Origin: Escherichia phage CLB_P2 | Sequence record: OL770107 | DNA length: 64,000 nt | Reading direction: 5' to 3' (one strand) | Shown: positions 1 to 64,000 of the stretch, piece by piece | How positions within the stretch are numbered: the first letter of the stretch is position 1 | How the letters are laid out: each line of letters opens with the position of its first letter | Notes under the pieces: generated by a model | Databases searched by the model: none | What the model was told of the DNA's origin: nothing | What the model saw: only the letters and a program-made list of their open reading frames with translations | Position numbers and translations under genes: made by a program

Positions 1-38
1 CGATTTATCACTTATATGTTTTAGTGTATTTGTAGACA

Positions 39-704
39 TTAACTTACTCGCTTATAGTGATATAAAGTTGTAGTTCCATTTATAGTTCCACCGGTCATAG
101 ATTCTGTAGTAGAACCTAAATATTCCCAGTATCCATAACCTGCACGAGGCTCTTGGACTATAGTTTGGGAAATGGTACATCCAGCCTGTTTAAATGGCTC
201 AAAAATATGGTTTTGGTAGTCGTTATATTTAATGTTTAAAGTAGATTGGTCCAGAGGGTCGATAGAGGTTTCTGCTAAAATATAACTATTAGCAATAGCG
301 CTTATAAAAACATCGTTAACTTTAGAAGCAACCAGAACCGAAGAATCACCCACAATAACTTCAACAGGCAAACCAAATACCTTAATTATAACCGTATCGC
401 CTAATTCGCCACCAGAAGAAATGGAGCCAGAGAAAGTTAATTTATCAGATTGTTGGATAAAGCCAGGCGCTCTGTTTTCGGTAGTAGTTACCACCGCATT
501 AACAGGAAGTTCTGCGCGGAAAGCAATATCATCAATAGCACTTTGGACTGTAGGGTAATAAACGCCTTTTCGGGTTTGGTTTGCCGATGGACCACCAATA
601 GGGCGTTGACCTGCCACTGCGGCAGGTTGATTAGTTGTAAAAGAAAATTCTAAAAAGTCGGCAAGGCGGGATTTTAACCCGCTTTTCATTTCTGTTAAAG
701 TCAT
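39..704 (-). CDS. 11: baseplate wedge subunit / short tail fibre attachment protein gp11
   Basis: 221 aa ORF; recognisable similarity to T4 gp11 as recalled (RLADFL, GLPV, GYG.W motifs); terminal position in the 53-5-6-7-8-9-10-11 order. Confidence 0.8.
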   Translation of the reverse strand: MTLTEMKSGLKSRLADFLEFSFTTNQPAAVAGQRPIGGPSANQTRKGVYYPTVQSAIDDIAFRAELPVNAVVTTTENRAPGFIQQSDKLTFSGSISSGGELGDTVIIKVFGLPVEVIVGDSSVLVASKVNDVFISAIANSYILAETSIDPLDQSTLNIKYNDYQNHIFEPFKQAGCTISQTIVQEPRAGYGYWEYLGSTTESMTGGTINGTTTLYHYKRVS

Positions 705-2515
705 TACGCAATCCTCACCCAGCGATAAACGGTTGTATATGGAGGCAATGTATTAATTGGAATAGGCGTTGTAGATTGCTGCTTGTTTATTGTAGCTTTA
801 TCTTCACGATATTTGGTATAAGCAGGACCTTGTGCATCCGGGTCTACCAAACATCCACCGATAACAATAGGGCCATTATCATCAGCAACTAATACCTTGT
901 CATCTGTATTAAGTTCAGGAACATTTTCATATTTAATCGAAATATTATGAGAACCACCTGTTCCACCTGCGGTAGATTTAGGAATACCAGAAGAATCCAA
1001 ATCGTTATTGTTCGCATTGAACAATGAATCTGCATCCGGCGACCAACCTACAAGGAAACTATCAGATAAACGTTTCCAACTACCCATACCCATATAAGTT
1101 GCAGGGTTATTAGGGTTCACCGTGTTCTCGTAAATTGTCCCTATTGGATGGAACAAATCGAACATCACTGCAGCCGTATTAATAGAAACTTCGGATTCTG
1201 CAACAGGTTCAAAGTTAGGAGAAAATGGATTATCCACATCAGTAATACGAACCTGGCCGGTTAAAGACACCGAAGGACCTTGAGAAATGTAGATATCATT
1301 TGTAGTATCCAAAATCTCATCAATAGTCATGGTAGTACCAATATCATTATTATACCAAATTACGGTAAGGATATCACCATGTTCTAATTTACGTCCAAAT
1401 TCGAATGATTCGATTTTATCGTCATCTGCAATATTCAAAATATAATCAGATTTAGATTGTGTCCATACACCACCCGAATCAGCACAAAGAGCTGCATCAT
1501 CAGTATCAACACCTTCACAATAGAAAGCAGGGAACCCTGCAGTACCAGCTTGGTGCAATAAAGTACTGTTAAGCATTACCTGGCAAGCATTAGGGTTAAT
1601 AGGGCTTGTAGGAGAAACATTTAATTCCACCGCGGTAATAGTCTGTATGGTAGAAAGGTCTAATACTACTTTAGAACCGTTAACTGTGGTTTCATGGGTA
1701 AGGGTTTTATCTAAAATAGTAATATCACGACGATTATAAGAACTACGCCATTGGGCCAATCCATCGTTATAGGATTTAATGATTACTGTATCACCGGCTT
1801 CACATGGATATTTCAAACGGATATCTTTACCGTTCAATTCAACCAATTCGCCTGGGTTAGCGCCTGGGCTACCGAACTCTGAAGTGGCTTCATCAAATAT
1901 ATCATCTACACCATAAAACAAGGTGTTACCACGTTGAATTACGCTAAGACTAGAAATATTATAGGTTAATCCTGGGAAAATATCCAAGAAATCGGTTTGG
2001 CCTTCAGTAGCAATAAACTGTTTGGTTGCTACAGTAGCGAGGTCGTTATTTGGAATACGGTTAACTTGCTTGTTCTCAACATATTCCCAGCGACCCGGAG
2101 CACAATAGACAAGTTCAAGGTCAGCAAAGTTACGGGCTATTTCAACCTGTACAGCAGAGCCTTTAATCGTATCACCTGGAGCAGGTATAATTGTTACAGG
2201 GTTAGCTTGCCAAGAAGAATAAACGTCACGCAAACGAATTACAAAGTTATATTCTGAAGGGGTACCTTTAGGAAGTTGAACGTTAATCCTTCCACCCTGG
2301 GTATTCAACGTATAGCTATGACCCATAACAGCATTAAGTAAAGGACCATCTGCAGTAGAATATTGTTTCCAGGCACCAGCAGCGTGAGGATTATCTCCAT
2401 CACCTAATTGATAGTATAACTCGTTAAAGTTATTATTGATTTTTAGACCACCTGCGCGCAGGTAATCTCCGGAGCCATCATCAACGGCCTGGCCTATTTT
2501 TAATTCTTGTTTCAT
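704..2515 (-). CDS. 10: baseplate wedge subunit and tail pin gp10
   Basis: 603 aa (T4 gp10 about 602 aa); N-terminus GDYLR.GG.KIN.NF.ELYY and central LELVYCAPGRWEYV match T4 gp10 as recalled; synteny. Confidence 0.85.
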   Translation of the reverse strand: MKQELKIGQAVDDGSGDYLRAGGLKINNNFNELYYQLGDGDNPHAAGAWKQYSTADGPLLNAVMGHSYTLNTQGGRINVQLPKGTPSEYNFVIRLRDVYSSWQANPVTIIPAPGDTIKGSAVQVEIARNFADLELVYCAPGRWEYVENKQVNRIPNNDLATVATKQFIATEGQTDFLDIFPGLTYNISSLSVIQRGNTLFYGVDDIFDEATSEFGSPGANPGELVELNGKDIRLKYPCEAGDTVIIKSYNDGLAQWRSSYNRRDITILDKTLTHETTVNGSKVVLDLSTIQTITAVELNVSPTSPINPNACQVMLNSTLLHQAGTAGFPAFYCEGVDTDDAALCADSGGVWTQSKSDYILNIADDDKIESFEFGRKLEHGDILTVIWYNNDIGTTMTIDEILDTTNDIYISQGPSVSLTGQVRITDVDNPFSPNFEPVAESEVSINTAAVMFDLFHPIGTIYENTVNPNNPATYMGMGSWKRLSDSFLVGWSPDADSLFNANNNDLDSSGIPKSTAGGTGGSHNISIKYENVPELNTDDKVLVADDNGPIVIGGCLVDPDAQGPAYTKYREDKATINKQQSTTPIPINTLPPYTTVYRWVRIA

Positions 2516-3375
2516 TATAATGGAACTCCAATAGTTTGGGTATCTACGACTTTAATTGCTAATCTCATAGGGGTTTCAGATGATGCCGTAGCCACTATAT
2601 AGTTAGAGGTATCAAATTTAAAATCGAGTTTGTAAATTTCGTCTTCATCAGTGGTCTGTCCACGACGGATAACAGCATATTCGGTGGAATATATTTTTTT
2701 AGCTTGGTTATCCATAAACAAAAGATATTCAGAAGCTTTATAAATGGTTTCATTAGCATTTACTGCGGTAACTAAAAGCTTGACCAAAGAATATTGACCT
2801 GAAAAAACCACCGGTATATCTCTAGGTACGTTAGAAATGTTATATGTTCTATTTAACGGCACTCGTTTATCACCAAACATGCTCTCAATAGAATAATCCC
2901 ATACAGCTATACCGTTGATGTCACTTACACACCATAATAGAACTCTAGTATAAGGAGTTACTATTCTTAGGGTTGATGTAGGATGGTTTAAAAACGAATC
3001 CAATATACGGATTTCAAGATAGTTGGTAGCTGAAATACTTCCATTAGAGTTAATTATTTCAATACCTTCACCTACAGCCCCTTTTACTGTGGTTAACACT
3101 ATAGAACCTGTAGAAGCATCAATATCAACCAAGGAGCCAAGGTCAACAGAACTTGCTTGGTCGGTATCGCCAAATTTTTGATAGTATCCAGTGGCATGTA
3201 ATTTCTGACCGGTAGTTTCGCCTGTAAGAGCTGCTTTACGTTGGTCACCAAAGGTATTATAGATGTTGTTTAAGTCGGTGTTTAGTTTAACACCACCGTC
3301 ATATAAGATGTCGCCGGTGCTAGCATTACCAATTTCACCAACGTCAATTAGTAATTTACCAGTTTGCTTAATCAT
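2515..3375 (-). CDS. 9: baseplate wedge protein gp9 (long tail fibre connector)
   Basis: 286 aa (T4 gp9 about 288 aa); position between gp8 and gp10; start overlaps gp10 boundary. Confidence 0.75.
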   Translation of the reverse strand: MIKQTGKLLIDVGEIGNASTGDILYDGGVKLNTDLNNIYNTFGDQRKAALTGETTGQKLHATGYYQKFGDTDQASSVDLGSLVDIDASTGSIVLTTVKGAVGEGIEIINSNGSISATNYLEIRILDSFLNHPTSTLRIVTPYTRVLLWCVSDINGIAVWDYSIESMFGDKRVPLNRTYNISNVPRDIPVVFSGQYSLVKLLVTAVNANETIYKASEYLLFMDNQAKKIYSTEYAVIRRGQTTDEDEIYKLDFKFDTSNYIVATASSETPMRLAIKVVDTQTIGVPL

Positions 3376-3401
3376 AGGTATGCCTCATTATTGATATAAT
3401 G

Positions 3402-3409
3402 TATTTATA
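3402..3409 (-). promoter_or_regulatory. T4-type late promoter (TATAAATA) upstream of gene 9
   Basis: Plus strand reads tatttata (reverse complement TATAAATA) about 27 nt upstream of the gp9 start codon. Confidence 0.55.
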
Positions 3410-3410
3410 C

Positions 3411-3432
3411 CCCCGAAAGGGCCTTGCGGCCC
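3411..3432 (-). terminator. GC-rich hairpin after gene 8 (terminator or RNA-stability element)
   Basis: Perfect stem gggcc/ggccc with 4-nt loop in the gp8-gp9 intergenic region, followed on the minus strand by TTTCGGGGG and the late promoter. Confidence 0.35.
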
Positions 3433-3436
3433 TTTA

Positions 3437-4444
3437 TTAGAATTCGAAGATAATGTTAATTTCTTCGGTTTGGTCCATGGAACGAATAACCGGAGGACGG
3501 TTTTCCATATAAATCATTTCACCGGAGTGGCGGGAGAGATCTATAACGTCATAGTACTCTTTTTCGGCTTTAATGATCGGGTCTGATGGATGGGCTTTAG
3601 CTTCCAATGGGTTGGAAATTATTGAAAGTTGTCTAAATCCTTTATTCCCCGGCAAACTAAATTCAGGGAAATAAACTGAATCTAAGAATGCTTTAAAACG
3701 AATAGTATTGCCTTTAATACGATAAATCAAGCCATAATCGTCTTGTTGCCAAGTGAGGTTATTCTCATATCCCCAACGTTCAGGGTCTTCAGCAATTTCT
3801 TCCGGCCATGGAACTACAATATATTCATTGGTACAACGGTTGATACTTACATCAGGTGGAATCTCATAAAGATATTCCCAAAGATAGCCATCACCGGTGT
3901 CTACCATACCTTCTGTATCGCCTTGTCCTGCCGGAGCTTTAACTGAAGGGACGTTTGCGGTCCATTTACCACCAAGTTTAATACACTCGGTTTTATTATC
4001 AAGAGATAAAATAGAGCATGCTCCGGATTCAGGAACATCCACACAACGATAAACCATCCAACCTGCACCAACATCAGTACGGTTTTGCGGCTGGCTATTC
4101 GCCACTACAATTTCACCAATCTGGAATGTGAAAGGATTAGGATAAGAGGTATCGCCCCAGTCTTTGCGAGGAACAACACAATCCAACATACTCTTATAAA
4201 CCTTAACACAACCCATCATGTTTGTCCAGACGTCCTCTACGCCCTCAGAATCATCTACAGGATACGGTGGAGCAAAGCCTGGGTCGTTTTCGTTAGGAGC
4301 CCATGGTTGGGCTCTCCCGAAAGATACATACATCGTGTTCTGGTCTTCACCATCACCGATTGTTCTGTAAAAGTTGTACATCTTTTCCGTTCTAAATTTA
4401 GAAGTAACAATAGAACGATATATTACTGTTGAATTAATCATCAA
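3437..4444 (-). CDS. 8: baseplate wedge subunit gp8
   Basis: 335 aa (T4 gp8 334 aa); synteny between gp7 and gp9. Confidence 0.75.
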   Translation of the reverse strand: MMINSTVIYRSIVTSKFRTEKMYNFYRTIGDGEDQNTMYVSFGRAQPWAPNENDPGFAPPYPVDDSEGVEDVWTNMMGCVKVYKSMLDCVVPRKDWGDTSYPNPFTFQIGEIVVANSQPQNRTDVGAGWMVYRCVDVPESGACSILSLDNKTECIKLGGKWTANVPSVKAPAGQGDTEGMVDTGDGYLWEYLYEIPPDVSINRCTNEYIVVPWPEEIAEDPERWGYENNLTWQQDDYGLIYRIKGNTIRFKAFLDSVYFPEFSLPGNKGFRQLSIISNPLEAKAHPSDPIIKAEKEYYDVIDLSRHSGEMIYMENRPPVIRSMDQTEEINIIFEF

Positions 4445-7400
4445 TTTTTACCTGAGTTGGGTCTTGCGGGTCTCTAGGGTTTCCTATATCAGCTTTAAGT
4501 CTGTCATCAACTAAAGCACGCCATTTTGAAAATGTTACTGCACTTTGGTCAAATAAAGGACTATGCTTTTTAATACGTTCATGAGGTAATTGGCCTTGGA
4601 ATACAGAGAAATCATTTTCTGCGTCATAATCAGCAGGAATATCAAACGGTTCACCTGCTTTAGGTCCAACGTTATAAACCGGGAGCCCTGTTCTAGGGTC
4701 TCGTTCTATATTACCATCAAATCCGATTACAGCAACTCTATCATACCATTCGGATGGAAGACCTGAGTCCCACTTATAGTTCTTAAGTATATTAATAATG
4801 GTTTCCGTGTGCTTTAATGTCAAACCGACGTTAACAAACATAGAAAGCAACGTAATCCCTATAAAACCAAATCCTACAGGGTGGACAAATCTCAATACAT
4901 CATTACGATATCGAGAAGTAGGGAGGTTGGATTTAATAGTCATAACATAATAAGAACGGTTGCGGTTAATATAATCGATATTGTTACTTAACAATTCTTT
5001 ACCGCGTACACCCTGCACTATCATACCTTTAAATGATGTGCGTTCAGATTTAATCTCTTGACCCACTATAAAACGACCTAAAAGATTATGAATGGTTAAA
5101 CGCCATTGCAATTTACCATCTTTATAATTTCGTTCTATATAAGTAACATTACTTCTTCCTGTAGGGGTATAAATTGTTTGGCCGACAATATCTTCACTGA
5201 TGTTATCAGATTCTACAATGATATCATATTCAATAGAGTTCTTAGACTCTATATCAATTTCGACATCTTCGTTATAAAGCAATTTAAACAGGAATTTATA
5301 TGAAGCTTCGGTACCTTTTGTAGACCAGAAATCCGATTGACGAGCCTGGAAGAAACGAACCACTTCGTCGCGCTTTTCTTTAGACAGGTAGATATTACGT
5401 TTATAGATTTCGGACCACAAATATTCCCACGAGTCTTCTTCACGAGGATATTGGTTACGAATAAGATTTAATAGGTTATTATAATGAGTGCCAGAGCCAT
5501 CACTAATAAACTGAAGATAATATTCGCAGAATTTTTCAAAGTTAGAATCTTGAAGCAAATAACTATCAGGGACCATTTTAACCAATAAAGGACGCAAATC
5601 AGGGTCTTGTTCACCTGTTTCTTCTTTAGGGGTCCATGGAATTTCATGCTCTTGGTTTTGGAGCTCTGCGGTAAACATTATTTCTTTAGGCTTCCAAATT
5701 ATTCTAACTTCATCTCGAACTCGATAATCGAACTCGAAATATCCTATCAATTCACCTGATGATTTGTGAATCATTATACCTGAGGAATATTTTTTAAATC
5801 CACTGAATTCAATGTTAGGGCATGTTACAGTACAAAAGCCTTTATCCCAAATTTCGCGGATAATACGCTCTGGAGAAGAACCACTGTTTAAATCAATAAT
5901 TTTCTGATATAATGCATCGTTATAAACTACCATCGCATGATTACTTGTGGTAATCCAAGAGCGGGTTCCATCGCGTCTAGACCAACTAAAGAATGGTTCG
6001 GCATAATAAGCCATTCGGCCAGGTTTGAATTCTTTAAAATCTGATTTACTGTTAGCTCTAAAACTCATCATCAGATAATGTTTATCATGAATCCACTGCT
6101 CATCCTTAACGTATTTTACGGCAGAAGCCACGATAGGGTATTCTAAAGGCAATTCGTTGTCAACTTCCACCTCGTATTTGAAGTTACTTGAGCTAAAGAA
6201 TATTTCTTCACCGTCTGTAGACATGCTGGTATAACCATGCTCAATACGACGTCTCTCTTCTTCAGTATTACCAAATACTCTGGTCCATGTATCAGTTTCA
6301 GCATCCAACCAATAAACGCCTTTAGATTCAGAATCAACCACGTTTTCTTCTTTAGTAGGGTCCATTCTTTCTTCTTTAACTTCACCCGTAATTAAGGCAA
6401 AGGTGTTTCCTTGAATAGAGTCCAATTTATAACAAACTGCTTTAGGGTTGCCGGTTATGGTCGAATATCCACTTTCAAATATTTTTTCACCATAAGTAGG
6501 AGAACCTGGGTCGGTATCAATAGGCGCATCGGTGGTTTTTGCTTTATAAACTCTGTCTCTAGCAGCCACGTAAATAAAATCGTCCGAAGCACACATTGCC
6601 TCTGCTATAGTAGAAATAGCTAATGGTAAACGGGCATAAGAACCAAAAATTTCAATTTCAAAATCAAGGTCGATATCACTACCAATTTTAGCAAATGTCA
6701 CGTCTTGTGAGCTAAAACGTACATCATCAGCAGACCATCTGATATCACTAGATTTACGTCCGTAAAATATACGGTCATAACCTAAAACATAAGTTGTGGT
6801 GTCCGTTTGGTAATGGGCCGTACGTGAAACCGGATTACCTACTCGGTCATTAAACAAACGAATATAGTGCCAGTTTTGAGCTTTGTCATTAGATACCTTA
6901 GCAGTGTTCTGAAATCTTTCTAAAAGATAAAGTACACCACCAAGCTCCATTAAAATAGAACGATTAGGGTCCTTACATACGGCTTGAATACTTCCTTGAA
7001 TCTCATGAAAGCGGTCAGCCTTTAATACATAATTAGAAATTGAAGAAAGGTGAGAATACGATGGAGTCCAAGTAAAATCCTCTGTCATCATAGAAGCCAT
7101 AATGGCATCACTATTAAAATCCACGTAATTCTGGTTATTTTTGGTAAATTTTTCTTCAATGAATTTATCGGATAAAGTGAATTCTCGCATATGCTCGAAG
7201 GTATATGCGTTGGTAGAAAATGTCTCGAATTCTTCTGTATAAACCCATTCGGATTGTTCAAATCCTTGAGCAGCTACAGCGACACGCATTTTATAAAACG
7301 AATTAGGAGAAATAAATCTTTCTTCGAACCAGTTATTGTTCGGGGTGTAACCTAAATTTCTCCAAAATAACTTATCATCGGGTATAGATTCACCCGCATC

Positions 7401-7526
7401 CTTGGTTTGGGCCAGTTCTACGAAATAATAGAAATTGGCGCCTACGTCATCCCAAAGAATACTTACATGGTTAGCCGAGAGTTTATCAATTCTCAAACTA
7501 GTAACGGAAGGCGCTTGCACAGACAT
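4434..7526 (-). CDS. 7: baseplate wedge initiator gp7
   Basis: 1030 aa (T4 gp7 about 1032 aa); synteny between gp6 and gp8. Confidence 0.8.
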   Translation of the reverse strand: MSVQAPSVTSLRIDKLSANHVSILWDDVGANFYYFVELAQTKDAGESIPDDKLFWRNLGYTPNNNWFEERFISPNSFYKMRVAVAAQGFEQSEWVYTEEFETFSTNAYTFEHMREFTLSDKFIEEKFTKNNQNYVDFNSDAIMASMMTEDFTWTPSYSHLSSISNYVLKADRFHEIQGSIQAVCKDPNRSILMELGGVLYLLERFQNTAKVSNDKAQNWHYIRLFNDRVGNPVSRTAHYQTDTTTYVLGYDRIFYGRKSSDIRWSADDVRFSSQDVTFAKIGSDIDLDFEIEIFGSYARLPLAISTIAEAMCASDDFIYVAARDRVYKAKTTDAPIDTDPGSPTYGEKIFESGYSTITGNPKAVCYKLDSIQGNTFALITGEVKEERMDPTKEENVVDSESKGVYWLDAETDTWTRVFGNTEEERRRIEHGYTSMSTDGEEIFFSSSNFKYEVEVDNELPLEYPIVASAVKYVKDEQWIHDKHYLMMSFRANSKSDFKEFKPGRMAYYAEPFFSWSRRDGTRSWITTSNHAMVVYNDALYQKIIDLNSGSSPERIIREIWDKGFCTVTCPNIEFSGFKKYSSGIMIHKSSGELIGYFEFDYRVRDEVRIIWKPKEIMFTAELQNQEHEIPWTPKEETGEQDPDLRPLLVKMVPDSYLLQDSNFEKFCEYYLQFISDGSGTHYNNLLNLIRNQYPREEDSWEYLWSEIYKRNIYLSKEKRDEVVRFFQARQSDFWSTKGTEASYKFLFKLLYNEDVEIDIESKNSIEYDIIVESDNISEDIVGQTIYTPTGRSNVTYIERNYKDGKLQWRLTIHNLLGRFIVGQEIKSERTSFKGMIVQGVRGKELLSNNIDYINRNRSYYVMTIKSNLPTSRYRNDVLRFVHPVGFGFIGITLLSMFVNVGLTLKHTETIINILKNYKWDSGLPSEWYDRVAVIGFDGNIERDPRTGLPVYNVGPKAGEPFDIPADYDAENDFSVFQGQLPHERIKKHSPLFDQSAVTFSKWRALVDDRLKADIGNPRDPQDPTQVKIDD

Positions 7527-7554
7527 TAAATCTCCTCAAAGCCTCCTAAGAGGC

Positions 7555-9513
7555 TTATATTGTAATAGGTTCTAATTCAATGGTCGTGTATTGAGGGCGG
7601 AGGTCATCTTCAAATACGATTAATGAACCATCTTTTGTAAAGATGTTATCTTGGTCAGGTCCCGCATAAAGTTCTATAGATTGAACTTCAAAACGGTCGG
7701 ACGTTAAACCAATAGCCGCGATGTCCCAGAAAATGAAATCTGAATAATAATCGATTTCACCTATAACGTAATAAACGGATTGGTCTGCAGGAGCAGGCAT
7801 TTTATCAAAGTCATTTCCTGTATATGGTTTAATATATTGGTTTTCAATTACATCTCCTGGACGGAAAGGCCCAATAACCATTTTACCATCACCACGTTCG
7901 TCTTTATCTGTAGCGGCAATTCGTACATTATATGCCGGGTGGTCTTCAGAAACGTTAGTAGGGACAAACTCAAATTCACTAGAAACCACAGAACGGTTAG
8001 TGTATTGATTATAGTATTTAATACCTGACTCAGGAGTTTTGAAAAAGTTCAATACCTCACGAACCATTGTTATGGTAGCAGAGGAGCCTAAAATACTATG
8101 GTCTGCATTATCAATATAAGTCAGCATTTTTGACTTAGCGAATCCATGGTTAAAAATTTCTACTTCATTAATATAATAACGGTCTATCTGAGAAAGAATT
8201 TGAGCCGATAGCCACTGTTCAGATTCCTGTAATTTATTCAAGGCATATGATACCTTAATTTTATGCTTTAAGAACAAATAATCAGGAGAAATAACAGAAG
8301 CGGTAATAGGGGCCAAGTTAAATTCTTTTAGATAGTCTTGGATATCTTCACGTTGGACCGCGGTCAAATATAGCCCTGATTTAGGTTTAATGGTGACAAA
8401 AGCATAACCGGGTTTATTTGGGTCTGTAAAGGTTTGTACTGCTTGCACTATAGAACCAAAACGTTCAGATACGAATGTATCATAGTCGGTTCCTGTAACA
8501 GCACGCATCTGGGCTTCACGCTTAACTACCGCCAATTCACGGATTCGTTCAATATCTTCAGGGTCACCACCACCATCAGCACCAACATAATCCGGGTCGT
8601 CATTATAGTTTTCAGTGATTTTTTCTACGGTTATATAAGCTAGTGAGTCTGCATAACTGAAGTCAACCGCGCCGTTAGCAACTTCACCATCTGTACGAAG
8701 ATATTCGATGACGATAGTAGAATCTTTAACAGGTTTTAGACCGCCGATATAATTAGCTTCCAATACTCCACCTGCAACAGATTTTTCGGCTTCACCCTCA
8801 CCAAAGAAGAATTCTGTATTACCATCTACGGTTTCACGCATATAATAAATTGTTGAAGTACTACCAGCGTGGACCATTGATTTATTAGTCCAGTTAATCC
8901 ATTCTGCACCATCAACATAAAGTCTAACTTCTTGTCTATCGATATCAGGGTCACGAATAAGAATAGGAGTTTTAGGGTCATATTTAAGTTCAGTACGAAT
9001 AATACGTCCCTGGGCCAAAGAAACAATAGGCCAATACTGATTATTAACGTCTCGCACTGCGATAACGTTATCAGTTGTCACAAAAGAATATGGGTCTGCT
9101 GATGTATCACGTGCATAAGCCAAGAATTTGGTACCTCTAGGGATACGAATATTCTTTTCATTAAGGGCTTGCGTGCATGTGAGCATTACCGTAGTTTTAG
9201 CTGCAGACTTAGAACTAGGGAGATATCCATTGTCTTGTGCAGCTTGGACAACCGAAGAACGAAGGTTTGCTGTTCCTATAAAAGATTCGTATAAAGCTGT
9301 GTTAGCAAATTGCTGCATATAAAGGGTATTATAAGCAAGCATATCAATAAGGATATTCATTCGAGAACCAACGAAATCATAATCCTTAAATTCGTCCTGG
9401 CTGGAAAGCCAGTCTATAATATTCTTTTTAATTTCTTCAAACGTAGCTCCCACAAATACTTTTGGGATAGCGTTAACGGTTCTTGTTAATTGGTAATTCG
9501 TAGGAGTAGCCAT
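7555..9513 (-). CDS. 6: baseplate wedge subunit gp6
   Basis: 652 aa (T4 gp6 about 660 aa); synteny; SD GAGGAG upstream of gp7 in the short intergenic region. Confidence 0.8.
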   Translation of the reverse strand: MATPTNYQLTRTVNAIPKVFVGATFEEIKKNIIDWLSSQDEFKDYDFVGSRMNILIDMLAYNTLYMQQFANTALYESFIGTANLRSSVVQAAQDNGYLPSSKSAAKTTVMLTCTQALNEKNIRIPRGTKFLAYARDTSADPYSFVTTDNVIAVRDVNNQYWPIVSLAQGRIIRTELKYDPKTPILIRDPDIDRQEVRLYVDGAEWINWTNKSMVHAGSTSTIYYMRETVDGNTEFFFGEGEAEKSVAGGVLEANYIGGLKPVKDSTIVIEYLRTDGEVANGAVDFSYADSLAYITVEKITENYNDDPDYVGADGGGDPEDIERIRELAVVKREAQMRAVTGTDYDTFVSERFGSIVQAVQTFTDPNKPGYAFVTIKPKSGLYLTAVQREDIQDYLKEFNLAPITASVISPDYLFLKHKIKVSYALNKLQESEQWLSAQILSQIDRYYINEVEIFNHGFAKSKMLTYIDNADHSILGSSATITMVREVLNFFKTPESGIKYYNQYTNRSVVSSEFEFVPTNVSEDHPAYNVRIAATDKDERGDGKMVIGPFRPGDVIENQYIKPYTGNDFDKMPAPADQSVYYVIGEIDYYSDFIFWDIAAIGLTSDRFEVQSIELYAGPDQDNIFTKDGSLIVFEDDLRPQYTTIELEPITI

Positions 9514-10190
9514 TATTCTGAATCCTGTTTAAATTGTTTTATCATTTTATCATAAGCCGTATTTGGAAATCCGTTTTCAATGGCTAATCGGGTCATTTTT
9601 CTCCAACCTGGCTTATCATTTTCTTTCCATAATTTGAATAAAATATCGTATGATTGCCATATGGGGTGTTTTCTATTATTAAGTTTACATAGGTCAATAA
9701 CAGATTGCGGTCTGGGTCTTTTATATAAAGGATGTTCTTCTCCTCTAACAAAAACCCTCGGTTTAGGAGGTGACTTAGGTTTTCTCCTTTTGGCCATAGC
9801 TTTTTCAAAATTTTCAATATATTCTTTACTTCGTGGTGGCTTTGACCTACCCTTCATTTTGTCTGATATTTGCTTCTTTGAAGATTCCTTATGCTTTCTT
9901 CCTCGCATACTTCCTTTGCCACCCAAATCTATATTATAATATCTATCATCATAAATTATAGATTCGTCTACTAAAAATTCTTCGTAGTCGTAAGCCTCAT
10001 CTTCAGTATCAAAAAATTTTATTATTTTTGTCTCAAACAAATCCTTTCCATATTTTTTATAAGCTTTTTTGATAAGCTCCCCTGTACCGTAATATCCATC
10101 AAACATATCATCAGTAGAATGTTTGCCTATATACTTTTTACCATTTTCTAGGTTTGTAGTTACATATACAAAATTAAATTCTTTGTTCAT
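9513..10190 (-). CDS. GIY-YIG homing endonuclease (seg-like, free-standing)
   Basis: 225 aa; N-terminal [19 protein letters not shown] ... [10 protein letters not shown] fits the GIY-YIG catalytic module; basic C-terminal half typical of I-TevI/Seg DNA-binding regions; start and stop overlap gp5.4 stop (ATGA) and gp6 start (TAATG). Confidence 0.7.
9513..10190 (-). mobile_element. homing endonuclease gene insertion between genes 5.4 and 6
   Basis: Endonuclease ORF precisely fills the gap between two conserved baseplate genes with overlapping start/stop codons. Confidence 0.55.
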
Positions 10191-10480
10191 TTTATGAACA
10201 CCTTTCCTGAAGCTTGTGCGACTGTATCACCACATGAAATCGGGTCTGCCATCTGGACAGCCTTTTTGCCTGTAACATATACCTTTGATGTTCTAGGTTG
10301 GGTTACCCCACCGTGGGTTTCATATGGTTTTTTAATTTCTGTATGAGGAGTTATTGGGTCCCCATCGACTAATACAGGAATGCCACCTGTAAATACTTTA
10401 CCCTGGGTGGCATTTATTACTGTAGGAGGCCATGCTTCATGACCTGCGGTTACGCATTGGTTATAACTTAAGCCCGACAT
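10187..10480 (-). CDS. 5.4: PAAR-repeat spike tip protein gp5.4
   Basis: 97 aa; [19 protein letters not shown] ... near-identical to T4 gp5.4 as recalled. Confidence 0.85.
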
Positions 10481-11001
10481 TATGGCCTCGCATATACATA
10501 TTCTCTGAGTTGATTAGCCCATTTGCTCCAATTACCCACTATAACCTTGGTATAAACCTTAGTAAGGGTTTTTCTTACTGGTGCTGGAGGAGGGTCGGTT
10601 TCGCTACCGGCTCTAGAATTACTTCCTCCTGAGCTCCCTGTATCACCTCCTGATGACTCTTCCTGAAAGTCATAGATTAATGTGACAGTATAGGAAAAAG
10701 TCTTCTGAAGATTACCAGGGGCTTTCCAGAGGTATAATTGAGTGCTCTTGTCCTCTGGTAAATCTTTCCATGAACCTGCTGTTTTAAATTCATCACCTAA
10801 TCGATATTTTAACGCATCTTCAGAGAATCCAAATACCGATTCATAGGTTCCGTATAAACGAGCCCCATCGACAATAATGCCTTCTGTTGGCTCATATTCT
10901 GTTATATTTATTTCAACTAATGTTTCGTTTGTTTCTAATTGAGCGGTAAACGTAACATCGATTGAGGCTCCTTCCATGGAGTCTCCTAAATCAGTGCTCA
11001 T
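10480..11001 (-). CDS. 5.1: gp5.1-like hypothetical protein
   Basis: ORF following gp5; start chosen at first Met downstream of the gp5 stop (MSTDLG); Gly/Ser-rich linker; no SD seen, so the start is uncertain. Confidence 0.45.
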
Positions 11002-11011
11002 AGGTAAAATA

Positions 11012-12754
11012 TTAGCCAATGTCAATCCTCGAACCATCAATAGTATATTGACCGGATGCAATAGAACTCATAGTCGACATAGTTTCAGACCAATTACCAG
11101 CAACAGTCATATCAACGTTTCCATTTACCGACCATTTAACGTTTCCATTTACTGTATAATCATGGTTACCTTCAACTAAGGTTTTTGCATCACCTTTAAC
11201 AGTTATATCAGCATTGCCTTCAACAATAACCGTAACATTTCCTTTAACAATAAGGGTTCCGTCGCCTTCTACCGTTTTGGTTTCGTTACCACGAATATGG
11301 ATGCTTTCAGAACCGTCAGTTTGACGTCGAACATTTGCCATATTATAATAGGTTTCATCACCACCTATATTGACTTTATTATTACCGCCAACATAAGTAT
11401 TAGAATCGCCTTGGGTCATATAATATCCGTCGGCTACGGTCTTAGAAGTTTTACGTCCATCAGGAGCAACTTCTTCATAACTACCTGTAGGGTGAATTAA
11501 TCGGTAACGTTCTTGCCCTGGTGTGTTATCGAATTCTTGGATATGCCCGCCTTCAGTTTGCATGGTTTGGACATATGGATATTCGCCTTTATAACTGGAA
11601 TCCGGCTCTTTAAAAAGAATCCTTGTATCTTCTGGAGTCCATGGGTCGGCTGGGTCTGAATTTGTAGGGGCTGCAAAGGTTTGAATCATCCTATAAGAAC
11701 GGCCATTAAATTCTCTTTCTTTAGGGGCCATAATACCGTATGATTCCATATTACCGGTAAGGATAATCATTGATACCCTTGAGGCACGTCCCTTAGTTTG
11801 GTTAAACCATACTGAATTACGAGCTTCCTCAAATGCCTTTTTATAATCGCCTATTAACATAGCACTGAGCATACCACGGAATTTAGCAAGTCCACCTAAA
11901 CCCATTTGGAAAGCCATGTTTTCAAGGGCCATTTGTCTTGAACGGTTTTCTTTATTGTAAACAGGACCTACAACACTATGCCTACCTATATCGTTTTGAA
12001 CTTTTTTAAGGTCTTCCTGGAATAACTTAGAAGCCTCGTCCATTGATATTGCACCTGGATTACCTTTAACTTCTCGACCTATTTGATTAGATAATATTTT
12101 GTTTATCTGGGTCATATCTCTAATAGGTTGTGGTGTAATAAGGTGACCTATACCAATAGTAGGATATCCTTCGGTGTCCCAATATACCTTCAGTCTAAGC
12201 CCTTCATCACGATGAAGCATGTTTTCTATTGTGAAATTAGGATTATCATCAGGCTTAACTTGGCTTAAATCCAAACCGTCAGGATTAATACCTACATCAG
12301 TGTTTGCATCTTGTATTACGTTAGAAGTGGCATCATATCCAACTTCACCACCTCGGTTTAGTGCAGCGGCATCATTACCTAAATAAAGCGGATACTGCCC
12401 TGTAGGGTCACTAAAACCTTCGTTTGGATTTGCCTTTTGTTTTGATGCTGAACCGTATGTACCGAGGACGAGCCCGTTTAATTTCCACTTATCAAGAAAA
12501 TGGCCATAAACTTGTGTACCAGGGACCATACCAGTCATGGCGGTTTGGATACCGGAAACAGAGGCAGAAGATGTAGGCATTAATACCGACATCCATGGTA
12601 AATCTTCCGTACGAAGGCCTTTTACAGGGCCCTGTACTTTTTCATACGGGTGCATACCCCATACGCGTACGCGTACACGACCTTGTTGGAGTGGGTCCAT
12701 TCGGTCTTCAACTACACCGACGAACCAACTTACGTTATCAGACATGTTAATCAT
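11012..12754 (-). CDS. 5: baseplate hub subunit and tail lysozyme gp5
   Basis: 580 aa (T4 gp5 575 aa); lysozyme-domain motif YWDTEGYPTIGIGHLI; C-terminal beta-helix repeats (VxGxxxxxV pattern). Confidence 0.9.
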   Translation of the reverse strand: MINMSDNVSWFVGVVEDRMDPLQQGRVRVRVWGMHPYEKVQGPVKGLRTEDLPWMSVLMPTSSASVSGIQTAMTGMVPGTQVYGHFLDKWKLNGLVLGTYGSASKQKANPNEGFSDPTGQYPLYLGNDAAALNRGGEVGYDATSNVIQDANTDVGINPDGLDLSQVKPDDNPNFTIENMLHRDEGLRLKVYWDTEGYPTIGIGHLITPQPIRDMTQINKILSNQIGREVKGNPGAISMDEASKLFQEDLKKVQNDIGRHSVVGPVYNKENRSRQMALENMAFQMGLGGLAKFRGMLSAMLIGDYKKAFEEARNSVWFNQTKGRASRVSMIILTGNMESYGIMAPKEREFNGRSYRMIQTFAAPTNSDPADPWTPEDTRILFKEPDSSYKGEYPYVQTMQTEGGHIQEFDNTPGQERYRLIHPTGSYEEVAPDGRKTSKTVADGYYMTQGDSNTYVGGNNKVNIGGDETYYNMANVRRQTDGSESIHIRGNETKTVEGDGTLIVKGNVTVIVEGNADITVKGDAKTLVEGNHDYTVNGNVKWSVNGNVDMTVAGNWSETMSTMSSIASGQYTIDGSRIDIG

Positions 12755-13356
12755 TAGAGGGCTTTCTCCATTTCACGAATAAGGGCAGAAATAAAAGACT
12801 CAATATCATTAGGGTCAATAATCTTTATTTCGCGCTTATATTCATTTTTACGAATGGCATCCTCGTAAATATCTACTGCGGCCAAAGGGCCCTCATATTG
12901 AGGATAACGTTTTTCTGTATCGCCTTTATCATACCAAGTATACGGATTTTCTGGTGTGTTGACAAGATTCCAGAATTTCTCACCTTTTTCGTTTACATGG
13001 TAAAGGACCTGGTTTCCGCCGTCGGTAGAATATCTTTGGATTGCCGCTTGATATGCTGCTTCTTGCCCAGTAATCCATCCATAATAAGGGTCATATATAT
13101 TGTTGCACATAAGTAGAACCCAATATAATTGGACATTGCCATAAAGAAGATGGGCCAATTCTTCTGGACGAGGGGCTCCATTGATATAATAAGTCTTTAG
13201 TGTATAATTTTTAGCCACTTTATCAAAATATTCTTTATAATTTCTAAATATATCAGTCATCGGCACGCTCAATACATCGGCATTTGTTAATGAGCCCGAA
13301 TCCGGTTTGACTGTTTTTGATTCGTAATCGATAGGATCGAAAAATGAGAAGAGCAT
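12754..13356 (-). CDS. 53: baseplate wedge subunit gp53
   Basis: 200 aa (T4 gp53 about 196 aa); divergent from gp4; late promoter upstream. Confidence 0.75.
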   Translation of the reverse strand: MLFSFFDPIDYESKTVKPDSGSLTNADVLSVPMTDIFRNYKEYFDKVAKNYTLKTYYINGAPRPEELAHLLYGNVQLYWVLLMCNNIYDPYYGWITGQEAAYQAAIQRYSTDGGNQVLYHVNEKGEKFWNLVNTPENPYTWYDKGDTEKRYPQYEGPLAAVDIYEDAIRKNEYKREIKIIDPNDIESFISALIREMEKAL

Positions 13357-13368
13357 AGGGCCTCCGAG

Positions 13369-13376
13369 TATAAATA
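13369..13376 (+). promoter_or_regulatory. late promoter for gene 4 (TATAAATA)
   Basis: TATAAATA 27 nt upstream of the gp4 ATG; divergent from the gene 53 late promoter. Confidence 0.55.
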
Positions 13377-13383
13377 ATATTAA

Positions 13384-13391
13384 TATTTATA
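13384..13391 (-). promoter_or_regulatory. late promoter for gene 53 (TATAAATA)
   Basis: Reverse complement of tatttata lies 28 nt upstream of the gp53 ATG. Confidence 0.55.
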
Positions 13392-13402
13392 AGGAGGCAA
13401 CT

Positions 13403-13852
13403 ATGGCTTACTCAGGGAAATTTAAACCTACAAACTTACAAAAATATAAAGGTGACTGGAAGAAAATCCAATATCGTTCCTCTTGGGAAGCATGGCTAAT
13501 GAGATGGCTTGATAATCATCCTAATGTAGTCCAATGGAATTCAGAAGAGGTTGTGATTCCATATTTTTGTAATGCTGAAGGAAAGAAACGTCGATATTAT
13601 ATGGACTTCTGGGTTAAGTTTGATAATGGTCAACAATTCTTTTTTGAAGTCAAACCTTTTAAAGAGACCCATCCTCCAGCGATTCCAGTAAAAATGACCA
13701 CTGCCGCTAAAAAGAGATATATCAACGAACATTATACTTGGTCTGTGAATAGTGACAAGTGGAAAGCCGCTAAAGCTACCGCAGATAAAATGGGCATCAA
13801 CTTTAGATTGATTACCGAACATTCACTGAAAAAATTAGGATGGAAAGGATGA
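13403..13852 (+). CDS. 4: head completion protein gp4
   Basis: 149 aa; [26 protein letters not shown] matches T4 gp4 as recalled. Confidence 0.8.
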
Positions 13853-14676
13853 GTATATTTTCCTACATCAATGAGGCCACTGAAACCACAAAAGGTTCTA
13901 AGCCTACTCGTTCAGAGCAACAATGGATAGCTTTAGGTGTTGAATATGCCAAAGCTAAGGCCAAAGGTGTCTCGTCTAAGAAATTCGCTGAAGATAAAGG
14001 CATTAAGTATTCTAGCTTTACATCTGCGATGTCTCGATACTCGAGTCGAATTAAAACTGCCGTACAGGTCGAAAAACTTCAGAAGAAACCTGGCAATAAA
14101 TTGACCAAAGCCGAACGTCAATTAATTTTGGTGAATAGTTTTAGAAAGAGTATTCGTGATAAGATTGCTAACGAAGGCGCTGCTGTAAACAATAAATCAG
14201 CTAAATGGTTTACAGAAACATTAAAGAAAGGAATTCGTGGACACCAGGTATCTAAACCATCTCCTGGTAAGCTTTATGCTTATATCTATGATGCTAAACA
14301 CAAGGACACATTACCCTACTGGGACAAATATCCTTTAATCATTTATCTTGGGCTAGGTAAGCATAATCTGATGTATGGATTGAACCTACACTATATTCCG
14401 CCTAAAGCACGCCAACAATTTCTAGAAGAATTGCTGAAGCAATACGCGAGTACGCCTACCATTACGAACTCTACCAAATTAAAAATTGATTGGAGTAAGG
14501 TAAAAGGATTTGCTGGTGCTGACGCGATGATTAAGGCTTATATCCCTGGAAATATCAAGGGACCTTTAGTAGAGATAAAACCTTCTGATTGGGCTAATGT
14601 CGTAATGATGCCTCTCCAGCAGTTCATGTCTAAAGGTAAGCGTTACTCAGCTCAGAAAGTATGGAAGAACGCATAA
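13840..14676 (+). CDS. 2: DNA end protector protein gp2
   Basis: 278 aa (T4 gp2 about 274 aa); synteny 4-2-3-1. Confidence 0.7.
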
Positions 14677-14758
14677 TCTATTATCCCAGCCAGTTATTGA
14701 ATGGAATAGACCTAGGACCATTATACACTGTCTGGGACTTAAGCAATATAGGAATCCT

Positions 14759-15349
14759 ATGAACGGTTTATTTAACCAAACTAACACTACCAACTTTATC
14801 TTAGAGGTTAGTGACTCAGGAATGACGCAGTCATTCAAATTGAACGTACAAGATGTAACACTACCGGGTATCCATATTCCTATCTCAGACGTCCCCGGAT
14901 CGACCCAGGGCATACATCGTGCTAAGCTGCCAGGTTCTACAGTAGAATTCGACCCCTTGATTGTAAACTTTCTTGTAGACCGTGAGCTGAAATCATGGAT
15001 GGACGTTTATAAATGGATGCTATCATTAAACAACTATGTAACACATGAATCCGAAGCCTGGCATCCTAAAGGCTTGCCTGAAGCGATTACCCTCCATATC
15101 CTTGATAACAACAAACAGAAAATCGTAATGAGCATTCATTACTACGGCGGTTGGCCATCCGACTTATCGGAAATCCAATACTCGTATAAAGAAGATTCTG
15201 ACCCTGCTATAATCGCTACGGCAACATTCAACTTCAAGTCGTTTGCTGTAGAAATAGATGGTACAATAGTTACAGGTCGTCCACAAATTGATTCGTATGC
15301 CGAACAACGTGTGGCTCGTATGTCTATGCATCCATCTATGAGAAAATAA
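14759..15349 (+). CDS. 3: tail completion and sheath stabiliser gp3
   Basis: 196 aa; synteny between gp2 and gp1; SD AGGA before ATG. Confidence 0.6.
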   Translation: MNGLFNQTNTTNFILEVSDSGMTQSFKLNVQDVTLPGIHIPISDVPGSTQGIHRAKLPGSTVEFDPLIVNFLVDRELKSWMDVYKWMLSLNNYVTHESEAWHPKGLPEAITLHILDNNKQKIVMSIHYYGGWPSDLSEIQYSYKEDSDPAIIATATFNFKSFAVEIDGTIVTGRPQIDSYAEQRVARMSMHPSMRK

Positions 15350-16102
15350 TGAAACTAATATCAATTGTAGGAATCAAACGTAGCGGTAAGGATACCGTTG
15401 CTAACTATGTAATTGAGAATATGGATTCCATAAAATTCCAACTCGCTGGTCCTATTAAAAAGTATCTGGCTGAAGCTTATGAATACATATCTGATGACCC
15501 TGTATTCGACCGTAGCTATATGCCTAAATTAGATTTTAATTGTTTTGAAGGTATCGGTTATGACCGTGAAGAAATAATTCCTTTAAAACCGTATGATGTG
15601 GTTGATATTTTTGAACATGCTATTGTTAAGCTGAATAATATCCTTCCTATTCCAGGAATTGATGTTCGTATCGCATATCATTATGGTCTTACCCCGGTCC
15701 AGTATCTGTCTGAAGAAACAAAAGACCAGCTATTTGAAGTAATAAATAAAAATAACAATTGGTCAGTACGTCGTCTCATGCAGACCCTTGGGACTGATAT
15801 TATTGTTAACCAATTTGATAAGATGTATTGGGTTAAGTTGTTCGCTTTAGACTATTTTGATAAAATATACTCTGATGCGAAATACTATGTCGTACCTGAT
15901 GTTCGTCAAACACACGAAATTGATTCGCTCAGAGCGATGGGTGCTACGATTATTCATGTAGTTCGCGCTGAAACCGGTCAAGTACAAGACTCGCACATCA
16001 CTGAAGCGGGTCTACCAATTTTACCTGGTGACGTTGTTATTGAAAATAACGGCACTCTTTCTGAACTATACACTACTATTGATAAATTATTAGGAAATAA
16101 AA

Positions 16103-16110
<8 letters not shown>
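15349..16110 (+). CDS. 1: deoxynucleoside monophosphate kinase gp1
   Basis: 253 aa; P-loop GIKRSGKDT near the N-terminus; synteny before 57A. Confidence 0.75.
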
Positions 16111-16994
<884 letters not shown>

Positions 16995-17003
16995 TTTAAA
17001 AAT

Positions 17004-17045
17004 GTTTTACAAAGGGCCTTAGTGATGATACTATAGGCCTATCAA
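17004..17045 (+). promoter_or_regulatory. early promoter / stem-loop cassette (PeSL-like)
   Basis: GTTTTAC -35-like element, about 18-nt spacer, TACTAT -10; inverted repeat flanks the -10. Confidence 0.45.
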
Positions 17046-17072
17046 AAACAAACTAACCAAATGGAAATCAAA

Positions 17073-17351
17073 ATGAAAACTTATCAAGAATTTAGTAAAT
17101 CTCAAAAAGTGGCTCCTATCAATGAAGCCAGTGTTATGAGTGAAGTTATAGCCCTAAACAAAGGCCGTGAAGGTAAACCGGTTATCGGTCTTAATGGTGA
17201 TGAACTTAAAGGTACTGTTTATCTGGGCGACGGTTACCATGCTAAAAAAGACGGTGGGAGCATTGTTATTTCCCCGGCTCAAGAATCTTCTGTAATGAAA
17301 ACCGTTTACATCGCCACCAAGCACTTTGATATTTTGAAAAAAGCACTTTAA
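17073..17351 (+). CDS. ipI: internal head protein, ipI-locus type
   Basis: Starts MKTYQEF (T4 internal-protein capsid-targeting leader); 92 aa; located between 57B and the tRNA cluster as ipI is in T4. Confidence 0.6.
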   Translation: MKTYQEFSKSQKVAPINEASVMSEVIALNKGREGKPVIGLNGDELKGTVYLGDGYHAKKDGGSIVISPAQESSVMKTVYIATKHFDILKKAL

Positions 17352-17356
17352 AGTTA

Positions 17357-17396
17357 TTTACAACGGGCTCTAGTGATGATACTATAGCCCTATCAA
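17357..17396 (+). promoter_or_regulatory. early promoter / stem-loop cassette (PeSL-like)
   Basis: TTTACA -35, GATACTAT -10, inverted repeat gggct/agccc around the -10; conserved leader GAGTGATTGGAGAATAAAATG. Confidence 0.5.
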
Positions 17397-17421
17397 AACA
17401 AATGAGTGATTGGAGAATAAA

Positions 17422-17607
17422 ATGAAACGTTGTGAATTAATTAGAAATGTTACTGCACTGGCCGCCGTTACTGCTTTTGGCTTTAGTATGTTTGCAGGAT
17501 TCATGTTGGATTTGCTTACAACTTCCGAGAATACAATCTCTTTAGTAGTGGCATTCTTAATTGGTTCAATCTCTTTTGTTATGGATAAAATCTCTAAAGG
17601 TGAATAA
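17422..17607 (+). CDS. small membrane protein
   Basis: ATG after conserved leader GGAGAATAAA; two hydrophobic segments. Confidence 0.4.
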   Translation: MKRCELIRNVTALAAVTAFGFSMFAGFMLDLLTTSENTISLVVAFLIGSISFVMDKISKGE

Positions 17608-18008
17608 TGAACGTTGAATATTATGTATATGCGGATTACGAAAATAATCCGTCTAAAGATGAAGATAATCGTTTAGGTGTAGATGCTTTCGATTCCCCTG
17701 CTGCGGCATGGCAATGGGTTGAAAGTACTGATATTCCTTACCGTTATATTGAAGTGGTAGACCATGCAGGAAACAAGTATCCTAAGGAAGCATATGTTCC
17801 TTCCGGAAAGGTAAATTTCCTTTTGTTCGCAGGTGATAATTATTATCCACGTGGTGGGTATACCGATTTAATCGCTAAAGCATTCTCTGAAGATGAACTG
17901 CGCGATATCATTAAAGAAAATGAGAATAAACCTCTTTATGGTTTCGATCGTTTTGACTGGTGGCAGATTGTTAATGCCAATACCCACACTATTGTAGACG
18001 AGGGTTAA
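17607..18008 (+). CDS. hypothetical protein
   Basis: 133 aa ORF, ATGA overlap with upstream gene; no recognisable motif. Confidence 0.45.
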   Translation: MNVEYYVYADYENNPSKDEDNRLGVDAFDSPAAAWQWVESTDIPYRYIEVVDHAGNKYPKEAYVPSGKVNFLLFAGDNYYPRGGYTDLIAKAFSEDELRDIIKENENKPLYGFDRFDWWQIVNANTHTIVDEG

Positions 18009-18299
18009 ATGTTATACGTTAAGGTTACTAATCCAGAGAATGGCTATAAATCCGATCAGGTTGCTGCTGAGCTGTTGATTCGAAATTACGGCAAAGATGC
18101 TGTGCTTAATGTTCAACAGGTTAATATTGGCCGTAGTTCAAGCGATGTTAAACTCAAAGTTAACGGCCAACGCTATAATTCTGTTAACTTTACTTTTTAT
18201 ACTGCAACTGAAAACGGACTGGTCGAATACGACATCTTTAAAAATCCTTTGAAGATTGCTTCTATTAAACTTGATTATATTAATATGTGGCCGCAATGA
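18009..18299 (+). CDS. hypothetical protein
   Basis: 96 aa ORF starting 1 nt after the upstream stop. Confidence 0.45.
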   Translation: MLYVKVTNPENGYKSDQVAAELLIRNYGKDAVLNVQQVNIGRSSSDVKLKVNGQRYNSVNFTFYTATENGLVEYDIFKNPLKIASIKLDYINMWPQ

Positions 18300-18772
18300 A
18301 TATTAAATTTGGACAAGTTATTCCTAAAGGGTATGTTCTTGAAATCGAAACCTGGGAAAATGATGGCGATAACTATAAAACCCAGACTATATTTGGCGTA
18401 GAAGAACACGAAATCCAACAGTACAAATATATCTTAGAACTTTTCCATGGTTCGCATTGCAACAGCCCGGATAAATGTGGTAATTCGGAATGGGACGTAG
18501 TTAAGCACTTGGTTATTGCCCACATTGAATCAGGTGTAAAATCAGGTCAGTTGACTCCTGAATTTTTAGATAAAGTCCTTGGTATCCAAGACTTAGAAGC
18601 TTTGCTGAATGACGATGAAGAAGAATACTACTTGAATGAAGCCCTTACTGAACTCCTCGGTATGGCTTGTGAATATGATGGCGATTTTATCCGTGTAATT
18701 TCTTATGTCAAGCTGTATATCATTGAAGAAGAAATTAAAATTCCTGATGTGAAAGCACTTGATATGCTTTAA
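18296..18772 (+). CDS. hypothetical protein
   Basis: ATG at 18296 overlapping upstream TGA (ATGA); 158 aa; acidic C-terminal half. Confidence 0.45.
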   Translation: MNIKFGQVIPKGYVLEIETWENDGDNYKTQTIFGVEEHEIQQYKYILELFHGSHCNSPDKCGNSEWDVVKHLVIAHIESGVKSGQLTPEFLDKVLGIQDLEALLNDDEEEYYLNEALTELLGMACEYDGDFIRVISYVKLYIIEEEIKIPDVKALDML

Positions 18773-18857
18773 GAATTATGTGATATTATTACTCTATCAT
18801 TAATACCCTCTATTACCAAAGGTTCTTCCCTCAAAGAGCCTTTCATAATAGAATTAA

Positions 18858-18931
18858 GGCCCTGTAGCTGGACGGTCAAGCGAGCGACTCATAATCGCTG
18901 GATGGTGGTTCGATTCCACCCAGGGCCACCA
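18858..18931 (+). tRNA. tRNA with CAT anticodon (Met, or Ile if lysidine-modified)
   Basis: 74 nt cloverleaf: 7-bp acceptor stem ggccctg/cagggcc, anticodon loop cTCATAa, T-arm ggtgg-ttcgatt-ccacc, encoded CCA. Confidence 0.75.
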
Positions 18932-18935
18932 ATTT

Positions 18936-19010
18936 GGATGTGTAGCTCAGCGGTAGAGCAGTTGACTGTTAATCAATTGGTCCATGGTTCGAATCCATGC
19001 ATGTCCGCCA
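18936..19010 (+). tRNA. tRNA-Asn (GTT)
   Basis: 75 nt: acceptor stem with two G-U pairs, anticodon loop cTGTTaa, T-arm catgg-ttcgaat-ccatg, encoded CCA. Confidence 0.7.
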
Positions 19011-19014
19011 AATA

Positions 19015-19090
19015 CGAGGCATAGCTCAGAAGGAAGAGCAAGGACCTTCTAAGTCCTGGGTCGTAGGTTCGATCCCTACTGTCTCGACCA
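19015..19090 (+). tRNA. tRNA-Arg (TCT)
   Basis: 76 nt: acceptor cgaggca/tgtctcg (one G-U), anticodon stem aggac/gtcct with loop cTTCTaa, T-arm gtagg-ttcgatc-cctac, CCA. Confidence 0.75.
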
Positions 19091-19257
19091 AACAAGAAAC
19101 CGGGTCGCTACCGGTAAGTCGTCGGACTGAAGTTCCCTGAATAAGACCCGACTTTAAGGCGTACATGAGTTCCTCTTAAAGTCCCTTATCTCACAGCTGA
19201 AACGGCGCACCGAACACTTGCCTAGCAGGTGGAACCCCGACAAGGTTACCCTAGGTT
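19091..19257 (+). ncRNA. candidate small stable RNA downstream of the tRNA cluster
   Basis: About 170 nt non-coding stretch with several local hairpins between the last tRNA and a strong terminator; no canonical T-loop; T4 encodes stable RNAs of unknown function in its tRNA region. Confidence 0.3.
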
Positions 19258-19288
19258 AAAGGCCCTTCCGAAAGGTTGGGCCTTTTTT
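19258..19288 (+). terminator. rho-independent terminator
   Basis: Stem ggccc/gggcc followed by TTTTTT. Confidence 0.6.
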
Positions 19289-19289
19289 G

Positions 19290-19297
19290 TATAAATA
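19290..19297 (+). promoter_or_regulatory. late promoter (TATAAATA)
   Basis: TATAAATA 29 nt upstream of the 19326 ATG. Confidence 0.5.
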
Positions 19298-19325
19298 GAT
19301 AAGTTAATTAACACAGGAAACAATA

Positions 19326-19949
19326 ATGAAAACTTACAATGAATTTTTGAACGAAAGCGTTCTGACTGAAGCCAGCGTGCGCATGACTAAAGATATGTGG
19401 CAAGCTGCTTATGATAAAATTTCCGGGACTAAAACCACTACCGAGTTCTTTAAAAACGTTTATGATATGTATGGTTTTGATACTAGTAACCAGAAAGAAT
19501 ATTACAAAGCTTCCAAAGCTTTTAAAGATATCGTAGCCGGTGGCGCTACTAAGCCCGCTAAACCAGCTAAAGCTCCTGTTGCTAAACCTGCAGCCCCAAC
19601 CAAAGTTGCACCACCTAAACCTGCTGCAGCGCCTAAAGCAGCGCCTGTAAAAGAAGCTCCTAAACCTAAAATCAAGTTCGACACCAGCACTATTGTTAAA
19701 AAATATAACCAACTGGCCTCTTTGGTTTCTGAAATCGAATCCGAAACTAAACATCTTGTTCGTGAATTCAACACTCTTCGTAATGGTCAACACATTAACA
19801 ACCTAGATACCCCGGACCTTTATCGTCTCTATCTGACGGTTGAAGGCCTTAAGTACACCCAGCCTATGCGCGAAGAAATTGATAACAAACTTCGTCAAGC
19901 ACGCCGACTGGCTGGTGACGCAGCTCAGTTCGAAAAGACCCGTAAATAA
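19326..19949 (+). CDS. internal-protein-like protein with capsid-targeting leader and Ala/Pro/Lys-rich linker
   Basis: N-terminus MKTYNEFLNE resembles the internal-protein leader; central PAKPAKAPVAKPAAPTKVAPPKPAAAPKAAP low-complexity basic segment; own late promoter. Confidence 0.55.
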   Translation: MKTYNEFLNESVLTEASVRMTKDMWQAAYDKISGTKTTTEFFKNVYDMYGFDTSNQKEYYKASKAFKDIVAGGATKPAKPAKAPVAKPAAPTKVAPPKPAAAPKAAPVKEAPKPKIKFDTSTIVKKYNQLASLVSEIESETKHLVREFNTLRNGQHINNLDTPDLYRLYLTVEGLKYTQPMREEIDNKLRQARRLAGDAAQFEKTRK

Positions 19950-19952
19950 TGA

Positions 19953-19976
19953 AAGGAGACTTCGGTCTCCTTTTAG
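19953..19976 (+). terminator. rho-independent terminator
   Basis: Hairpin ggagac-ttcg-gtctcc followed by TTTT. Confidence 0.55.
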
Positions 19977-20007
19977 GGGGTTTAATCTAAAAATAATTTC
20001 ACAAAGT

Positions 20008-20050
20008 TGTTTACACCTCCTTTAAACGTGATACTATAGACCTATCAAAA
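20008..20050 (+). promoter_or_regulatory. early promoter / stem-loop cassette (PeSL-like)
   Basis: GTTTAC -35, GATACTATAGACC -10 region, conserved leader ending GGAGAGTAAAATG. Confidence 0.55.
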
Positions 20051-20072
20051 CAACAGAGTGAAGGAGAGTAAA

Positions 20073-20336
20073 ATGGATAATTATGGTGAATTGTTTAATT
20101 TCTTTATGAAATGCGTTCCTGAAGAATTTGGTGCTACTGTTAACGATATTAAGGTTATAGGTGATGACCATCCCATATTTGAAACCTACGCAGTAATGGG
20201 TAATGACGATGGGCAGTGGTATACTGTAAAGGTTGTGGTTAATATGTTTGCTGCCGAAGGTTACGTCAAATTGTCTACCAAAGTTTATCACGATAACGAT
20301 TTTGATGCGGAAGATTATTTCAATAATATGAAATAA
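20073..20336 (+). CDS. hypothetical protein
   Basis: ATG 7 nt after SD AGGAG (track ORF begins at an upstream GTG); 87 aa. Confidence 0.45.
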   Translation: MDNYGELFNFFMKCVPEEFGATVNDIKVIGDDHPIFETYAVMGNDDGQWYTVKVVVNMFAAEGYVKLSTKVYHDNDFDAEDYFNNMK

Positions 20337-20338
20337 TT

Positions 20339-20376
20339 GTTTACATGGGCTCATGATTGAGATATTATGAGCCCGT
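20339..20376 (+). promoter_or_regulatory. early promoter / stem-loop cassette
   Basis: GTTTAC -35; inverted repeat gggctcat/atgagccc enclosing TATTAT -10. Confidence 0.5.
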
Positions 20377-20393
20377 AATTTGAGGAGAGCATA

Positions 20394-20792
20394 ATGAATA
20401 TCGAAGATAAAGAAATGCAAGAGTTGTATAATTCATTAACACCTGAGCAACAAAAAGCTGCCAAAGAATTAGAGAAAGCTCTTACTTTCAGCTTGGCAAA
20501 AACTGATTGGGCCGCCATGTATGAAGAAAAAAGGAGATCGGAAATTGAAGCTGTCGAGAGAAATGAATGGATTGTAGAAACCAAGATTTCTGATGGTGGT
20601 TGCTCTGTTGAGGTGTCAGCTGTGGTTAAAGGTACTCATGGTGAAAAATCACTAGGTTGGCATAATGAGGCAAACAAATATATTGTTCTCTCAACGTCAA
20701 AAACTTACGGCCAAAGGGTTCCTGTATCCAAAGCTATTATTAAGCAAGCTCAATGGGAAGCCAATGAAATTTGCCTCGCAAAAATGAAATAA
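20394..20792 (+). CDS. hypothetical protein
   Basis: 132 aa ORF with SD GAGGAG upstream. Confidence 0.5.
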
Positions 20793-20795
20793 AAT

Positions 20796-20835
20796 GTTTA
20801 CAACCCTCAGAGGACAGGGTATAATGTCCTCATGG
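20796..20835 (+). promoter_or_regulatory. early promoter / stem-loop cassette
   Basis: GTTTAC -35, TATAAT -10 inside inverted repeat gaggaca/tgtcctc. Confidence 0.55.
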
Positions 20836-20868
20836 ATTACAAAATACCAACCTACTGAAGGAAATACT

Positions 20869-21462
20869 ATGAATACTTTAAAGAAAATTGTTGAATTCAT
20901 CCGTTCTAAACTGGGTACCGCGATGACTCAGAACCTGTCAATCGAAGACCAGTATACTAAAGCTGCTTCTACCCTGATTGATAAAATTACTGAACTCCAG
21001 ACTGCTCATGTTAAGTCGGTGAATGAAGAAAAACGTATTCGTGAACTTGCTAACGAAAAAGACCAGCTCGCTGCTTCTAAAGAACGTGAAATTCGTAAAC
21101 TGATTAAAGAAGGCGCCGATGTCCAGGTGCATGCTAAACTTGGCCTCCTTTATCGTCGTACCGCTAATCAACTTCGTAAGAAAGCAGACGATTATATCGA
21201 AATGCGTAATGAAATTAAACTGAAGGTCAAGGAACTTGATGACTCTCGTCAAGAACTGGCTGTTAAGCTCGAGTACATCCGTGAAACTCGTAATATGGCT
21301 GCCCTTGGTATTGCTACTGCCGATGATGTGGTTGAAATCGCTGCACTGACTAAGATTGATATTGAAGATACCCTGCTGCGTGTAGAAACGTTTAAAGGCC
21401 CACAAGTTGGAATGGATACGACTTCAGCCGATATCGAAGACTACATTAATTCACTTAAGTAA
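20869..21462 (+). CDS. coiled-coil protein, PspA/IM30-like (tentative)
   Basis: 197 aa, heptad-rich helical sequence with charge pattern reminiscent of PspA/Vipp1; start at ATG after SD AAGGA. Confidence 0.35.
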
Positions 21463-21467
21463 TATTA

Positions 21468-21492
21468 CCGGGAGACTTCGGTCTCCCTATTT
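21468..21492 (+). terminator. rho-independent terminator (weak U-tract)
   Basis: Hairpin gggagac-ttcg-gtctccc followed by TATTT. Confidence 0.45.
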
Positions 21493-21510
21493 GGAGGAGA
21501 GGAGAATATT

Positions 21511-22053
21511 ATGAGTTTATATGATAACCTTATATCAAATATTGATTGGTTTAAAAATAGTGGTCTTTCCCATGAAACCAATTCAGTTCTTTATAGAATT
21601 CGCCAAGACCTAGGCTATTCAAACGATTTCTTAAGCAGAACATCTAGCCGTGGCGATACTACCAAATTACCTTTTATTTTTGCTTTAGCTGAAGACCTTT
21701 CTTTTGAAGATGCTTTGGAAATTATTGACGTAAATCTGGCTATTCAACGAGTGGAATTCGCTGGACTACGTTATTCAGTATATTCTTTAAATGAGAGCAA
21801 TGATTGTGTGCTTCTTAATATGGCAGACGATGATTACCATTTAGTATGCTATGTGGCTTTAGAAAATGGTGATGTATTTGGAATGGTCGACCGTCGACCA
21901 TCTTACACTGATATTAAAAATTATGATAAAGCCGAGCTTGGTATCTTAACTGCTGAGTACACATTAGAAAGTCGTAAACAACAACGGAAGCTTAATCGCT
22001 TTATTGCTGAATGCCGTGAATACGCTAAAGAGGTCCAAAATGGAACGGCCTAG
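21511..22053 (+). CDS. hypothetical protein
   Basis: 180 aa ORF with SD GGAGGAGAGG upstream. Confidence 0.5.
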   Translation: MSLYDNLISNIDWFKNSGLSHETNSVLYRIRQDLGYSNDFLSRTSSRGDTTKLPFIFALAEDLSFEDALEIIDVNLAIQRVEFAGLRYSVYSLNESNDCVLLNMADDDYHLVCYVALENGDVFGMVDRRPSYTDIKNYDKAELGILTAEYTLESRKQQRKLNRFIAECREYAKEVQNGTA

Positions 22054-22393
22054 TCTTTCATCGCATGTTTATCAATTGGCTGAATATGATATTGCTATTT
22101 CCTTATTCACGGGAATTGTCACAGGTATGCTCGGCGGTCTGGTTGGTCTGGTAATGACCACAGTTATGGCTGCAATCGAAGGAGTCATGCCTATTGAGAT
22201 GGGTTTCTATATGATAATTGCTCCGGCTGTCGTGGCTTATTTTATCCCTCTCGTGTATGATATTTGCCATACAAATGCTTTGAATGCTCCCATCCGTAAG
22301 AGATATGCTTTAGAGATGGCTAATTATAATGAGTATGTAAAACAAACCAAACGTAATGACCTTGAAACCTTTATTAAGGAATGTAAATCATGA
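22040..22393 (+). CDS. membrane protein (paralogue of 26944-27531)
   Basis: Two or three hydrophobic helices; C-terminal TKRNDLETFIKECKS matches TKKNTLNSFIEECRK of the 26944 protein. Confidence 0.45.
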   Translation: MERPSLSSHVYQLAEYDIAISLFTGIVTGMLGGLVGLVMTTVMAAIEGVMPIEMGFYMIIAPAVVAYFIPLVYDICHTNALNAPIRKRYALEMANYNEYVKQTKRNDLETFIKECKS

Positions 22394-22680
22394 ATAAAAT
22401 TGAAATTGAAATCCCTGAATACAACGACGAGAAATCTGCAGAAAAAGCTATCTATGCCCTGCTCGGTAAAGTAGATATCATCGAATCCAAATGTGAAGCT
22501 ATTGCCGATAAGTACGGTATTCAATTCGGAACAGGTGATTATGGCTCAGGACGTACCTACTACCCTGTTGGTTATGAATGCTCCCAGTGGTTTAAAGATG
22601 AAATTGAAAACAATGGCGGTGAAGTTGAAAATGGCGTCGTTACAGTTGGTGCCTGGGTCTCCTCTTCGGCAATGTGCTAA
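22390..22680 (+). CDS. small protein, W-x-SS-x-C family member 1
   Basis: 96 aa; C-terminus GAWVSSSAMC; ATGA overlap with upstream gene. Confidence 0.5.
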   Translation: MNKIEIEIPEYNDEKSAEKAIYALLGKVDIIESKCEAIADKYGIQFGTGDYGSGRTYYPVGYECSQWFKDEIENNGGEVENGVVTVGAWVSSSAMC

Positions 22681-22689
22681 GGAAAAGCT

Positions 22690-22971
22690 ATGATGAATGA
22701 TAATCATAACCATCCAGAGCTTCTGGCCGCAGTAAAAGAAATTCATGAAGCTATTCGTCGTGCCGAGGAAATTGCAGACAAATATGAGACTCATTTTAAT
22801 ATATACCCTGCTCGCGGTATGGGCGGTGACTATTATTCTCCTGGCGCCTTGAAAGCTGACCTTGCCCATTGGGAAGAAGATGGTCATCCTGAATGGGCTA
22901 TTGTTAATACTCATGACTATACAACTGACCTCGCAACTGGCGGTTGGGTGTCCTCTTCTTCTGAATGTTAA
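22690..22971 (+). CDS. small protein, W-x-SS-x-C family member 2
   Basis: 93 aa; C-terminus GGWVSSSSEC; shares ADKYxxxF segment with member 1. Confidence 0.5.
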   Translation: MMNDNHNHPELLAAVKEIHEAIRRAEEIADKYETHFNIYPARGMGGDYYSPGALKADLAHWEEDGHPEWAIVNTHDYTTDLATGGWVSSSSEC

Positions 22972-22980
22972 GGAAATATT

Positions 22981-23178
22981 ATGTCTCGTGAATTAGATTG
23001 TGCAATCCGAACTGCCGCTGCGGCAATTGAAAACGTTATTCAAATTTGTAAAGAAGAACGCGAAGAAGCTGATATCTATATTGATGGTGCTCGTGACTTA
23101 GAACGACATATAACGCTTTATAACGGTTGTATTACTATTAGTGGTACCTCTTGGGTGTCCTCCTCTTACGAATGCTAA
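22981..23178 (+). CDS. small protein, W-x-SS-x-C family member 3
   Basis: 65 aa; C-terminus TSWVSSSYEC. Confidence 0.5.
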   Translation: MSRELDCAIRTAAAAIENVIQICKEEREEADIYIDGARDLERHITLYNGCITISGTSWVSSSYEC

Positions 23179-23187
23179 GGTAATAAA

Positions 23188-23400
23188 ATGACTATTGATG
23201 AAATTGAAAAACAAATCCGTGAATTAGTACGTAAAGGTCAGTCCGTGGCTGACGAAACAGGTGAAGAGTTCCATGTTTCCGGCCGTGGACAATACATTTC
23301 CCCAAAGAATCCGGAATATGATGATTACGAATGGGTCCGTGATGATTACGGTATCCCAGATGGTGAAGGTTTCTGGTTTACATCCTCTATGTCTTGCTAA
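23188..23400 (+). CDS. small protein, W-x-SS-x-C family member 4
   Basis: 70 aa; C-terminus GFWFTSSMSC. Confidence 0.5.
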   Translation: MTIDEIEKQIRELVRKGQSVADETGEEFHVSGRGQYISPKNPEYDDYEWVRDDYGIPDGEGFWFTSSMSC

Positions 23401-23409
23401 GGTGATAAA

Positions 23410-23634
23410 ATGTCTAATATTAATGAATTAGAAAAAGCAGCTCTTGAACTGGCTGCGCTGTATAAGAAAGTAAAAGATATGGCTTCTGCTCAGGATTTTG
23501 GTGTTGAGCTTGATGATTATGATGGTGAAGTTCGTCTTGAAGATTGGCTGAATAGCTCTTGTTATGGTGAAGAAGCTGGTCGTACCTTCGTTGCTCGCTC
23601 CGATGGTAAAATCTGGTACCCGAGCTCATGCTAA
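23410..23634 (+). CDS. small protein, W-x-SS-x-C family member 5
   Basis: 74 aa; C-terminus KIWYPSSC. Confidence 0.45.
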   Translation: MSNINELEKAALELAALYKKVKDMASAQDFGVELDDYDGEVRLEDWLNSSCYGEEAGRTFVARSDGKIWYPSSC

Positions 23635-23855
23635 AATTAAAGAAAAGATACATTCATAAAATAAACGGTCTTCGCGATTATGCCAAAGGTTGGCCGTTAA
23701 GTATTATTATGGCTGATAGACACCCACGTTATAATACTGAGATGGTCTATTATAAAAAGTATGATTCATATTGCCGGTCTAAAGCAGGTCGTTTAGATGG
23801 TTCTTATGAAGAATACTTTGGTAAAAAACCTACTCGTATTTCGTTAGGAAAATAA
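23628..23855 (+). CDS. hypothetical protein
   Basis: 75 aa ORF overlapping the end of member 5; start uncertain. Confidence 0.3.
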   Translation: MLKLKKRYIHKINGLRDYAKGWPLSIIMADRHPRYNTEMVYYKKYDSYCRSKAGRLDGSYEEYFGKKPTRISLGK

Positions 23856-23885
23856 TTTAGCCACATGGATGTGGTAGGAGGACTT

Positions 23886-24215
23886 ATGCACAAAGATTCA
23901 GTATTCAAATATCTTTTGAAAACAGATAAAGAATTCTATATGAATGGGCAAGCTTTCTTGTTCGTTCGTGGTAAACGTGAGATGTTTTATAAGTGCGACC
24001 TCTCAATGCACCATCATATGTATCATACCCACGGCGAGCCTATACTAGGGTTCTCCGGTGACGAGACTAGACACATAGCCATGTACTACGACCATTTTAA
24101 GCTCAATGATTGTGGTGACAACGCTCTGGTCTGGAATCCATCTTGGCGGCGTTGGGATACAGTAGACAGCGATAAATTATTTTTAGAATATTGCAGAAGT
24201 GATGTACAACTCTAA
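23886..24215 (+). CDS. hypothetical His-rich protein
   Basis: ATG preceded by SD AGGAGG; contains HHHMYHTH stretch. Confidence 0.45.
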   Translation: MHKDSVFKYLLKTDKEFYMNGQAFLFVRGKREMFYKCDLSMHHHMYHTHGEPILGFSGDETRHIAMYYDHFKLNDCGDNALVWNPSWRRWDTVDSDKLFLEYCRSDVQL

Positions 24216-24259
24216 AAACTTGTGTTACTATTACCTTACACAAACATGAGGAGAACATT

Positions 24260-24499
24260 ATGTGGTATTACTCTCCACTGTCTGATAAGTCTGATGAGCC
24301 GGTACGCATTAGTCGTGCCAAGTTTAAAAAGATTTATGGCTTTGCCTATAAGAAGTCTGATTATGGTGTTCGTTTTGAAGACGCTCACTGTATCAACGAC
24401 CCTTATGCCGAAGAAATCTCTAATGAGATAATTCCTATCATTAAGAATAATTCTGATGATATGTGGGAATTGCATAACGATTACGTTGCTGAAATTTAA
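24260..24499 (+). CDS. hypothetical protein
   Basis: 79 aa ORF with SD GAGGAG upstream. Confidence 0.45.
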   Translation: MWYYSPLSDKSDEPVRISRAKFKKIYGFAYKKSDYGVRFEDAHCINDPYAEEISNEIIPIIKNNSDDMWELHNDYVAEI

Positions 24500-24520
24500 G
24501 TTTACTCTGAGGAAAATATT

Positions 24521-24673
24521 ATGTATAATGTTCTTATTGTTTTTGTTACTCACCCACAAGGTGGCGTAAGGCAGAATACTTCCCAAGTGGTCCAATTTTC
24601 TTCACTAGAGGCTGCTAATCTAGCCGCAACGCGTATTGAAGCAAAAAATCTGAACTGGGTAAATATGAAGTAA
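24521..24673 (+). CDS. small hypothetical protein (50 aa)
   Basis: ATG after conserved GAGGAAAATATT leader; below the track length cutoff. Confidence 0.3.
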   Translation: MYNVLIVFVTHPQGGVRQNTSQVVQFSSLEAANLAATRIEAKNLNWVNMK

Positions 24674-24700
24674 CTCGTCTTTATTAATGAGGAAAATATT

Positions 24701-25660
24701 ATGATGCTAGTTATTGGTTCTCGTGCACTGCACCACGCTGGTCTGATTGAAAGTAAGTATATCGAAAATTCTGATTGGGATTTCATTGCCGACCAAGGCT
24801 CATGGAATCAATTTAAAGCCCGGATGTTCGGCGCCCATGTTCCTGTGGATAATCCAGATGTCCAGGCCTTTAAATGCATGCACAACGGTAAAGAAACCTA
24901 TTTTGAAGCTTATATCGTCCGGGCCCTGACTAACGTACGAGAAATCACCGGTGAGCTTCAGGACGAAGATTTCACCTCAAGTTATCGTCTTCTGAAATAT
25001 GCCGAAAATCATATTAAAAAGGACCGTCTTACGGGTTTCTATTGGGCCACACCTGATATCTGTCTGGCCATCAAAATGAGCCATCGTTATTTGAAGAACA
25101 ACCCTTTCTTTTTGAAGACGATGTCCCACATCAAATACCTTCGTAATAAAGGTGTAACCTTGAATGAAGAGCTCCAAGAAATCATGCTGCAACGTCAGAA
25201 AGAAACGTTGAGCTATTCTCATCCTAAATTAGATGTAAACAAATCATCGTTCTTTAATGATACCATCTATACATTAGACCACGACTCTATTCATGAAGCT
25301 GTGGCATTAGCCGGACGCCCAGCGTATACCTTTTATATGAAAGATGGTTCTGAAGTCATGACCTCTCGTGAGAAGTTTGAAGCTTTGCCTGAAGCTATTA
25401 AACTGGCAGGGGTTTATGAAGAAGCATGTGTACTTGCTCTAGAGCGTTCGCAGGTTCCTAATGACTTTAATATCCCAGCTGCTACAAGTTTCTATATGGC
25501 TCTTGAGAAAGTGTGCACCTCAATCACTTCAGGTTGGTTCCGTGAGTATGCCTGGGAAAACTACCAAGCTGTAGTGAATATGTATAGGACCCTAGGTGAA
25601 AGTGACTACATCAACCGGTTTAAGCGTAATCAACATTTAATTCGTCCTTTCGAAAAATAA
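24701..25660 (+). CDS. hypothetical protein, possible nucleotidyltransferase-fold N-terminus
   Basis: 319 aa; N-terminal IGSRA...SDWDFI loosely fits the G[GS]...D.D nucleotidyltransferase signature, but spacing is longer than typical. Confidence 0.4.
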   Translation: MMLVIGSRALHHAGLIESKYIENSDWDFIADQGSWNQFKARMFGAHVPVDNPDVQAFKCMHNGKETYFEAYIVRALTNVREITGELQDEDFTSSYRLLKYAENHIKKDRLTGFYWATPDICLAIKMSHRYLKNNPFFLKTMSHIKYLRNKGVTLNEELQEIMLQRQKETLSYSHPKLDVNKSSFFNDTIYTLDHDSIHEAVALAGRPAYTFYMKDGSEVMTSREKFEALPEAIKLAGVYEEACVLALERSQVPNDFNIPAATSFYMALEKVCTSITSGWFREYAWENYQAVVNMYRTLGESDYINRFKRNQHLIRPFEK

Positions 25661-25673
25661 TTGCATAAAACAG

Positions 25674-25712
25674 TGTACAAGGTCTATAGGTGTGATACTA
25701 TAGACCTATCAA
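25674..25712 (+). promoter_or_regulatory. early promoter / stem-loop cassette (PeSL-like)
   Basis: GTGTAC -35-like; inverted repeat ggtctatag/ctatagacc around GATACTAT; conserved leader. Confidence 0.5.
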
Positions 25713-25738
25713 AACAACAGAGTGAAATGGAGAATAAA

Positions 25739-25951
25739 ATGAAACTTTCTAACCAAGCAATCAACATGTTAAACGAAGTTCGTGCAGCTGGTGCTAAATG
25801 TCTGATGGTTAACACTCGTGACGGTGACCTTCGTCAAGCATTTGGTGAATTGAAATCTGCTGACCTGGTTAAATGTTCGGTTGGTATCGGTAATGCACTT
25901 CGTGTATCCTTATCCCCTAAAGGTAAAATGTACTTTTTCAACAAAAAGTAA
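25739..25951 (+). CDS. hypothetical small protein
   Basis: ATG after conserved leader GGAGAATAAA; 70 aa. Confidence 0.45.
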   Translation: MKLSNQAINMLNEVRAAGAKCLMVNTRDGDLRQAFGELKSADLVKCSVGIGNALRVSLSPKGKMYFFNKK

Positions 25952-26016
25952 TATACATTCTCGTAAGATATGTTATTATAGACCTATCAAAACAAATGAG
26001 TGAATTGGAGAATAAA

Positions 26017-26247
26017 ATGAAAGCCATCATGAGTGTTTTAGCCCTGAGCTTGGTTGCTTTAGCTGCAGTTCCTTTTATTGTTGATGTTGGAGACGAAACA
26101 CAAGTTGAATCCTCAATCGTTGTCAGTAAAGATGGTACATCGGTTAAGATCGGTAATAATCTCCATATGAATCCTAATGGTACTTTAGGTGTTCAGCTCG
26201 GTAACACATGTGTAAGCACAACTGGTAAAGTTAATACTTGCTTCTGA
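26017..26247 (+). CDS. small secreted or membrane-anchored protein
   Basis: N-terminal hydrophobic signal-like segment; preceded by a near-duplicate of the 25674 promoter-leader cassette. Confidence 0.45.
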   Translation: MKAIMSVLALSLVALAAVPFIVDVGDETQVESSIVVSKDGTSVKIGNNLHMNPNGTLGVQLGNTCVSTTGKVNTCF

Positions 26248-26257
26248 GGAAAATATT

Positions 26258-26944
26258 ATGAACAGCCCAAAAACTTTTAATTCTCAAGCTCGTGCAGTAG
26301 GCGGTTTCGCTGGTAAAATTTCTAACGATAAAATCAAAAACGAAACTATGTTCTTCAACAGCTCATTGGCTTTCGCTTTTGATAATGGTGGTCCTATTAC
26401 TCGCAGCTTCATCATGAACCTACCAGATGAGTGGAACACTGACCAGGTTGTATTTGATTCCCGAGTTCATATGCTTATGCCTGGTTGGTATCCTGCTATC
26501 CCAGGTTATCACCATGATGATGTACCACGTCCGGATATTCCGGTTGGTCAACACTTTATTACTGCAGGGCAACCTGATTATGATAACCCTCGATACCATT
26601 CTGAACATATTCTTGGTCTTGTTAACGCTGATGTGTGTCCTACTTATTTTGCAACCGGAACTGCACAATTTAGCCAGATTCCTGAAGGCGAACTTATCTA
26701 TCGCCAGTGGCATAAAGAAGTTCTGGAAAAAATTGAGTCCAATGAATTAACCAAGTGGGATGCTCCTGACCGTACATTGCTCCAGTTTGATTGGCAGACA
26801 TGGCATACAGGTTCCCGCGCAGTAAGTAACGGTTGGCGTTGGTTTGGCCGTGTGTCTCGTAATACCGACCGTGTTAAAAAGATTACAAATGAAATCCGCG
26901 TTAATGCTCAAGTATATCTGGAATTCCCTATGGAGGGCTGGTAA
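26258..26944 (+). CDS. hypothetical protein
   Basis: 228 aa ORF; Trp- and His-rich; no motif recognised. Confidence 0.5.
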   Translation: MNSPKTFNSQARAVGGFAGKISNDKIKNETMFFNSSLAFAFDNGGPITRSFIMNLPDEWNTDQVVFDSRVHMLMPGWYPAIPGYHHDDVPRPDIPVGQHFITAGQPDYDNPRYHSEHILGLVNADVCPTYFATGTAQFSQIPEGELIYRQWHKEVLEKIESNELTKWDAPDRTLLQFDWQTWHTGSRAVSNGWRWFGRVSRNTDRVKKITNEIRVNAQVYLEFPMEGW

Positions 26945-27531
26945 TGGCCCTTTATGAACCTGGTTGCATGGGTGTTGATGTAAACTTCATCCGTCGGTCT
27001 GAAAATGCCGGAATCATTATCCCAAGTGGTGAGAATATGATTATTAAAAAGTCCTGGCGAAATATTGATGATGGTGATGAAGGAATTTCAGCCAGTACAG
27101 TAGATTGGTCAGGTTGTACTGCTGAAATGAAACAACTTTTAATTGAGGAATATAAAATGGGCTATATCATAAATGGTTGGCAACCGGAACCCCATAAAGA
27201 ACAGACACCAGACCCATTGATTTGTTATAGCAAAAAATACGGCTTTCGTACATGGAGTGATGAATACGACAAATTAGTGAGTTCTAGGTTCTATGTTTGG
27301 ATGGGGATATTATTTTTCCCACTCCTAGGGTTTTTCCTGACAACGGATAATGACCTGCCTATTACGCTATTTGCTTCAGCGATGTCTGCGGCTATCTTAG
27401 GACTTATCGCATCATTTTTATGGACTGCAGTTGTTGAAGTACCTTTTCGTATTTCTAAAGTTAAAAAGGTATATGACGATATCACTAAGAAAAATACATT
27501 AAACTCTTTTATTGAGGAATGCCGTAAATGA
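26944..27531 (+). CDS. membrane protein (paralogue of 22040-22393)
   Basis: C-terminal hydrophobic helices and shared C-terminal TKKNTLNSFIEECRK motif. Confidence 0.5.
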   Translation: MALYEPGCMGVDVNFIRRSENAGIIIPSGENMIIKKSWRNIDDGDEGISASTVDWSGCTAEMKQLLIEEYKMGYIINGWQPEPHKEQTPDPLICYSKKYGFRTWSDEYDKLVSSRFYVWMGILFFPLLGFFLTTDNDLPITLFASAMSAAILGLIASFLWTAVVEVPFRISKVKKVYDDITKKNTLNSFIEECRK

Positions 27532-27764
27532 GTATTGCGATTTATATTAAATCCGAGTCATGCGATTCTTATCTGTATTCCTACGACACAGGAACATCAG
27601 AAGAGAAAATCAAAGAAGATTTAGAAAGCGACTTGGATATGTTCTGTCCTATTTCTGATTATATGGTTCAATTGTCAGATAGTGAAAGCCCATCAACAGA
27701 AACACGTCTTGAAATTATTATACGAGATATTTTTGAACAATCATGGAAACGAGACGATGAGTAA
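27528..27764 (+). CDS. acidic small protein
   Basis: 78 aa, Asp/Glu/Ser-rich. Confidence 0.4.
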   Translation: MSIAIYIKSESCDSYLYSYDTGTSEEKIKEDLESDLDMFCPISDYMVQLSDSESPSTETRLEIIIRDIFEQSWKRDDE

Positions 27765-28203
27765 AGTTAAAGAATTATCAGCCGGCATTTTGTTCATGAC
27801 TGTCGATAAAGAGCTAGTCATGGGACGTGTAACAGGCTCTCGTAATCCAGAAAATATGCGCCATAAGTGGGACATCCCTAAAGGCCATGTTGAACCAGGC
27901 GAAGAGCCTATTCAAGCAGCAATGCGTGAAACTGAAGAAGAGATTGGATTCACGGCATACGATCCTGCGTTCCTGAAAGACCTAGGTGAGTTCAAATATT
28001 CTAGCAATAAGAATCTACACCTGTTCTTATATACTGTGCCTGTCGAACACGAGCAGTTCAAGAATTGCAAATGTACGGCTTACCATACGTTCCCTGATGG
28101 TCGTACGATTCCGGAATTCGACGCTTTCGCTTTGATTAAACGTCCGCAATGGGAATATGTCATGGGCCCGTCGATGTTTAAGGTTTTAGATTCGCTCTTT
28201 TGA
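27757..28203 (+). CDS. nudE: Nudix hydrolase NudE
   Basis: Nudix box GHVEPGEEPIQAAMRETEEEIGF; position immediately upstream of e as in T4; start at ATG overlapping upstream stop. Confidence 0.75.
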   Translation: MSKVKELSAGILFMTVDKELVMGRVTGSRNPENMRHKWDIPKGHVEPGEEPIQAAMRETEEEIGFTAYDPAFLKDLGEFKYSSNKNLHLFLYTVPVEHEQFKNCKCTAYHTFPDGRTIPEFDAFALIKRPQWEYVMGPSMFKVLDSLF

Positions 28204-28211
28204 TATAAATA
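28204..28211 (+). promoter_or_regulatory. late promoter upstream of lysozyme gene e
   Basis: TATAAATA immediately upstream of a hairpin (cctcct/aggagg) that contains the SD. Confidence 0.55.
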
Positions 28212-28233
28212 CCTCCTATACTCAGGAGGTATT

Positions 28234-28722
28234 ATGGATATTTTTGATATGTTACGTCAAGACGAAGGTCTTGATTTAAATCTTTATAAAGACACCGAAG
28301 GTTATTGGACTATTGGTATAGGCCAGTTAGTTACCAAGAACCCATCTAAAGATGTTGCTCGCGCTGAACTTGATAAGCTTATGGGTCGAGTTTGTAATGG
28401 TCGTATTACTATGGCTGAAGCTGAACAACTCTTTAATCGTTCAGTGGAAAATGCTCGTAGAGCTATAATGCGCAATCCTAAATTAAAACCGGTTTATGAT
28501 GTGCTGGACGAAGTTCGTCGTTGTGCATTGATTAATATGGTCTTCCAAATGGGTGAAGCTGGTGTAGCGGGATTTACCAACTCTCTGCGTATGCTCCAAC
28601 AAAAACGTTGGGATGACGCCGCAGTTAACCTGGCGCAGTCTCGTTGGTACAAGCAAACCCCGAATCGTGCCAAGCGTGTTATCGCCACCTTTAAAACAGG
28701 TACTTGGGCCGCTTATAGATAA
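28234..28722 (+). CDS. e: endolysin (T4 lysozyme e)
   Basis: 162 aa; [17 protein letters not shown] and [30 protein letters not shown] match T4 lysozyme. Confidence 0.9.
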
Positions 28723-28727
28723 AAGCA

Positions 28728-28770
28728 GTTTACATCTCCGGTAGGCATGATACTATAGACCTATCAACTA
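28728..28770 (+). promoter_or_regulatory. early promoter / stem-loop cassette (PeSL-like)
   Basis: GTTTAC -35, 17-nt spacer, TACTAT -10; inverted repeat flanking; leader CAACTACAGGAGATTAAAATG. Confidence 0.55.
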
Positions 28771-28782
28771 CAGGAGATTAAA

Positions 28783-29199
28783 ATGACTCGTATCAACCTT
28801 ACCTTAGTATCTGAATTGGCCGACCAACACCTTATGGCTGAATACCGTGAATTACCACGTGTTTTCGGTGCAGTTCGTAAGCATGTTGCTAACGGTAAAC
28901 GTGTTTGTGATTTTAAAATCAGCCCTACTTTTATCCTTGGTACAGGCCATGTTACATTCTTTTATGATAAGCTTGAATTTTTATGTAAGCGTCAAATTGA
29001 GCTTATAGCTGAATGTTTAAAACGTGGCTTTAATATCAAGGATACTACAGTCCAGGACATTAGTGATATTCCTCAGGAATTCCGTGGTGATTATGTTCCT
29101 CACGAAGCTTCTATCGCTATTTCACAAGCCCGTTTGGATGAAAAAATTGCACAACGTCCTACCTGGTACAAACATTATGGTAAGGCGATTTACGCATAA
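28783..29199 (+). CDS. denV: endonuclease V (pyrimidine dimer DNA glycosylase)
   Basis: 138 aa; [40 protein letters not shown] ... essentially identical to T4 endonuclease V as recalled. Confidence 0.9.
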
Positions 29200-29337
29200 G
29201 GGAGCAACCTGGACCTCACAATTCTGTGAGGGACTCCCGCCAACCTGTAATAAGGTCGAGCCCAAGTGCGGTAATGGGTAAATGCAGAAAGGGACGAATT
29301 AATGTGCCAAGGAACGGCCCACAACTAAGAGACAACT

Positions 29338-29865
29338 ATGAAATTTTTAACCCCCATTTATCTAACCTTAATGCACGCCTTCGCTGAACGCGCCATTGAA
29401 CGTTTAGACTCAGACCAATATACCTGGTATGAACCTACTTCAAGAATGCAAGAGTTTGGTACTCTTCGACTTGACGGCGGGCGTCAAACAGGTAAAACAA
29501 GTGCCATCGCCCAGTTCGCGGCGGATTGGGTTTCCAAGGGTAATGATGTGATTGTTATGTCAAGTTCTTCGCATCGCTCACGAGAAATCTGTAATATAAT
29601 AAAAAGGGTTTCTAAGGCCCAACCACACCTTCAAGTAGAAGGTCCTGGGTTTGTTGTGTATGATACCGTGCGTTCATTTTTAGACGAAGATAACTTCCAT
29701 AAGTATCGTGGACTGTCTGTTACCCGATTATTGATTATTATTGAAGAGCCTATTCGCCTACCAGCGATGGATAAGTTCTATGAAGCTTACCAGGTAATGA
29801 TGAATAAATTTATGTGCCAGGGTTCTAAACCTCTGCCACTGTTCTTTGTGATAGGAATGCAATGA
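29338..29865 (+). CDS. hypothetical protein with P-loop-like motif
   Basis: GGRQTGKTS Walker-A-like segment; 175 aa. Confidence 0.45.
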   Translation: MKFLTPIYLTLMHAFAERAIERLDSDQYTWYEPTSRMQEFGTLRLDGGRQTGKTSAIAQFAADWVSKGNDVIVMSSSSHRSREICNIIKRVSKAQPHLQVEGPGFVVYDTVRSFLDEDNFHKYRGLSVTRLLIIIEEPIRLPAMDKFYEAYQVMMNKFMCQGSKPLPLFFVIGMQ

Positions 29866-30158
29866 TGACTGATGAAGAGCTTTTTGAGTTCTGTTATTTC
29901 TCACGTAAGGTTCGAAGAGAGGACCTTACTACAAATTTCGAATATGCTTATTTCTATCCATTAGAATATGTATTCATGTCAGGGCCCTTTAAGGGCTCTC
30001 GTTTTAGATGCCACGCCCCAAGCATCCGATTAATGAAACAGGTTCCTTACTTCACTCTCGAGTTCATCTCTGGGCCGTGTAAGGGTATTATTACTCGCAG
30101 TCTCTTGACGTATGACCAAGAGATTCATATGATTTCTGACTGGAAAAAATATGTCTAA
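29862..30158 (+). CDS. hypothetical protein
   Basis: 98 aa ORF, ATGA overlap. Confidence 0.4.
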   Translation: MMTDEELFEFCYFSRKVRREDLTTNFEYAYFYPLEYVFMSGPFKGSRFRCHAPSIRLMKQVPYFTLEFISGPCKGIITRSLLTYDQEIHMISDWKKYV

Positions 30159-30369
30159 ATTGACAATTGAAGGCTCTGATGAAGCTCTGAAGAGATTTGT
30201 TGAATGGTTTAATGGGCCGGGTGAACAAGACTTTCTGGAAGTCTGGGACGGTGGTCAGTGGAATGGTAAAGAAGTGGTTTACCCAACTACTTATATCTCC
30301 GTGCAAGGTTGGACTGAAGGCCTTCGTTTGGTGGAATATGATATCGCAACTGGCGAGGAAGTGAAATGA
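30151..30369 (+). CDS. hypothetical protein
   Basis: 72 aa ORF. Confidence 0.4.
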   Translation: MSKLTIEGSDEALKRFVEWFNGPGEQDFLEVWDGGQWNGKEVVYPTTYISVQGWTEGLRLVEYDIATGEEVK

Positions 30370-30644
30370 TTGAAGACATCAAAGGTTACAAGCCACATAC
30401 CGACGATAAAATCGGTAAAGTGAATGCCATTAAAGATGCTGAAGTTCGATTGGGCTTAATCTTTAAAGCATTAGAAGAAGAATATGTTGAAGCCTTTACA
30501 TGCTCCGGTGTTGATAAAATGAGTGATGAAGAATTCGACCTTACTCATGAACGCCTCGCCCAGATTCGTACGGCAATCGAACGCTTGAAAGAAGCATCCA
30601 TGTGGGCCTGTCGTTCCGTTTTCCAACCTGAGGAAAAATACTAA
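30366..30644 (+). CDS. hypothetical protein
   Basis: 92 aa ORF in the interval corresponding to T4 vs.3-vs.8. Confidence 0.4.
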   Translation: MIEDIKGYKPHTDDKIGKVNAIKDAEVRLGLIFKALEEEYVEAFTCSGVDKMSDEEFDLTHERLAQIRTAIERLKEASMWACRSVFQPEEKY

Positions 30645-30649
30645 AAGCA

Positions 30650-30692
30650 GTTTACATCTCCTGTAGACGTGGTACTATAGACCTATCAACTA
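30650..30692 (+). promoter_or_regulatory. early promoter / stem-loop cassette (PeSL-like)
   Basis: GTTTAC -35; inverted repeat cctgtag/ctacagg around GGTACTAT; near-duplicate of the 28728 cassette. Confidence 0.55.
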
Positions 30693-30706
30693 CAGGAGAT
30701 TACAAA

Positions 30707-31165
30707 ATGTCAGAAATTAATTCAGAAGTATTCATCCGCCGCAACAAATTACGTCGTCAGTTCGAAACCGAATTTCGTGAACTTAACGCGTCCATCAAAA
30801 AAGCCGCCATTAAGAGCGGTGTCCCAGCTTTCTTTATTAAGTACTCTAATCACTTGTTGGACCGTGCTATCCAACGTGAAATTGACGAAAAATATGTTTT
30901 CTCTTTGTTCAAGAAGCTCCACAATCATGTTAAAGAAATCCATGAATTTTTAATCCAGGAGCCTCTTCCTGACATAGAATCTGAAATTGTCCCAGGTAAA
31001 GTGTATCGTCCACTGCGTCTCGAGATTACCGATAAAACCTTATGGTTGGGTATGACCGTAGATCGTAAACATCCTGATAAAGGATATTCATTAAAATGTC
31101 GTATGGCATTTGTTAATTCTAAACGTTTAGAAGGTAAAACCAGCACGAAAGTAATCTATCTTTAA
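30707..31165 (+). CDS. regB: RegB site-specific endoribonuclease
   Basis: 152 aa; VFIRRNKLRR.FE.EFR and HLLDRAIQREIDE.YVF match T4 RegB as recalled. Confidence 0.8.
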   Translation: MSEINSEVFIRRNKLRRQFETEFRELNASIKKAAIKSGVPAFFIKYSNHLLDRAIQREIDEKYVFSLFKKLHNHVKEIHEFLIQEPLPDIESEIVPGKVYRPLRLEITDKTLWLGMTVDRKHPDKGYSLKCRMAFVNSKRLEGKTSTKVIYL

Positions 31166-31177
31166 TAATGAGGTCTC

Positions 31178-31717
31178 ATGAAAAAAGTATTAGCCACTTT
31201 ACTATTGACAGTTAGTATGTCTGCCTATAGCGTAGAGCCTACTTTCAGTAATGAACAACTCGATAATTTACATTATGCGTATGCTTTCGGTGAACAATAC
31301 CAAAAGTCGGGAAAGTTCAAAGAAAACCCTAATCAAAAAGGATTAGGATATATAATGGCCGGATTATTATGGCAGGAATCATCTGCTGGAATTAATCAAG
31401 GTTTAAATAAAGATAAGCACCATGCTTATGGCATGTTCCAAAATTACTTGCCTACGTTAAGAAGTCGTGTTCAACAGGTAGGTTGGAAGATGTCAGACAA
31501 AGAAATAATTCGCATGGTCCAAAAACGACAGAACAGTGCCTCTTGGGCCTACATTGAGCTGTCTTATTGGATTGATGTTCACAAAGGTGACCTGAGAAAA
31601 GCGATTGCTTCTTATAATGCGGGCTGGAATGTCAAAGCAGGCAGTAAATATGCTTCCGAAGTTCTAGAAAAGGCCAATTACCTAAAATCTAAAAAGATGT
31701 TTGAGGCGGTATATTAA
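31178..31717 (+). CDS. lytic transglycosylase-like protein with signal peptide
   Basis: N-terminal signal sequence; SLT-domain motifs LLWQESSAG and AIASYNAGWN. Confidence 0.5.
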   Translation: MKKVLATLLLTVSMSAYSVEPTFSNEQLDNLHYAYAFGEQYQKSGKFKENPNQKGLGYIMAGLLWQESSAGINQGLNKDKHHAYGMFQNYLPTLRSRVQQVGWKMSDKEIIRMVQKRQNSASWAYIELSYWIDVHKGDLRKAIASYNAGWNVKAGSKYASEVLEKANYLKSKKMFEAVY

Positions 31718-32074
31718 ATGATTAAACAGATGACTATAGCGCTTATGTTGATTGCTCCGGGAGTATTAGCATCACAGGTTGATGATACAAATAATTCAAT
31801 TGTCGAGTATGCCACCCGTACAGCAAAAGATTATTGTCATCCGAGTAATACTGAATGCGTTATTGAATTCAGTTCAAAAATAACAGCTGCTTTTAAAGAT
31901 GGACAGAACGACGTCGAGCATCGCCGAATGAAAGAGAAAACTCTTTCTAAAAGATACGAGCAACGTCTAAACGTTACTGAATGTGTTCCGTCTGATAAAA
32001 AGTACAAAGAAATGTGCGCGTCTATGGTAGACAGACTCGTTGACTCTTACAACCGAGGGCTAAACTCTAAATGA
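31718..32074 (+). CDS. small secreted protein
   Basis: 118 aa; N-terminal signal-like hydrophobic segment. Confidence 0.4.
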   Translation: MIKQMTIALMLIAPGVLASQVDDTNNSIVEYATRTAKDYCHPSNTECVIEFSSKITAAFKDGQNDVEHRRMKEKTLSKRYEQRLNVTECVPSDKKYKEMCASMVDRLVDSYNRGLNSK

Positions 32075-32544
32075 TTATTGATTATATTAAGGGCGATATC
32101 GTCGCCCTGTTTCTTCAAGGTAATATTATTGCACACGGGTGCAACTGTTTTCATACTATGGGTTCAGGGGTGGCTGGTCAATTAGCAAGGGCCTATCCTA
32201 AAATATTAGAAATTGATAAGACCACTACTGAATATGGTTCTCGTGATAAATTAGGTGACATGTCTATTGTTTTTAAACATAAGCCTACTGGGTTTGGTAT
32301 GTGTTATAATTTGTACACCCAATACGAACCAGGCCCTAATCTTGATTACGGTGCTTTAGTAAACTGTATGATAGAATTAAATCTACAAGCAAATGACCTT
32401 TTGTTTAAACCAAGAATTTATATTCCGCGCATAGGTTGTGGTATTGCTGGTGGTGATTGGGACAAGGTTTCTAAATTAATCGACATGTTTACTCCTGATA
32501 TTGATTTAATAGTGGTGGATTATGAGTCAAGTGCGAATTCTTAA
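32071..32544 (+). CDS. macro-domain protein (ADP-ribose binding/processing)
   Basis: 157 aa; HGCNCFHTMGSGVAG and IGCGIAGGDW correspond to the macro-domain Gly-rich phosphate-binding motifs. Confidence 0.55.
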   Translation: MIIDYIKGDIVALFLQGNIIAHGCNCFHTMGSGVAGQLARAYPKILEIDKTTTEYGSRDKLGDMSIVFKHKPTGFGMCYNLYTQYEPGPNLDYGALVNCMIELNLQANDLLFKPRIYIPRIGCGIAGGDWDKVSKLIDMFTPDIDLIVVDYESSANS

Positions 32545-32728
32545 AACGGCCAAATGTGAAAAATGTGAATGGCCTGTAATCGCAGCTTTATGCAACGATG
32601 AAATGAATTGCGAATATGATTACTGGTGGTATTGCTCTAATAAAGGCTGCTCTAATCATAAGGGTGAAGGTTTTCATTCTGGTTATTGCGAACATCCTAA
32701 ATTTGTGCGATATGGTGAACCTAAATGA
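32522..32728 (+). CDS. Cys-rich small protein (putative zinc-binding)
   Basis: 68 aa with several CxxC pairs. Confidence 0.4.
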   Translation: MSQVRILKTAKCEKCEWPVIAALCNDEMNCEYDYWWYCSNKGCSNHKGEGFHSGYCEHPKFVRYGEPK

Positions 32729-32910
32729 GTTTAAGTATTAGTCAGAAAAGTAGATTGTTTGAGCTTATCCATGAGCTTTTGGATGAGCATACAGAAGCAA
32801 ACGCTTTTTACGATGAATACGGCCCAATAGATGCCGAACATCAGGAAGAATTTGCTAATAGATTTGATGCGAAAGAAAACGAATTAATTGCTTATGTGAA
32901 TAGTCTTTAA
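32725..32910 (+). CDS. hypothetical small acidic protein
   Basis: 61 aa ORF. Confidence 0.35.
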   Translation: MSLSISQKSRLFELIHELLDEHTEANAFYDEYGPIDAEHQEEFANRFDAKENELIAYVNSL

Positions 32911-32919
32911 GAAGGTAAT

Positions 32920-33492
32920 ATGGCTCAACTTTATTTTCACTATGCGGCAATGAACTCAGGTAAGACCGCTTCATTGCTAACGGCGGCTCATAACTACAAA
33001 GAACGTGGTATGGGCGTGCTCCTTTTAAAGCCTGCGATAGACAATAGAGAATCAAGCCATACCATTTCGTCTCGTATAGGGATTAGTCAAGAGGCTAATG
33101 CAGTGACTCCGGATATGGACCTATACGAGTTCTATCGTTGGGCTGAATCTCAAAAAGATATCCACTGTGTGTTTGTGGATGAAGCACAGTTCTTAGAACC
33201 TGCACAGATAAAACAACTGGCAAAGATAGTAGACAATTATAATGTTCCAGTTATGTGCTATGGGCTAAGAACTGATTTTCAAGGTAAACTGTTTCCTGGT
33301 TCTGCTGAATTACTCGCTACAGCAGATAAACTCGTTGAGTACAAAGGTGTGTGCCATTGCGGCCGTAAAGCTACTATGACTGCTAGGGTCCAAGATGGTA
33401 TCGCAATTAAGGACGGAGCCCAAGTTTCTATAGGTGGCAACGATTCTTACGTGTCATTGTGCAGGAAGCACTGGATAGAAATAACGAGTTGA
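32920..33492 (+). CDS. tk: thymidine kinase
   Basis: 190 aa; P-loop MNSGKT, FVDEAQF, C-terminal zinc ribbon CHCGRKAT...LCRKH. Confidence 0.85.
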   Translation: MAQLYFHYAAMNSGKTASLLTAAHNYKERGMGVLLLKPAIDNRESSHTISSRIGISQEANAVTPDMDLYEFYRWAESQKDIHCVFVDEAQFLEPAQIKQLAKIVDNYNVPVMCYGLRTDFQGKLFPGSAELLATADKLVEYKGVCHCGRKATMTARVQDGIAIKDGAQVSIGGNDSYVSLCRKHWIEITS

Positions 33493-33501
33493 GGGTATAC
33501 T

Positions 33502-33780
33502 ATGGACCTAAATTCAAAGATTTTAATTCTAGCGTTCGCTGTGGCCATCTCTTATATTGTTCTTTCGCCCATCATGGATGATGCGGCTTACAAAAGAGAG
33601 ATAGAAGTTGTAGCAGCTACGTATAATGCTAATAATAAAGAATGTCCTAATAAAAATGGAATGGATTTAATTAAAGCACATTATATGCTTTCCATTACCT
33701 CGCCTATACAGAGGAATTGGGTTGAATATAATTTTAACGACGTGTTCTATTCGTATTGTCGTAAGCTTAAAAAGCTATAA
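33502..33780 (+). CDS. small membrane protein
   Basis: N-terminal transmembrane helix; 92 aa. Confidence 0.4.
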   Translation: MDLNSKILILAFAVAISYIVLSPIMDDAAYKREIEVVAATYNANNKECPNKNGMDLIKAHYMLSITSPIQRNWVEYNFNDVFYSYCRKLKKL

Positions 33781-33873
33781 ATAATAATACTAACCGTAGA
33801 GCTTTAGCTTTTGGTAATCGCTATCGGTTAAGGCCGAAAGGCAAATTCGTATAAAATAACAAAGGACTTTTGT

Positions 33874-34167
33874 ATGGGTATTTTCCGTACAGTGGCTTGT
33901 ATCCTTATGATTGGATGTTTAAGCCCGACATCTTCACTAGCAAACAAATCCGACCCTAAATTGATGGATGCCTTTGCTAGTAGTGCGATGCCAGTTTATG
34001 CGCAAATGAGTAAACCTAGTGTAAAGGCTTCCGAAGACTACTGGGCTTATGTAACTGCTTCTTGGAAAATTTCAAATTGCAATACAATAGAGTCTTGCTC
34101 GATTGAAGGTCGGGCTATCGGAGAACGATACGCTAAACTAATGAAGGTAGATGATGAAATTCAATGA
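33874..34167 (+). CDS. rI: lysis inhibition regulator RI-like (antiholin)
   Basis: 97 aa (same as T4 RI); N-terminal signal-anchor; C-terminal pattern C..ESC.IEGRA.G..YA..M resembles T4 RI. Confidence 0.5.
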   Translation: MGIFRTVACILMIGCLSPTSSLANKSDPKLMDAFASSAMPVYAQMSKPSVKASEDYWAYVTASWKISNCNTIESCSIEGRAIGERYAKLMKVDDEIQ

Positions 34168-34537
34168 TTTCGTACTTAGTCGAGGGACTGAAGTAGATTC
34201 TTATATTGGCTGGCTGTTGGTTTCTTTAGCCTATTTTAAGTCAGCCCATTTGGAAACCAAAAGCTATGCAAGACACAAAGCATATGACTTCTATTATACA
34301 GAAGTTCAAGGACCACTAGACCAGTTCAGTGAACAGTATTTAGGATTTAGTGGCAAAGAATATAAAGCATCACTACCATCTGCTTCAGAACTGCCTAAAG
34401 ACCCCATAGATTTTCTTGATGAACTTATTAAAGCGTCTGATAAAATCTACAAAAATCTTCCTAAGGCCATCCAATCGACTTTGGACGACATCACTGGTGT
34501 CTTTTACCAGACTAAGTATTTGTTAACGTTAGAATAA
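34151..34537 (+). CDS. hypothetical protein
   Basis: 128 aa ORF. Confidence 0.4.
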   Translation: MMKFNDFVLSRGTEVDSYIGWLLVSLAYFKSAHLETKSYARHKAYDFYYTEVQGPLDQFSEQYLGFSGKEYKASLPSASELPKDPIDFLDELIKASDKIYKNLPKAIQSTLDDITGVFYQTKYLLTLE

Positions 34538-34540
34538 TCA

Positions 34541-34570
34541 AAGGTCTCACTTCGGTGGGACCTTTTTTCG
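34541..34570 (+). terminator. rho-independent terminator
   Basis: Hairpin ggtctcac-ttcg-gtgggacc followed by TTTTTT. Confidence 0.6.
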
Positions 34571-34577
34571 TTTTAGT

Positions 34578-34620
34578 GTTTACATCCTCTAGGAACGTGA
34601 TACTATAGACCTATCAACTA
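34578..34620 (+). promoter_or_regulatory. early promoter / stem-loop cassette (PeSL-like)
   Basis: GTTTAC -35, GATACTATAGACC, conserved leader. Confidence 0.55.
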
Positions 34621-34634
34621 ATGAGGAGAATAAA

Positions 34635-34865
34635 ATGAAAACCACCACCAACCTGAAAGTTATCGATATCGCTAAAGCTTCTAAAGCACTTAAAGTTAAA
34701 GCTGAAGATTTTGAAAACGCTACCTTTGCTATTATCGAACAAAATGGTAAAGTAACCGGTTTAGAAGTTTATGAAGCTACTAAGTTCCAATCACAGCCTA
34801 AAATGGTTATTGGTACTAAATCTGTAACTATCGAAAAAGCTTTAGCATTATTCGAAAAAATTTAA
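34635..34865 (+). CDS. hypothetical protein
   Basis: 76 aa ORF after promoter cassette. Confidence 0.45.
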   Translation: MKTTTNLKVIDIAKASKALKVKAEDFENATFAIIEQNGKVTGLEVYEATKFQSQPKMVIGTKSVTIEKALALFEKI

Positions 34866-34878
34866 TGAGGAGAAAGTT

Positions 34879-35061
34879 ATGTTAACTACTGAACAGATTG
34901 AGAAAATTATCAAACTCGCCCAGCACATTGAAAACGCATCCAATGACCTGGCTGTTGAATATTGTGAAGGTTATTCGTATTCTGGAATAGAGCAGTGTAA
35001 ACGAGATTTGGCTAACTCTAAAGCAGCCTTGGTTGAGTATCTTAATGGGTTGAAAGCATAA
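34879..35061 (+). CDS. hypothetical protein
   Basis: 60 aa ORF with SD GAGGAG. Confidence 0.4.
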   Translation: MLTTEQIEKIIKLAQHIENASNDLAVEYCEGYSYSGIEQCKRDLANSKAALVEYLNGLKA

Positions 35062-35318
35062 TGGCCGTTGGATTTGCTAAGGACGGGGCCGAACAGCTCG
35101 AAATGGAAGCGGTCGTACAGGCCGCTATAGTACACGCCCGTAAGCAAGTAGCAGTTGAACGTGAATCGGCTAAATATTGTTTTGATTGTGATGAAGAGAT
35201 TCCTGAAGCACGACGTCAAGCTATTAAGGGTGTGATATACTGTGTAGGTTGTCAGTCAATGCATGATGAAATTTTTAAACGTGAGCCACGTAACTGTTGG
35301 CATAGGAGCATGAGATGA
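35061..35318 (+). CDS. DksA/TraR-family C4 zinc-finger protein
   Basis: CFDCDEEIPEARRQAIKGVIYCVGCQ, i.e. C-x2-C-x17-C-x2-C typical of TraR/DksA. Confidence 0.5.
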   Translation: MAVGFAKDGAEQLEMEAVVQAAIVHARKQVAVERESAKYCFDCDEEIPEARRQAIKGVIYCVGCQSMHDEIFKREPRNCWHRSMR

Positions 35319-35409
35319 TTTACTATCTTGAACCTTGGGCTTGGCTTACAATGCTTATTGGTCCAGTTTTAATAGGTTTATTCTTTTCACGGTTAGCGAG
35401 GAAACTGTA

Positions 35410-35619
35410 ATGTTATACGACCCGAGTGGTAATTCTGAAGATGGTGTTATTGTTTTGAAACCTGAAACATTAGCAGGTTCAGGTGATGATATGACTGTTG
35501 AAGTGGTAGAGTGGAATCTTATTAAAGGCGGAATTGTCCTAGAACAAGATGACGAAGTCATTTATCTGGATGCAAGCCAAGTCGAAGAGCTTTATAGTAT
35601 TTTAAAACATAACCGGTGA
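35410..35619 (+). CDS. hypothetical small acidic protein
   Basis: ATG after SD GAGG; 69 aa. Confidence 0.35.
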   Translation: MLYDPSGNSEDGVIVLKPETLAGSGDDMTVEVVEWNLIKGGIVLEQDDEVIYLDASQVEELYSILKHNR

Positions 35620-35622
35620 TTT

Positions 35623-35805
35623 ATGAAAACCAAAGAAAAGCACTTAAAGCTTGAAGAGCTTATCGAGGCCTATGCTGGTACAGTTGCCAGATTCGAAACA
35701 GCATTTTGTCACCATTACTCGGTTGATGATTGTACTAGGCTTTCTAAAGAAGAAGATAAAGCTCTTAAAGAGTTGTTAAATTTTATTAAACAAAATGTGA
35801 AATGA
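35623..35805 (+). CDS. hypothetical protein
   Basis: 60 aa ORF. Confidence 0.35.
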   Translation: MKTKEKHLKLEELIEAYAGTVARFETAFCHHYSVDDCTRLSKEEDKALKELLNFIKQNVK

Positions 35806-35815
35806 GGAACGGAAA

Positions 35816-36376
35816 ATGATTATTGAAACATCTGGGCTGTTTGGTGACCTGACTGCCGAAGTAGTTGATAATGCAATTGTGCTTTCACAAGAAGACGATA
35901 AAATCGTACTGACTATCCAAGATATTAAACCGCTTTATGATTTAAAGGTTTTGAACAAACACGAATATCTTAATGGTAGTTTTAGAGGTGTATTTGATAT
36001 TAATGACGATATGTGGGCCCAGATTTATAACCATGACAAAGGGTTTAATTTGGAAACAGATGAAAAATGTCTGAGCATTAGCGATTCTGATAAATTCTTT
36101 AAATGTATTTTTAAACTGTTCCAGGAAGAATGCAAGCCAGAAGTTGAATGGAAAGTTCCAGGTCAAGATGCGGTGATTAGTTCTAGTGAAACATTTGAAG
36201 GTGATGAAGAAGAACTGGATTATGATACCGAATTAACTGTATATCAACACCAGGGTCGCGATTTGCTATCCTTGGTCCAAAGACACGACGGTGAAAATGA
36301 AGTTGTATTTACGAAGGACGAGCTAAAAGTTTTAGTATCTTATCTGAACTCTGTTATCCCAACTATGAACCCTTAA
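35816..36376 (+). CDS. hypothetical acidic protein
   Basis: 186 aa ORF with SD GAGGAACGG. Confidence 0.45.
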   Translation: MIIETSGLFGDLTAEVVDNAIVLSQEDDKIVLTIQDIKPLYDLKVLNKHEYLNGSFRGVFDINDDMWAQIYNHDKGFNLETDEKCLSISDSDKFFKCIFKLFQEECKPEVEWKVPGQDAVISSSETFEGDEEELDYDTELTVYQHQGRDLLSLVQRHDGENEVVFTKDELKVLVSYLNSVIPTMNP

Positions 36377-36385
36377 GGAAATATT

Positions 36386-36838
36386 ATGATTATCAATGAA
36401 AACTCTTGGCACGTTAAATTACACGACCGTTTTTATGCCAGCTATTCACGTCCGCGCTCATTATGCGCATACTTCTGGAAAATGGTTTGGGTGTGCTTTA
36501 TGTGTTCTGTGCTTGCAGGTAGTACTATTTTCGGCTTAACTGTTGCAGGTGCCGGTATATTGGAGCAGTTCTTTGTATTGAGTACTCCTGTTGGTTTAAG
36601 TTTAGGTTTTATTTTAGGACTGATTATAATAGCCCTTATTCTAGCGGTAGCTTTTGGTTTGGTGTATGGTCTAATGAATTTATGGGCCCGGTACGATTTA
36701 CGTAAAGAAGAAAAAGAATGGGAACGCATTAAAGCTAAACGTGAAGGAAAGGAAATTAAAGAAAATGTTTTCATTCAATATATTAAAGCTCGTAAATCTA
36801 AGATGTGTCCGGTAATCCATTTTGAGGCTAAGAAATGA
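36386..36838 (+). CDS. membrane protein
   Basis: Two long hydrophobic helices followed by a basic tail. Confidence 0.45.
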   Translation: MIINENSWHVKLHDRFYASYSRPRSLCAYFWKMVWVCFMCSVLAGSTIFGLTVAGAGILEQFFVLSTPVGLSLGFILGLIIIALILAVAFGLVYGLMNLWARYDLRKEEKEWERIKAKREGKEIKENVFIQYIKARKSKMCPVIHFEAKK

Positions 36839-37845
36839 GAACAGTTATGAAAGGCTACTTCGGTAGCCACCTTTATGGAACAAGCACCCCAGAATCTGAT
36901 GTCGATTTTAAAGAAATCTTTGTTCCACATCCGCGCGATATTCTGCTCGGAACCGCGATGAACCATACCAACCTGAACACGAATAACACTGCTTCCAAAA
37001 ACACTAAAGATGATGTTGACCATGAGCTTTACAGCCTGAAATATTTCTTTAAACTGGCTGCTGAAGGCGAAACCGTTGCTCTGGATATGCTCCACACTCC
37101 ACCTGAAATGGTGGTTAAATCTGATTTACCTGATGTATGGAAATTTATCCAAGATAACCGTTCTCGGTTCTATACAACCAACATGAAAGCCTATTTAGGG
37201 TATGTCCGTAAGCAAGCTTCTAAATATGGTGTTAAGGGTTCTCGTCTGGCTGCTCTGCGTGGTGTACTGGCTATCGTTAACCAGATTCCTGAACAGTGGG
37301 TTGATTATCAAGAAGATGGTTCCGTTAAGCAACGTCGAACTAAGGTAGAAGATATTAAGCACCGACTCCCTGAAAACGAGTTCTGTGAATGGGTATTTCA
37401 TAACCATGAGAAAACAGGTCCTCAAACGTTCTATACTGTTCTCGGTCGTAAATACCAAACTACTTTGTCATTAATCGAGCTTAAGCAATCTCTTAATAAG
37501 CTTGATGCCGAATATGGTGAACGTGCTCGTAAGGCCGAAGCCAATGAAGGTATTGATTGGAAAGCTCTGAGCCATGCTTATCGTGCTGGATATCAGTTGA
37601 AGGAAATCTATATGACTGGCGACCTTCAATATCCTTTACGAACGGCACCATTTATCCTTGAAATCAAACAAGGGCTACATGCTTTTAAAGATGTACAGGC
37701 TGAGCTAGAAGCTATAGTTGATGAAGTCGAAACCAATGCCATCTGGGCAGCTAAGAACGGTATGCCTGATAAGGTGGATATGAAGTTCTGGGACAAGTTC
37801 GTCGAAGAGGTGTATCTTGACAACCACAACTCTTATTACCGCTAA
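36835..37845 (+). CDS. nucleotidyltransferase-fold protein (Pol-beta superfamily)
   Basis: 336 aa; GSHLYGTSTPESDVDF fits the G[GS]x9-13 D.[DE] signature, with a candidate third acidic residue in TVALDML. Confidence 0.5.
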   Translation: MRTVMKGYFGSHLYGTSTPESDVDFKEIFVPHPRDILLGTAMNHTNLNTNNTASKNTKDDVDHELYSLKYFFKLAAEGETVALDMLHTPPEMVVKSDLPDVWKFIQDNRSRFYTTNMKAYLGYVRKQASKYGVKGSRLAALRGVLAIVNQIPEQWVDYQEDGSVKQRRTKVEDIKHRLPENEFCEWVFHNHEKTGPQTFYTVLGRKYQTTLSLIELKQSLNKLDAEYGERARKAEANEGIDWKALSHAYRAGYQLKEIYMTGDLQYPLRTAPFILEIKQGLHAFKDVQAELEAIVDEVETNAIWAAKNGMPDKVDMKFWDKFVEEVYLDNHNSYYR

Positions 37846-38041
37846 AGAAGAAATCAAGGTTTTCCTGTCATATGGAAGACCTCATAAAACCTGTCGTTGG
37901 TATCTTGAAGTAGTTTGTAGAGAAACCGGTAGACGAATCAATTTCAAGTACGTATGCAAGCCTACGTCTAAGCAGATAAGACGGTGTATTAACTGGGCTA
38001 TCAATAATATCCGCTTCCATAATTATTGGAGCGCAATTTAG
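37817..38041 (+). CDS. hypothetical Cys-containing small protein
   Basis: 74 aa ORF overlapping the end of the previous gene; followed by a terminator; start uncertain. Confidence 0.3.
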   Translation: MTTTTLITAKEEIKVFLSYGRPHKTCRWYLEVVCRETGRRINFKYVCKPTSKQIRRCINWAINNIRFHNYWSAI

Positions 38042-38064
38042 GACCCTTCGGGGTCCTTTTTTGG
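38039..38064 (+). terminator. rho-independent terminator
   Basis: Hairpin ggaccc-ttcg-gggtcc followed by TTTTTT. Confidence 0.65.
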
Positions 38065-38081
38065 GTTTAGTGCAAAAAAGA

Positions 38082-38125
38082 GTTTACCCTCTCGTAGAGC
38101 ATGTTATTATGGACCTATCAAATCT
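38082..38125 (+). promoter_or_regulatory. early promoter / stem-loop cassette
   Basis: GTTTAC -35, TATTAT -10, conserved leader GAGTGAAACGGAGAATATAATG. Confidence 0.5.
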
Positions 38126-38147
38126 ACTGAGTGAAACGGAGAATATA

Positions 38148-39128
38148 ATGTTAACTATCAAAATCAACAAAGGTATCTATCGCGGTAATGAAATCTCTGG
38201 TACGTTCATGAGTTCAGGTAAAACCTGGTTCCCTAATAAAATTCATGAATCTGAAGCTCACCTCGGTGATGGCAAGGTATTCGTACAGATTGATGGTGTT
38301 GAACGTGGTGTGTGGGTGTTCAAATGTGACGTTGAAATGGAAGGTGCTGAAGCTCCTGTAATGGTTACCGAATCCTCTGAAGAAATGAAACATCGCATCA
38401 ACAAACGTTTTAAAGTAATGAACATGATGACTAACGGAATCATCGATGGTAAAATTCGTTCCCTTATCATCTCTGGTGCCGCAGGTATTGGTAAAACCTA
38501 CTCTTTGGATAAAGCATTACAAAATGCCCACGAAAATGAAACTATCGAATATAAATCAATCAACGGAAAGATTAGTGGAATCGGTCTTTACGAGCAGCTT
38601 TGGAATAACCGCGGCCCTAATAGTGTTCTTCTTATTGATGATGTTGATGTATTCTCTGACATGGATATCCTGAACCTTCTTAAAGCCGCATTGGATACCG
38701 GTGAGAAACGTAAGGTGTGCTGGAGCACTTCAAGTTCTTATCTCGATGATAAAAATATCGATAAAGAATTCGAATACGAAGGCACCATCGTGTTCATCAC
38801 CAACGTTGACATTGACCGTGAATTAGAGCGTGGAACTAAACTTGCTCCACACCTCCAGGCTTTAGTATCTCGTTCGGTTTACTTAGACCTCGGAGTTCAC
38901 TCGAATGAAGAGATTATGGTTCGTGTTGAAGACGTTATCCTGTCCACTGATATGATGCAAAACCGAGGTCTGACTGATGCTGAGACTTATCAAGCTCTAG
39001 CATGGATGAAGGCCAATGTATCTCGTCTTCGTAACGTATCATTACGCACGGCTCTTTACCTGGCGGACTTCATTGCCACCGATAAAAATGACTGGAGCGA
39101 AATCGCTGAAGTTACACTTCTGAAATAA
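38148..39128 (+). CDS. P-loop NTPase (AAA-like ATPase)
   Basis: Walker A GAAGIGKTYS and Walker B VLLIDDVD; start at ATG after conserved leader. Confidence 0.55.
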   Translation: MLTIKINKGIYRGNEISGTFMSSGKTWFPNKIHESEAHLGDGKVFVQIDGVERGVWVFKCDVEMEGAEAPVMVTESSEEMKHRINKRFKVMNMMTNGIIDGKIRSLIISGAAGIGKTYSLDKALQNAHENETIEYKSINGKISGIGLYEQLWNNRGPNSVLLIDDVDVFSDMDILNLLKAALDTGEKRKVCWSTSSSYLDDKNIDKEFEYEGTIVFITNVDIDRELERGTKLAPHLQALVSRSVYLDLGVHSNEEIMVRVEDVILSTDMMQNRGLTDAETYQALAWMKANVSRLRNVSLRTALYLADFIATDKNDWSEIAEVTLLK

Positions 39129-39138
39129 AGGTGAAATT

Positions 39139-39480
39139 ATGTTCGAACAATTTAGTTATGACCTTATAAAAGCAGAGTTGAAATACTCTAATGCCATGAA
39201 ACAGTCTATTGAAGACTATGATAATGAATTTAAACACCAATTCGCTGAGAAGGTTTACAAAACCGATTGTGAAGAAGGAGACTACAAGAGACTGCTCTTG
39301 GCAGCGAAGACCCAAGCCTTAATAAATCTAGACCGTAAGCAGGTTAAGTTGGCAGGCGACTTCAGAGATGAACTCTGTGCCATCAGGAATGAATACCTTA
39401 TTCGTATTAAACATCAACGGAAAGAGAACACCCAATCCGCATGGTTTAGTGGACAAGCCGGTGAAAAAAGTTTTTATTAG
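39139..39480 (+). CDS. hypothetical protein
   Basis: 113 aa ORF. Confidence 0.4.
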   Translation: MFEQFSYDLIKAELKYSNAMKQSIEDYDNEFKHQFAEKVYKTDCEEGDYKRLLLAAKTQALINLDRKQVKLAGDFRDELCAIRNEYLIRIKHQRKENTQSAWFSGQAGEKSFY

Positions 39481-39482
39481 TT

Positions 39483-39525
39483 GTTTACATCTCCAGTAGA
39501 AATGATACTATAGACCTATCAACTA
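39483..39525 (+). promoter_or_regulatory. early promoter / stem-loop cassette (PeSL-like)
   Basis: GTTTAC -35; inverted repeat ccagtag/ctactgg around GATACTAT. Confidence 0.55.
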
Positions 39526-39537
39526 CTGGAGGTTATC

Positions 39538-40062
39538 ATGAACGCTAAAGATATTTTTTCACTGATTAATTTTAACAATGGTAATTTCAAATCCGAAAAA
39601 CAAAGCAAGTTCTTTAATGACGTTGCTTGTGGTAATGAGATTACCGTATCTGGAGGAGAGATTTACAAAAGCCGTTGGAACTGGATTGCTGTCATCGATT
39701 CAGTTGGTATTGTAGAGCTCTACAAAAACACCAACAAAAAACGTACTCTTCACTGGAGTCGTGAAACCAACCAAGCTTATCAAGCTGAGCGTAATAAACG
39801 TTTAATGCCTACTGAATCTGACCTGGCAAACGTTAAATCAGATATCGCTTATTTTGATAACTTAATTGCCAAACAACAAGCGGTTATTGATAAGTTTGAC
39901 GAAATCAAAGCTTGTAAAGAGATTCCTGAATTTATGCGGGAATCAGTAAACGAACAGTACGCCCTCACTTCAGGTCGTATCGAGCAGTACAAATCACAAC
40001 GAGCTGAACGCCAAGCTCTGCTTCAGAAATTTGAAGAGCGTTTAAAGACGGTTCTCGCATAA
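39538..40062 (+). CDS. hypothetical protein
   Basis: 174 aa ORF; C-terminal helical region. Confidence 0.45.
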   Translation: MNAKDIFSLINFNNGNFKSEKQSKFFNDVACGNEITVSGGEIYKSRWNWIAVIDSVGIVELYKNTNKKRTLHWSRETNQAYQAERNKRLMPTESDLANVKSDIAYFDNLIAKQQAVIDKFDEIKACKEIPEFMRESVNEQYALTSGRIEQYKSQRAERQALLQKFEERLKTVLA

Positions 40063-40090
40063 ACGCTTTATACCAAGGATGGTATAATGG
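40062..40090 (+). promoter_or_regulatory. candidate MotA-dependent middle promoter
   Basis: CGCTTTA (MotA-box-like) then 12-nt spacer and TATAAT. Confidence 0.4.
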
Positions 40091-40125
40091 TTCTAGGTTC
40101 TTAATTACTTACTGAGGAAATTATT

Positions 40126-40971
40126 ATGTCACAAGCAATTAATCAAATTCGTTCTGAAGTTAAAAAAGTTGTTAAATTTGGTCGTATTCCTAGTTCTAAA
40201 GAAGTGGTTGAAAAGGTCCTATATATGATGTGGGACAAGTTCAATGTTTGTACTGTTAAAGATGACTTTATTAAAATCTTTGACAAGACTAAAGGTTCGT
40301 TTACGTTAGAAGACCGGGTCATGAAAACTCTTCGTAAAACAGGTATGTTGTCTCGTGCTAATGCCAAAATTATTCTTAAAAATTATAACAAAGGCTACGA
40401 CCTTTATGGTCGTTTAATCCCGGCGATGTCATTTGGTGAAGTTGTTCAAGACCTTCATGCCAACCAACGACGTCTACTGGCTCTTGGCGCTCGACTTGCA
40501 AAAGGTCTTGATAAACAAATGACATTTAAGACTAACGGTTCAGGTGATTGGATTATCTTTAATATTGTTAACCACCCTGGAAATGAAAATGAGTATACCA
40601 TTTCAACTTTTAGTGGTTGTCAATATGACAACTGGAAGTTCCATCTGCGCTTGGCCCTGTCTGAATTAGAACAACACGGTGTTCTTAGTTTTGGTGATGC
40701 TGAAACTGGAGTAGGCCAACGTATTAAACTTTATAAAATTAAAGACCTGGCTGAAGAGCATTCAGAACAAGCTCCTAAAATGGAACCTGTACCAGTGCGC
40801 AGCAATGAGAAACATCAAGCCCAGATTGAGTATTTTAGCAATTTGCTTACTTGCTTGAATGTTACAATCCAACAACAAGATGATGAGATTTTCCGACTCT
40901 CTGGTCTGAATGCCAAAGCTAAGGCTGAACGCCGGAAATATATCGATATCCTAAATCTTCTTAAGGATTAA
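40126..40971 (+). CDS. hypothetical protein
   Basis: 281 aa; shares leader and first codons MSQAI with the 47491 gene. Confidence 0.45.
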   Translation: MSQAINQIRSEVKKVVKFGRIPSSKEVVEKVLYMMWDKFNVCTVKDDFIKIFDKTKGSFTLEDRVMKTLRKTGMLSRANAKIILKNYNKGYDLYGRLIPAMSFGEVVQDLHANQRRLLALGARLAKGLDKQMTFKTNGSGDWIIFNIVNHPGNENEYTISTFSGCQYDNWKFHLRLALSELEQHGVLSFGDAETGVGQRIKLYKIKDLAEEHSEQAPKMEPVPVRSNEKHQAQIEYFSNLLTCLNVTIQQQDDEIFRLSGLNAKAKAERRKYIDILNLLKD

Positions 40972-41055
40972 TTATGGAATGGCTCGCTGTTCTTGGATAT
41001 GTAATCGTAGCCACGGGTGTTCTGTGGCTAATTTTCTCAAACATTATAGGTTAAT

Positions 41056-41271
41056 ATGGAAATCTTAGGTTTTATTCTCCTTTACTTTGTGCTAGGATTT
41101 ATGACGACCTTTATCATTCATAAATCAGGTGATTGGAATCCAATCGAAATTGAATCAAGCTATGATGCAGTATTCATTACACTAGTATGGCCCCTACTTT
41201 GGGTTGTTTTGGTCATTATGATGGTGTTTTGGCCTATCGCTAAATTCTATGAAAAATTATTTGGACTTTAA
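41056..41271 (+). CDS. small membrane protein
   Basis: 71 aa, two hydrophobic helices. Confidence 0.4.
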   Translation: MEILGFILLYFVLGFMTTFIIHKSGDWNPIEIESSYDAVFITLVWPLLWVVLVIMMVFWPIAKFYEKLFGL

Positions 41272-41272
41272 T

Positions 41273-42142
41273 ATGAATATTAAAACACGTAAAGAATACT
41301 CTATATACGACCATGACACGACTCGTCGTATCGCTATCGATCGGCTAGCTGACTTTGGTCATATTTGTAATGGTAATTATACTTATGGCGTAGGTCGTAA
41401 AGGAACTTATATTTCTTCTTTGAACGATTATTGCCGTCGCCCAGCCCACCTGTTTGGTGCAACATTACGAGCTAATATCAAAGACCTCTTGGCTACCGCA
41501 GGACGTATTTCTACGGTTCCTGTTAATATCAAGAATATTAATTTTACGGCTCGTAACCTGGTCATTAATATTCTGGCTGACGGTATCCAAGTTCGTTTCC
41601 GTCCTACCTCAAAAGGTAATAAGGCCCTTCGTGAAGCATTCGAAACCTTATTTAGGGAAGCAATGACCCGTATTAAGGCAGTAGAATCATATAAAGTTAC
41701 AACCGATGAATATGCCGATTGTTCAGGGCAAGCCGATGCAGTGTATATAAGAGTTAAACTAACTCGCGAATATCTTTTATCTTATGCCCCTTATCAATCC
41801 CAACAAAAGGACCCACAAATGGAACGTCGTATCTCTGCAGTATCATGTGACAGCGTAGGCCAGTATGCAGCCTATGACAAATTCAAAACCACCGCGGTGC
41901 CCAGTCCATTCAATTCCGAACCGTATCATTGGAAAATTAAACCCGATAATTCTTTGGTTGTTACTAACCCTACGATGAAACCTATTGAGACCTATTATGC
42001 AGATAGCATCCAGGAATCAATCCATCGTTTAAATGGCCAGATTGAAGATGAGAAAAAGAGTATTCAAGACGTTCTTAATCGCATCAAGAATATGGAAAAC
42101 CAGCGTGACAAGCTTCGCGCGGCACTATTAGCTCTAAAATAA
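41273..42142 (+). CDS. hypothetical protein
   Basis: ATG at 41273 overlapping upstream stop; 289 aa. Confidence 0.45.
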   Translation: MNIKTRKEYSIYDHDTTRRIAIDRLADFGHICNGNYTYGVGRKGTYISSLNDYCRRPAHLFGATLRANIKDLLATAGRISTVPVNIKNINFTARNLVINILADGIQVRFRPTSKGNKALREAFETLFREAMTRIKAVESYKVTTDEYADCSGQADAVYIRVKLTREYLLSYAPYQSQQKDPQMERRISAVSCDSVGQYAAYDKFKTTAVPSPFNSEPYHWKIKPDNSLVVTNPTMKPIETYYADSIQESIHRLNGQIEDEKKSIQDVLNRIKNMENQRDKLRAALLALK

Positions 42143-42143
42143 T

Positions 42144-42180
42144 GTTTACATCCAAGGACGGATGGAGTATAATCCTTTTA
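42144..42180 (+). promoter_or_regulatory. early promoter / stem-loop cassette
   Basis: GTTTAC -35, GGAGTATAAT -10 inside inverted repeat aagga/tcctt. Confidence 0.55.
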
Positions 42181-42201
42181 TCAACTACTGAGGAGAATAT
42201 C

Positions 42202-43212
42202 ATGACCCGTACTGAATACATCAATGCCTTTACTACGTATATCACTGACAATACCCCTCCATTAACCCCATATGAGGTGATAGTTTCTAATATCAATAAA
42301 TGGGTAGACCAAATTGACGAAGATTTGTCGCTGTATTTTAAATCTGAAATAGAAAAGATTGCAGGGCGTTTGTTTATCCCTGATATCATAGATACATTTA
42401 AAGGTTCTCGACTGCTTTCGCGGCTGGTTAATAAGGATATCCTTTCAGAGTTTGGCAAAGAGAAACACCCAGGTTCCAGCCACGTTGTTAGCTACCAATG
42501 GTTTGGTGATGTTTTAAAAAGCTATATCAAAATGAAAGGTATGGATCCTAGTGGTCTATTTCCACAGCGTTGGACTAGCGAATTTAAGGCTAACTCTGCA
42601 TTAATTCTCAAAGCGGCCTCTAAAACCATAGTTTCTGGTGATTCCCGTACTATTCACCCTATGGCTAATTGCATGATTAAAACAAATAGTTATAAAGGAA
42701 AAGCTATTATTTCTGTTATTTGGTCACCTAATAGGAAACCTAAAGATGACGCGGAAGTTGTAAAGTATCAAGATATTGCTTACGACACCTTGAATATTAT
42801 CGAACAAGCCTTAGCTTTTATGGATACAGTAGAGAAATATGAGACTCAAGAAGTAAAACATTTCTATGGCTGGAAAGGATACGAGGTCTTAGTAAAAGTC
42901 CGCGAAATCAAATGTCCTGTTCCAAAAACCGATGCTGAAATTTACCAAGAAAAATGTGAGGAAATTGTGAACACCGATAAAGAGCCTGCTACATTAGAAG
43001 ACTTGATTAATGACTTGAATAGCCCTATCATGGCTCCTACACCAATTACTAAATCCAAGTTACCGGAAATCGTTGCCTTAGAAAAAGCGTATAAAGATGC
43101 CCTTGCTATTAACAAAAAACTGACTGGCCAATATACCGCTGCCAAGAAACTTTGGGAAGAGTCTACCAATCGTTTAGACCGTCTTGAACAAGCTCTGGAG
43201 CTGTTGAAATGA
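42202..43212 (+). CDS. hypothetical protein
   Basis: ATG after SD GAGGAG; 336 aa. Confidence 0.45.
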   Translation: MTRTEYINAFTTYITDNTPPLTPYEVIVSNINKWVDQIDEDLSLYFKSEIEKIAGRLFIPDIIDTFKGSRLLSRLVNKDILSEFGKEKHPGSSHVVSYQWFGDVLKSYIKMKGMDPSGLFPQRWTSEFKANSALILKAASKTIVSGDSRTIHPMANCMIKTNSYKGKAIISVIWSPNRKPKDDAEVVKYQDIAYDTLNIIEQALAFMDTVEKYETQEVKHFYGWKGYEVLVKVREIKCPVPKTDAEIYQEKCEEIVNTDKEPATLEDLINDLNSPIMAPTPITKSKLPEIVALEKAYKDALAINKKLTGQYTAAKKLWEESTNRLDRLEQALELLK

Positions 43213-43430
43213 AATATCAATTAGCCGATGATATCGACCAAACTATTCCTGATTGGAATCAAATTATTAAAATTGTCGAACGTCGCGAACGAGCTTCTAA
43301 GAATGTTCCAAATTGTCCTGAATGTGGAACTGAACAGGTCCAGTTGATTCAATGGCGTCATAATCCGCTTCAGTATAAATGCCGTCATTGTAAGCACAAA
43401 TTTGAGCGAGACGAAAATGGCAAAGCGTAA
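43209..43430 (+). CDS. zinc-ribbon small protein
   Basis: CPECG...CRHCKH (C-x2-C ... C-x2-C). Confidence 0.4.
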
Positions 43431-43653
43431 AGAATATGTAGAGGCCGCCGATAAGGCGGTTCGCGAACTTACTTTGGCTTATTATAAAGAGCATGGTAAA
43501 TTCCCGGACAGTTATTCAGTATTGAAATCTGCTTTAACTCGTTCGTATAATAATATACTATCTGATGTTTATGATTTAAAATACGAACACCTCGAAAAAT
43601 ATGGAACAGAACTTGACCGTTCTGAAGCATTCAAACAAGTATTAGGAATTTAA
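43417..43653 (+). CDS. hypothetical protein
   Basis: 78 aa ORF; start at ATG after GAGACGAAA. Confidence 0.4.
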
Positions 43654-43654
43654 A

Positions 43655-43918
43655 ATGTTTAAAGTTTATGGTTACGATTCAAATATTCACCGTTGTGTTT
43701 TCTGTGATAATGCCAAACGTCTACTTGATGTTAAGAAACAACCTTACGAATTCATTAACGTGATGCCGGAAAAAGGTGTATTTGATGATGAGAAGATTGC
43801 TGAACTCTTGACTGCTCTTGGTCGTGAATCTCAAGTAGGTTTGACTATGCCTCAGGTATTTGCTCCTGATGGAACTTCTATTGGTGGCTTTGACCAACTG
43901 CGGGCGTATTTCAAATGA
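43655..43918 (+). CDS. nrdC: thioredoxin/glutaredoxin NrdC
   Basis: 87 aa; MFKVYGYDSNIH.CV.CDNAKRLL ... MPQVFAPDG near-identical to T4 NrdC as recalled. Confidence 0.85.
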   Translation: MFKVYGYDSNIHRCVFCDNAKRLLDVKKQPYEFINVMPEKGVFDDEKIAELLTALGRESQVGLTMPQVFAPDGTSIGGFDQLRAYFK

Positions 43919-44087
43919 CCAAATTTGATATGGCCTATAAAACCTGTGCAGGAGAGTTTGATACTCCTGCCCCTAGTAAAGAAACCGTATTAGCAAATCT
44001 CCCGGATTGGTTAAAAGAAGAAGCCAACGAATGGGGTTGGACTGATACTTGTGTACGCGACCAGTTATTTGAATTTATGGTGGAATT

Positions 44088-44396
44088 ATGATTGGGTTAA
44101 ACGAACAAACCATTTTTCTAGGTGATGGCACCGAAGACGACCTAGAATATAAACTCTATGAATACATGGTTTGGTTGGCTAAAGCAGAAGGTATTGACTT
44201 TGCTGTGGCTAATCCGTATGGTGAGAATACTGTTGTAATTGGTGGCACTGCTTATGAAGTTCAATGGCAATACGTCGGGCTCGAATCCGAAGAATTTGAA
44301 GAAGATGAGCATGGTGATTGGCATCCGGTTGGCCCTTGGTATTGGGAAAACGGCGAGCCTGATTTTGAAGTAAGTAGTTGGTGGTGTGACCGTTAA
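44088..44396 (+). CDS. hypothetical acidic protein
   Basis: 102 aa ORF. Confidence 0.4.
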   Translation: MIGLNEQTIFLGDGTEDDLEYKLYEYMVWLAKAEGIDFAVANPYGENTVVIGGTAYEVQWQYVGLESEEFEEDEHGDWHPVGPWYWENGEPDFEVSSWWCDR

Positions 44397-44442
44397 GCCG
44401 TGGTATGTCGCTCGGTGGGAAACTACCGAGCCAGAGGAACCG

Positions 44443-44475
44443 GTTTACAACGATTCCGAAATAGAGTATAATGAA
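44443..44475 (+). promoter_or_regulatory. early promoter (sigma70-type)
   Basis: GTTTAC, 17-nt spacer, GAGTATAAT. Confidence 0.55.
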
Positions 44476-44897
44476 CCTTCAAACAATGATTTAATCGATA
44501 TGGAGTTTGGATATGAGTACCAAAATTGAAATTGGCCGTCATAAAGGCCGTCTGATTGAACATTCGCTTTACGAGTTATCGGATTCGGGTTCTTTACCTG
44601 ACCTAGAGTCTGATTTGATTAAAGCTGCAGCCGATTATATCCATTGGCTTGAAGCGCAACTCCGCTTTTCTGACGAGGTCTTCTGATGAAAACTAAATTA
44701 GTCTATACCGAAAAGTTAAATGGTGACAAGGTCTGGAAACTTCTTATCAAAGGAAGTCCTACTGACCAGTTTATGGCCACTTGTGTAGGATTATATACCC
44801 GTCCTACCAAAAAGATGATTCGTCAATTTAAAAGGTTGCATCGCTCATTTTATAACGTTTAATAAATACCCTTATCTAATAATGGTAAGGGTTTATT

Positions 44898-45371
44898 ATG
44901 TTGTTGACTGGCAAACTATACAAAGAAGAAAAACAAAAACTTTATGATGCACAACATGGTAAGTGTTTGATTTGTAAACGTGAATTAAACCCTGATGTTC
45001 AAAGTAACCACCTTGACCACGACCATGAATTGAACGGGCCAAAAGCCGGTAAGGTTCGTGGTTTACTATGTAACCTGTGCAATGCTGCAGAAGGACAAAT
45101 GAAGCATAAGTTCAACCGTTCTGGTCTTAAAGGTCAAAACGTTGACTACCTCGAATGGTTAGAGAATTTGCTGGTCTATCTAAAAGCTGATTATACCGAA
45201 AACAATATCCATCCTAATTTCGTTCCTGATAAAACCAAAGAGTTCAGTAGATTAGGTAAGGAAGAAATGATTGCTGAAATGCTTTCACACGGAATGACTT
45301 ATAATGAATCTGATACCAAAAAACAAATGGTTGATTCATTTAAAAAACAACTGAGGAAATCGCTTAAATGA
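44898..45371 (+). CDS. 49: endonuclease VII (Holliday junction resolvase gp49)
   Basis: 157 aa; MLLTGKLYKEEKQK.YDAQ.GKCLIC.RELNPDVQ.NHLDHDHELNGPKAGKVRGLLCNLCNAAEG matches T4 endo VII. Confidence 0.9.
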   Translation: MLLTGKLYKEEKQKLYDAQHGKCLICKRELNPDVQSNHLDHDHELNGPKAGKVRGLLCNLCNAAEGQMKHKFNRSGLKGQNVDYLEWLENLLVYLKADYTENNIHPNFVPDKTKEFSRLGKEEMIAEMLSHGMTYNESDTKKQMVDSFKKQLRKSLK

Positions 45372-45480
45372 TTAATTTTTATGGCTACACATTCTATGCT
45401 CTAGTTGAATCTCTGAACGATGCAGTGCGTATTATGGGTGTTGAGTATCCTGCTCAATGGTTATTTGTTGTAACTAATAT

Positions 45481-45708
45481 GTGGGTTCTTTAATGAATAA
45501 ATTTCGTAACGCTGTTTCTGATATCCTGGCCAATATTACATTTGTCCTGTTTATTGTGTGTCTTTTAATCCTGGCCATCCCATTCGGATTGCTGTTTGTG
45601 ATGATTGGTGCGCTGAGTACTGAAAAGGGTCTTGAAGAGTCTGAGTTCGAAAAACGAATCCAGTCTGTCCATAGTGTTATTTCTAAAATGATGAAGGTTA
45701 AAGAATGA
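45481..45708 (+). CDS. small membrane protein
   Basis: 75 aa; central transmembrane helix. Confidence 0.4.
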   Translation: MGSLMNKFRNAVSDILANITFVLFIVCLLILAIPFGLLFVMIGALSTEKGLEESEFEKRIQSVHSVISKMMKVKE

Positions 45709-46001
45709 AACGTTTTGAAGAATATGTAGCTACTGATTGGGGTGCTTGGGACAAGTTTGGCCAAGAATGGTACTTCCATGACTGTGACCTGAACCCAGAA
45801 TTCTTTAAAGATAAGGAAGATGACCTCAAGGACATCTATGCTCTGTCAGAGATTCACGGTATTAAACCTACGGTCTACTTCTCTTTTGATGATACCGGGT
45901 TCCTTATCCAGATTTACATCCCATATGGAACTAATGAAGACGAAGTTATCAAAACTTGGGACTACCAAGGAGTTATTTCCTGTGGACCAAAAGTTAACTA
46001 A
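45705..46001 (+). CDS. hypothetical protein
   Basis: 98 aa ORF, ATGA overlap. Confidence 0.4.
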   Translation: MKRFEEYVATDWGAWDKFGQEWYFHDCDLNPEFFKDKEDDLKDIYALSEIHGIKPTVYFSFDDTGFLIQIYIPYGTNEDEVIKTWDYQGVISCGPKVN

Positions 46002-46299
46002 AATTGAGATTTACGGTATACCTGAGACAGTCATGCGCTGTCCAGGGTGCATTGCAGTTCTATCGCTCCTAAATTCCCTTTCTATCCCACATACTTTCTA
46101 TCCTGTGATTAATCAGACGCCGTCAGGCGCAGTATATGACAAGCCTCTTATAGTATCATTGGCCAAACGTGCAGGCTTCAAGAGCTTAGCTATACGCTAT
46201 CCTGTAATCTTTGTTGATAATAAGAAAATAGAAAATATTCCTGCCTTCAAATCCCTTTTGATTGAGCTTGGCTATGACCGAGATTTAATTGAAGATTAG
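45982..46299 (+). CDS. glutaredoxin-like protein (NrdH-like), GTG start
   Basis: CPGC active-site motif after an N-terminal beta-strand KIEIYG; C-terminal YPVIFVDNKKI; SD AGGAG 8 nt before GTG. Confidence 0.4.
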   Translation: MDQKLTKIEIYGIPETVMRCPGCIAVLSLLNSLSIPHTFYPVINQTPSGAVYDKPLIVSLAKRAGFKSLAIRYPVIFVDNKKIENIPAFKSLLIELGYDRDLIED

Positions 46300-46300
46300 T

Positions 46301-46345
46301 GTTTACTTCCTCTCCTCACGTGTTATAGTCTATCCTATCAACACA
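46301..46345 (+). promoter_or_regulatory. early promoter / stem-loop cassette
   Basis: GTTTAC -35; inverted repeat ctcctcacgtg/cacatgaggag. Confidence 0.5.
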
Positions 46346-46531
46346 TGAGGAGAACATTATGACTATCCAAGATAAAGAAATTAAAGTCAACCAGTATTAT
46401 TCAATCAACGGCAAAGCTGTTCTAGTAACTGAAATATCTAGCCTGGACGTGTGGTATACCATAATTGACCTTAATATTAAAATGATTTGTGACCGTGGTG
46501 TATTTTGTTCGATAGCTAAGGAAATTAAATT

Positions 46532-46786
46532 ATGAGCCTGAAATTGCATTCAATGAAAAATGTCATCACCCTTAATCTTGATGATGAACGTTTGATTTTT
46601 CTCACCGTCACTGATAAGAATATTGAAATTGCAAATGGTCCTAAGACTTATTGCTGCCCAGTGAAGAATTGGAAGCATGTAACCTTTTTGACCCTGGCCG
46701 ACCGTCTGAAAGACCTTAAGTTGGATTTGGATATCAAAGATATCCAGTATATTAAAAATCTTATTGGATACAAACTGTTGAGGTAA
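46532..46786 (+). CDS. hypothetical protein
   Basis: 84 aa ORF. Confidence 0.4.
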   Translation: MSLKLHSMKNVITLNLDDERLIFLTVTDKNIEIANGPKTYCCPVKNWKHVTFLTLADRLKDLKLDLDIKDIQYIKNLIGYKLLR

Positions 46787-46788
46787 CT

Positions 46789-47082
46789 ATGGGTAAAACT
46801 ATCCGTCGTAAAGAATTGTCTGTAAAAGATTTTTATTATTCCGGACGCCGTAAAGCACCAGATGGCGTAAGTCAGGAACGAGTTGAAGAAAATATCTTCC
46901 GATCTGACAAGTGGAAACGTATGCGTGGCGTTGATTCTGAAGTTAAGAATGAAATGAACCGCCAACTTCGTAAAGAAGTAAGAAAACTGAAAAAAGATGT
47001 TTACAGCGACGATGAACCTGATTACAATACTTCTCATCGAGTTGCAAAACGTAAATCAAACGAATGCTATCGTTACAGCTGA
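46789..47082 (+). CDS. hypothetical basic protein
   Basis: 97 aa, Lys/Arg-rich. Confidence 0.4.
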   Translation: MGKTIRRKELSVKDFYYSGRRKAPDGVSQERVEENIFRSDKWKRMRGVDSEVKNEMNRQLRKEVRKLKKDVYSDDEPDYNTSHRVAKRKSNECYRYS

Positions 47083-47221
47083 GGAAAATATGAATATCAA
47101 ACGTATGCTTTTTAAACAAGGATTATACACTTTAAATGTTGCTCCAAAAGGCGATACGACTAAGTGGTCAGTAAATGACTGGATTGAATTTATTGATGAA
47201 AACGGTAACTGGAAAATTTAA

Positions 47222-47422
47222 ATGAATCCTGAATCTAAATTATCACAACGAATTGCTGAAGCTCGTCGTCAGTTCTTTGAAAATATGATAGCTCAAGGTA
47301 TTGATGACGAAGTTTTTCTAAACTGGTTTTGGAATAACAAATATTCAAAATGCTCAGGAGCAATATTAATATCGGCCGCGATGATGTATGAAGGTTGGAA
47401 AGGTGCATTAGCACAAAAATAG
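47222..47422 (+). CDS. hypothetical protein
   Basis: 66 aa ORF. Confidence 0.4.
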   Translation: MNPESKLSQRIAEARRQFFENMIAQGIDDEVFLNWFWNNKYSKCSGAILISAAMMYEGWKGALAQK

Positions 47423-47460
47423 TTTACAAACTCTTGGGACCAGAGTATAATGGTCCCACG
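47422..47460 (+). promoter_or_regulatory. early promoter / stem-loop cassette
   Basis: GTTTAC, 18-nt spacer, TATAAT inside inverted repeat gggacc/ggtccc. Confidence 0.55.
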
Positions 47461-47490
47461 GATTATAAATTTTAAACTGAGGAAATTATT

Positions 47491-47820
47491 ATGTCACAAG
47501 CTATTAAAAACGTACTGAACTCTTTCGCTTTCGATAAAGTTAACGAACTGATGAAAACCGGCTTTGTAACTCCTCAGGTTCTTGACCAATGGGTTGCTGA
47601 ACTGTTACCAATCATGCACTCTAAAGACCAAAAAATTGGTAAGAACGGTATTCGTGAAATCCTGGTTCAATATATTCTCGACGAATTTGATGTGGCCGCC
47701 TTTGGTGTCGAATCTAAAGCTTGGTGCCCGGGTGAAATCACGGACAAAACCATCCGTCGTATGAAGAATCAACGTAAGAAAAAATTCGTTGACCTGAAAA
47801 TTGTTAAGGCTGCTAAATGA
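47491..47820 (+). CDS. hypothetical protein
   Basis: 109 aa; same leader and MSQAI start as the 40126 gene. Confidence 0.45.
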   Translation: MSQAIKNVLNSFAFDKVNELMKTGFVTPQVLDQWVAELLPIMHSKDQKIGKNGIREILVQYILDEFDVAAFGVESKAWCPGEITDKTIRRMKNQRKKKFVDLKIVKAAK

Positions 47821-48065
47821 GTAATTTGCCTGAAGATGTATCGGTTATAATAGTCCTTAAAGCTTTAGCCGGTTTCCAACGTACCCCTATGATGAATAAT
47901 AGTGAAACTATTATAAAAGCGGCTAATATGTTAAGTGGAAGTCATCGCGATTTCAGAATATTTCCTATAAGCTCTAAGACCACTTATATGAAAATGCCCG
48001 ATCCTAAAATAGCTTGGGACGAAGGCATGACATTAAATGAATTTGAGGATTATTTAAATGATTAA
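47817..48065 (+). CDS. hypothetical protein
   Basis: 82 aa ORF, ATGA overlap. Confidence 0.4.
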   Translation: MSNLPEDVSVIIVLKALAGFQRTPMMNNSETIIKAANMLSGSHRDFRIFPISSKTTYMKMPDPKIAWDEGMTLNEFEDYLND

Positions 48066-48324
48066 AATAAAACTCTCTAATTACGATAAAAACTTGGAAA
48101 TGATTGCTATGAAAGAAGAACTCCTGAATGATGTCCGCTTTACTGGTTATGCAGTTCAATTTAATAGTGATGGGGTTCTCCAGATTGAGGGCGACCACTT
48201 TATTATTGAATATGAATTTAAACAGTACTGGCTATACGCTAAAGATGAGGTCGGCGGTATTGATTACGTTGATGAGTTTGATAATCTTGATGATGCACTA
48301 GAAGGAGCCCGATTCCTACAATGA
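48058..48324 (+). CDS. hypothetical protein
   Basis: 88 aa ORF. Confidence 0.4.
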   Translation: MIKIKLSNYDKNLEMIAMKEELLNDVRFTGYAVQFNSDGVLQIEGDHFIIEYEFKQYWLYAKDEVGGIDYVDEFDNLDDALEGARFLQ

Positions 48325-48584
48325 CGCCTGTATCCATAACATTAGCTTATGAAGGCTTAGGATTTTTCTTAATAGATAACTATATGAATGTTGAGTTTAT
48401 TTGCGGAGAGACTTCTGAAGTGTGGAAGTCTCATATTTCCAAATACAACCAATCCGAATATTTAGTCCTTTACCAACAATTCTGCCTTTATATTCAAAGC
48501 CAAGGATTTGAAGGAGCCCCTTCCTTCGAAGAGTTCAAAAAAATTCTTGAAACAGTATTTCAGGCTTATTGCTTACTCCGTTGA
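48321..48584 (+). CDS. hypothetical protein
   Basis: 87 aa ORF. Confidence 0.4.
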   Translation: MTPVSITLAYEGLGFFLIDNYMNVEFICGETSEVWKSHISKYNQSEYLVLYQQFCLYIQSQGFEGAPSFEEFKKILETVFQAYCLLR

Positions 48585-48620
48585 TGCTTTAAACAGGTCT
48601 TCAAATACTATGATATAATA
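48585..48620 (+). promoter_or_regulatory. promoter upstream of gene 55 (MotA-box-like TGCTTTA plus -10 region)
   Basis: TGCTTTA followed by TACTAT/TATAAT elements and an inverted repeat ggtct/agacc. Confidence 0.4.
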
Positions 48621-48650
48621 GACCTATGATTTGAGTTATCTGAGGTAACA

Positions 48651-49208
48651 ATGACCGAAATTAAACTGACTAAAAATAACTATGTAAATAATAAGGAGCT
48701 TCTGAAAGCCATTACCCAGTGGAAAACAGAGCTCCGAGAAAATACCGATCCTAATAAAATAGTTCGTCAGAACGATGTTATCGGCTTGGCTATTATGCTC
48801 ATTGCTGAGGGCCTTTCTAAGCGTTTCAACTTCTCCGGGTATACCCAATCCTGGAAGCAAGAAATGATTGCTGATGGAATCGAAGCTTCTATTAAAGGTC
48901 TTCACAACTTCGACGAAACAAAATACGACAACCCACATGCATATATCACTATGGCTTGTTTTAATGCCTTTGTTCAGCGTATCAAGAAAGAACGTAAAGA
49001 AATGGCAAAGAAATACAGCTACTTCGTCCATAACGTTTATGACGCTAATGACGACGACATGGTAGGTATCGCAGATGAAACTTTTATCCAGGATATTTAC
49101 GACAAAATGACTCAGTATGAAACCTCTTTAGTTAAAGCGCCAGGGTCTGATAAGAGCGCCGAATCTAAAGTTGGTGAGCTGGATTTTTTATATGGAACTC
49201 AAGATTAA
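48651..49208 (+). CDS. 55: late-transcription sigma factor gp55
   Basis: 185 aa, same length as T4 gp55; position upstream of 47/46. Confidence 0.8.
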
Positions 49209-49419
49209 CCTGGTAGGCCTTTTAGAAGAAGTAGATGGAGAGTATTCGGCAATTCCTTATGTTCTTAAAATGTATCTTAAGGATATTGCCAAGCTTCCTA
49301 TTGTAATAGACCCAAAACACCCTGATTCGGTAGAAATTAAAGCTGAAAAAGGAACATTAACTTATAACTATCACGTTACCGACGAAGATTTTTATATAAA
49401 ACTGAATTACAAGGATTAA
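49192..49419 (+). CDS. hypothetical protein
   Basis: 75 aa ORF overlapping the end of gene 55. Confidence 0.35.
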
Positions 49420-49420
49420 T

Positions 49421-49732
49421 ATGCAAAGCACCGACATTTCTCAATTGACCGAAGAGCAAATTGAAGAAGCCCAGAAGCGTTTAGAAGAGAATAATGCTAA
49501 AGAAGCCGCTTCTCAAGCTGCCAAAATTCTTAAAAAGAATGCCCGTGAAATTAAGCGTCTTAATACACATGCTCAGGGCGCTGTTCTCGAAAACAATTTC
49601 GAAGCTTACAAATATGCTATAATTAAATTACGTGGTATTTACCGTCAACCGACTACTGACGAAATCGTTAGAGTTATGTGGGAAACTACGCGTAAACAGA
49701 TTTGGGAAATTATCAATGGCGCTAGTAAATAA
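49421..49732 (+). CDS. hypothetical protein
   Basis: 103 aa helical ORF. Confidence 0.4.
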   Translation: MQSTDISQLTEEQIEEAQKRLEENNAKEAASQAAKILKKNAREIKRLNTHAQGAVLENNFEAYKYAIIKLRGIYRQPTTDEIVRVMWETTRKQIWEIINGASK

Positions 49733-49916
49733 ACCCTTTAAACGGCTTCTTATTGGAGCCGCCTTCAGACTTCGCTCATACGGTAATATTTGTATTAAGC
49801 AGTCCGAAACCGAATATAAAATGAGTGGGCAATATTCCGATGAAATTTTTCGGATTGAGCCTGTAGCCAAGGTTTGGGTGGATTCACACCAACTTAAGAA
49901 ATGGTGGCAACGATGA
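49716..49916 (+). CDS. hypothetical basic protein
   Basis: 66 aa ORF. Confidence 0.3.
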   Translation: MALVNKPFKRLLIGAAFRLRSYGNICIKQSETEYKMSGQYSDEIFRIEPVAKVWVDSHQLKKWWQR

Positions 49917-49935
49917 TAACATGGACAGGTGGCTA

Positions 49936-50027
49936 ATGAAAGACGAACATCCGGATTTTTAAGCTATGAATGACGAATACGAAAAAGTTTAAGAGGTTTT
50001 ATGAATGACGAATTCGACGGATTTTGA
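49936..50027 (+). repeat. three tandem roughly 30-bp units, each an 8-codon mini-ORF
   Basis: ATGAAAGACGAACAT..TAA, ATGAATGACGAATAC..TAA, ATGAATGACGAATTC..TGA at 49936, 49966, 50001. Confidence 0.5.
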
Positions 50028-50178
50028 TAAGATTAAATCTGACAAAAATGAGATGATACTTAAATTTGAAGCCGCTCGTATTAAAGCGGAAAAAGAAGGT
50101 ACTATTACTCATAAGAAAATCAAGTTCACGTCTAATCGCGAACCTCTGTATGGTGTATTAGTTGGTAAAGGAGCTTAG
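50005..50178 (+). CDS. small hypothetical protein (57 aa)
   Basis: ORF below track cutoff, ends in terminator hairpin. Confidence 0.3.
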   Translation: MTNSTDFDKIKSDKNEMILKFEAARIKAEKEGTITHKKIKFTSNREPLYGVLVGKGA

Positions 50179-50191
50179 GCTCCTTTTTTTG
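50168..50191 (+). terminator. rho-independent terminator
   Basis: Hairpin ggagc-ttag-gctcc followed by TTTTTTT. Confidence 0.65.
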
Positions 50192-50215
50192 CTTTATTCA
50201 TGGCGGAGTATAATA
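50190..50215 (+). promoter_or_regulatory. MotA-dependent middle promoter
   Basis: TGCTTTA, exactly 12-nt spacer, TATAAT. Confidence 0.55.
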
Positions 50216-50235
50216 GTCTAAACTGAGGAGAACAT

Positions 50236-50379
50236 ATGGAATTATTTTTAGGATATGTCGTGTTATTCATGGCATTCTACACATTCACAAGAGCTTGTTG
50301 GATAGGATTCTTTTCCACTCCTGACGGGTTCATTTCAATAATTTTATTTTGCACTGCGATAACGGCGCTTGGCTTATGA
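50236..50379 (+). CDS. small membrane protein (47 aa)
   Basis: Hydrophobic ORF with SD GAGGAG; stop overlaps gene 47 ATG (ATGA). Confidence 0.35.
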   Translation: MELFLGYVVLFMAFYTFTRACWIGFFSTPDGFISIILFCTAITALGL

Positions 50380-51398
50380 AAATATTAAACACAGGTGACT
50401 GGCACCTTGGAGTTAAGGCCGATGATGTATGGGTACAGAATATCCAACGTCAAGGTATCCAAGACGCTATCAATTATTCTAAAGCAAATGGCATTACTGT
50501 ATGGATTCAATACGGTGATATCTTTGACGTTCGTAAAGCAATTACCCATAAGTGTATGGAATTCGCTCGCGAAATCTCTGATTTGCTTAAAGCTAACGGC
50601 ATTACCATGTATACCGTTGTTGGTAATCATGATATGCACTACAAAAATACCTTGACTCCTAACGCTGCTTCTGAAGTTCTCGGCAAATACGACCATATCA
50701 AGGTTATTGAAAAACCTACTACGGTTAACTTTGATGGCACCGAAATTGATTTGATTCCATGGATGTGTGAAGAAAACACAACTGATATCATGGACCATAT
50801 CAAAAATACAACGGCAGATTTCTGTATTGGCCATTGGGAATTAAATGGTTTCTATTTCTATAAAGGAATGAAATCTCATGGTTTAGAACCTGATTTCCTT
50901 AAAAAGTATAAGCAAGTTTGGTCAGGCCACTTCCACACTATTTCTGATGCAGCAAACGTTAAGTACATTGGTACTCCATGGACCCTTACTGCAGGTGATG
51001 AGAACGACCCTCGTGGTTTCTGGATTTTCGATACCGAAACTCATAAAATGGATTTCATCATTAATGAAACCTGTTGGCATCGTAAGATTCATTATCCTAA
51101 CGCGACTATCGATTACAAAGATTTTACAAATATCGCAGTTCGTGTTATAGTCGATAAAATTGATGACGGCCTTACTAAGTTCGAATCAGAGCTTGAAAAG
51201 GTTGTTCACTCTTTACGTATTGTGTCTAAGGTAGATAATAGTGTTGATACCGATGATTCTGAAGAGGAAGACGAAGTTAAATCCCTCTTGGATATGATGT
51301 ATGATTATATCGATGCCCTGCCTGATGGCCACACTGAAGCCGATGTTAAGGCCCTCAAAACTATGGCTGCACAACTTTATAATGAGGTTACACGATGA
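50376..51398 (+). CDS. 47: recombination endonuclease subunit gp47 (Mre11-like)
   Basis: 340 aa; N-terminal MKILNTGDWHLG phosphoesterase motif; GNHD motif. Confidence 0.85.
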   Translation: MKILNTGDWHLGVKADDVWVQNIQRQGIQDAINYSKANGITVWIQYGDIFDVRKAITHKCMEFAREISDLLKANGITMYTVVGNHDMHYKNTLTPNAASEVLGKYDHIKVIEKPTTVNFDGTEIDLIPWMCEENTTDIMDHIKNTTADFCIGHWELNGFYFYKGMKSHGLEPDFLKKYKQVWSGHFHTISDAANVKYIGTPWTLTAGDENDPRGFWIFDTETHKMDFIINETCWHRKIHYPNATIDYKDFTNIAVRVIVDKIDDGLTKFESELEKVVHSLRIVSKVDNSVDTDDSEEEDEVKSLLDMMYDYIDALPDGHTEADVKALKTMAAQLYNEVTR

Positions 51399-51658
51399 CT
51401 TTAGATGAATTCAAAAAATCAGGACTTGAACTGGAACACGACTGTATAGTTATTGATGATGATGGTCAACCTAGTACAATTAAGTTCTGGTTTGAAGCTG
51501 TGAGCAATCGTGATACCGACGAGCTTATTAAAGTTTATGTTGCTACCGATTGGGCTGTGGAATTTAGCTTTAATGTAATGGTAGACGATACTCCAGAAAC
51601 ATTAATTCATATGGCTGAATCATGCATCAAGGATGCTTATAATGATGAAAATGTATAA
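51395..51658 (+). CDS. hypothetical protein (46.1-like position)
   Basis: 87 aa ORF between 47 and 46. Confidence 0.4.
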   Translation: MTLDEFKKSGLELEHDCIVIDDDGQPSTIKFWFEAVSNRDTDELIKVYVATDWAVEFSFNVMVDDTPETLIHMAESCIKDAYNDENV

Positions 51659-51857
51659 ACATGATTTTCATATTGGCGATGGCTGGTTCGGTAATGTAGA
51701 ATGGGACGTGGATGGTTCTTGGTATACCGGAACTATGTATGTCACTTCTGAATATTCTGAAGGTGTTTCATGGGCCATGGAACTTGACGACGTGTTTGCT
51801 TCTTCCGAAGAAATGCTAGAATATGCTGAACAAACAATTCGTGAGAACAATACATGA
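51633..51857 (+). CDS. hypothetical protein (46.2-like position)
   Basis: 74 aa ORF between 47 and 46. Confidence 0.35.
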   Translation: MLIMMKMYKHDFHIGDGWFGNVEWDVDGSWYTGTMYVTSEYSEGVSWAMELDDVFASSEEMLEYAEQTIRENNT

Positions 51858-53536
51858 AAACGTTTAAGTTAAAGAAAGTAACGTATAAAAATATTATGTC
51901 GGTAGGCCAGCAGCCTATTACAATCCAACTTGATAAGGTCCAAAAGACCTTAGTCACTGGTAAAAATGGTGCAGGGAAATCAACATTCCTTGAAGCTGTA
52001 ACATTTGCTCTGTTTGGTAAGCCTTTTCGTGATGTTAAGAAAGGGCAGTTGATTAACTCAAGTAACAAGAAAGACCTTTTGGTCGAACTGTGGATGGAAT
52101 ATGATGGCAAAGAATACTATATCAAACGCGGGCAAAAACCCAACATTTTTGAAATCTCTTGTGACGGTGAACGTCTTGATGAATCTGCCAGCAGTAAAGA
52201 CTTCCAAGCGGAATTTGAACAGCTTATCGGAATGTCCTATGCAAGCTTCAAACAAATTGTCGTACTCGGCACAGCTGGATATACCCCTTTTATGGGCCTA
52301 TCCACTCCTGCAAGAAGAAAACTCGTCGAAGACCTCTTAGAGGTTTCTGTATTAGCGGATATGGATAAGTTGAACAAATCTTTGATTCGTGAGACTAATA
52401 GCCAAATCCAAGTAATAGATGTTAAGCAAGATTCTATTACCCAACAAATTAAAATTTATAACGACAACGAAGAACGTCAACGTAAATTATCCGGCGAGAA
52501 CGCTGCCCGTCTACAATTAATGTATGATGAGCTCGTTAAAGAAGCCAGGACTGCGAAGGCGAGCATAGAATCCCTGACTGATGAATTACTCAATGTTATC
52601 GTAGATGATGACCCTAGCGACTCCATGAGTGACCTGAGTAATAAAGGATTTGCAATCAAAAATGATATGGCAACCTTTACAAAGGTAGTTAAGTTATACG
52701 AAACCGGCGGCCATTGTCCTACGTGTATGCAAGGGTTGGAAGAGCATGGTAATATCCTTACTAAAATTAAGGATAAAAACTTTGAGCTTCAAAAATCTTT
52801 GGATAAGATTAATGAGCAATACCAAGAGCTCAAGCTTATTAAAGACCAAGTAGCAGAACAACGCAATAAAGCGTTGGCTATTAAATCTCAGATAGCTACT
52901 CATAAACAGCAAGCCATTACTGCTGTAGAGAAAGCTAAAAAGGTTAAGGTATTAATTGAGCAGGCAGCAGCTGAGTTCGTAAGTAATGCCGAAGAGATTG
53001 CTGCGCTTCAAGCAGAGCTTGATAAAATCGTCTCTACCAAATCGTCCTTGGTAATGGAAAAATATCATCGTGGAATTCTGACAGAAATGTTGAAGGATAC
53101 TGGTATTAAAGGTTCCATTATTAAGAAATACATTCCTATCTTTAATAAGCAGATTAATTCTTATTTGAAGATTATGGAAGCGGACTACGTCTTTACTCTA
53201 GACGAAGAATTCAATGAGACGATTAAATCACGTGGACGTGAAGACTTTAGTTATGCTTCATTTTCACAGGGTGAGAAAGCACGTATTGATATCGCACTTC
53301 TTTTTACATGGCGTGATATTGCTTCTAGGGTATCAGGTGTTAATATATCCACACTGATTCTTGATGAGGTATTTGACAGTGCAACTGACGCTGAAGGCGT
53401 TAAGAGCATTGCAACCATCTTGAATAGCCTTGAGGATACGAACGTGTTCATTATCTCTCACCGAGACCATGACCCACAAGCTTATGGCCAACATCTCCAA
53501 ATGAAGAAAGTTGGACGATTCACGGTGATGGAATGA
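51854..53536 (+). CDS. 46: recombination endonuclease subunit gp46 (Rad50/SbcC-like)
   Basis: 560 aa; Walker A GKNGAGKST, central coiled coil with CPTC zinc hook, C-terminal signature/Walker B LILDEVFD. Confidence 0.85.
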   Translation: MKTFKLKKVTYKNIMSVGQQPITIQLDKVQKTLVTGKNGAGKSTFLEAVTFALFGKPFRDVKKGQLINSSNKKDLLVELWMEYDGKEYYIKRGQKPNIFEISCDGERLDESASSKDFQAEFEQLIGMSYASFKQIVVLGTAGYTPFMGLSTPARRKLVEDLLEVSVLADMDKLNKSLIRETNSQIQVIDVKQDSITQQIKIYNDNEERQRKLSGENAARLQLMYDELVKEARTAKASIESLTDELLNVIVDDDPSDSMSDLSNKGFAIKNDMATFTKVVKLYETGGHCPTCMQGLEEHGNILTKIKDKNFELQKSLDKINEQYQELKLIKDQVAEQRNKALAIKSQIATHKQQAITAVEKAKKVKVLIEQAAAEFVSNAEEIAALQAELDKIVSTKSSLVMEKYHRGILTEMLKDTGIKGSIIKKYIPIFNKQINSYLKIMEADYVFTLDEEFNETIKSRGREDFSYASFSQGEKARIDIALLFTWRDIASRVSGVNISTLILDEVFDSATDAEGVKSIATILNSLEDTNVFIISHRDHDPQAYGQHLQMKKVGRFTVME

Positions 53537-53724
53537 GTGATTTTATAACAGGCCAGCATTTGTTGGCCGTTCCGGAAATAAAGAGATATGTTTTAGTTAA
53601 CAACTTCTCTGGAGACGAACATCTTGTTACTGAAGATTATCTCCAAAATGCTTTTAAGTCAGAATATGATAAAATCATGTCAAATAGAAATCCAGCATGG
53701 TTTGTCTACGAGTACTTTGATTAA
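53533..53724 (+). CDS. hypothetical protein
   Basis: 63 aa ORF. Confidence 0.4.
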   Translation: MSDFITGQHLLAVPEIKRYVLVNNFSGDEHLVTEDYLQNAFKSEYDKIMSNRNPAWFVYEYFD

Positions 53725-53726
53725 AT

Positions 53727-53751
53727 TGCTTTAAAATATTGATTTATAATA
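53727..53751 (+). promoter_or_regulatory. MotA-dependent middle promoter
   Basis: TGCTTTA, 11-nt spacer, TATAAT. Confidence 0.5.
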
Positions 53752-53765
53752 CATTTACCAACCAA

Positions 53766-54200
53766 ATGAGAGAAAATATTATGTTTGCTACTTCTAATGG
53801 CGTTACAGTTAAAGATATCCAAGTTAAAACCATCCGTACTGATTCCAACCCGCATAATCAGAACCGTATCCGTAAATCATGGGTGCTGAATATTGATACC
53901 AACTCTGCCCGTCGACTGCAGTCTCTTCCACAAGAAACTAAGTTCATGCTCTACGGTATTATTGATAACGACGTATCTGATAAGTGGGTAGAAATCATGC
54001 GTCGCCATTATAATGATTCACTGGCCGCAGGTGCTAAACTTGTTATCGACCGCGACGGTTCTGAACGTTTAGAAGATGATTATTGCGTCGACCCTGATGA
54101 GCAGTTGCTTGAAGCCGGTGCTATGGTTGCTTCCCAGATTCCAGAGTATATTGAATCTCTGCCTGAATCAATCCGTAAACAAATGATCGTAATTGCTTAA
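53766..54200 (+). CDS. RpbA-like protein (by position between 46 and 45)
   Basis: Start placed downstream of the promoter; assignment by synteny only. Confidence 0.35.
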   Translation: MRENIMFATSNGVTVKDIQVKTIRTDSNPHNQNRIRKSWVLNIDTNSARRLQSLPQETKFMLYGIIDNDVSDKWVEIMRRHYNDSLAAGAKLVIDRDGSERLEDDYCVDPDEQLLEAGAMVASQIPEYIESLPESIRKQMIVIA

Positions 54201-54222
54201 TTTGACTTGATAAGGAAACATT

Positions 54223-54921
54223 ATGAAATTCTCTAAAGAAACCCTGAACATTCTTAAAAACTTCTCTGGTATTAACCCAGGCATTATGCTTAAACCAGGT
54301 AACACCATTCTGACCCGATCTGTTACCGGTGCAAGTTATGGTGAAGCTACTGTAAGTGATACCTTCGATATCGAAGCAGCAATCTATGATTTGAATGGCT
54401 TCTTAAGTATTCTGTCTTTGGTATCAGAAAGTGCTGAAGTTTCGGTAAGTGAAGACCAAACCACATTAATTATTAAAGACCAACGTTCAACAATTAAGTG
54501 GCCTATTGCTGACCCAAGCACAATCGCATTCCCAAGTAAAGCTATCCCGTTCCCTGTGGCTGAAGTTATTTTCGACCTGAAAGCCGAAGATTATCAACAG
54601 TTGATGCGTGTGTCCTCTGGTCTGAGTATTGATACATTTGCAATCACTGTAGACGATGGTAAAATTGTTATCAACGGTTATAAACAAGTCGACGATAAAG
54701 AATTAACTCGTCCACTGTATTCTTTGGTAGTAGCCGATCATGACGGTCCTGACTTTAAGTTCATCATTAACAAAACCAATATGAAAATGATGCCAGCCGA
54801 TTATCATGTATTGCTATGGGCTCGTGGTGAAGGTCAGGATGCTCGATTTGCAGCTAAGTTTGAAGGTACACAAGCTTCTTATGTATTAGCTATGGAAGCA
54901 GGCTCAAGCCACTCGTTCTAA
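54223..54921 (+). CDS. 45: sliding clamp gp45
   Basis: 232 aa; LKNF..IN.GIMLK, AIYDLNGFL, IAITV..GKIVINGF match T4 gp45. Confidence 0.9.
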   Translation: MKFSKETLNILKNFSGINPGIMLKPGNTILTRSVTGASYGEATVSDTFDIEAAIYDLNGFLSILSLVSESAEVSVSEDQTTLIIKDQRSTIKWPIADPSTIAFPSKAIPFPVAEVIFDLKAEDYQQLMRVSSGLSIDTFAITVDDGKIVINGYKQVDDKELTRPLYSLVVADHDGPDFKFIINKTNMKMMPADYHVLLWARGEGQDARFAAKFEGTQASYVLAMEAGSSHSF

Positions 54922-54982
54922 AGCATAGGGAGGAATTTCCTCCCTTGGAGTATAATGTAAAAACAAACCTGAGGAAATTAAT

Positions 54983-55942
54983 ATGCTTACAGTAAATAAT
55001 AATGAATTCATGTGGGAACAGAAATATCGTCCAGGTACTTTATCTGAATGTATTCTGCCTGCTCATGATAAAGAAACTCTCCAAGCCATTGTTAATAAGG
55101 GCCTAATCCCTAACATTATCCTAGTCTCTGCTTCACCAGGCACAGGTAAAACTACCGTGGCTAAAGCATTGTGTGCTGATACAAATTCAGACATGTTGTT
55201 TGTTAACGGTTCCGACTGTCGTATTGATTTCGTTCGTAACGAACTTACTCGTTTTGCATCTTCTAAATCTATCGAAGGTAAACGTAAGGTAATTGTTATT
55301 GACGAATTCGACCGTGCTGGTGTTGCTGAAGCTCAACGCCACCTTCGTTCATTCTTAGAGGCCTATTCCTCAAACTGTTCTGTAATTATTACAGCAAACA
55401 ATATTGACGGTATTATCGGTCCACTTCAATCTCGTTGTCGCGTAATTAAATTTGGTGAAGCCACTCCAGCTGACCAAACAACCATGATGAAAGAAATGAT
55501 TCATCGTGCAGTAGCAATTTGTAAAAACGAAAATATCGAAGTCGAAGACCTTAAAGTTATTGCTGCTTTAGTTAAACAAAACTTCCCTGACTTCCGTAAA
55601 ACAGTTAACCAACTAGACCGTTATTCCTCAAGTGGTAAAATCGATACAGGCATTTTGAGTATTGTAATGAATACCAATTCGCCTATTGATGAAGTAGTGG
55701 CTGCACTGAAAGATAAAAACTTTAAAGAACTCCGTGCATTAGCTCCACGTCATGTCAATGATTATACCAACTTTATTATGACATTGGCTAACGAACTCTA
55801 TGGTAAATTGCCTGGGCCAAGCATTGTTAGAATGTATGAAATCGTCGGTGAAAATAACCAATACCATGGTATTGCTGCTAACCCAGAAATTCACCTGACA
55901 TATCTGTTTATCCAACTTGCTCTGGAGCTCCAATGGCTATAA
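54983..55942 (+). CDS. 44: clamp loader large subunit gp44
   Basis: 319 aa; EQKYRP, SPGTGKTT Walker A, VIVIDEFDR, ITANNIDGII, C-terminal EIVGENNQYHGIAAN match T4 gp44. Confidence 0.9.
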   Translation: MLTVNNNEFMWEQKYRPGTLSECILPAHDKETLQAIVNKGLIPNIILVSASPGTGKTTVAKALCADTNSDMLFVNGSDCRIDFVRNELTRFASSKSIEGKRKVIVIDEFDRAGVAEAQRHLRSFLEAYSSNCSVIITANNIDGIIGPLQSRCRVIKFGEATPADQTTMMKEMIHRAVAICKNENIEVEDLKVIAALVKQNFPDFRKTVNQLDRYSSSGKIDTGILSIVMNTNSPIDEVVAALKDKNFKELRALAPRHVNDYTNFIMTLANELYGKLPGPSIVRMYEIVGENNQYHGIAANPEIHLTYLFIQLALELQWL

Positions 55943-56505
55943 GTCTTTTTGATGATGACGTTGAACTGAATGAACATGAAGTTGCTTGGAAACAACGTAA
56001 CGACGCTGCTATTCAAGCCTTGGCCGATTCATTTAAAGAAAAGGCTGAAAACGAATTGTTTGCCATTATGAACGATATCACATACGGTAAAAAACAACGT
56101 AACCTGGCTCAATCAGAAAACTATAATCAATTTTGGATAGATAATAGTTTGAGCCAACACGTAGATTGCATTATGCAAGCCGCGATGGTTAACTGTCTTA
56201 AACTTGACGACCAAAGTCACTTCAACTATCTTTTACATGCTGTTCCTAAGGGTAAGAGATTTGGTAAATGGGCTAAGGCCCATGATGATGAAGTTAGTGT
56301 AGTTTTTATTACTCGTTTATTGATGAAATACCATTCAATTAATAATGATGACGCTTATCGTTATCTCGAGACTTATAAAATTAAAGGCCATCTTCCGGCA
56401 ATGCTTAAGAAGATGAAAGGGTTGGTTACGGACGAGTTCCTGAAATCCGTAACTAAAAATGTGAAAGAACAAAAAGACTTGAAAAAGAAAGCATTGGAAT
56501 GGTAA
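55933..56505 (+). CDS. 62: clamp loader small subunit gp62
   Basis: 190 aa; position between 44 and regA; ATGA-type coupling. Confidence 0.8.
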   Translation: MAISLFDDDVELNEHEVAWKQRNDAAIQALADSFKEKAENELFAIMNDITYGKKQRNLAQSENYNQFWIDNSLSQHVDCIMQAAMVNCLKLDDQSHFNYLLHAVPKGKRFGKWAKAHDDEVSVVFITRLLMKYHSINNDDAYRYLETYKIKGHLPAMLKKMKGLVTDEFLKSVTKNVKEQKDLKKKALEW

Positions 56506-56511
56506 ATTAAA

Positions 56512-56874
56512 ATGATTGAAATTACTCTGAAACAACCTGAAGACTTCCTAAAAGTGAAAGAGACCCTGACTCGTATGGGTATCGCTAATAATAAAGAAAA
56601 GAAACTATATCAATCCTGCCACATTTTGCAAAAGCAAGGACGGTATTATATTGTCCACTTTAAAGAGATGTTGCGTATGGACGGCCGCCAGGTAGATATC
56701 GATGGTGAAGACTATCAACGCCGCGATTCTATAGCCCAGCTTCTTAAGGATTGGGGACTTATTGATATTGTAGACGATTCTGAATTGTTCGAAATTACTA
56801 ATAATTTCCGTGTCATTTCCTTTAAACAGAAAAATGACTGGGAACTATTGTCTAAGTATACCATTGGTAATTAA
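56512..56874 (+). CDS. regA: translational repressor RegA
   Basis: 120 aa; MIEITLK.PEDFLKVKETLTRMGIANNK ... NNFRVISFKQK match T4 RegA. Confidence 0.9.
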   Translation: MIEITLKQPEDFLKVKETLTRMGIANNKEKKLYQSCHILQKQGRYYIVHFKEMLRMDGRQVDIDGEDYQRRDSIAQLLKDWGLIDIVDDSELFEITNNFRVISFKQKNDWELLSKYTIGN

Positions 56875-56875
56875 T

Positions 56876-57091
56876 ATGATTCTTGAAATTGAAATGTGTG
56901 AACGTCTTAAAGAGGTGTACGGGCTTTCACCAACTCAAACTGTTTTTGACCTTTCCGAAGAGCTCCAAATAGAATTTCAAAAGGACCTCCATAAGTTACT
57001 ACATCCAGGTCAGCAAGTCTTCCAGGCTATGGTTAGAACTAAAGGCGAAGATGGCAATCCGATTATTAAACGTTTGACAATAGAAATTTAA
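56876..57091 (+). CDS. hypothetical protein between regA and 43
   Basis: 71 aa ORF starting 1 nt after regA stop. Confidence 0.35.
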   Translation: MILEIEMCERLKEVYGLSPTQTVFDLSEELQIEFQKDLHKLLHPGQQVFQAMVRTKGEDGNPIIKRLTIEI

Positions 57092-57094
57092 GCA

Positions 57095-57117
57095 AAGGGA
57101 CTTCGGTCCCTTTTTTG
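57095..57117 (+). terminator. rho-independent terminator
   Basis: Hairpin gggac-ttcg-gtccc followed by TTTTTT. Confidence 0.65.
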
Positions 57118-57174
57118 GAGTATAATTATTCATCAACAAACAAAAGACAATCACTCGTCTATAAAGGAAATGAA

Positions 57175-59886
57175 ATGCAAGAATTCTATTTGACAGTCGA
57201 ACAAATCGGTGATAATATTCTCGAACGTTACATCGATAAAAATGGTAACGAACGTAGTCGTGAAGTTCCTTACAAGCCTACAATGTTTATGCATGCTAAC
57301 CCAGAGCAAGCCGTAAAATATATTGACATCTACGGTAAGGGCTGTGTTAAGAAAGAATTCAATTCAATGCGCGATGCTTCTCAGTGGATGAAGCGCATGG
57401 ACGATATGGGTCTCGAAGCCCTTGGTATGGATGACTATAAATTAGCCTATTTGTCTGATACCTATCGTAAAGAAATCAAGTATGATTCTTCTAAGATTCG
57501 TATTGCTAACTTCGACATCGAGGTAACATCTCCTGATGGATTCCCTGAACCTGCCCAGGCTAAACATCCTATCGATGCCATTACTCACTACGACTCGATT
57601 GATGATAAATTCTATGTATTCGACCTTTTAGTTTCACCTTATGGTACGGTCGAAGAGTGGTCGATTAAAATCGCTGAGAAACTCCAAGACGAAGGTGGTG
57701 ACGAAGTTCCACAGGAAATCATTGACAAAATCGTTTATCTTCCGTTTAATTCTGAAGAAGAAATGATGCTTGAGTATCTTAATTTCTGGCAACAGAAAAC
57801 TCCTGTGATTTTGACTGGATGGAACGTTGAATCATTTGACGTGCCATACGTTTATAACCGTCTGAAAAATCTGTTTGGTGAGAACACTGCTAAGCGATTA
57901 AGCCCGCATCGTAAGACTCGTGTTAAAGTTATCGAGAACATGTACGGCGCTCGCGAAATTATTACACTGTTCGGTATCTCTGTTCTGGATTATATCGACC
58001 TTTATAAAAAATTCAGCTTTACCAACCAGCCTTCTTATTCTCTGGATTATGTTTCTGAATATGAATTGAAAGTAGGTAAGTTGAAATATGATGGCCCTAT
58101 CTCCAAGTTACGTGAGACGAACCACCAACGATATATTTCCTATAACATTATCGACGTATATCGTGTTGTGCAGATTGATATGAAACGCCAGTTCATTCTT
58201 CTTAGTCTGGACATGGGTTACTATGCCAAGATGCAGATTCAGTCGGTGTTCAGTCCAATTAAGACTTGGGACGCCATTATTTTTAATAGCCTTAAAGAAC
58301 AGGGTAAAGTTATTCCTCAGGCCAAATCGCATGCGGTTCAACCTTATCCGGGTGCTTTCGTTAAGGAACCTATTCCTAACGCGTACAAATATGTAATGAG
58401 TTTCGACCTTACATCTCTGTACCCGAGTATCATTCGACAAGTGAATATAAGCCCAGAGACCATCGCAGGCACATTCGCCAACGCACCGATACATGAATAT
58501 ATTGCCGGAACTGCTCCGCGTCCTAGCGACACCTACAGTTGCTCTCCTAACGGCATGATGTACTATAAAGACCGTGATGGTGTGATTCCTACAGAAATCA
58601 CGAAGGTGTTCTTACAACGTAAAGAACATAAAGGTTATATGCTTGCAGCTCAACGTAATGGTGAGTTAATTAAAGAAGCATTAGAAAATCCTAATCTGTC
58701 TGTTGATAGTCCATTGGATGTTGATTATCGTTTCGACTTCTCTGACGAAGTCAAAGCCCAGATTAAAAAATTGTCAGCATCTTCTTTAAAAGAAATGTTG
58801 TTCAAAGCCGAACGTACTGAAGTCGCAGGTATGACTGCTCAGATTAACCGTAAATTGCTTATCAACTCCCTTTATGGTGCACTTGGTAACGTATGGTTCC
58901 GTTACTATGACCTCAGGAACGCAACTGCAATAACATTGTTTGGTCAAATGGCCCTCCAATGGATTGAACGTAAGGTTAACGAATATCTGAATGGCGTATG
59001 TAAGACCGAAAACCAGAAGTTCGTGCTTTATGGTGATACTGACTCCATTTATGTTAAGGCTGATGCAATTATCAATAAAGTAGGCGAAGACAAATTCCGT
59101 GATACCAACCACTGGGTTGACTTCTTAGATAAATTTGCACGTGAACGTATGGAACCAGCTATTGATGCAGGCTTCCGTGAGATGTGTGAATACATGAACA
59201 ATAAACAGCACTTGATGTTCATGGACCGAGAAGCTATCGCTGGTCCTCCACTTGGTTCTAAAGGTCTTGGTGGATTCTGGACAGGCAAGAAACGTTATGC
59301 ACTGAACGTTTGGGACATGGAAGGTACTCGTTATGCCGAACCACACTTGAAAATCATGGGTCTCGAAACCCAGAAATCAAGTACACCTAAAGCGGTTCAG
59401 AAAGCTCTGAAAGAATGTATCCGTCGTATGCTTCAAGAAGGCGAGGCCTCTTTGCAAGAATATTTCAAACAGTTTAATAAGGAATTTAACGAACTAGACT
59501 ATGTAAGCATTGCTGCAGTATCCAGTGCTAACAACATCGAGAAATATAATGAAGGCGGTTTCCCTGGTTCTAAATGTCCGTACCACATCAAAGGTTGCTT
59601 AGCTTACATGCGTGCTTCTGCTGGTGATTTGACTATGCCTCGTATCGTTGATGGTGAAAAGGTATATGTACTACCACTTAAAGAAGGCAACCCGTTCGGT
59701 GAAGCTTGTATGGCATGGCCGTCAGGTATTGAACTTCCGATTCAGATTCGTGACCAAGTCCTCCGTTGGATGGACTACAACGTATTGTTCCAAAAGACCT
59801 TTATCAAACCTCTGACCGGTTTTACTGAGTCTGCTAAAATTGACTACGAGAAAAAAGCAACATTATTTGACATGTTCGACTTTTAA
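57175..59886 (+). CDS. 43: DNA polymerase gp43 (family B)
   Basis: 903 aa from MQEFY; exonuclease motifs (FDIE, YNIIDV), polymerase motifs SLYPSII, KILINSLYGALG, YGDTDS match T4 gp43. Confidence 0.9.
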   Translation: MQEFYLTVEQIGDNILERYIDKNGNERSREVPYKPTMFMHANPEQAVKYIDIYGKGCVKKEFNSMRDASQWMKRMDDMGLEALGMDDYKLAYLSDTYRKEIKYDSSKIRIANFDIEVTSPDGFPEPAQAKHPIDAITHYDSIDDKFYVFDLLVSPYGTVEEWSIKIAEKLQDEGGDEVPQEIIDKIVYLPFNSEEEMMLEYLNFWQQKTPVILTGWNVESFDVPYVYNRLKNLFGENTAKRLSPHRKTRVKVIENMYGAREIITLFGISVLDYIDLYKKFSFTNQPSYSLDYVSEYELKVGKLKYDGPISKLRETNHQRYISYNIIDVYRVVQIDMKRQFILLSLDMGYYAKMQIQSVFSPIKTWDAIIFNSLKEQGKVIPQAKSHAVQPYPGAFVKEPIPNAYKYVMSFDLTSLYPSIIRQVNISPETIAGTFANAPIHEYIAGTAPRPSDTYSCSPNGMMYYKDRDGVIPTEITKVFLQRKEHKGYMLAAQRNGELIKEALENPNLSVDSPLDVDYRFDFSDEVKAQIKKLSASSLKEMLFKAERTEVAGMTAQINRKLLINSLYGALGNVWFRYYDLRNATAITLFGQMALQWIERKVNEYLNGVCKTENQKFVLYGDTDSIYVKADAIINKVGEDKFRDTNHWVDFLDKFARERMEPAIDAGFREMCEYMNNKQHLMFMDREAIAGPPLGSKGLGGFWTGKKRYALNVWDMEGTRYAEPHLKIMGLETQKSSTPKAVQKALKECIRRMLQEGEASLQEYFKQFNKEFNELDYVSIAAVSSANNIEKYNEGGFPGSKCPYHIKGCLAYMRASAGDLTMPRIVDGEKVYVLPLKEGNPFGEACMAWPSGIELPIQIRDQVLRWMDYNVLFQKTFIKPLTGFTESAKIDYEKKATLFDMFDF

Positions 59887-59888
59887 GT

Positions 59889-59935
59889 GTTTACATACCA
59901 CATGGAATGTGGTAGTATCCTTCCTATCAACTACA
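59889..59935 (+). promoter_or_regulatory. early promoter / stem-loop cassette
   Basis: GTTTAC -35; inverted repeat ccacatgg/ccatgtgg; TAGTAT -10. Confidence 0.5.
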
Positions 59936-59948
59936 TGAGGAAATTATA

Positions 59949-60185
59949 ATGGAAGCTTTAATCGTTAGTGCTGGTGTTTTAGGATTCGGTTCTCTGGTTA
60001 TTATGTTCATTGGTTACTTTTTACCATGGATTCTGGCTCTTCTGCGAGGCACTCGTAGCAATGTCGGAATCTTCTTCCTTAATCTTCTGTTAGGATGGAC
60101 GATGATTGGTTGGGTAGTGGCTTTAATCTGGGCTATCGTCGCCGAACGTAAATCAAACGCACAAATCATTATCGTTAAACAATGA
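59949..60185 (+). CDS. membrane protein, Imm-like by position
   Basis: 78 aa with two transmembrane helices immediately downstream of gene 43 where T4 has imm.1/imm. Confidence 0.4.
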   Translation: MEALIVSAGVLGFGSLVIMFIGYFLPWILALLRGTRSNVGIFFLNLLLGWTMIGWVVALIWAIVAERKSNAQIIIVKQ

Positions 60186-60319
60186 AAATAATTATTTTAT
60201 TTCTTATAATGGCCGCCTTTACCATTTATTGGGCAGTGGCAATTCCACCAATGATTCCAACATTAATCATGGGATGGATTATTCTTATAGCACAAATTAA
60301 GTATAACTGTTTTAATTGA
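60182..60319 (+). CDS. small hydrophobic protein (45 aa)
   Basis: ATGA overlap with the upstream gene; almost entirely hydrophobic. Confidence 0.3.
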   Translation: MKIIILFLIMAAFTIYWAVAIPPMIPTLIMGWIILIAQIKYNCFN

Positions 60320-60326
60320 GGATATT

Positions 60327-60827
60327 ATGAAAAAGTTAATTATCGCAATGAGTATGCTCCTATCAGGTTGCGCGGTCCAATACGGTGATGCGGTTTCGGC
60401 TGATGAAGTTGGTAAAGCTCGTATTGCAGCTGAACAGAAACAATTCGACGGCGAGATGAAATTCCATGCCGGTTCTGGACTTGTGTATACCCGAGCTAAT
60501 AATCAATGTGGTAATAACTGTGCAAAATATGCTCAAAGGGAAATCGAATTCCAACGTGAACAAGAGTCTAAGCGTGAAGCGGTACTAGCCAAACACCAGG
60601 CAGAAATGAAGCGCCAAGATGATTTGTACAAAAAGCAGAAACTGTATGCTATGTGTGTAAACCATATCAATTTACAGATTTCCGTCCACGAGGCTCGTTA
60701 TTACGAAATGCTCGAAACCGAGAGCTTCGATAAGGCTCGTGATTATAAGAAACAAATCAACAAGCTTAAGACCAAAGTGCCTGCTGCAGTAGAACAGTGC
60801 ATGGAATACGGTAAAGATAAGATTTAA
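60327..60827 (+). CDS. lipoprotein
   Basis: Signal peptide with lipobox LLSGC; 166 aa. Confidence 0.5.
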   Translation: MKKLIIAMSMLLSGCAVQYGDAVSADEVGKARIAAEQKQFDGEMKFHAGSGLVYTRANNQCGNNCAKYAQREIEFQREQESKREAVLAKHQAEMKRQDDLYKKQKLYAMCVNHINLQISVHEARYYEMLETESFDKARDYKKQINKLKTKVPAAVEQCMEYGKDKI

Positions 60828-60887
60828 GCAATAGAAATTTATTAAAAATAGTGTATAATGTACCTACATTCACTTGAGGAACAGATA

Positions 60888-62561
60888 ATGAAAAAGGTTG
60901 TTATTTTAGGCGCAGGTCTTGGCTCACGGTTGTATCCAATTACTAACGAAATCCCGAAGGTATTGGTTAACTACAAACAACATACGGTATTAAAGCATTT
61001 GTATGATTTGTATAGTAACCAATCAGATGAAATTATTCTGGTTATCCACAGCAAATTTAACGACCTCGTTAAAGGCTATATTAAATCCATTAACATGATT
61101 ACTGGCGATAAGCCTAAATTCACTATTCGTAACGTTGATGTTGCTAATGGTTCGGCCCATGCTATCGATTGCATTGCCGAAGATATCATTGGCCATAATG
61201 TCTTGTTTAACTGGTGTGACATCATTCCTATCGGTCATAAAGTTGAATGGGGTAACGACTACTGTTATACCTATGGAACCGACTGTCGTTTTACATTTGA
61301 AGAACCATACTTACGTGAAATTGGTACCGGTGGTGGCGTAGTTGGTTTGTATCAGGTAGCCAATTGGACAGGTTTCGACCGTTCTAATTATGGTGAAGAC
61401 CTTGCTGATAACCTGGATTCAATGGTCTATTTGACTGAACGTAAACTGGACTTTGTAGTTGATGTCGGTGACAAATTGAAACTGGCTAAGGCCCATGAAG
61501 AATCTGAAATTAACCGTGAATTTAATAAATTAGAGTTCACCGAGAATCTGGCTATTAAAGTACCAACTAACGAATTAGGTAAAGAAATTCAATCTAAAGA
61601 AATCAATTGGTATAATTCTATTGATTCTGAATTTGTTCCTAGCATTGTGGACTTTTCTCCAGGCGAATTCATTAAAATGGAACGTATCTTTGGTCGTACC
61701 ATGGCAGATGCCTACCGGTTTATGTCCAAAGAAACTAAAGTCCTCATGGTTTATAAGGTCATTAGTGCATTACGTTCATTTGGTGGAACTATTGATAATC
61801 CGTCCGATGAACAATGGTATTCTGATGTTAAGAAAGAAGTATTGGACAAGGTCCTTATTCGTAATGCTTCTATTGCTGGATTGATTGAAGGCTTTGCTCC
61901 ACAAGGCATTACCCACGTTAACGATTTCAAAGTAGGCGACCCTGAAAAACTTCTCCGCCATGCACTAGAAATTCTGTCTGAACATAAAGAACCATACCAA
62001 CTTATTCATGGCGACCCGCACTACAGTAATATTATGCTGTCGGACGAAGGTGATATTAAAATCATCGACCCACGCGGTTATTTCGGTAATAGTTCTAAAG
62101 GCCCTGCGATTTATGATGAAGCTAAGGTGCTTTATTCTATCGATGGCTATGATAAATTTAACTCAGACCCTCTATGGGGTGGATTAACTCGTAACGGAAC
62201 TCGTGTATTCGTCGATATCGAAAAGGTTATGCCTTTAGACGATATCCCTATGTGCACATTTAAGCACAAGCTCTGGATTGCTGTTATTTGGATGGCGCTG
62301 GCAGGTTACTTTAAGAATAACCCTCTGAAAGCTCTGGGTGCTTATTATAATGGTTTGTACCAACTGAGTGTGCTGCTGAAGCGGCATCCTCGTAAGCGTA
62401 AGCTTATTACGGGTGAATTTGTCGATGAAGTTCGTGACCCTATTACGGCTCAAATTATTACTCGTTGTCCTGATAAGTGGGTTTTGCTTGACCAGGAAAC
62501 TGGTGTAAAATATAAACCTACAGGTTCTACTGAACTCCACAAACAATGGAAGAAAATTTAA
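60888..62561 (+). CDS. bifunctional sugar-phosphate nucleotidyltransferase / kinase-like protein
   Basis: N-terminal ILGAGLGSRLYPIT..PKVLV (LicC/RmlA/MurU-type nucleotidyltransferase signature); C-terminal HGDPHYSNIM ... IIDPRGY (APH/choline-kinase-like catalytic motifs). Confidence 0.6.
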   Translation: MKKVVILGAGLGSRLYPITNEIPKVLVNYKQHTVLKHLYDLYSNQSDEIILVIHSKFNDLVKGYIKSINMITGDKPKFTIRNVDVANGSAHAIDCIAEDIIGHNVLFNWCDIIPIGHKVEWGNDYCYTYGTDCRFTFEEPYLREIGTGGGVVGLYQVANWTGFDRSNYGEDLADNLDSMVYLTERKLDFVVDVGDKLKLAKAHEESEINREFNKLEFTENLAIKVPTNELGKEIQSKEINWYNSIDSEFVPSIVDFSPGEFIKMERIFGRTMADAYRFMSKETKVLMVYKVISALRSFGGTIDNPSDEQWYSDVKKEVLDKVLIRNASIAGLIEGFAPQGITHVNDFKVGDPEKLLRHALEILSEHKEPYQLIHGDPHYSNIMLSDEGDIKIIDPRGYFGNSSKGPAIYDEAKVLYSIDGYDKFNSDPLWGGLTRNGTRVFVDIEKVMPLDDIPMCTFKHKLWIAVIWMALAGYFKNNPLKALGAYYNGLYQLSVLLKRHPRKRKLITGEFVDEVRDPITAQIITRCPDKWVLLDQETGVKYKPTGSTELHKQWKKI

Positions 62562-62944
62562 TGTCGCATCGAGTAGAAAATAAGCCACATTTATGTTTTG
62601 ATATCGATAACACAATCACGATTTGGAACCATGACCGTGATTATGAGAACTTTAAACCGGACACCGAAATGGTGTCCATGATTAATAAGCTTTATGATGA
62701 AGGGTACGAGATTACATTGTTCACTGCCCGTGGCATGACTTCATGTGGCCCAGGTCGAATCTTGGTTGAAGTAGTTCCTGCATTGGTTAAGAATCTTGAA
62801 AAAATTGGATTGAAATATCACAATTTGCTTACACACAAGCCGAGTTATACTTTTATCATCGATGACCGAGCAATCCGTCCTGACCACTTTAAAGAATTGG
62901 TTCGTGAAGGAACTCTTGATAGTTATAAGGCCTATCATCCATGA
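62561..62944 (+). CDS. HAD-superfamily phosphatase-like protein
   Basis: FDIDNTIT (HAD motif I DxDxT); TAARG-like motif II; start overlaps upstream stop (TAATG). Confidence 0.5.
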   Translation: MSHRVENKPHLCFDIDNTITIWNHDRDYENFKPDTEMVSMINKLYDEGYEITLFTARGMTSCGPGRILVEVVPALVKNLEKIGLKYHNLLTHKPSYTFIIDDRAIRPDHFKELVREGTLDSYKAYHP

Positions 62945-63477
62945 ATCCAAAAATCATTGTTATAGACGGCCCGGATAATTCCGGGAAGTCCACTTTAATT
63001 AAAAATCTGTTATCCAATAAGAAATACCGCCTTATTGATTTTCCTAAAAAGATTAATGGCAAGTGTATTTCATTAGGAACTGATAACGATAAGGCTTTAG
63101 TTGAAACTCTGTATAAGTTTTTAGACCCTAATTTCGTTTATATCCTTGACCGTGGTTATCCAAGTAATATTGTTTACTCAGGATTCCTTCGTGGTGAAAT
63201 GGACCCTTATGTAGAACTGGAAGATTGGAAAGGGTTTAAATCTGAATTTAACGTTATCGAGGTTATTTTAACTCGTAATCCATTAGACGAAGACTTCGAA
63301 GATGACCTTATTAAATTAACCAAAGATGAGTTCAACCTAACTATCCAGCAATACGAAACATGTTTTGAAAACGTGTTTAAAATCTTAAACCATGACGGCC
63401 ATAATAATTTGCTTAATGTTGATATGGTAGAATTAAAACGTCTGAACGAATATATTGAAAATAAGGTGAATAAATGA
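62941..63477 (+). CDS. P-loop nucleotide kinase (thymidylate-kinase-like)
   Basis: IVIDGPDNSGKSTL Walker A and LDRGYPSNIVYSG (DRY-like motif). Confidence 0.5.
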   Translation: MNPKIIVIDGPDNSGKSTLIKNLLSNKKYRLIDFPKKINGKCISLGTDNDKALVETLYKFLDPNFVYILDRGYPSNIVYSGFLRGEMDPYVELEDWKGFKSEFNVIEVILTRNPLDEDFEDDLIKLTKDEFNLTIQQYETCFENVFKILNHDGHNNLLNVDMVELKRLNEYIENKVNK

Positions 63478-64000
63478 AACACATTACCGCTGTTAGTTTT
63501 GAAAACGCATTTAAACAAATGAACGAAGAAATCCTGGAAGCTCCACAGTTTGCAGTTGATTCTCGTATCGGACGTTGTTATGAAATTGGTTCTGCTTCAG
63601 TAGAAGTACTGGATGCCAGCACCTATAAATTCACCGACCCACGTATCAATCGTATCAGTTATGAATATGCCGAATCCTTTTGGAAATTTATGATTTCTGG
63701 TGGTACTGACGCTGCCGAAGCATTTAAGGAATACCCTAATGTTGCTAAGTTCATTGATAAGCCGAAAAGTGACGTATTGCCTGCAAACTTCAACACTTTC
63801 TATGGACCTCGAATTGTGGCCCAACTCCCAGCCCTACTTAAAGAACTTAAAGAAAAGGCTAACTCGCGAAGAGTTGTGTTCCAGATTCTCCAAGAACAAG
63901 ACCAAGCCCTCCTTGATTCTGACGAATCCTTAGAATATCCGTGCACCGATTCGGTAACATATTATATTCGTGACGGACGTTTGTATGCACATACCCATAT
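63474..64000 (+). CDS. 42: dCMP hydroxymethylase-like (thymidylate synthase fold), 3' truncated by window end
   Basis: Open frame from ATG 63474 to the window end, not in the ORF track; NSRRVV and EYPCTDSVTYYIRDG align with T4 gp42 DSRRGI and FMCTNTVQYLIRD as recalled. Confidence 0.55.
   Translation, partial: MKHITAVSFENAFKQMNEEILEAPQFAVDSRIGRCYEIGSASVEVLDASTYKFTDPRINRISYEYAESFWKFMISGGTDAAEAFKEYPNVAKFIDKPKSDVLPANFNTFYGPRIVAQLPALLKELKEKANSRRVVFQILQEQDQALLDSDESLEYPCTDSVTYYIRDGRLYAHTH

Follow-up and report, generated by a model that had tools for sequence, protein, structure and literature searches.

The window analysed in this study (a stretch of 64,000 nucleotides) comes from the Dhakavirus CLBP2, a JS98-like phage, and the JS98 annotation was transferred to it via alignment (95.6% identical). 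An array of three mini-ORFs was found to occupy the spacer between the homologues of a-gt.3 and a-gt.2 [all the features described here lie on the + strand]. The array had been placed, from the letters alone, in the 55-47 interval where T4 carries a-gt; no a-gt gene is present in this interval. The upstream cistron, the a-gt.3 homologue of 66 aa (49716-49916; supported by JS98 annotation transfer, phrog_1648 and the ORF), ends with a TGA stop at 49914-49916, 4 nt 5′ of an ATG at 49921. Retranslation of the array gave MKDEHPDF for mini-ORF 1 (49936-49962), MNDEYEKV for mini-ORF 2 (49966-49992) and MNDEFDGF for mini-ORF 3 (50001-50027, ending UUU UGA U), each followed by a stop, and the three 8-codon units of the sequence-only reading were thereby confirmed. 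They carry the modules DEHPDF, DEYE[KG]V and DEFDGF, respectively, and are identified, in addition to the translation, by the synonymous codon changes of relatives (mini-ORF 1), by loci L184/L186 and the protein P0001 (mini-ORF 2) and by homologues (mini-ORF 3).

The ATG of mini-ORF 1 is preceded at a distance of 3 nt by an SD-like AGGTGG (49927-49932, read from the sequence). This unit can also be read from the upstream ATG at 49921, giving the 13-codon alternative MDRWLMKDEHPDF plus stop (49921-49962), which is homologous to the pair MVGFGEG-stop and MNDEHPDF-stop of L184/L186. Since mini-ORF 2 lacks its own SD and its ATG lies 3 nt past the stop of unit 1, it is probably reached by reinitiation. 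The Shine-Dalgarno sequence AAGAGG, already noticed ahead of unit 3, was confirmed at 49991-49996, where it overlaps the unit-2 stop and serves two start codons, ATG 50001 of mini-ORF 3 (4 nt downstream) and ATG 50005 of a-gt.2 (8 nt downstream). Mini-ORF 3 overlaps this annotated start of the a-gt.2 homologue (50005-50178; 57 aa, DUF5486), which is read in the +1 frame relative to the mini-ORF. An intrinsic terminator at 50167-50186 closes the 55 ... a-gt.2 transcription unit. The sequence-only reading had overlooked that unit 3 overlaps the start of a-gt.2, that the three peptide modules differ from one another and that they are very widely distributed.

The three units begin with the heads ATGAAAGACGAA, ATGAATGACGAA and ATGAATGACGAA, at intervals of 30 and 35 nt; over 35 nt, unit 2 shares 74% identity with unit 3, unit 1 being less similar. 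A classical tandem repeat, which would call for head-to-tail copies sharing some 70% identity or more along their full length, was not borne out, with the 12-nt head being the only sequence common to all three units and with TRF detecting no tandem array at a score of 30 or higher. The pattern ATGAAWGACGAA, with up to one mismatch allowed, occurred four times in the 64-kb window, three of them in the array (1.16 expected window-wide). Three 8-codon ATG ORFs tiled within 100 nt were found once in the window, and the same tiling appeared in 24 of 300 Markov simulations, indicating that the tiling by itself is weakly unusual. The RNA fold of the array did not go beyond shuffled controls (z = -0.34), the Rfam 15 covariance models gave no relevant matches in the window or in related loci, no promoter-like site was found in the spacer, and no terminator-like hairpin was found in the window upstream of 50167, including the region after the mini-ORFs. 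The units are neither a simple tandem repeat nor an RNA structure, and we regard their conservation in other phages as the decisive evidence.

Selection on the amino-acid sequence

For the analysis of allelic variation, T4-like loci were retrieved through the flanking genes. Of 15 minor alleles within the six-residue cores of these loci, 14 were synonymous, the sole non-synonymous case being DEHPNF of L194; by our own calculation, a random single-base change in the core codons would be synonymous about 15% of the time. In the flank-retrieved set, DEHPDF was encoded by 10 nucleotide versions (7 minor alleles, all of them synonymous), DEFDGF had 6 synonymous minor alleles and no non-synonymous one, and DEYEKV showed 1 synonymous minor allele. 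The peptide MKDEHPDF was found, synonymously recoded, in Tequatrovirus, Mosigvirus-type, Gaprivervirus and other T4-like loci, L184/L186 keep (TTG)NDEYEKV with AAA changed to AAG, and unit 3 is kept with synonymous changes only in every Dhakavirus and Gaprivervirus locus sampled. The conservation in related phages on which the sequence-only reading had staked its proposal was clearly present, frame and peptide being kept across genera and in unrelated phages. As judged from this comparison, the three units are shown to be genuine micro-cistrons maintained by selection, and the target of selection is shown to be the amino-acid sequence rather than the DNA, an RNA fold or the overlapping a-gt.2 frame. 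The codon-level variation also contradicts a downstream-box similarity of ATGAATGACGAA, which was considered and rejected.

The overlap with a-gt.2 is informative in this respect. The third codon positions of the mini-ORF are the second positions of the a-gt.2 frame, so that synonymous changes in the mini-ORF alter the overlapping a-gt.2 frame. The N-terminus of a-gt.2 is indeed variable (MTNSTDF, MTNSMDF, MTSSTDF, MNIQTSE, MNTQTSE and MTNIPTSE) and the mini-peptide is constant. By these alignments, the conserved frame at the a-gt.2 start region of T4-type phages is not the annotated one. A programmed +1 frameshift would offer one account of this region: tRNA-Phe would re-pair on UUU at UUU_UGA to yield the product MNDEFDGF-DKIKSD..., the mini-ORF from ATG 50001 being the true N-terminus of a-gt.2. 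Its attractions are the GGA UUU UGA U of the window with a +1 frame open into the conserved a-gt.2 core, the GGU UUU UGA A of L031, the fact that over the overlap the mini-ORF frame is the conserved one, and a 1-nt deletion in T4 that removed the mini-ORF stop and joined the frames into MVATVKDEHPTSEIDYNK.., as expected if the fused product is functional (T4 is viable despite the loss of this stop). We nevertheless consider frameshifting very improbable: most lineages carry the non-slippery UUC_UGA or UUC_UAA (15 Tequatroviruses, the JK45 type and L213-216), every lineage keeps an own ATG in the +1 frame, and identical mini-ORFs occur with nothing downstream in any frame, as in phiEco32 (L057) and in the terminator-followed prophage units.

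Among relatives, entire units have been gained or lost at direct repeats of 6 nt. In WG01 the missing segment is precisely the 30 nt between the two GACGAA heads, and in VR5 and DK-13 it is unit 2, which is flanked by two TTTAAG repeats; alignment of these loci shows that the copy number changes via deletion or duplication at such repeats. The absence of unit 1 or unit 2 from some relatives indicates that single units are dispensable. The suggestion of the sequence-only reading that the array is a remnant of repeated recombination agrees with these whole-unit changes but leaves the persistence of the units unexplained, because the variation within units is almost purely synonymous. In its stronger form, the units would be functionless scars of a decaying phrog_6828-like gene (see below) or of illegitimate recombination at the GACGAA and TTTAAG microhomologies, persisting solely through recency or through the overlap of unit 3 with a-gt.2. 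In addition to the indels of WG01, VR5 and DK-13, this would agree with longer forms in RZ, which retains the remnant MNIGCFEDEHPDF, and in UPEC07 (a 39-aa ORF whose end is the unit-1 tail), with the pair MREIDLGIF-stop and MHDEHPDF-stop of JK45, which resemble both ends of a 26-aa ORF of L034, and with the harmless fusion of the frame in T4. Within clades, however, the variation that post-dates fragmentation is almost all synonymous; start, stop and peptide core persist from genus to genus and in phages that are unrelated; and mini-ORFs are far commoner than intact longer versions. T4-type genomes quickly shed useless DNA, and this also counts against scars, which we regard as improbable.

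The remaining possibility at this level, an element acting as DNA or RNA (for instance a linker for recombination, a site bound by protein or a folded RNA) with incidental peptides, is barely credible. The units do stand where modules meet in mosaic regions, their 12-nt head forms a direct repeat, and a 12-bp palindrome, GTGACATGTCAC, lies beside some prophage copies. Yet the variation is concentrated at synonymous third positions, with all four CCN and GGN codons in use, which is the opposite of the behaviour of a sequence-specific nucleic-acid element, and the exchanges of D with E and of F with Y are conservative for the protein. Together with the lack of a fold beyond shuffles and of any Rfam match, these alignments largely refute a DNA- or RNA-level element.

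Distribution of the modules in phages and prophages

Comparison with other genomes shows that each unit is one module of a widespread, unannotated phage family, characterized by a six-residue acidic-aromatic core in front of the stop codon. The same cores (DEFDGF, DEHPDF and DEYE[KG]V) stand at the ends of very small ORFs in numerous unrelated phages and prophages, including T4-like, T5-like, phiEco32-like, lambdoid and other enterobacterial ones, and one module type occurs in roughly 9% of the complete genomes of E. coli. One of the prophage units, MHDEFDGF, lies upstream of terS. DEFDGF followed by a stop was found at no fewer than 120 IMG/VR loci, and DEHPDF followed by a stop at 39; the reversed-peptide control gave 20. 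Open frames no longer than 45 aa accounted for 80 of 83 distinct DEFDGF-stop contexts and 29 of 39 DEHPDF-stop contexts (control, 2 of 16), and strong SD sites are common among the module contexts. In 37 of 81 distinct DEFDGF-stop contexts a terminator hairpin begins within 30 nt past the stop (background from same-locus ORFs, 6.6%), the distance from stop to hairpin having modes at 2-5 and 16-24 nt. A narrowed form of an 18-nt pattern lacking the stop produced many chance internal matches in long ORFs.

The overlapping arrangement of the window recurs as well: the +1-frame start of the downstream gene is placed inside the mini-ORF, at +4 or +7, among the Tequatro-, Mosig-, Dhaka- and Gaprivervirus loci, in the phiEco32-like phage L031 and in L098/L213-216, the downstream protein of this last group having a different N-terminal domain. 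No single common neighbouring gene was found across the module contexts. Several copies lie in tRNA clusters, but a tRNA link was rejected since most copies are not near tRNAs and the codons match no tRNA set. Signalling of the Arbitrium type (AimP) was likewise rejected, the 8-aa ORFs lacking a signal peptide and no AimR receptor or conserved neighbour gene being present.

The modules also occur in tandem within phrog_6828, a family of 40 aa to which no function is assigned, in the order DEFDGF ... G[FYW]GEGI ... DVDFF ... DEHPDF. Relatives of 39, 30 and 24 aa match its 40-position profile with E = 6e-23 to 2e-6, the 39-aa ORFs of L030/L051 giving 6e-23; the 8-aa units are too short for profile matching, and their tie to phrog_6828 consists of the shared modules and of P0001, which carries all three window modules and ends in DEYEGV. 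In contrast to phrog_6828, the window units are separate single-module cistrons of eight codons instead of one protein, and are missed by gene finders. An artificial 3x14-mer protein query gave a single match, P0001, because gene callers skip such ORFs, and the full 14-mer was found by genome-wide scan in one Providencia genome, indicating that the combined form is narrow in distribution. Modules are not confined to stop codons: DEFDGF opens ORFs of 14 and 39 aa, DEHPDF is internal in L213-216, and T5-like phages carry a fusion of phrog_4499 and phrog_6828. Literature searches found the peptide strings in no relevant context and nothing relevant on a-gt.2, a-gt.3, DUF5486 or ribosome profiling of T4 small ORFs, and among solved structures no PDB relative of P0001 or a-gt.2 was found.

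A particularly regular arrangement was found upstream of the prophage protein DUF4760, for which 35 distinct upstream regions were collected as an independent and unbiased sample, with homologues down to 33% protein identity. In 33 of these 35 regions the order is an SD, an ORF of 10-15 aa ending in [DE]E[FY][DE]GF and a stop, an intrinsic terminator and the gene, which starts 15-60 nt past the terminator and is too close for a promoter to fit in between. In these leaders conservation is confined to the last six residues, with conservative replacements (D/E and F/Y), and the terminator stems show compensatory changes. Judged by its arrangement, this order of SD, mini-ORF, terminator and gene is the layout of a leader peptide. 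No convincing antiterminator was seen at the DUF4760 prophage loci. DUF4760 itself is absent from PADLOC and has no NCBIfam name, and a literature search gave one irrelevant mention.

Candidate functions of the micro-cistrons

The sequence-only reading had suggested a translational regulatory leader or a source of small peptides; both remain viable, as frame and peptide are conserved, and the layouts seen are of the leader-peptide type. We tentatively favour the possibility, which could well be correct, that the micro-cistrons are selected nascent-peptide leaders gating downstream expression, in this case that of a-gt.2. The units would be contained in a single transcript that extends from gene 55 as far as the terminator following a-gt.2. 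On leaving a-gt.3, ribosomes would restart 4 nt further on at ATG 49921, or at ATG 49936 behind AGGTGG, terminate after DEHPDF and restart 3 nt later at unit 2, the translation of which would end at the UAA overlapping AAGAGG. The ribosome would then have the choice between ATG 50001 (mini-ORF 3) and ATG 50005 (a-gt.2). A ribosome completing mini-ORF 3 would stand some 20 nt past the a-gt.2 start and cover it, so that the mini-ORFs could gate the number of ribosomes reaching a-gt.2. The conserved C-terminal hexapeptide would most likely be a cis-acting nascent peptide that changes what the ribosome does on reaching the stop codon, through slow release or reinitiation, and in this respect would resemble the short leader and arrest peptides. 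In the prophages the same module combined with an intrinsic terminator would form an attenuator-like leader. As in leader peptides, a conserved C-terminal core is found in a short ORF overlapping or upstream of a gene. Against the leader proposal, the core is unlike any characterized arrest motif, the prophage attenuator layout is not directly transferable to the window, where neither hairpin nor terminator follows the mini-ORFs, and the occurrence of modules inside or at the ends of longer proteins fits a peptide working as a protein part. The dispensability of single units and the viability of T4 after loss of its mini-ORF stop also count against it.

Two known types of leader were rejected. 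An attenuator of the trpL/pheL/hisL type is at variance with MKDEHPDF, MNDEYEKV and MNDEFDGF, which contain no regulatory codon run, and with the lack of a terminator/antiterminator pair in the window (the prophages have the terminator without a convincing antiterminator); the interchange of F/Y and of D/E among homologues further indicates that no single tRNA is sensed. Intrinsic ribosome destabilization of the MgtL type was also set aside, as three of eight acidic residues are not a typical trigger, and is kept solely as a sub-variant of the cis model.

The main rival, which we consider somewhat doubtful, is that the mini-ORFs yield free peptides that act in trans by docking or as decoys, the C-terminal ...D-x-F-COOH binding a pocket on a host or phage protein. 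Such peptides would compete with or mimic the tips that recruit proteins to SSB, the T4 clamp or RecT-type recombinases, and in the phrog_6828-type proteins and the tails on other proteins the same peptides would be present in multivalent or tethered form. The acidic tip of E. coli SSB is described as recruiting at least 17 partners (PMC7145534). Consistent with action in trans are the tandem modules in proteins of 14-40 aa (MFDEFDGFDEHPDF, MKDEFDGFIGYGEGIRQ..DEHPDF and P0001, all covered by phrog_6828) and the modules forming C-terminal tails in the T5-like phrog_4499 fusion, in L208 and in a RecT protein ending ..RFDEHPDF. Of the RecT homologues, 119 of 120 end in xP[DNTSE]F-COOH after a Pro/Ala-rich linker, which marks the PxF C-terminal tip as a conserved feature of a recombination protein; even so, the RecT match could be among the roughly 10-20 chance matches expected from the control. 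Gp43 of the window ends in ..TLFDMFDF, with an F-D-x-F spacing equal to that of EFDGF, no neighbour gene is shared across contexts, and the stand-alone units of SD, ORF and terminator resemble dedicated mini-genes. The likeness to DDDIPF is loose, however, with Pro at -3 instead of -2 (the C-terminal Phe being -1), the PDB search gave no relative, and the strict order of SD, leader, terminator and gene upstream of DUF4760 is more naturally cis-regulatory. We know of almost no precedent for a free 8-residue cytoplasmic peptide with a function in trans, and such peptides would be quickly degraded; both points count against free peptides.

It is possible, though some way from probable, that DEFDGF, DEHPDF and DEYE[KG]V represent an unrecognized class of genes of 8-15 codons, serving as nascent-chain sensors or as free mimics of docking tips. 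If they are sensors, ribosome behaviour at the stop codon would be coupled to terminator read-through and downstream initiation; if they are mimics, host replication or recombination hubs would be rewired. In either case they would be among the shortest conserved functional phage genes known, invisible to current annotation. The Enterobacteriaceae ismORF study is described as covering 15-70 codons (PMC11188072), and gene finders and small-ORF catalogues begin at about 15 codons, so that genes of eight codons are invisible to them. The family is found in model phages (T4 relatives, phiEco32 and T5-like phages) and, in E. coli, in hundreds of prophages, at positions suited to the control of terminase genes, late operons and an accessory, moron-like prophage gene. 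Whether ultra-short peptides serve as phage regulators or effectors thus becomes a testable question, and the view of how a-gt.2 begins in T4-type phages is corrected.

Comparison with known systems

Short leader and arrest peptides are known from TnaC, MgtL and the cat-86 and cmlA leaders, and from the eukaryotic AMD1 uORF peptide MAGDIS. Like the TnaC, MgtL and cat leaders, the modules lie in short SD-bearing ORFs upstream of or overlapping a gene, with conserved residues before the stop, and in the prophages an intrinsic terminator is placed between leader and gene; the acidic and Pro content of DEHPD recalls the EPDP motif of MgtL. The modules differ from these leaders in that neither sequence similarity, nor a run of regulatory codons, nor an alternative antiterminator helix was found, in that the putative target in the window is the translation of a-gt.2 instead of a terminator, and in that the module occurs also inside and at the ends of longer proteins.

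The junction of mini-ORF 3 with a-gt.2 resembles the prfB site in that a slippery codon is followed by an in-frame UGA (UUU UGA U) and the gene opens in the +1 frame. It differs from this site in that the slippery codon is not conserved among relatives and a-gt.2 retains its own ATG; prfB carries an SD-like stimulator 3 nt upstream, and there is none at the window junction.

With SSB-Ct (..DFDDDIPF) and the clamp-binding tail of the T4-type polymerase, the modules share acidic residues followed by a C-terminal aromatic residue. An SSB-Ct-type motif, [IL]-P-F-COOH, was nevertheless rejected, since the cores are acidic with a terminal F or V but without the penultimate Pro. The module core has Gly in place of Met/Leu, and, whereas the SSB and clamp tips are tethered to large proteins by linkers, the modules are free or carried on ORFs of 10-40 aa.

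The bar minigenes of lambda are likewise phage ORFs of a few codons with an SD, and act through the translation machinery. They consist of 2-3 codons and cause peptidyl-tRNA drop-off of a specific tRNA, with no selection on the peptide; the modules described here, in contrast, sit in ORFs of 8-15 codons with a conserved peptide core.

The mini-ORF array and its variation in close relatives

The window matched Dhakavirus CLBP2 at 100% identity. By transfer of the JS98 annotation (JS98 being about 95% identical to the window), gene 55 was placed at 48651-49208, upstream of the array, and a-gt.3 and a-gt.2 at 49716-49916 and 50005-50178, both on the plus strand; the array occupies the 88-nt spacer between a-gt.3 and a-gt.2, with 47.1/47 downstream, within the 55-47 interval named in the sequence-only reading. 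Exact translation of the three units (plus strand, 49936-49962, 49966-49992 and 50001-50027) gave the octapeptides claimed there, MKDEHPDF, MNDEYEKV and MNDEFDGF, each followed by a stop, and the 12-nt head ATGAA(A/T)GACGAA was present in all three, recurring first after 30 and then after 35 nt. The designation as a tandem array was not borne out by TRF, which gave no tandem repeat at the units. In the 64-kb window the head without mismatch was confined to the three units, and one mismatch allowed one extra copy (expectation 1.16). Absent from that reading were an alternative start, ATG 49921, that makes unit 1 a 13-codon ORF, and the overlap of unit 3 with the annotated start of a-gt.2: ATG 50005 lies in the +1 frame of unit 3, and a common AAGAGG site precedes both ATG 50001 and ATG 50005. 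In the array region neither a match to Rfam nor a promoter-like site was found, the RNA fold (z = -0.34) was not beyond shuffled controls, and the first terminator after the units lies at 50167-50186, beyond a-gt.2. A six-frame scan of the window detected the module motifs, the six-residue peptide ends, at the three units only. Since about 8% of simulated windows also contained three tiled 8-codon ORFs, the case depends on comparative data.

The identical set of three units was found in JS98, UP19, MN04 and MN01. In WG01 the deletion spans precisely the 30 nt that separate the two GACGAA heads, so that the head of unit 1 is fused to the tail of unit 2; VR5 and DK-13 are without unit 2, the junction being a repeated TTTAAG. 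The first ORF of RZ is longer, MNIGCFEDEHPDF, and begins on the a-gt.3 stop; UPEC07 carries, in this order, MNDEYEKV, a 39-aa ORF ending FQDEHPDF, and MNDEFDGF; four more distant loci (L010, L012, L184, L186) carry four mini-ORFs, MVGFGEG, MNDEHPDF, (TTG)NDEYEKV and MNDEFDGF. As the relatives differ unit-wise at short direct repeats, copy number shifts by whole units, and the recombination suggested earlier is thus supported as the mode of change but not as the reason for the existence of the array.

Selection on the peptide in T4-like loci

T4-like loci were gathered via the flanking genes alone (BLAST of the 1-kb region, tblastn with a-gt.2, and an a-gt.3 profile), giving a sample without bias towards mini-ORFs. 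The core DEHPDF occurred in 10 nucleotide versions (minor alleles: 7 synonymous, 0 non-synonymous), DEFDGF in 6 (6 and 0) and DEYEKV in 2 (1 and 0); with DEHPNF in locus L194 as the single non-synonymous case, the total is 14 synonymous versus 1, against about 15% synonymous calculated for random single-base changes in the core codons. The comparison with related genomes proposed in the sequence-only reading therefore found both frame and peptide kept with synonymous variation, the MKDEHPDF of Tequatroviruses, for instance, showing four synonymous differences from the window. We regard it as shown that the three units are real coding micro-cistrons under selection. Two rival readings, functionless scars and a nucleic-acid element, are contradicted by specific observations, and we consider the former unlikely and the latter highly improbable.

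In Tequatroviruses, the JK45 type and the window clade, the start of a-gt.2 lies inside a mini-ORF, in its +1 frame. Second positions of the a-gt.2 frame are third positions of the mini-ORF, and accordingly the a-gt.2 N-terminus varies (MTNSTDF, MTNSMDF, MTSSTDF, MNIQTSE, MNTQTSE, MTNIPTSE) while the mini-peptide is constant; at the 5' end of "a-gt.2" the unannotated frame is thus the conserved one. The exception is T4 (L238 371-562, and L239), in which a 1-nt deletion, CATCC-GACTTCTGA versus CAYCCAGACTTCTGA in 15 other Tequatroviruses (compared against L017, L187-L194 and L240-L242), joins the mini-ORF frame to a-gt.2, annotated MVATVKDEHPTSEIDY..; the fused product, MVATVKDEHPTSEIDYNK.., has 63 aa, and the old a-gt.2 ATG now starts a 7-codon ORF, MNIRLLK. 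A +1 frameshift on UUU_UGA, which would join the two frames during translation, is contradicted by specific observations and appears quite improbable. An overlap between the module and the start of the gene that follows is seen in T4-like as well as phiEco32-like phages, and in L098 and L213-216, for example, it is kept although that gene has another N-terminal domain, a Zn-ribbon joined to the a-gt.2 core.

The a-gt.2 core itself is a shuffled module (L092 10452-10745; L098, reverse complement, 4344-4690; L019/L205; L208). RB43-like phages and L098 have it fused behind a Zn-ribbon (C..C..GPKRS.FC..C), and Klebsiella phages behind an N-terminal prohead-protease-like fragment, a fusion that accounts for the odd "head maturation protease" labels on a-gt.2; in L208 this fragment carries a ..AEDVDFFDERPDL tail in place of the core.

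The same modules in unrelated phages, prophages and proteins

IMG/VR was scanned with degenerate patterns, using as control the reversed peptide FGDFED plus stop, of the same codon set. DEHPDF plus stop was found at 39 loci, DEFDGF plus stop at at least 120 and the control at 20. Among the matches listed, 80 of 83 distinct DEFDGF contexts were in open frames of at most 45 aa and none ended an ORF that reached 100 aa; for DEHPDF these were 29 of 39 and three, and for the control 2 of 16, with 12 of 16 ending long ORFs. A strict terminator hairpin started within 30 nt of the stop in 37 of 81 distinct DEFDGF contexts among the matches listed (distance modes 2-5 and 16-24 nt), compared with 6.6% for ORFs of at least 80 aa in the same loci and 1/15 for the control. 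Typical forms are the octapeptide M[HNKYFLRT]DEFDGF (MHDEFDGF at at least 47 loci), MKK[FWLMV][FY]DEFDGF, the 14-aa M[FKP]DEFDGFDEHPDF, MI[RM][NK]FR[FY]SDEHPDF, and the 39-aa MK[DH]EFDGFIGYGEGIRQ..DVD.FVGFGEGI.SDEHPDF, which is phrog_6828 (E = 6e-23); one database protein (P0001) holds the three window modules in a single chain, MKDEFDGFIGYGEGIRQAEDVFDEHPDFIKSDEYEGV. Carriers include phiEco32 (L057), T5-like contigs, RB43-like T4 relatives, Proteus and Providencia prophages, in which the modules lie 3' of the antiterminator Q and the terminator behind it, and a type of E. coli prophage in which MHDEFDGF and a terminator directly precede the small terminase gene. Of 5426 complete E. coli genomes, 503 have this unit, always without an annotation for it. 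We also regard the membership of the three units in a widespread peptide-module family as shown.

In this E. coli prophage type a 12-bp palindrome, GTGACATGTCAC, abuts, before or after, the MHDEFDGF/MKDEFDGF mini-ORFs flanking the terminase operon (L063, reverse complement about 1165-1230; L087, 2730-2790 and reverse complement 5975-6022; L074; L088), and in L087 two mini-ORFs, one each side, converge on terS-terL. Several module copies lie within or beside phage tRNA clusters (L043 9408-9452, L049 about 230-404, L029/L044), with two overlapping mini-cistrons ..GYGEGIRSEEDWGLGEENWDV and MFDEFDGFVGWGEGIRSAEDVDFFDEHPDF upstream of the tRNA array of L049. In a 163-kb phage (L011, reverse complement, 1767-1870) MILDEFDGF and MPCVLDEFEGFDEHPDF adjoin, followed by a hairpin; the neighbour on one side is a gene whose product ends KKKKDDKV and on the other a primase-like Zn-finger gene, a replication-gene context unlike the a-gt locus.

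The modules also occur as protein parts, which points away from a cis-acting role: DEFDGF stands at the N-terminus of the 14-mers and 39-mers, L213-216 have DEHPDF at an internal position, a phrog_4499-phrog_6828 fusion of about 105 aa is encoded by T5-like phages, and a RecT-family protein (L046, 388-aa ORF ending at 2575) has the C-terminus RFDEHPDF. Since 119 of the best 120 RecT homologues (P0002-P0121) have a Pro/Ala-rich linker and, behind it, the C-terminus xP[DNTSE]F, the PxF tip is a genuine feature of this clade, and it looks like an SSB-tip-like docking motif. The main rival reading, a free or tethered acidic-aromatic C-terminal peptide for docking or as decoy, would explain such tails and the tandem modules better than a cis role does; we consider it possible but doubtful.

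The RecT clade is mostly from Clostridia/Oscillospiraceae metagenomes. The T5-like fusion (L298, L326, L332, L348 and others, contigs of 108-121 kb) has a basic phrog_4499 part with the motif PCICSCWMCGNPRK and a phrog_6828 tail ..NDEFDGFVGFGEGISSGCFEDERPDL, with an intrinsic terminator about 10 nt after its stop. In the window, DNA polymerase gp43 (57175-59886) ends in KKATLFDMFDF, with the F-D-x-F spacing of mini-ORF 3; the tails of gp43 and gp55 (48651-49208) are the clamp-binding ones. An 87-aa ORF (51395-51658), right after gene 47 and overlapping its stop, has the acidic tail KDAYNDENV.

A possible cis-acting role and comparison with known systems

A second unbiased sample (L243-L295, about 170 nt upstream of the match; for example L273, 297-403) was drawn by the profile of a prophage membrane protein, DUF4760. 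One layout was common to 33 of 35 distinct upstream regions, with protein identities as low as 33%: a strong SD, a 10-15-aa ORF ending [DE]E[FY][DE]GF plus stop (MRKMFDEFDGF, MKKWFDEFDGF, MNLYEEFDGF, MRINEEFDGF, ..ANEEYEGF, ..AREEYEGF), an intrinsic terminator with compensatory substitutions in its stem, and the DUF4760 start 15-60 nt further, too short a distance for a promoter. Leader-peptide attenuators are laid out in this way, and the element looks like an undescribed one. Conservation is limited to the final six residues, with conservative swaps (D/E, F/Y), which points to peptide chemistry rather than one-tRNA sensing. In L273 the DUF4760 gene is closely followed by the isrK and C4 antisense RNAs.

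Because of this architecture, the association with terminators, the overlap kept with downstream starts and a conserved part confined to the six terminal residues, we tentatively favour a cis-acting nascent-peptide role for the modules. There is also ample precedent for functional leaders 5-25 codons long, which favours this role, whereas free 8-mers acting in trans have little if any known precedent. The window geometry would fit a termination-reinitiation relay, in which ribosomes leaving the a-gt.3 stop restart at ATG 49921 or 49936, pass from the unit-1 stop (49960-49962) to ATG 49966, terminate unit 2 at 49990-49992, within the AAGAGG site, and may then pick ATG 50001 or ATG 50005; the stop of mini-ORF 3 lies about 20 nt into a-gt.2, and a ribosome terminating there would mask the a-gt.2 start.

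The literature searched held no mention of these peptides, and small-ORF surveys, such as that of PMC11188072, have a lower limit of 15 codons. Classical attenuators have runs of regulatory codons and antiterminator helices, and the units have neither, while their likeness to SSB- or clamp-type docking tips is loose. They would act as short leader or arrest peptides do, none of which they match in sequence, and with phrog_6828 they have modules in common. We take the units to be putative conserved regulatory micro-ORFs; realistically, they may instead be a class of ultra-short phage genes that is itself new.

Follow-up and report, generated by a model that had tools for sequence, protein, structure and literature searches.

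The last genes of the window (the whole 64,000-nt stretch of Escherichia phage CLB_P2 that was analysed, record OL770107) very probably form the front part of a Dhakavirus cytosine-arabinosylation operon, whose product would be DNA carrying arabinosyl-5-hydroxycytosine. The window matches the Dhakavirus CLBP2, a JS98-like T-even phage, at 100% and JS98 at 98%. Genome-wide searches were made in the identical 171,787-bp genome, and parts beyond the window end were taken from the 100% identical record OZ035781.1. The pathway itself is known, as the gene set for UDP-arabinose and 5-hydroxycytosine has already been described: a first proposal of the module dates from 2018 (PMC6024577), and the RB69-type cluster was characterised in 2025-2026 as the pathway to arabinosyl-5-hydroxycytosine DNA (PMC13326640). 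The latter work lists Dhakaviruses among carriers of the syntenic cluster and infers arabinosylated 5-hydroxycytosine in them from synteny only.

A previous, sequence-only reading of this DNA had placed its open reading frames correctly, all on the + strand. The cluster starts with the gene for a bifunctional fusion protein, followed by genes for a small HAD phosphatase, a P-loop kinase, a thymidylate synthase (TS) homologue and a glycosyltransferase; start and stop codons overlap (TAATG or ATGA) at all four junctions. The genome search against RB69 gave identities of 44/41% (gp53/52), 62% (gp51), 38% (gp45), 80% (gp48) and 70/65% (gp47/46), and the JS98 annotation labels the same genes RB69 orf052c-, 051c-, 045c-, 048c- and 047c-like. 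The fusion (∼42%) and the kinase (38%) are far more diverged from RB69 than their neighbours (62-90%) or the polymerase (84%). The cluster is found together with the dCMP hydroxylase and arabinosyltransferase homologue genes in >340 T4-like phages. A sigma-70-like promoter match (TAGAAA-16-TATAAT, 60832..60859, + strand; 10/12 matches in a consensus scan), located 29 bp upstream of the fusion gene, is a possible early operon promoter, with the regional count of such sites equal to the shuffled expectation.

Four genes had been counted as extra, relative to T4, between the Imm-like protein and the gp42-like gene. Three of them stand; the fourth, a lipoprotein gene, belongs to the imm.1 family of T4, where the gene order is 43 - imm.1 - imm - 42. 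The lipoprotein (166 aa, 60327-60827, + strand; signal peptide with lipobox LLSGC) had no pairwise BLASTP match to T4 Imm.1; phrog_1754 takes in both proteins (E 2e-52 for the lipoprotein and 6e-43 for Imm.1). Upstream are genes for an Imm-family superinfection immunity protein (78 aa, 59949-60185, + strand; PF14373, E 5e-18) and for a small RB69 orf054c-like membrane protein (45 aa, 60182-60319, + strand), the latter missing from the earlier gene list. Together (59949..60319) they match phrog_3610 (E 1e-21) and RB69 gp54 (56% identity). The lipoprotein, imm and the 45-aa frame are context, outside the pathway.

The TS homologue (63474..64000, + strand; homologue of RB69 gp48) overlaps the upstream stop with its start (ATGA) and runs past the window end. 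The window holds the N-terminal 175 of 232 aa; the full-length protein was taken from OZ035781.1 (L001 15575-16273). It matches PDB entries 9IQU/9IQC/9IR2 with E 2e-125 and 80% identity, whereas T4 gp42 (1B49) is matched with E 1.5e-4. The crystallised 9IQU is 98.7% identical to RB69 gp48, for which flavin-dependent synthesis of 5-hydroxy-dCMP has been proven by experiment (Lee et al. 2026, PMC13326640). Residues were mapped in a MAFFT alignment with E. coli ThyA, T4 gp42, RB69 gp48 and 9IQU. In ThyA numbering, C146 corresponds to C157 of the TS homologue, L143 to E154, N177 to D188 and D169 to N180, while W80, an active-site position of ThyA, is replaced by Ala; N180 and D188 fall 5-13 residues past the end of the window and come from OZ035781.1. 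D169 is kept in T4 gp42 and in the phage's own td, in contrast to Asn in the TS homologue. N177D (the dCMP-specifying Asp) and L143D/E are common to the TS homologue and T4 gp42.

The sequence-only reading had taken this gene for a gp42-like dCMP hydroxymethylase and proposed that hmC, combined with salvage of a free sugar, leads to arabinosyl-hmC, the modification described in the original RB69 report (PMC6024577). The likeness to gp42 holds at the level of the superfamily, as both proteins belong to phrog_160 and share N177D and L143D/E; the kinase and nucleotidyltransferase folds of the module also match LicA/LicC and MurU. A closer relation to gp42 fails: identity is 24.5% over 159 aa (E 1e-7), compared with 80% to 9IQU, and the hydroxylase signature D169N is present along with the W80 to Ala change. 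Besides td, no second TS homologue was found in the genome, and free-sugar salvage has no need of a HAD phosphatase. Moreover, NMR/MS and 18O2 labelling have led to a correction of the 'arabinosyl-hmC' of RB69 to ether-linked 5-hydroxycytosine (PMC13326640, PMC13390438). The earlier suggestion thus agrees with ours in the sugar but not in the base. We regard arabinosyl-hmC in CLBP2 as highly unlikely. The TS homologue is predicted to be of the 5-hydroxy-dCMP synthase subtype, not a dCMP hydroxymethylase; because of the 80% identity to 9IQU and the diagnostic D169N no hmC is expected, and the decorated base should be 5-hydroxycytosine with an ether-linked sugar.

The sugar donor would be made by the products of the first two genes of the cluster. 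The fusion gene (60888..62561, + strand) encodes an AfhE-like bifunctional enzyme of 557 aa with the AfhE architecture (sugar-phosphate kinase / UDP-sugar pyrophosphorylase) and full-length homology to RB69 gp53+gp52. The two-domain composition recognised earlier was borne out: PF00483 (NTP_transferase) was found at residues 3-100 with 33.9 bits (cut-off 21.2) and PF01636 (APH) at residues 346-417 with 26 bits (cut-off 23.2), the GxGxRL signature reads GLGSRL at residue 10, and both folds were confirmed on a structure model with pLDDT 93. A sugar-1-phosphate uridylyltransferase is predicted for the N-terminal half (about aa 1-205), and for the C-terminal half (about aa 206-557) a sugar-phosphate kinase of APH/choline-kinase fold. 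Active-site residues and catalytic motifs are invariant in 63 of 63 homologues. Thanatos needs its homologue of the fusion for propagation. Three metagenomic proteins (P0067, P0081 and P0097) combine HAD, SIS, NTP_transferase and fusion-type kinase domains in one chain; they can be read as independent gene-fusion ('Rosetta stone') evidence, the SIS domain being of the arabinose-5-phosphate isomerase family.

The fusion shares with LicA/LicC and AmgK/MurU the pairing of an APH/choline-kinase-fold kinase with a minimal sugar/alcohol-phosphate nucleotidyltransferase. The bacterial proteins, however, are separate rather than fused as in CLBP2, and they serve two-step salvage of unphosphorylated substrates with no phosphatase. 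According to the summary of He et al. 2026 in PMC13326640, AfhE of HY126 phosphorylates arabinose-5-phosphate at C1, and AfhF strips the 5-phosphate ahead of uridylylation. The free-sugar salvage proposed earlier (kinase, then nucleotidyltransferase) disagrees with this summarised order; an alternative order, dephosphorylation first and then phosphorylation of free arabinose, is given in Table 1 of PMC13326640.

The AfhF-like gene (127 aa, 62561..62944, + strand; homologue of RB69 gp51) has an ATG whose first base is the last of the preceding TAA stop (TAATG). Its product matches PDB entries 9IQW (E 3.6e-54, 63% identity), itself 99.2% identical to RB69 gp51, and 1XPJ (E 9e-12). The motifs DIDNT (DxDxT), TAR and K...DD agree with the HAD phosphatase named in the sequence-only reading, and we assign the protein, as a prediction, to the AfhF-type, Mg-dependent class. 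It also matches TIGR01689, the EcbF/BcbF capsule phosphatase family, with E 5e-15. This match could mean that the module modifies surface glycans of the host, capsule or LPS, and not DNA, as could the names 'capsule biosynthesis protein' and 'phosphoheptose isomerase' in public records, the adjoining imm and imm.1 membrane genes and the occurrence of the bacterial/metagenomic four-domain fusion among glycan glycosyltransferases. Yet the TIGR01689 score is far under the cut-off (55 vs 162 bits), translation of the module is coupled to that of the dCMP hydroxylase and DNA arabinosyltransferase homologues, with which it also co-occurs in the >340 phages, and the product of the homologues ends up on DNA by experiment (PMC13326640). 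A role in surface glycans is thus extremely unlikely. The bacterial heptose-nucleotide pathway (HldA/HddA, GmhB HAD, HddC/HldC) differs as well: its sugar is a heptose and not a pentose, its kinases have ribokinase or GHMP folds rather than the APH/choline-kinase fold, and the phage has a kinase-transferase fusion whose product would be used on DNA.

A glycosyltransferase that could replace those of T4, as the earlier reading implied, is encoded by the next gene downstream of the TS homologue, just outside the window (297 aa, L001 16270-17163; start and stop overlapping as ATGA). It is 70/65% identical to RB69 gp47/gp46, belongs to phrog_3891 and is a predicted DNA arabinosyltransferase, syntenic with Aat1 (RB69 gp46:47). 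A second transferase (RB69 gp3), the U32-peptidase-like gp50 and gp49 were found nowhere in the genome. T4 a-gt and b-gt had no tblastn match below E = 0.07 in the 171,787 bp (best E 0.07 and 4.9). Locally, tblastn of T4 landmark proteins placed gp55 at 48651-49205, then a-gt.5, a-gt.2, 47.1 at 50242-50376 and gp47 at 50376-51395. The a-gt.2 / 47.1 junction (49936..50376, + strand), the slot of a-gt and mobB in T4, is empty, with 76 bp only where T4 has these two genes; the JS98 annotation has the same arrangement. Two earlier statements are upheld by these results: the 47-55 interval lacks an alpha-glucosyltransferase, and the phage carries genes for its own donor for a non-glucosyl cytosine decoration, homologous to the RB69-type UDP-arabinofuranose supply line.

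For an arabinose-5-phosphate isomerase (SIS; RB69 gp55, DLP3 gp83), tblastn of the entire CLBP2 genome gave no match below E = 4, and none is annotated in the pol-uvsX interval of JS98. The entire lineage with this fusion subtype (Dhakavirus, Marfavirus-type Klebsiella phages and some Proteus phages) lacks it as well. In RB69 and DLP3 the isomerase is what ties the cluster to arabinose, an anchor that CLBP2 does not have. Phage records with the isomerase number 276 vs 367 with the fusion; the isomerase is probably an accessory, not a defining, gene of the cluster. Its absence could suggest that another pentose (e.g. from ribose-5-phosphate) is placed on 5-hydroxycytosine via the diverged fusion, which is ∼42% identical to the arabinose-validated Mosigvirus type, compared with 62-80% for the HAD protein, synthase and transferase; also, a search of the accessible literature gave no chemical analysis of DNA from any Dhakavirus. 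However, E. coli has a constitutive supply of arabinose-5-phosphate, made for Kdo synthesis, which renders a phage isomerase dispensable. Identity of the transferase to RB69 gp46:47 is 65-70%, and the fusion keeps its invariant active-site residues. The fusions of Serratia 92A1 (47% identity) and Thanatos (43%) are as distant from that in the window as the RB69 one, and both phages are reported to be arabinosylated; PMC13326640 puts Dhakaviruses among the arabinosylation clusters. Another pentose is very unlikely on this evidence, and arabinose is the preferred sugar.

The gene between phosphatase and synthase (62941..63477, + strand; start overlapping the upstream stop, ATGA) encodes a P-loop NMP-kinase-fold protein of 178 aa, homologue of RB69 gp45 ('nucleotide kinase'). 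It had earlier been labelled thymidylate-kinase-like. The protein has the Walker A motif GPDNSGKS and matches phrog_761 'thymidylate kinase' with E 7e-40. A profile of seven homologues compared with PDB detected YorR (E 7e-4) and thymidylate kinases (∼0.01-0.02, mostly in the P-loop); scores were 15.7 bits for Pfam Thymidylate_kin (PF02223; cut-off 27) and 18.5 for TIGR00041 (cut-off 83). Homologues conserve GPDNxGK[ST] and LDRxxxSNxVY, the latter of which we take to resemble the TMK motif DR(Y/H)xxSxxAY. The kinase occurs in 343 phage records, its counts per taxon equal those of the fusion, and TMK structural matches were reported for RB69 gp45 (PMC13326640). We place it more probably in the nucleotide branch than in the sugar branch, with which it had been grouped.

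The closest known pathways to arabinosyl-5-hydroxycytosine are those of the Mosigvirus RB69 and of HY126 (Afh; RB69 gp45-gp55 and gp3) and that of Acinetobacter phage DLP3 (gp76-83). CLBP2 shares with the RB69 type AfhE (gp52:53), AfhF (gp51), gp45, gp48 with D169N and gp46:47, as well as the location of the cluster between DNA polymerase and uvsX on the same strand. Unlike RB69, it lacks the isomerase gp55, gp50, gp49 and the second transferase gp3, has the kinase gene between the phosphatase and synthase genes, shows only about 40% identity in fusion and kinase and keeps imm and imm.1 upstream. The T4 glucosyl-hmC system occupies the same genomic slot (43 - imm - 42 - b-gt - uvsX), and the predicted logic in CLBP2 is that of T4, with dCMP modified by a member of the TS superfamily and the hydroxyl so introduced glycosylated by a transferase; the dCTPase gp56 is present downstream in CLBP2 too. 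In T4, however, hydroxymethyl-C is made with folate and the donor is host UDP-glucose; in CLBP2, where a-gt and b-gt are absent, 5-hydroxy-C would be made by a flavin/O2 D169N enzyme and the predicted donor is a phage-made UDP-pentose.

CLBP2 itself shows the homology, folds, catalytic motifs, diagnostic residues and operon structure, as well as the lack of an isomerase, a second transferase, a-gt and b-gt; what the enzymes do, in which order they act and what they make is taken over from published work on RB69, HY126 and DLP3. Since the phage, unlike RB69, has no isomerase of its own, we infer that D-arabinose-5-phosphate is supplied by the host isomerases KdsD/GutQ. The C-terminal kinase domain of the fusion would phosphorylate it at C1, the HAD phosphatase would take off the 5-phosphate to give arabinofuranose-1-phosphate, and the N-terminal nucleotidyltransferase would use UTP to form UDP-arabinofuranose, the reported donor (PMC13326640). 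In the other branch, the TS homologue would hydroxylate dCMP to 5-hydroxy-dCMP with flavin and O2, not folate, and nucleotide kinases would carry it to the triphosphate, possibly with a contribution from the TMK-like kinase; a T4 gp1-type dNMP kinase is known to raise 5-hydroxy-dCMP toward the triphosphate. The phage polymerase would then put the 5-hydroxy-dC nucleotide in place of C, and the single glycosyltransferase (Aat1 homologue) would move arabinose onto the 5-hydroxyl. In Thanatos, one transferase goes with mono-arabinosylation. The lack of an isomerase and the presence of one arabinosyltransferase lead us to predict mono-arabinosylation fed by the host in CLBP2, as opposed to di- or tri-arabinosylation in the RB69 type. 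The end product would be mono-arabinosyl-5-hydroxycytosine DNA, resistant to restriction and CRISPR nucleases.

The gene block belongs to a T-even phage of the JS98 type, as positions 59900-64000 match Dhakavirus CLBP2 (OZ035781.1, a record without annotation) at 100% identity, and JS98, JS10, dhaeg and dhabil at ~98%. As reverse complement, the window corresponds to positions 101329-165328 of OZ035781.1; sequence past the window end was read from this identical record, and whole-genome searches covered its 171,787 bp. After the DNA polymerase gene (57115-59886) come imm (59949-60185; PF14373, E 5e-18), a lipoprotein with lipobox LLSGC (60327-60827), a 557-aa fusion of NTP_transferase and APH domains (60888-62561), a HAD-like protein of 127 aa (62561-62944), a P-loop protein of 178 aa (62941-63477) and a homologue of thymidylate synthase (TS), which occupies 63474-64000 and is cut by the window end (232 aa at full length; 15575-16273 in L001, our extract of OZ035781.1 running past that end). 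The ORFs named in the sequence-only reading were thus found as described. Absent from its list was a 45-aa two-helix membrane ORF (60182-60319) between imm and the lipoprotein, whose start overlaps the imm stop (ATGA); it has 56% identity with RB69 orf054c and belongs to phrog_3610.

Four genes had been counted as extra relative to T4. Three of them are; the lipoprotein is not, since phrog_1754 holds both this protein (E 2e-52) and T4 Imm.1 (E 6e-43), and the T4 gene order is 43 - imm.1 - imm - 42. A direct BLASTP comparison of the lipoprotein with T4 Imm.1 gave no match, the link being visible through the common PHROG profile only. The RefSeq name of T4 imm.1 (4637-5014 in our T4 extract), 'iduronate sulfatase', is misleading. 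Start-stop overlaps (TAATG or ATGA) join the fusion to the HAD gene, the HAD gene to the kinase, the kinase to the TS homologue and the TS homologue to a transferase gene; therefore, the five genes form one translationally coupled unit. A promoter scan of the sequence gave matches no better than those in shuffled sequence, and the scan for terminators found none.

Each gene of the block has a counterpart in the RB69 interval from gene 43 to uvsX. The fusion is 44% and 41% identical to RB69 gp53 and gp52, which represent a single gene broken by a sequencing error (PMC6024577); identity is 62% for the HAD protein (gp51), 38% for the P-loop protein (gp45), 80% for the TS homologue (gp48) and, for a 297-aa ORF directly past the window, 70% and 65% (gp47 and gp46). 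With polymerase at 84% and uvsX at 91%, the fusion and the P-loop kinase diverge more from RB69 than the neighbouring genes do. The JS98 annotation of 2007 already carried 'RB69 orfNNNc-like' notes on the block genes.

The module is already known. Thomas et al. (2018) proposed it as the source of UDP-arabinose in RB69 and relatives, its genes were tabulated in a comparative study of 2021 (PMC8056088), and the enzymology and chemistry appeared in 2025-2026, with Dhakaviruses named among the lineages with a syntenic cluster (PMC13326640). In records of BASEL phages a homologue is labelled 'putative enzyme involved in UDP-arabinose biosynthesis'. Other public names are misleading: the HAD phosphatase appears as 'phosphoheptose isomerase' or 'capsule biosynthesis protein', the fusion as 'GlmU' or 'mannose-1-phosphate guanyltransferase', and the hydroxylase as 'thymidylate synthase', 'dCMP hydroxymethylase' or 'deoxycytidylate 5-hydroxymethyltransferase'. 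A surface-glycan function of the module was considered and rejected.

The TS homologue matched PDB entries 9IQU, 9IQC and 9IR2 with E 2e-125 and 80% identity, and T4 gp42 (1B49) with E 1.5e-4 only; 9IQU, as aligned, in turn has 98.7% identity with RB69 gp48. The latter enzyme converts dCMP to 5-hydroxy-dCMP with oxygen taken from O2 and flavin bound (Lee et al., NAR 2026, PMC13326640), and arabinose in RB69 and DLP3 DNA is ether-linked to 5-hydroxycytosine (PMC13326640). As the diagnostic residue, Lee et al. proposed Asn at the position of Asp169 in Escherichia coli ThyA (PMC13326640). We aligned the CLBP2 protein with E. coli ThyA (query identical to 1AOB), T4 gp42, RB69 gp48, 9IQU and the td protein of the phage itself. 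At the ThyA positions C146, L143, N177 and D169 the CLBP2 protein has C157, E154, D188 and N180, respectively (N180 and D188 are encoded just beyond the window end), and the Asp at position 169 is kept in T4 gp42 and td. The active-site Trp80 of ThyA is replaced by Ala. This change and Gly173 to Val are found alike in CLBP2, RB69 and 9IQU, marking a hydroxylase subtype; judged from the alignment, both are consistent with the published switch of cofactor from folate to flavin.

No second gp42-like gene was found in the CLBP2 genome. The TS homologue is thus a predicted 5-hydroxy-dCMP synthase rather than a hydroxymethylase, and given its likeness to 9IQU and gp48, the D169N replacement and the lack of another gp42-like gene, 5-hydroxycytosine is the expected modified base. 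A true gp42 hydroxymethylase was rejected. The initial premise of a dCMP hydroxymethylase supplying hmC is superseded; for RB69, later papers have withdrawn the earlier claim of arabinosyl-hmC (PMC13326640; PMC13390438).

No alpha-glucosyltransferase had been seen between genes 55 and 47, and the slot is indeed empty: gp55 (48651-49205) is followed by a-gt.5 and a-gt.2 (to 50166), 47.1 (from 50242) and gp47 (50376-51395). Neither T4 a-gt nor b-gt had a significant match anywhere in the CLBP2 genome; Petrov et al. (2010) described JS98 and RB69 as having a gene-42 homologue and no glucosyltransferase. The search for a replacement glycosyltransferase, suggested in the same reading, led to the 297-aa ORF directly past the window. 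It has no sequence match in Pfam, NCBIfam or PDB; homology to RB69 gp46:47, the first arabinosyltransferase (Aat1), together with published fold analysis points to a putative arabinosyltransferase. A hydrophobic ORF of 43 codons, MLSPLLLFIGLLLFSFGALLLLVWLEKREVRKIVDKAINRGIK (L001 ~17157-17288), unannotated in JS98, overlaps the end of this gene before uvsX. The second arabinosyltransferase, RB69 gp3, has no homologue in the CLBP2 genome; the gap between rIIA.1 and gene 39, where gp3 is situated in RB69, is 584 bp long (genome positions 80728-81312) and contains only a ~105-aa ORF without glycosyltransferase similarity.

In the sugar branch, the fusion has Pfam domains NTP_transferase (residues 3-100) and APH (residues 346-417) above gathering cut-offs. 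A structural model built with an alignment of 63 homologues had pLDDT 93.1. Residues G10, R14, K24, D192, D195 and K198 (nucleotide- and sugar-phosphate-binding) are invariant in 63/63 homologues. The same holds for the catalytic loop of the kinase with its metal ligand (H374-G375-D376...N381, D394). A phmmer search of the fusion against PDB gave weak N-terminal matches only (LicC, 1e-3), so no structure of AfhE, the enzyme that the fusion resembles, has been deposited. The HAD protein, in which the DxDxT, T and K/DD motifs are conserved, matched 9IQW with E 4e-54 and 63% identity; 9IQW is 99% identical to RB69 gp51. Presumably, 9IQU and 9IQW are enzymes of phage HY126, given the adjacent PDB codes and near-identity to RB69. 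AfhF of HY126, as the work of He et al. (Nat Chem Biol 2026) is cited in PMC13326640, is a Mg-dependent phosphatase converting arabinose-1,5-bisphosphate to arabinose-1-phosphate.

The proposal of LicA/LicC- or MurU-type salvage holds for the folds, which these proteins have in common with the fusion domains, but not for the two-step route from a free substrate. In the heptose pathway a kinase yields the 1,7-bisphosphate, on which the HAD phosphatase GmhB and then the nucleotidyltransferase HddC act; this pathway is the closest mechanistic analogue and its order of steps fits better. Three metagenomic proteins of 922-946 aa (P0067, P0081 and P0097), AT-rich and Asn-rich, combine HAD, SIS (arabinose-5-phosphate-isomerase type), NTP_transferase and APH-like kinase domains in one chain, which gives an independent clue to the sugar branch of the gene-fusion ('Rosetta stone') kind. 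One such gene (8001-10775 in its contig, L010) adjoins GT11/GT2/GT25 and Glyco_trans_1_2 glycan glycosyltransferase genes. By domain content, the four-domain proteins look like a full line from ribulose-5-P to NDP-arabinose at a glycan locus of cellular or giant-virus origin.

RB69 gp55 (arabinose-5-phosphate isomerase), gp50 and gp49 have no homologue in the CLBP2 genome. In the phage collection the isomerase occurs in 276 records versus 367 for the fusion, and the isomerase-less records include Dhakavirus as well as Klebsiella and Proteus phages with fusions 72-80% identical to that of the window. The isomerase-less state tracks a diverged fusion clade (72-100% identity with the window protein, compared with ~42% for isomerase-carrying Mosigviruses). 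Since KdsD and GutQ of E. coli provide the arabinose-5-phosphate that goes into Kdo, supply by these host enzymes is the simplest inference. Shewanella phage Thanatos likewise has a single syntenic transferase; its DNA is mono-arabinosylated, and it cannot propagate without its fusion homologue, which has 43% identity with the protein of the window. By analogy, DNA of JS98-type phages is predicted to carry mono-arabinosyl-5-hydroxycytosine. For Dhakaviruses, the searchable literature yielded no analysis of DNA chemistry. Another pentose in place of arabinose is unlikely, and we keep it in view because of the greater divergence of the fusion and the kinase from RB69.

The P-loop protein scored far under the cut-offs of the thymidylate kinase (TMK) models in Pfam and NCBIfam, and these matches cover the P-loop alone. 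A profile built from seven homologues and searched against PDB gave YorR (E 7e-4) and then thymidylate kinases (~0.01); the RecA concatemers at the top of this search were rejected as a P-loop repeat artefact. The conserved segment LDRxxxSNxVY is similar to the DRYxxSxxAY motif of TMKs. A single-sequence AlphaFold model of the 178-aa kinase had pLDDT 34 and was set aside. Lee et al. reported TMK-like folds for RB69 gp45 and DLP3 gp78, naming them 'nucleotide kinase' without assay, and 5-hydroxy-dCMP is phosphorylated by a separate, gp1-type dNMP kinase (PMC13326640). The P-loop kinase was present in 343 phage records, its counts per taxon being equal to those of the fusion. In the hexose-using Rhizobium phage RL38J1, a homologue of the kinase adjoins the synthase and first transferase (PMC13326640, Table 1). 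From this co-occurrence, the RL38J1 context and the reported folds, we infer that the kinase belongs to the nucleotide branch. It is conceivable, if rather improbable, that Aat1 glycosylates the mononucleotide 5-hydroxy-dCMP and not DNA, with the dedicated TMK-like kinase phosphorylating the bulky arabinosyl-5-hydroxy-dCMP that a gp1-type kinase cannot handle. Consistent with such a route, the kinase accompanies synthase and first transferase in each of four clusters that differ in arrangement (CLBP2, RB69, DLP3 and RL38J1, the sugar of the last not being arabinose), and isolated transferases were inactive on 5hoC-DNA; the authors' experiments are compatible with a first step on nucleotide or on DNA alike (PMC13326640).

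Arabinosylated 5-hydroxycytosine guards phage DNA against type II restriction, the Brig1 glycosylase and type I CRISPR-Cas, and sets which type IV systems can attack; such DNA-shielding chemistry bears on the choice and engineering of therapeutic coliphages. This role is already established for RB69-, HY126-, Bas46/47- and DLP3-type phages. Beyond this, the window offers no more than a clean example of the cluster in its minimal form, five genes that include a single transferase but not the isomerase, and a testable prediction for JS98-type phages: the mono-arabinosylated base together with reliance on host KdsD/GutQ. The isomerase-less Dhakavirus cluster would tie phage DNA modification to the host pool of the Kdo precursor, arabinose-5-phosphate.

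What the first reader, a model, noticed from the sequence alone, without database searches (positions are those of the whole stretch)
60327..60827. Lipoprotein next to the Imm-like membrane protein
The ORF has a canonical lipobox (LLSGC) and sits where T4 carries superinfection-immunity genes. Phage lipoproteins in this context often block the phage's own receptor or DNA entry.
Basis: inference. Interest (0 to 1): 0.45.

Follow-up and report, generated by a model that had tools for sequence, protein, structure and literature searches.

The report
Phage T4 imm.1-like lipoprotein gene
This is a real gene for a lipid-anchored envelope protein of a T4-like coliphage; it is the diverged counterpart of T4's uncharacterised gene imm.1, which usually sits beside the superinfection-immunity gene imm, so it is a conserved accessory gene whose exclusion role is plausible but untested.

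Summary
The window is a Dhakavirus (JS98-like T-even phage). ORF 60327-60827 is real. It is 98% identical to JS98 orf43 and has a textbook lipoprotein signal (MKK-LIIAMSM-LLSG|C). The lipobox is kept in 52 of 53 family members, the residue after the lipid Cys is never Asp (outer-membrane sorting), and mature cysteines occur in pairs. T4 imm.1 is also a lipoprotein gene lying between gene 43 and imm, behind the same early-type promoter. Published supplements class T4 Imm.1 as early (RNA and protein) and non-essential. imm.1 and imm are adjacent in six lineages, and in RB69-like phages the pair lies next to spackle. This supports an envelope or exclusion role by association only. An Llp/Cor-style receptor mask is unlikely: the gene is not near receptor-binding genes, and T2, T4 and T6 Imm.1 are 98% identical despite different receptors. 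Fold searches found only generic helical bundles. One new detail is a sharply bounded, swappable C-terminal cassette (codons ~100-166). Verdict: a real, ordinary member of a known but uncharacterised family; moderate-to-low interest.

The parts
59890..59918 (+). Early-type promoter-like site (TTTACA-17 nt-TAGTAT, TG upstream) in the 62-nt gap after gene 43; likely start of the imm / 45-aa ORF / lipoprotein transcription unit
   Evidence: Consensus scan. T4 has the same arrangement (GTTTACA...TGGTACTAT) in front of imm.1. No terminator-like site was found between 59700 and 61100. This is a consensus match only; promoter function is inferred.
59949..60185 (+). imm: superinfection-immunity inner-membrane protein, 78 aa
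   Evidence: PF14373 E 5.1e-18 and PHROG 1039 E 3e-32; 43% identical to the Imm of T4-type Tequatroviruses (T2, a T4 variant).
60182..60319 (+). 45-aa single-TM ORF (T4 '42.1'-like; PHROG 3610). Its start overlaps the imm stop (ATGA).
   Evidence: PHROG 3610 E 1e-21. Homologous ORFs occur in T4 (unannotated in the RefSeq record), VR7, CBH8, PEi26, PM2 and EcS1. The precomputed Pfam label for the same gene in a related contig is PF26865 Phage_T4_Y02C.
60327..60827 (+). imm.1-like lipoprotein gene, 166 aa (= JS98 orf43)
   Evidence: PHROG 1754 E 2.3e-52; 98% identical to JS98 orf43; hhalign against T4 Imm.1 gives probability 95%, E 3.8e-8.
60327..60371 (+). Signal peptide II with lipobox LSG|C; Cys15 codon at 60369-60371; the +2 residue is Ala
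   Evidence: Read directly from the sequence. The lipobox is present in 52 of 53 relatives. The +2 residue is A, V, Q, S, H or G and never D.
60372..60622 (+). Conserved N-terminal module, codons 16-99: low-confidence tether (16-41), beta-hairpin with invariant G49/G51/Y54/Q60, CxxxC (C61, C65), and a charged helical stalk
   Evidence: Alignments; AlphaFold2 model with pLDDT below 50 for residues 1-41, strands 43-47 and 53-57, and a helix from residue 63.
60623..60824 (+). Variable C-terminal helical 'head', codons ~100-166, holding the near-universal Cys pair C110/C158; behaves as a swappable cassette
   Evidence: pLDDT 90-97. In contig L018 this stretch alone is replaced (15-35% aa identity) inside a locus that is 95% identical, and DNA identity resumes at the stop codon.
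60832..60859 (+). Promoter-like site (TAGAAA-16 nt-TATAAT) ahead of the next gene (60858-62561), marking the downstream end of the unit
   Evidence: Consensus scan. The sequence is conserved in JS98 and L018. Function is inferred.

Best explanation
The ORF is the Dhakavirus orthologue of bacteriophage T4 imm.1 (identity claim, about 0.9). It encodes a pre-lipoprotein. After lipidation at Cys15 and signal-peptidase-II cleavage, the protein is sorted by Lol to the inner leaflet of the outer membrane, because Asp is absent at +2. It projects into the periplasm as a flexible but sequence-conserved tether, a small beta-hairpin, a charged helical stalk, and a disulfide-stapled helical head. It is transcribed early, from the promoter just after gene 43, together with imm and a 45-aa membrane protein. 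Its most likely role (about 0.4, inferred) is as an accessory envelope factor of the T-even superinfection-exclusion / lysis-from-without resistance set, alongside Imm in the inner membrane and Spackle in the periplasm. On this view it acts on the periplasmic stage of a secondary phage's penetration rather than on a particular surface receptor. The variable C-terminal head would be the partner-recognition part. Shown here: gene, lipobox, family membership, synteny, and early, non-essential status of the T4 homologue. Inferred: outer-membrane location, disulfides, and all of the function.
For: Identity: the window ORF and T4 Imm.1 both match PHROG 1754 (E 2.3e-52 and 5.2e-42). An independent hhalign run of my family alignment against T4 Imm.1 gives 95% probability, E 3.8e-8. 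The bridging protein P0040 is hit by the family profile (E 3e-5) and is 35% identical to T4 Imm.1 (E 4e-22). The shared N-terminal motif is GC-x-x-Q-G-x-V-x-x-x-[DE]-[VI]-G-K.
Lipoprotein and periplasm: the lipobox is present in 52 of 53 members and the +2 residue is never Asp. Mature cysteines always number 2 or 4; the C~95/C~143 pair is universal, and the CxxxC pair is either present or absent as a whole.
Expression: an early-type promoter follows gene 43 in both the window and T4, the three ORFs overlap or abut, and T4 imm.1 is classed early for both RNA and protein (PMC9697503 supplement).
Accessory status: T4 imm.1 took insertions at 31 of 31 TA sites and is listed as non-essential, like imm (bioRxiv 10.1101/2025.11.20.689424 supplement).
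Association with exclusion genes: imm.1 lies within one small gene of imm in Tequatrovirus, Dhakavirus, Gaprivervirus, Gelderlandvirus, phage Ursula and Mosigvirus, although the gene order differs. In Mosigvirus PhAPEC2 the pair lies at another locus, directly upstream of sp (dmd - imm.1 - imm - sp).
Arms-race signature: gp43 is 61% identical between T4 and the window, yet the lipoproteins are unrecognisable by BLASTP. A C-terminal cassette has been replaced in an otherwise 95%-identical locus.
Against: No member of the family has any phenotype, and the held literature has no paper that mentions imm.1.
The link to imm is not obligatory. In Winkler-, Kanagawa-, Mosuguk- and Kagamiyamavirus the homologue follows gene 43 with no imm beside it. 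CBH8 has no Imm homologue anywhere in its first 80 kb, although it has sp; the remaining 91 kb were not examined.
Adjacency could reflect shared history of a hyperplastic early region rather than shared function.
PHROG co-membership is partly by construction, and pairwise BLASTP between the window protein and T4 Imm.1 finds nothing.
One relative (P0038) has an ordinary signal peptide, so the lipid anchor is not absolutely required.
Confidence: 0.4

Rival explanations
1. Llp/Cor-type receptor mask. The lipoprotein binds the periplasmic face of the phage's own outer-membrane receptor and shuts it. This would prevent re-adsorption and loss of progeny on cell debris.
For: It is an early-expressed phage outer-membrane lipoprotein, as Llp is (PMC9586334). 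The variable C-terminal cassette could track receptor variation. There is a weak PHROG 1119 (Cor) hit, E 0.016.
Against: The Cor hit covers residues 1-18 only, i.e. the signal peptide. The mature protein is 151 aa, against 61 aa for Llp (PMC9586334). The gene follows the DNA polymerase gene and is not next to a receptor-binding-protein gene, whereas Llp and Cor genes sit directly downstream of pb5 / gpJ. T2, T4 and T6 Imm.1 are 98% identical, although these phages use FadL/OmpF, OmpC and Tsx respectively (established knowledge). All Tequatrovirus-level hits are at least 95% identical.
Confidence: 0.1
2. Host-directed envelope factor unrelated to exclusion. The protein binds or inhibits a host periplasmic or outer-membrane component, such as an envelope-stress sensor, a protease or nuclease, a peptidoglycan enzyme, or an envelope-associated anti-phage defence. 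This would condition the infected cell or stabilise its envelope until programmed lysis.
For: It is early and non-essential on K-12, as is typical of host-takeover and anti-defence genes. The family persists in phages with no adjacent imm. The N-terminal stretch is conserved in sequence but predicted to be disordered, as if it folds only on a partner. Rapid divergence and cassette exchange fit a host-phage conflict.
Against: There is no similarity to any PADLOC, NCBIfam, Pfam or PDB family. The main text of the HIDEN-SEQ paper does not mention imm.1, and the one comparison read in its supplement shows no change in imm.1 insertion counts (log2 fold change 0.06, adjusted p 1.0). The joint relocation of imm.1 and imm beside sp in Mosigvirus is unexplained under this view.
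Confidence: 0.2
3. Outer-membrane spanin subunit (Rz1 / PseT.2-like), or a unimolecular spanin, acting in the last step of lysis.
For: It has an outer-membrane lipoprotein signal and periplasmic cysteines, both of which are spanin hallmarks (PMC6139136).
Against: JS98 and its relatives already carry PseT.3/PseT.2-family spanins elsewhere in the genome (PMC6139136). There is no C-terminal transmembrane domain for a u-spanin. The neighbouring 45-aa protein has no periplasmic domain, so it is not an i-spanin. The promoter is early rather than late, and T4 Imm.1 is made early. T4 imm.1 is non-essential.
Confidence: 0.02

Closest known systems
Bacteriophage T4 Imm.1 (T4p046, UniProt P18057; PHROG 1754), function unknown
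   Same: Same PHROG and profile-level homology. Both have an N-terminal lipobox, a shared post-Cys motif and a C-terminal Cys pair. Both lie in the gene 43 to gene 42 interval beside imm, behind an early-type promoter.
   Different: 166 aa against 125 aa. Pairwise BLASTP detects nothing. The gene order is permuted: T4 has 43 - imm.1 - imm - 42.1, and the window has 43 - imm - 42.1-like - imm.1-like. The first Cys pair is CxxxC at the start of the helix here, whereas in T4 it flanks the hairpin. The helical stalk is longer here.
T5 Llp and T1/phi80 Cor superinfection-exclusion lipoproteins
   Same: All are phage-encoded lipoproteins made early and anchored in the outer membrane facing the periplasm (PMC9586334). 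This is the same general kind of tool.
   Different: There is no sequence relationship beyond the signal peptide. The mature protein is about 2.5 times larger and mostly helical. The gene is not linked to a receptor-binding-protein gene. The sequence is conserved across phages that use different receptors.
T4 Spackle (Sp, gp61.3), periplasmic inhibitor of the gp5 tail lysozyme
   Same: Both are early, small, exported, disulfide-capable helical periplasmic proteins of T-even phages. In Mosigvirus the genes are contiguous, imm.1 - imm - sp. Spackle's role in exclusion and in resistance to lysis from without is documented (PMC7677548).
   Different: Spackle is soluble and not lipidated. No sequence or fold similarity was detected. 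Whether Imm.1 binds gp5 is untested.
T4 Imm (PF14373), inner-membrane protein that blocks DNA entry
   Same: Same transcription unit and the same early timing. The two genes are syntenic in six lineages.
   Different: Imm is a polytopic inner-membrane protein found in many phage families, with 1866 records hit. The Imm.1 family is confined to enterobacterial T-even relatives, with 26 clusters among 1.84 billion representatives. Each gene can occur without the other beside it.
T4 PseT.2 / lambda Rz1 o-spanins
   Same: Outer-membrane lipoprotein signal and periplasmic cysteines.
   Different: The timing is early rather than late, there is no i-spanin partner, and the phage has its own PseT.3/PseT.2 pair (PMC6139136).

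Membership tests
T4 Imm.1 family (PHROG 1754) | Significant match to the family profile | tested here: met
   The window ORF matches at E 2.3e-52 over residues 1-163, and T4 Imm.1 at E 5.2e-42. S16 gp27, P0040 and P0038 also match.
T4 Imm.1 family (PHROG 1754) | Homology to T4 Imm.1 shown independently of the PHROG model | tested here: met
   hhalign of alignment A2 against T4 Imm.1 gives probability 95%, E 3.8e-8, over 91 columns. The bridging protein P0040 supports the link. Caveat: direct BLASTP is negative.
T4 Imm.1 family (PHROG 1754) | N-terminal lipoprotein signal with Cys +1, and no Asp at +2 | tested here: met
   52 of 53 members have it. The window has LSGC with +2 Ala.
T4 Imm.1 family (PHROG 1754) | Conserved pair of cysteines in the C-terminal helical part | tested here: met
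   C110 and C158 in the window. The equivalent pair is present in every full-length member.
T4 Imm.1 family (PHROG 1754) | Early gene in the interval downstream of gene 43, or travelling with imm | tested here: met
   Synteny in 11 annotated phages of at least 10 genera or lineages. Early-type promoter in the window and in T4.
Llp/Cor receptor-blocking exclusion lipoproteins | Sequence similarity of the mature protein to Llp or Cor | tested here: not met
   The PHROG 1119 (Cor) hit has E 0.016 and covers residues 1-18 only.
Llp/Cor receptor-blocking exclusion lipoproteins | Gene directly downstream of the receptor-binding-protein gene | tested here: not met
   The neighbours are DNA polymerase, imm and DNA-modification genes. 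The Llp/Cor arrangement is described in PMC9586334.
Llp/Cor receptor-blocking exclusion lipoproteins | Sequence tracks receptor specificity | tested here: not met
   T2 and T6 Imm.1 are each 98% identical to T4 Imm.1 although the receptors differ (established knowledge). This was not tested within Dhakavirus.
Llp/Cor receptor-blocking exclusion lipoproteins | Expression abolishes adsorption or infection through the cognate receptor | not testable with these tools
   Needs adsorption and efficiency-of-plating assays.
Spanins (o-spanin or u-spanin) | Cognate i-spanin gene embedded, overlapping or adjacent; or a C-terminal transmembrane domain (u-spanin) | tested here: not met
   There is no C-terminal hydrophobic segment. 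The adjacent 45-aa ORF is a bare transmembrane peptide. JS98 is listed with PseT.3/PseT.2-family spanins elsewhere.
Spanins (o-spanin or u-spanin) | Late expression with the lysis programme | tested here: not met
   Early-type promoter. T4 imm.1 is early for both RNA and protein.
Bacterial lipoproteins (SPase II substrates) | Lipobox [LVI][ASTVI][GAS]C after a positively charged n-region and a hydrophobic h-region | tested here: met
   MKK / LIIAMSML / LSG|C, which meets the PROSITE PS51257-type rule. Actual lipidation cannot be tested here.

The most novel reading that the evidence does not exclude
The Imm.1 family is an unrecognised third component of T-even superinfection exclusion. It would be an outer-membrane-tethered periplasmic 'sentinel'. 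Its conserved tether, hairpin and stalk would position a cassette-exchangeable helical head that recognises a component of the incoming phage's penetration apparatus (tail-tip or ejected proteins), or that bridges to Imm in the inner membrane. Allelic head swaps would then set which competing T-even phages are excluded.
Probability: 0.2. Interest if true: 0.6.

Novelty: new member of a known kind. Interest (0 to 1): 0.33.

Why it matters
T4 superinfection exclusion is a textbook phenomenon attributed to two proteins, Imm and Spackle. How Imm works is still unclear. A lipoprotein gene has sat beside imm in the T4 map for decades without a function. This work shows three things: the family extends in diverged form across most enterobacterial T-even genera, it moves together with imm and lies beside sp in RB69-like phages, and it has a swappable C-terminal domain. 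Together these give a concrete and cheap genetic hypothesis to test. If the gene does contribute to exclusion or to resistance to lysis from without, that would matter for designing phage cocktails of T-even phages, which exclude each other, and for understanding the periplasmic stage of myovirus DNA delivery. If it does not, it remains one more conserved accessory gene of unknown function.

Tried and rejected
2. Sequence libraries. Pfam (only a sub-threshold MTBP_mid hit), NCBIfam, PADLOC and PDB sequences all gave nothing meaningful.
3. Literature. Four searches aimed at imm.1 found no paper that mentions it. One search was wasted because 'imm.1' matched journal abbreviations. Miller et al. 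2003 (PMC150520) is not held.
4. Two weak profile hits to large repeat proteins (P0041, P0043) match only the G-x-G-L-x-Y-x-x-x-x-N-x-C-G hairpin motif. I treat them as convergent.
5. Spanin reading: rejected (see rival explanations).
6. Lpp-like covalent peptidoglycan tether through a C-terminal Lys: rejected, because the C-terminal residue is not conserved (I, K, N, Q, S and others).
7. Obligatory complex with Imm: weakened, because no imm was found in 80 kb of CBH8. That genome scan is incomplete.
8. A strict three-gene module with the 45-aa ORF: rejected. In S16, Ursula and Mosigvirus the small ORF is not next to imm.1.

Full report
WHAT THE WINDOW IS. A 1.2-kb stretch around the finding is 100% identical to Dhakavirus CLBP2 and 95-98% identical to JS98, JS10, MX01 and other Dhakaviruses, which are T4-like Straboviridae of E. 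coli. The finding lies just after the DNA polymerase gene (gene 43, ending at 59886). The local order is gene 43, imm (59949-60185), a 45-aa membrane ORF (60182-60319), the lipoprotein ORF (60327-60827), then an NTP-transferase/kinase fusion, a HAD-like protein and a P-loop kinase.

The ORF is 166 aa with an ATG start. Its GAGG ribosome-binding site overlaps the stop codon of the preceding ORF. The N-terminus MKK-LIIAMSML-LSG|C satisfies the PROSITE-type lipoprotein rule. A scan of all 1446 start-to-stop candidates in the window found 7 matches, and this is the only one in a conserved gene. In alignments of relatives down to about 20% identity, L12, G14 and C15 are invariant. Across 53 family members, 52 carry the lipobox. 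The residue after the lipidated Cys is A, V, Q, S, H or G and never Asp. By the established Lol-avoidance (+2) rule of Enterobacteria, this predicts transfer to the outer membrane; that step is inference. Mature cysteines always come as 2 or 4. The C110/C158 pair is universal, and the C61-x3-C65 pair is present or absent as a whole. This pattern is expected for periplasmic disulfides (inference).

WHAT IT IS. There is no Pfam, NCBIfam, PADLOC or PDB-sequence match. The protein matches PHROG 1754 ('unknown function') at E 2e-52 and is JS98 orf43, annotated as hypothetical. I then inspected the corresponding T4 interval. T4 has gene imm.1 (125 aa) between gene 43 and imm. Its product begins MKIAILVIALGLAG|CVAQGPVVNQSDVGK, which is a lipoprotein signal followed by the same post-Cys motif as the window protein, CAVQYGDAVSADEVGK.

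Several results tie the two proteins together. T4 Imm.1 matches PHROG 1754 at E 5e-42. An hhalign comparison of my own 23-sequence alignment with T4 Imm.1 gives 95% probability, E 3.8e-8. A metagenomic intermediate, P0040, is hit by the family profile (E 3e-5) and is 35% identical to T4 Imm.1 (E 4e-22). Direct BLASTP between the window protein and T4 Imm.1 finds nothing, although the adjacent polymerases are 61% identical. The family therefore evolves fast, and the orthology is visible only at profile level and by synteny. I put the identity claim at about 0.9.

DISTRIBUTION AND SYNTENY. An exhaustive HMM search of 1.84 billion representative proteins found only 26 clusters. In the phage collection, the JS98-type query hits 127 records and the T4-type query hits 657. 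All annotated examples are enterobacterial T-even relatives. The gene directly follows gene 43 in these phages:
- Dhakavirus JS98 and Gaprivervirus VR7 (after imm and the 45-aa ORF);
- Gelderlandvirus S16 and phage Ursula (order 43 - imm.1 - imm - 42, as in T4);
- Kanagawavirus (PEi26, CIP9), Winklervirus (CBH8), Mosugukvirus (PM2) and Kagamiyamavirus (EcS1), where no imm is adjacent.

In Mosigvirus PhAPEC2 (RB69-like) the pair is elsewhere, and the order is dmd - imm.1 - imm - sp - 61.2. So imm.1 and imm stay together in a different genomic place and lie next to spackle, the other known exclusion gene. Against an obligatory partnership, an Imm HMM finds nothing in the first 80 kb of CBH8. That stretch contains both canonical imm sites, and sp is present there. 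The other 91 kb were not examined.

EXPRESSION. A T4-early-type promoter-like site (TTTACA, 17 nt, TAGTAT, with an upstream TG) sits in the 62-nt gap after gene 43. No terminator-like site was found up to 61100. T4 has the equivalent site in front of imm.1, preceded by a terminator-like hairpin after gene 43. The imm stop overlaps the start of the 45-aa ORF (ATGA), and the lipoprotein's ribosome-binding site overlaps that ORF's stop. The three genes therefore look like one early unit (sequence plus inference). For T4, published supplements class imm.1 as 'early-RNA_early-Protein', the same class as sp (PMC9697503). Transposon sequencing lists it as non-essential, with 31 of 31 TA sites hit, like imm (bioRxiv 10.1101/2025.11.20.689424).

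STRUCTURE. AlphaFold2 with the family alignment gives mean pLDDT 72.
- Residues 1-41 have pLDDT below 50. This is the signal peptide plus a tether that is conserved in sequence but not confidently folded.
- A small hairpin spans 43-57 and carries the invariant G49, G51, Y54 and Q60.
- One long helix spans 63-130.
- Two shorter helices (134-149, 151-162) pack back on its C-terminal half. This 'head' has pLDDT 90-97.
C110 on the long helix and C158 on the last helix are placed to staple the head (inference). Fold searches gave nothing specific, so the fold does not reveal the function.

A NEW DETAIL: A SWAPPABLE HEAD. Metagenomic contig L018 is 94.9% identical to the window over 6.5 kb. Within the lipoprotein gene, DNA identity collapses at about window position 60623 (codon ~100) and returns exactly at the stop codon. 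The encoded C-terminal 67 residues are only 15-35% identical, yet both cysteines are kept at the same positions. This allele is absent from 50,697 sequenced phage genomes. Other relatives (P0005, P0010/P0011) show the same pattern of a conserved N-terminal part and a divergent C-terminal part. Such cassette exchange is typical of specificity or conflict domains (inference).

HOW IT MOST LIKELY WORKS. Shown: it is an early, non-essential gene for an exported lipoprotein that belongs to the Imm.1 family and is usually linked to imm. Inferred: it is anchored in the outer membrane, its head reaches some way into the periplasm on a flexible tether and helical stalk, and it is part of the envelope changes that make an infected cell refractory to secondary T-even phages. 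Those changes include genetic exclusion and resistance to lysis from without, which are the documented roles of Imm and Spackle (PMC7677548). I give this functional reading about 0.4.

The receptor-mask version (T5 Llp, Cor) is disfavoured. Those genes sit next to the receptor-binding-protein gene and their products are small (PMC9586334). Here the neighbour is the DNA polymerase gene. The Cor hit covers the signal peptide only. T2, T4 and T6 Imm.1 are 98% identical, while these phages use FadL/OmpF, OmpC and Tsx (established knowledge). A host-directed envelope or anti-defence role independent of exclusion remains a serious rival at about 0.2, because the family persists without an adjacent imm. 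A spanin role is effectively excluded (early timing; no i-spanin partner).

COMPARISON AND NOVELTY. It works like the general class of phage-encoded periplasmic or outer-membrane accessory proteins made early. It is a member of the T4 Imm.1 / PHROG 1754 family and not of the Llp/Cor or spanin families. The gene itself has been in GenBank since JS98 was sequenced. What is added here is the link to T4 imm.1, the family-wide lipoprotein and disulfide signature, the joint mobility with imm, and the C-terminal cassette. I rate it a new member of a known, though functionally uncharacterised, kind. Interest is moderate to low, because nothing here is surprising to a T4 specialist. It does turn a long-ignored ORF next to imm into a testable candidate third exclusion factor.

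Noticed in passing
window 60623-60824 (compare L018 3297-3498): There is a sharply bounded allelic cassette. In an otherwise ~95%-identical metagenomic Dhakavirus locus, only the C-terminal ~67 codons of the lipoprotein gene are replaced (15-35% aa identity). DNA identity resumes at the stop codon and both cysteines are retained. The allele is not present in any of 50,697 sequenced phage genomes.
   Followed up: partly
window 60182-60319 (+); T4 locus L010 4228-4377 (-): A 45-aa single-TM ORF overlaps the imm stop codon (ATGA). It has a 49-aa homologue between imm and gene 42 in T4 that the RefSeq record used here does not annotate. Homologues also occur in VR7, CBH8, PEi26, PM2 and EcS1, with invariant Y, P-x-M-x-P-T, W, Q and C. 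Its function is unknown.
   Followed up: partly
window 60858-63477 (+): Three genes are annotated in JS98 as similar to RB69 ORF052c, ORF051c and ORF045c: a 567-aa nucleotidyltransferase plus APH-like kinase fusion, a HAD-like 132-aa protein, and a P-loop kinase-like 178-aa protein. From my own knowledge of RB69, not checked in a paper here, these may belong to an arabinosyl-hydroxymethylcytosine DNA-modification pathway. The database names 'phosphoheptose isomerase' and 'thymidylate kinase' look loose. In related phages a SIS-domain (arabinose-5-phosphate isomerase) gene overlaps the stop of the lipoprotein gene.
   Followed up: no
L012 (Mosigvirus PhAPEC2) 2495-3530: In RB69-like phages, imm.1 and imm are not downstream of gene 43. 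They lie between dmd and sp, which gives a contiguous imm.1 - imm - spackle block.
   Followed up: partly
L013-L015 and L004 (Serratia phage CBH8, 0-80 kb): CBH8 has an imm.1-like gene and sp, but no detectable Imm homologue in the first 80 kb (best HMM E 0.18). The rest of the genome was not scanned.
   Followed up: partly
protein P0038 (metagenomic family member): One family member has an ordinary signal peptide (MKKILIASLFMVAFGVNA|E) in place of the lipobox. It lacks the tether but keeps the hairpin and all four cysteines, so it is probably a soluble periplasmic variant.
   Followed up: no
window 57115-59886 (+): The mechanical ORF call for gene 43 starts at a TTG at 57115. Alignment with T4 gp43 begins at MQEFY (ATG at 57172), which is the more likely start. 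The two polymerases are 61% identical.
   Followed up: no
L010 4637-5014 (T4 imm.1) and L011 1668-1919 (T2): There are annotation artefacts in public records. RefSeq T4 names Imm.1 'iduronate sulfatase'. Some records call it 'immunity protein' or 'capsid and scaffold protein'. T2 carries an extra 83-aa ORF between gene 43 and imm.1 that is labelled 'tail tape measure protein'.
   Followed up: no
proteins P0041 (1550 aa) and P0043 (542 aa): Large repeat proteins match the family profile only through a repeated G-T-G-L-T-Y-T-P-x-x-N-Y-C-G motif that resembles the Imm.1 hairpin (G-S-G-L-V-Y-T-R-A-N-N-Q-C-G). This is probably convergence of a beta-hairpin motif rather than homology.
   Followed up: partly
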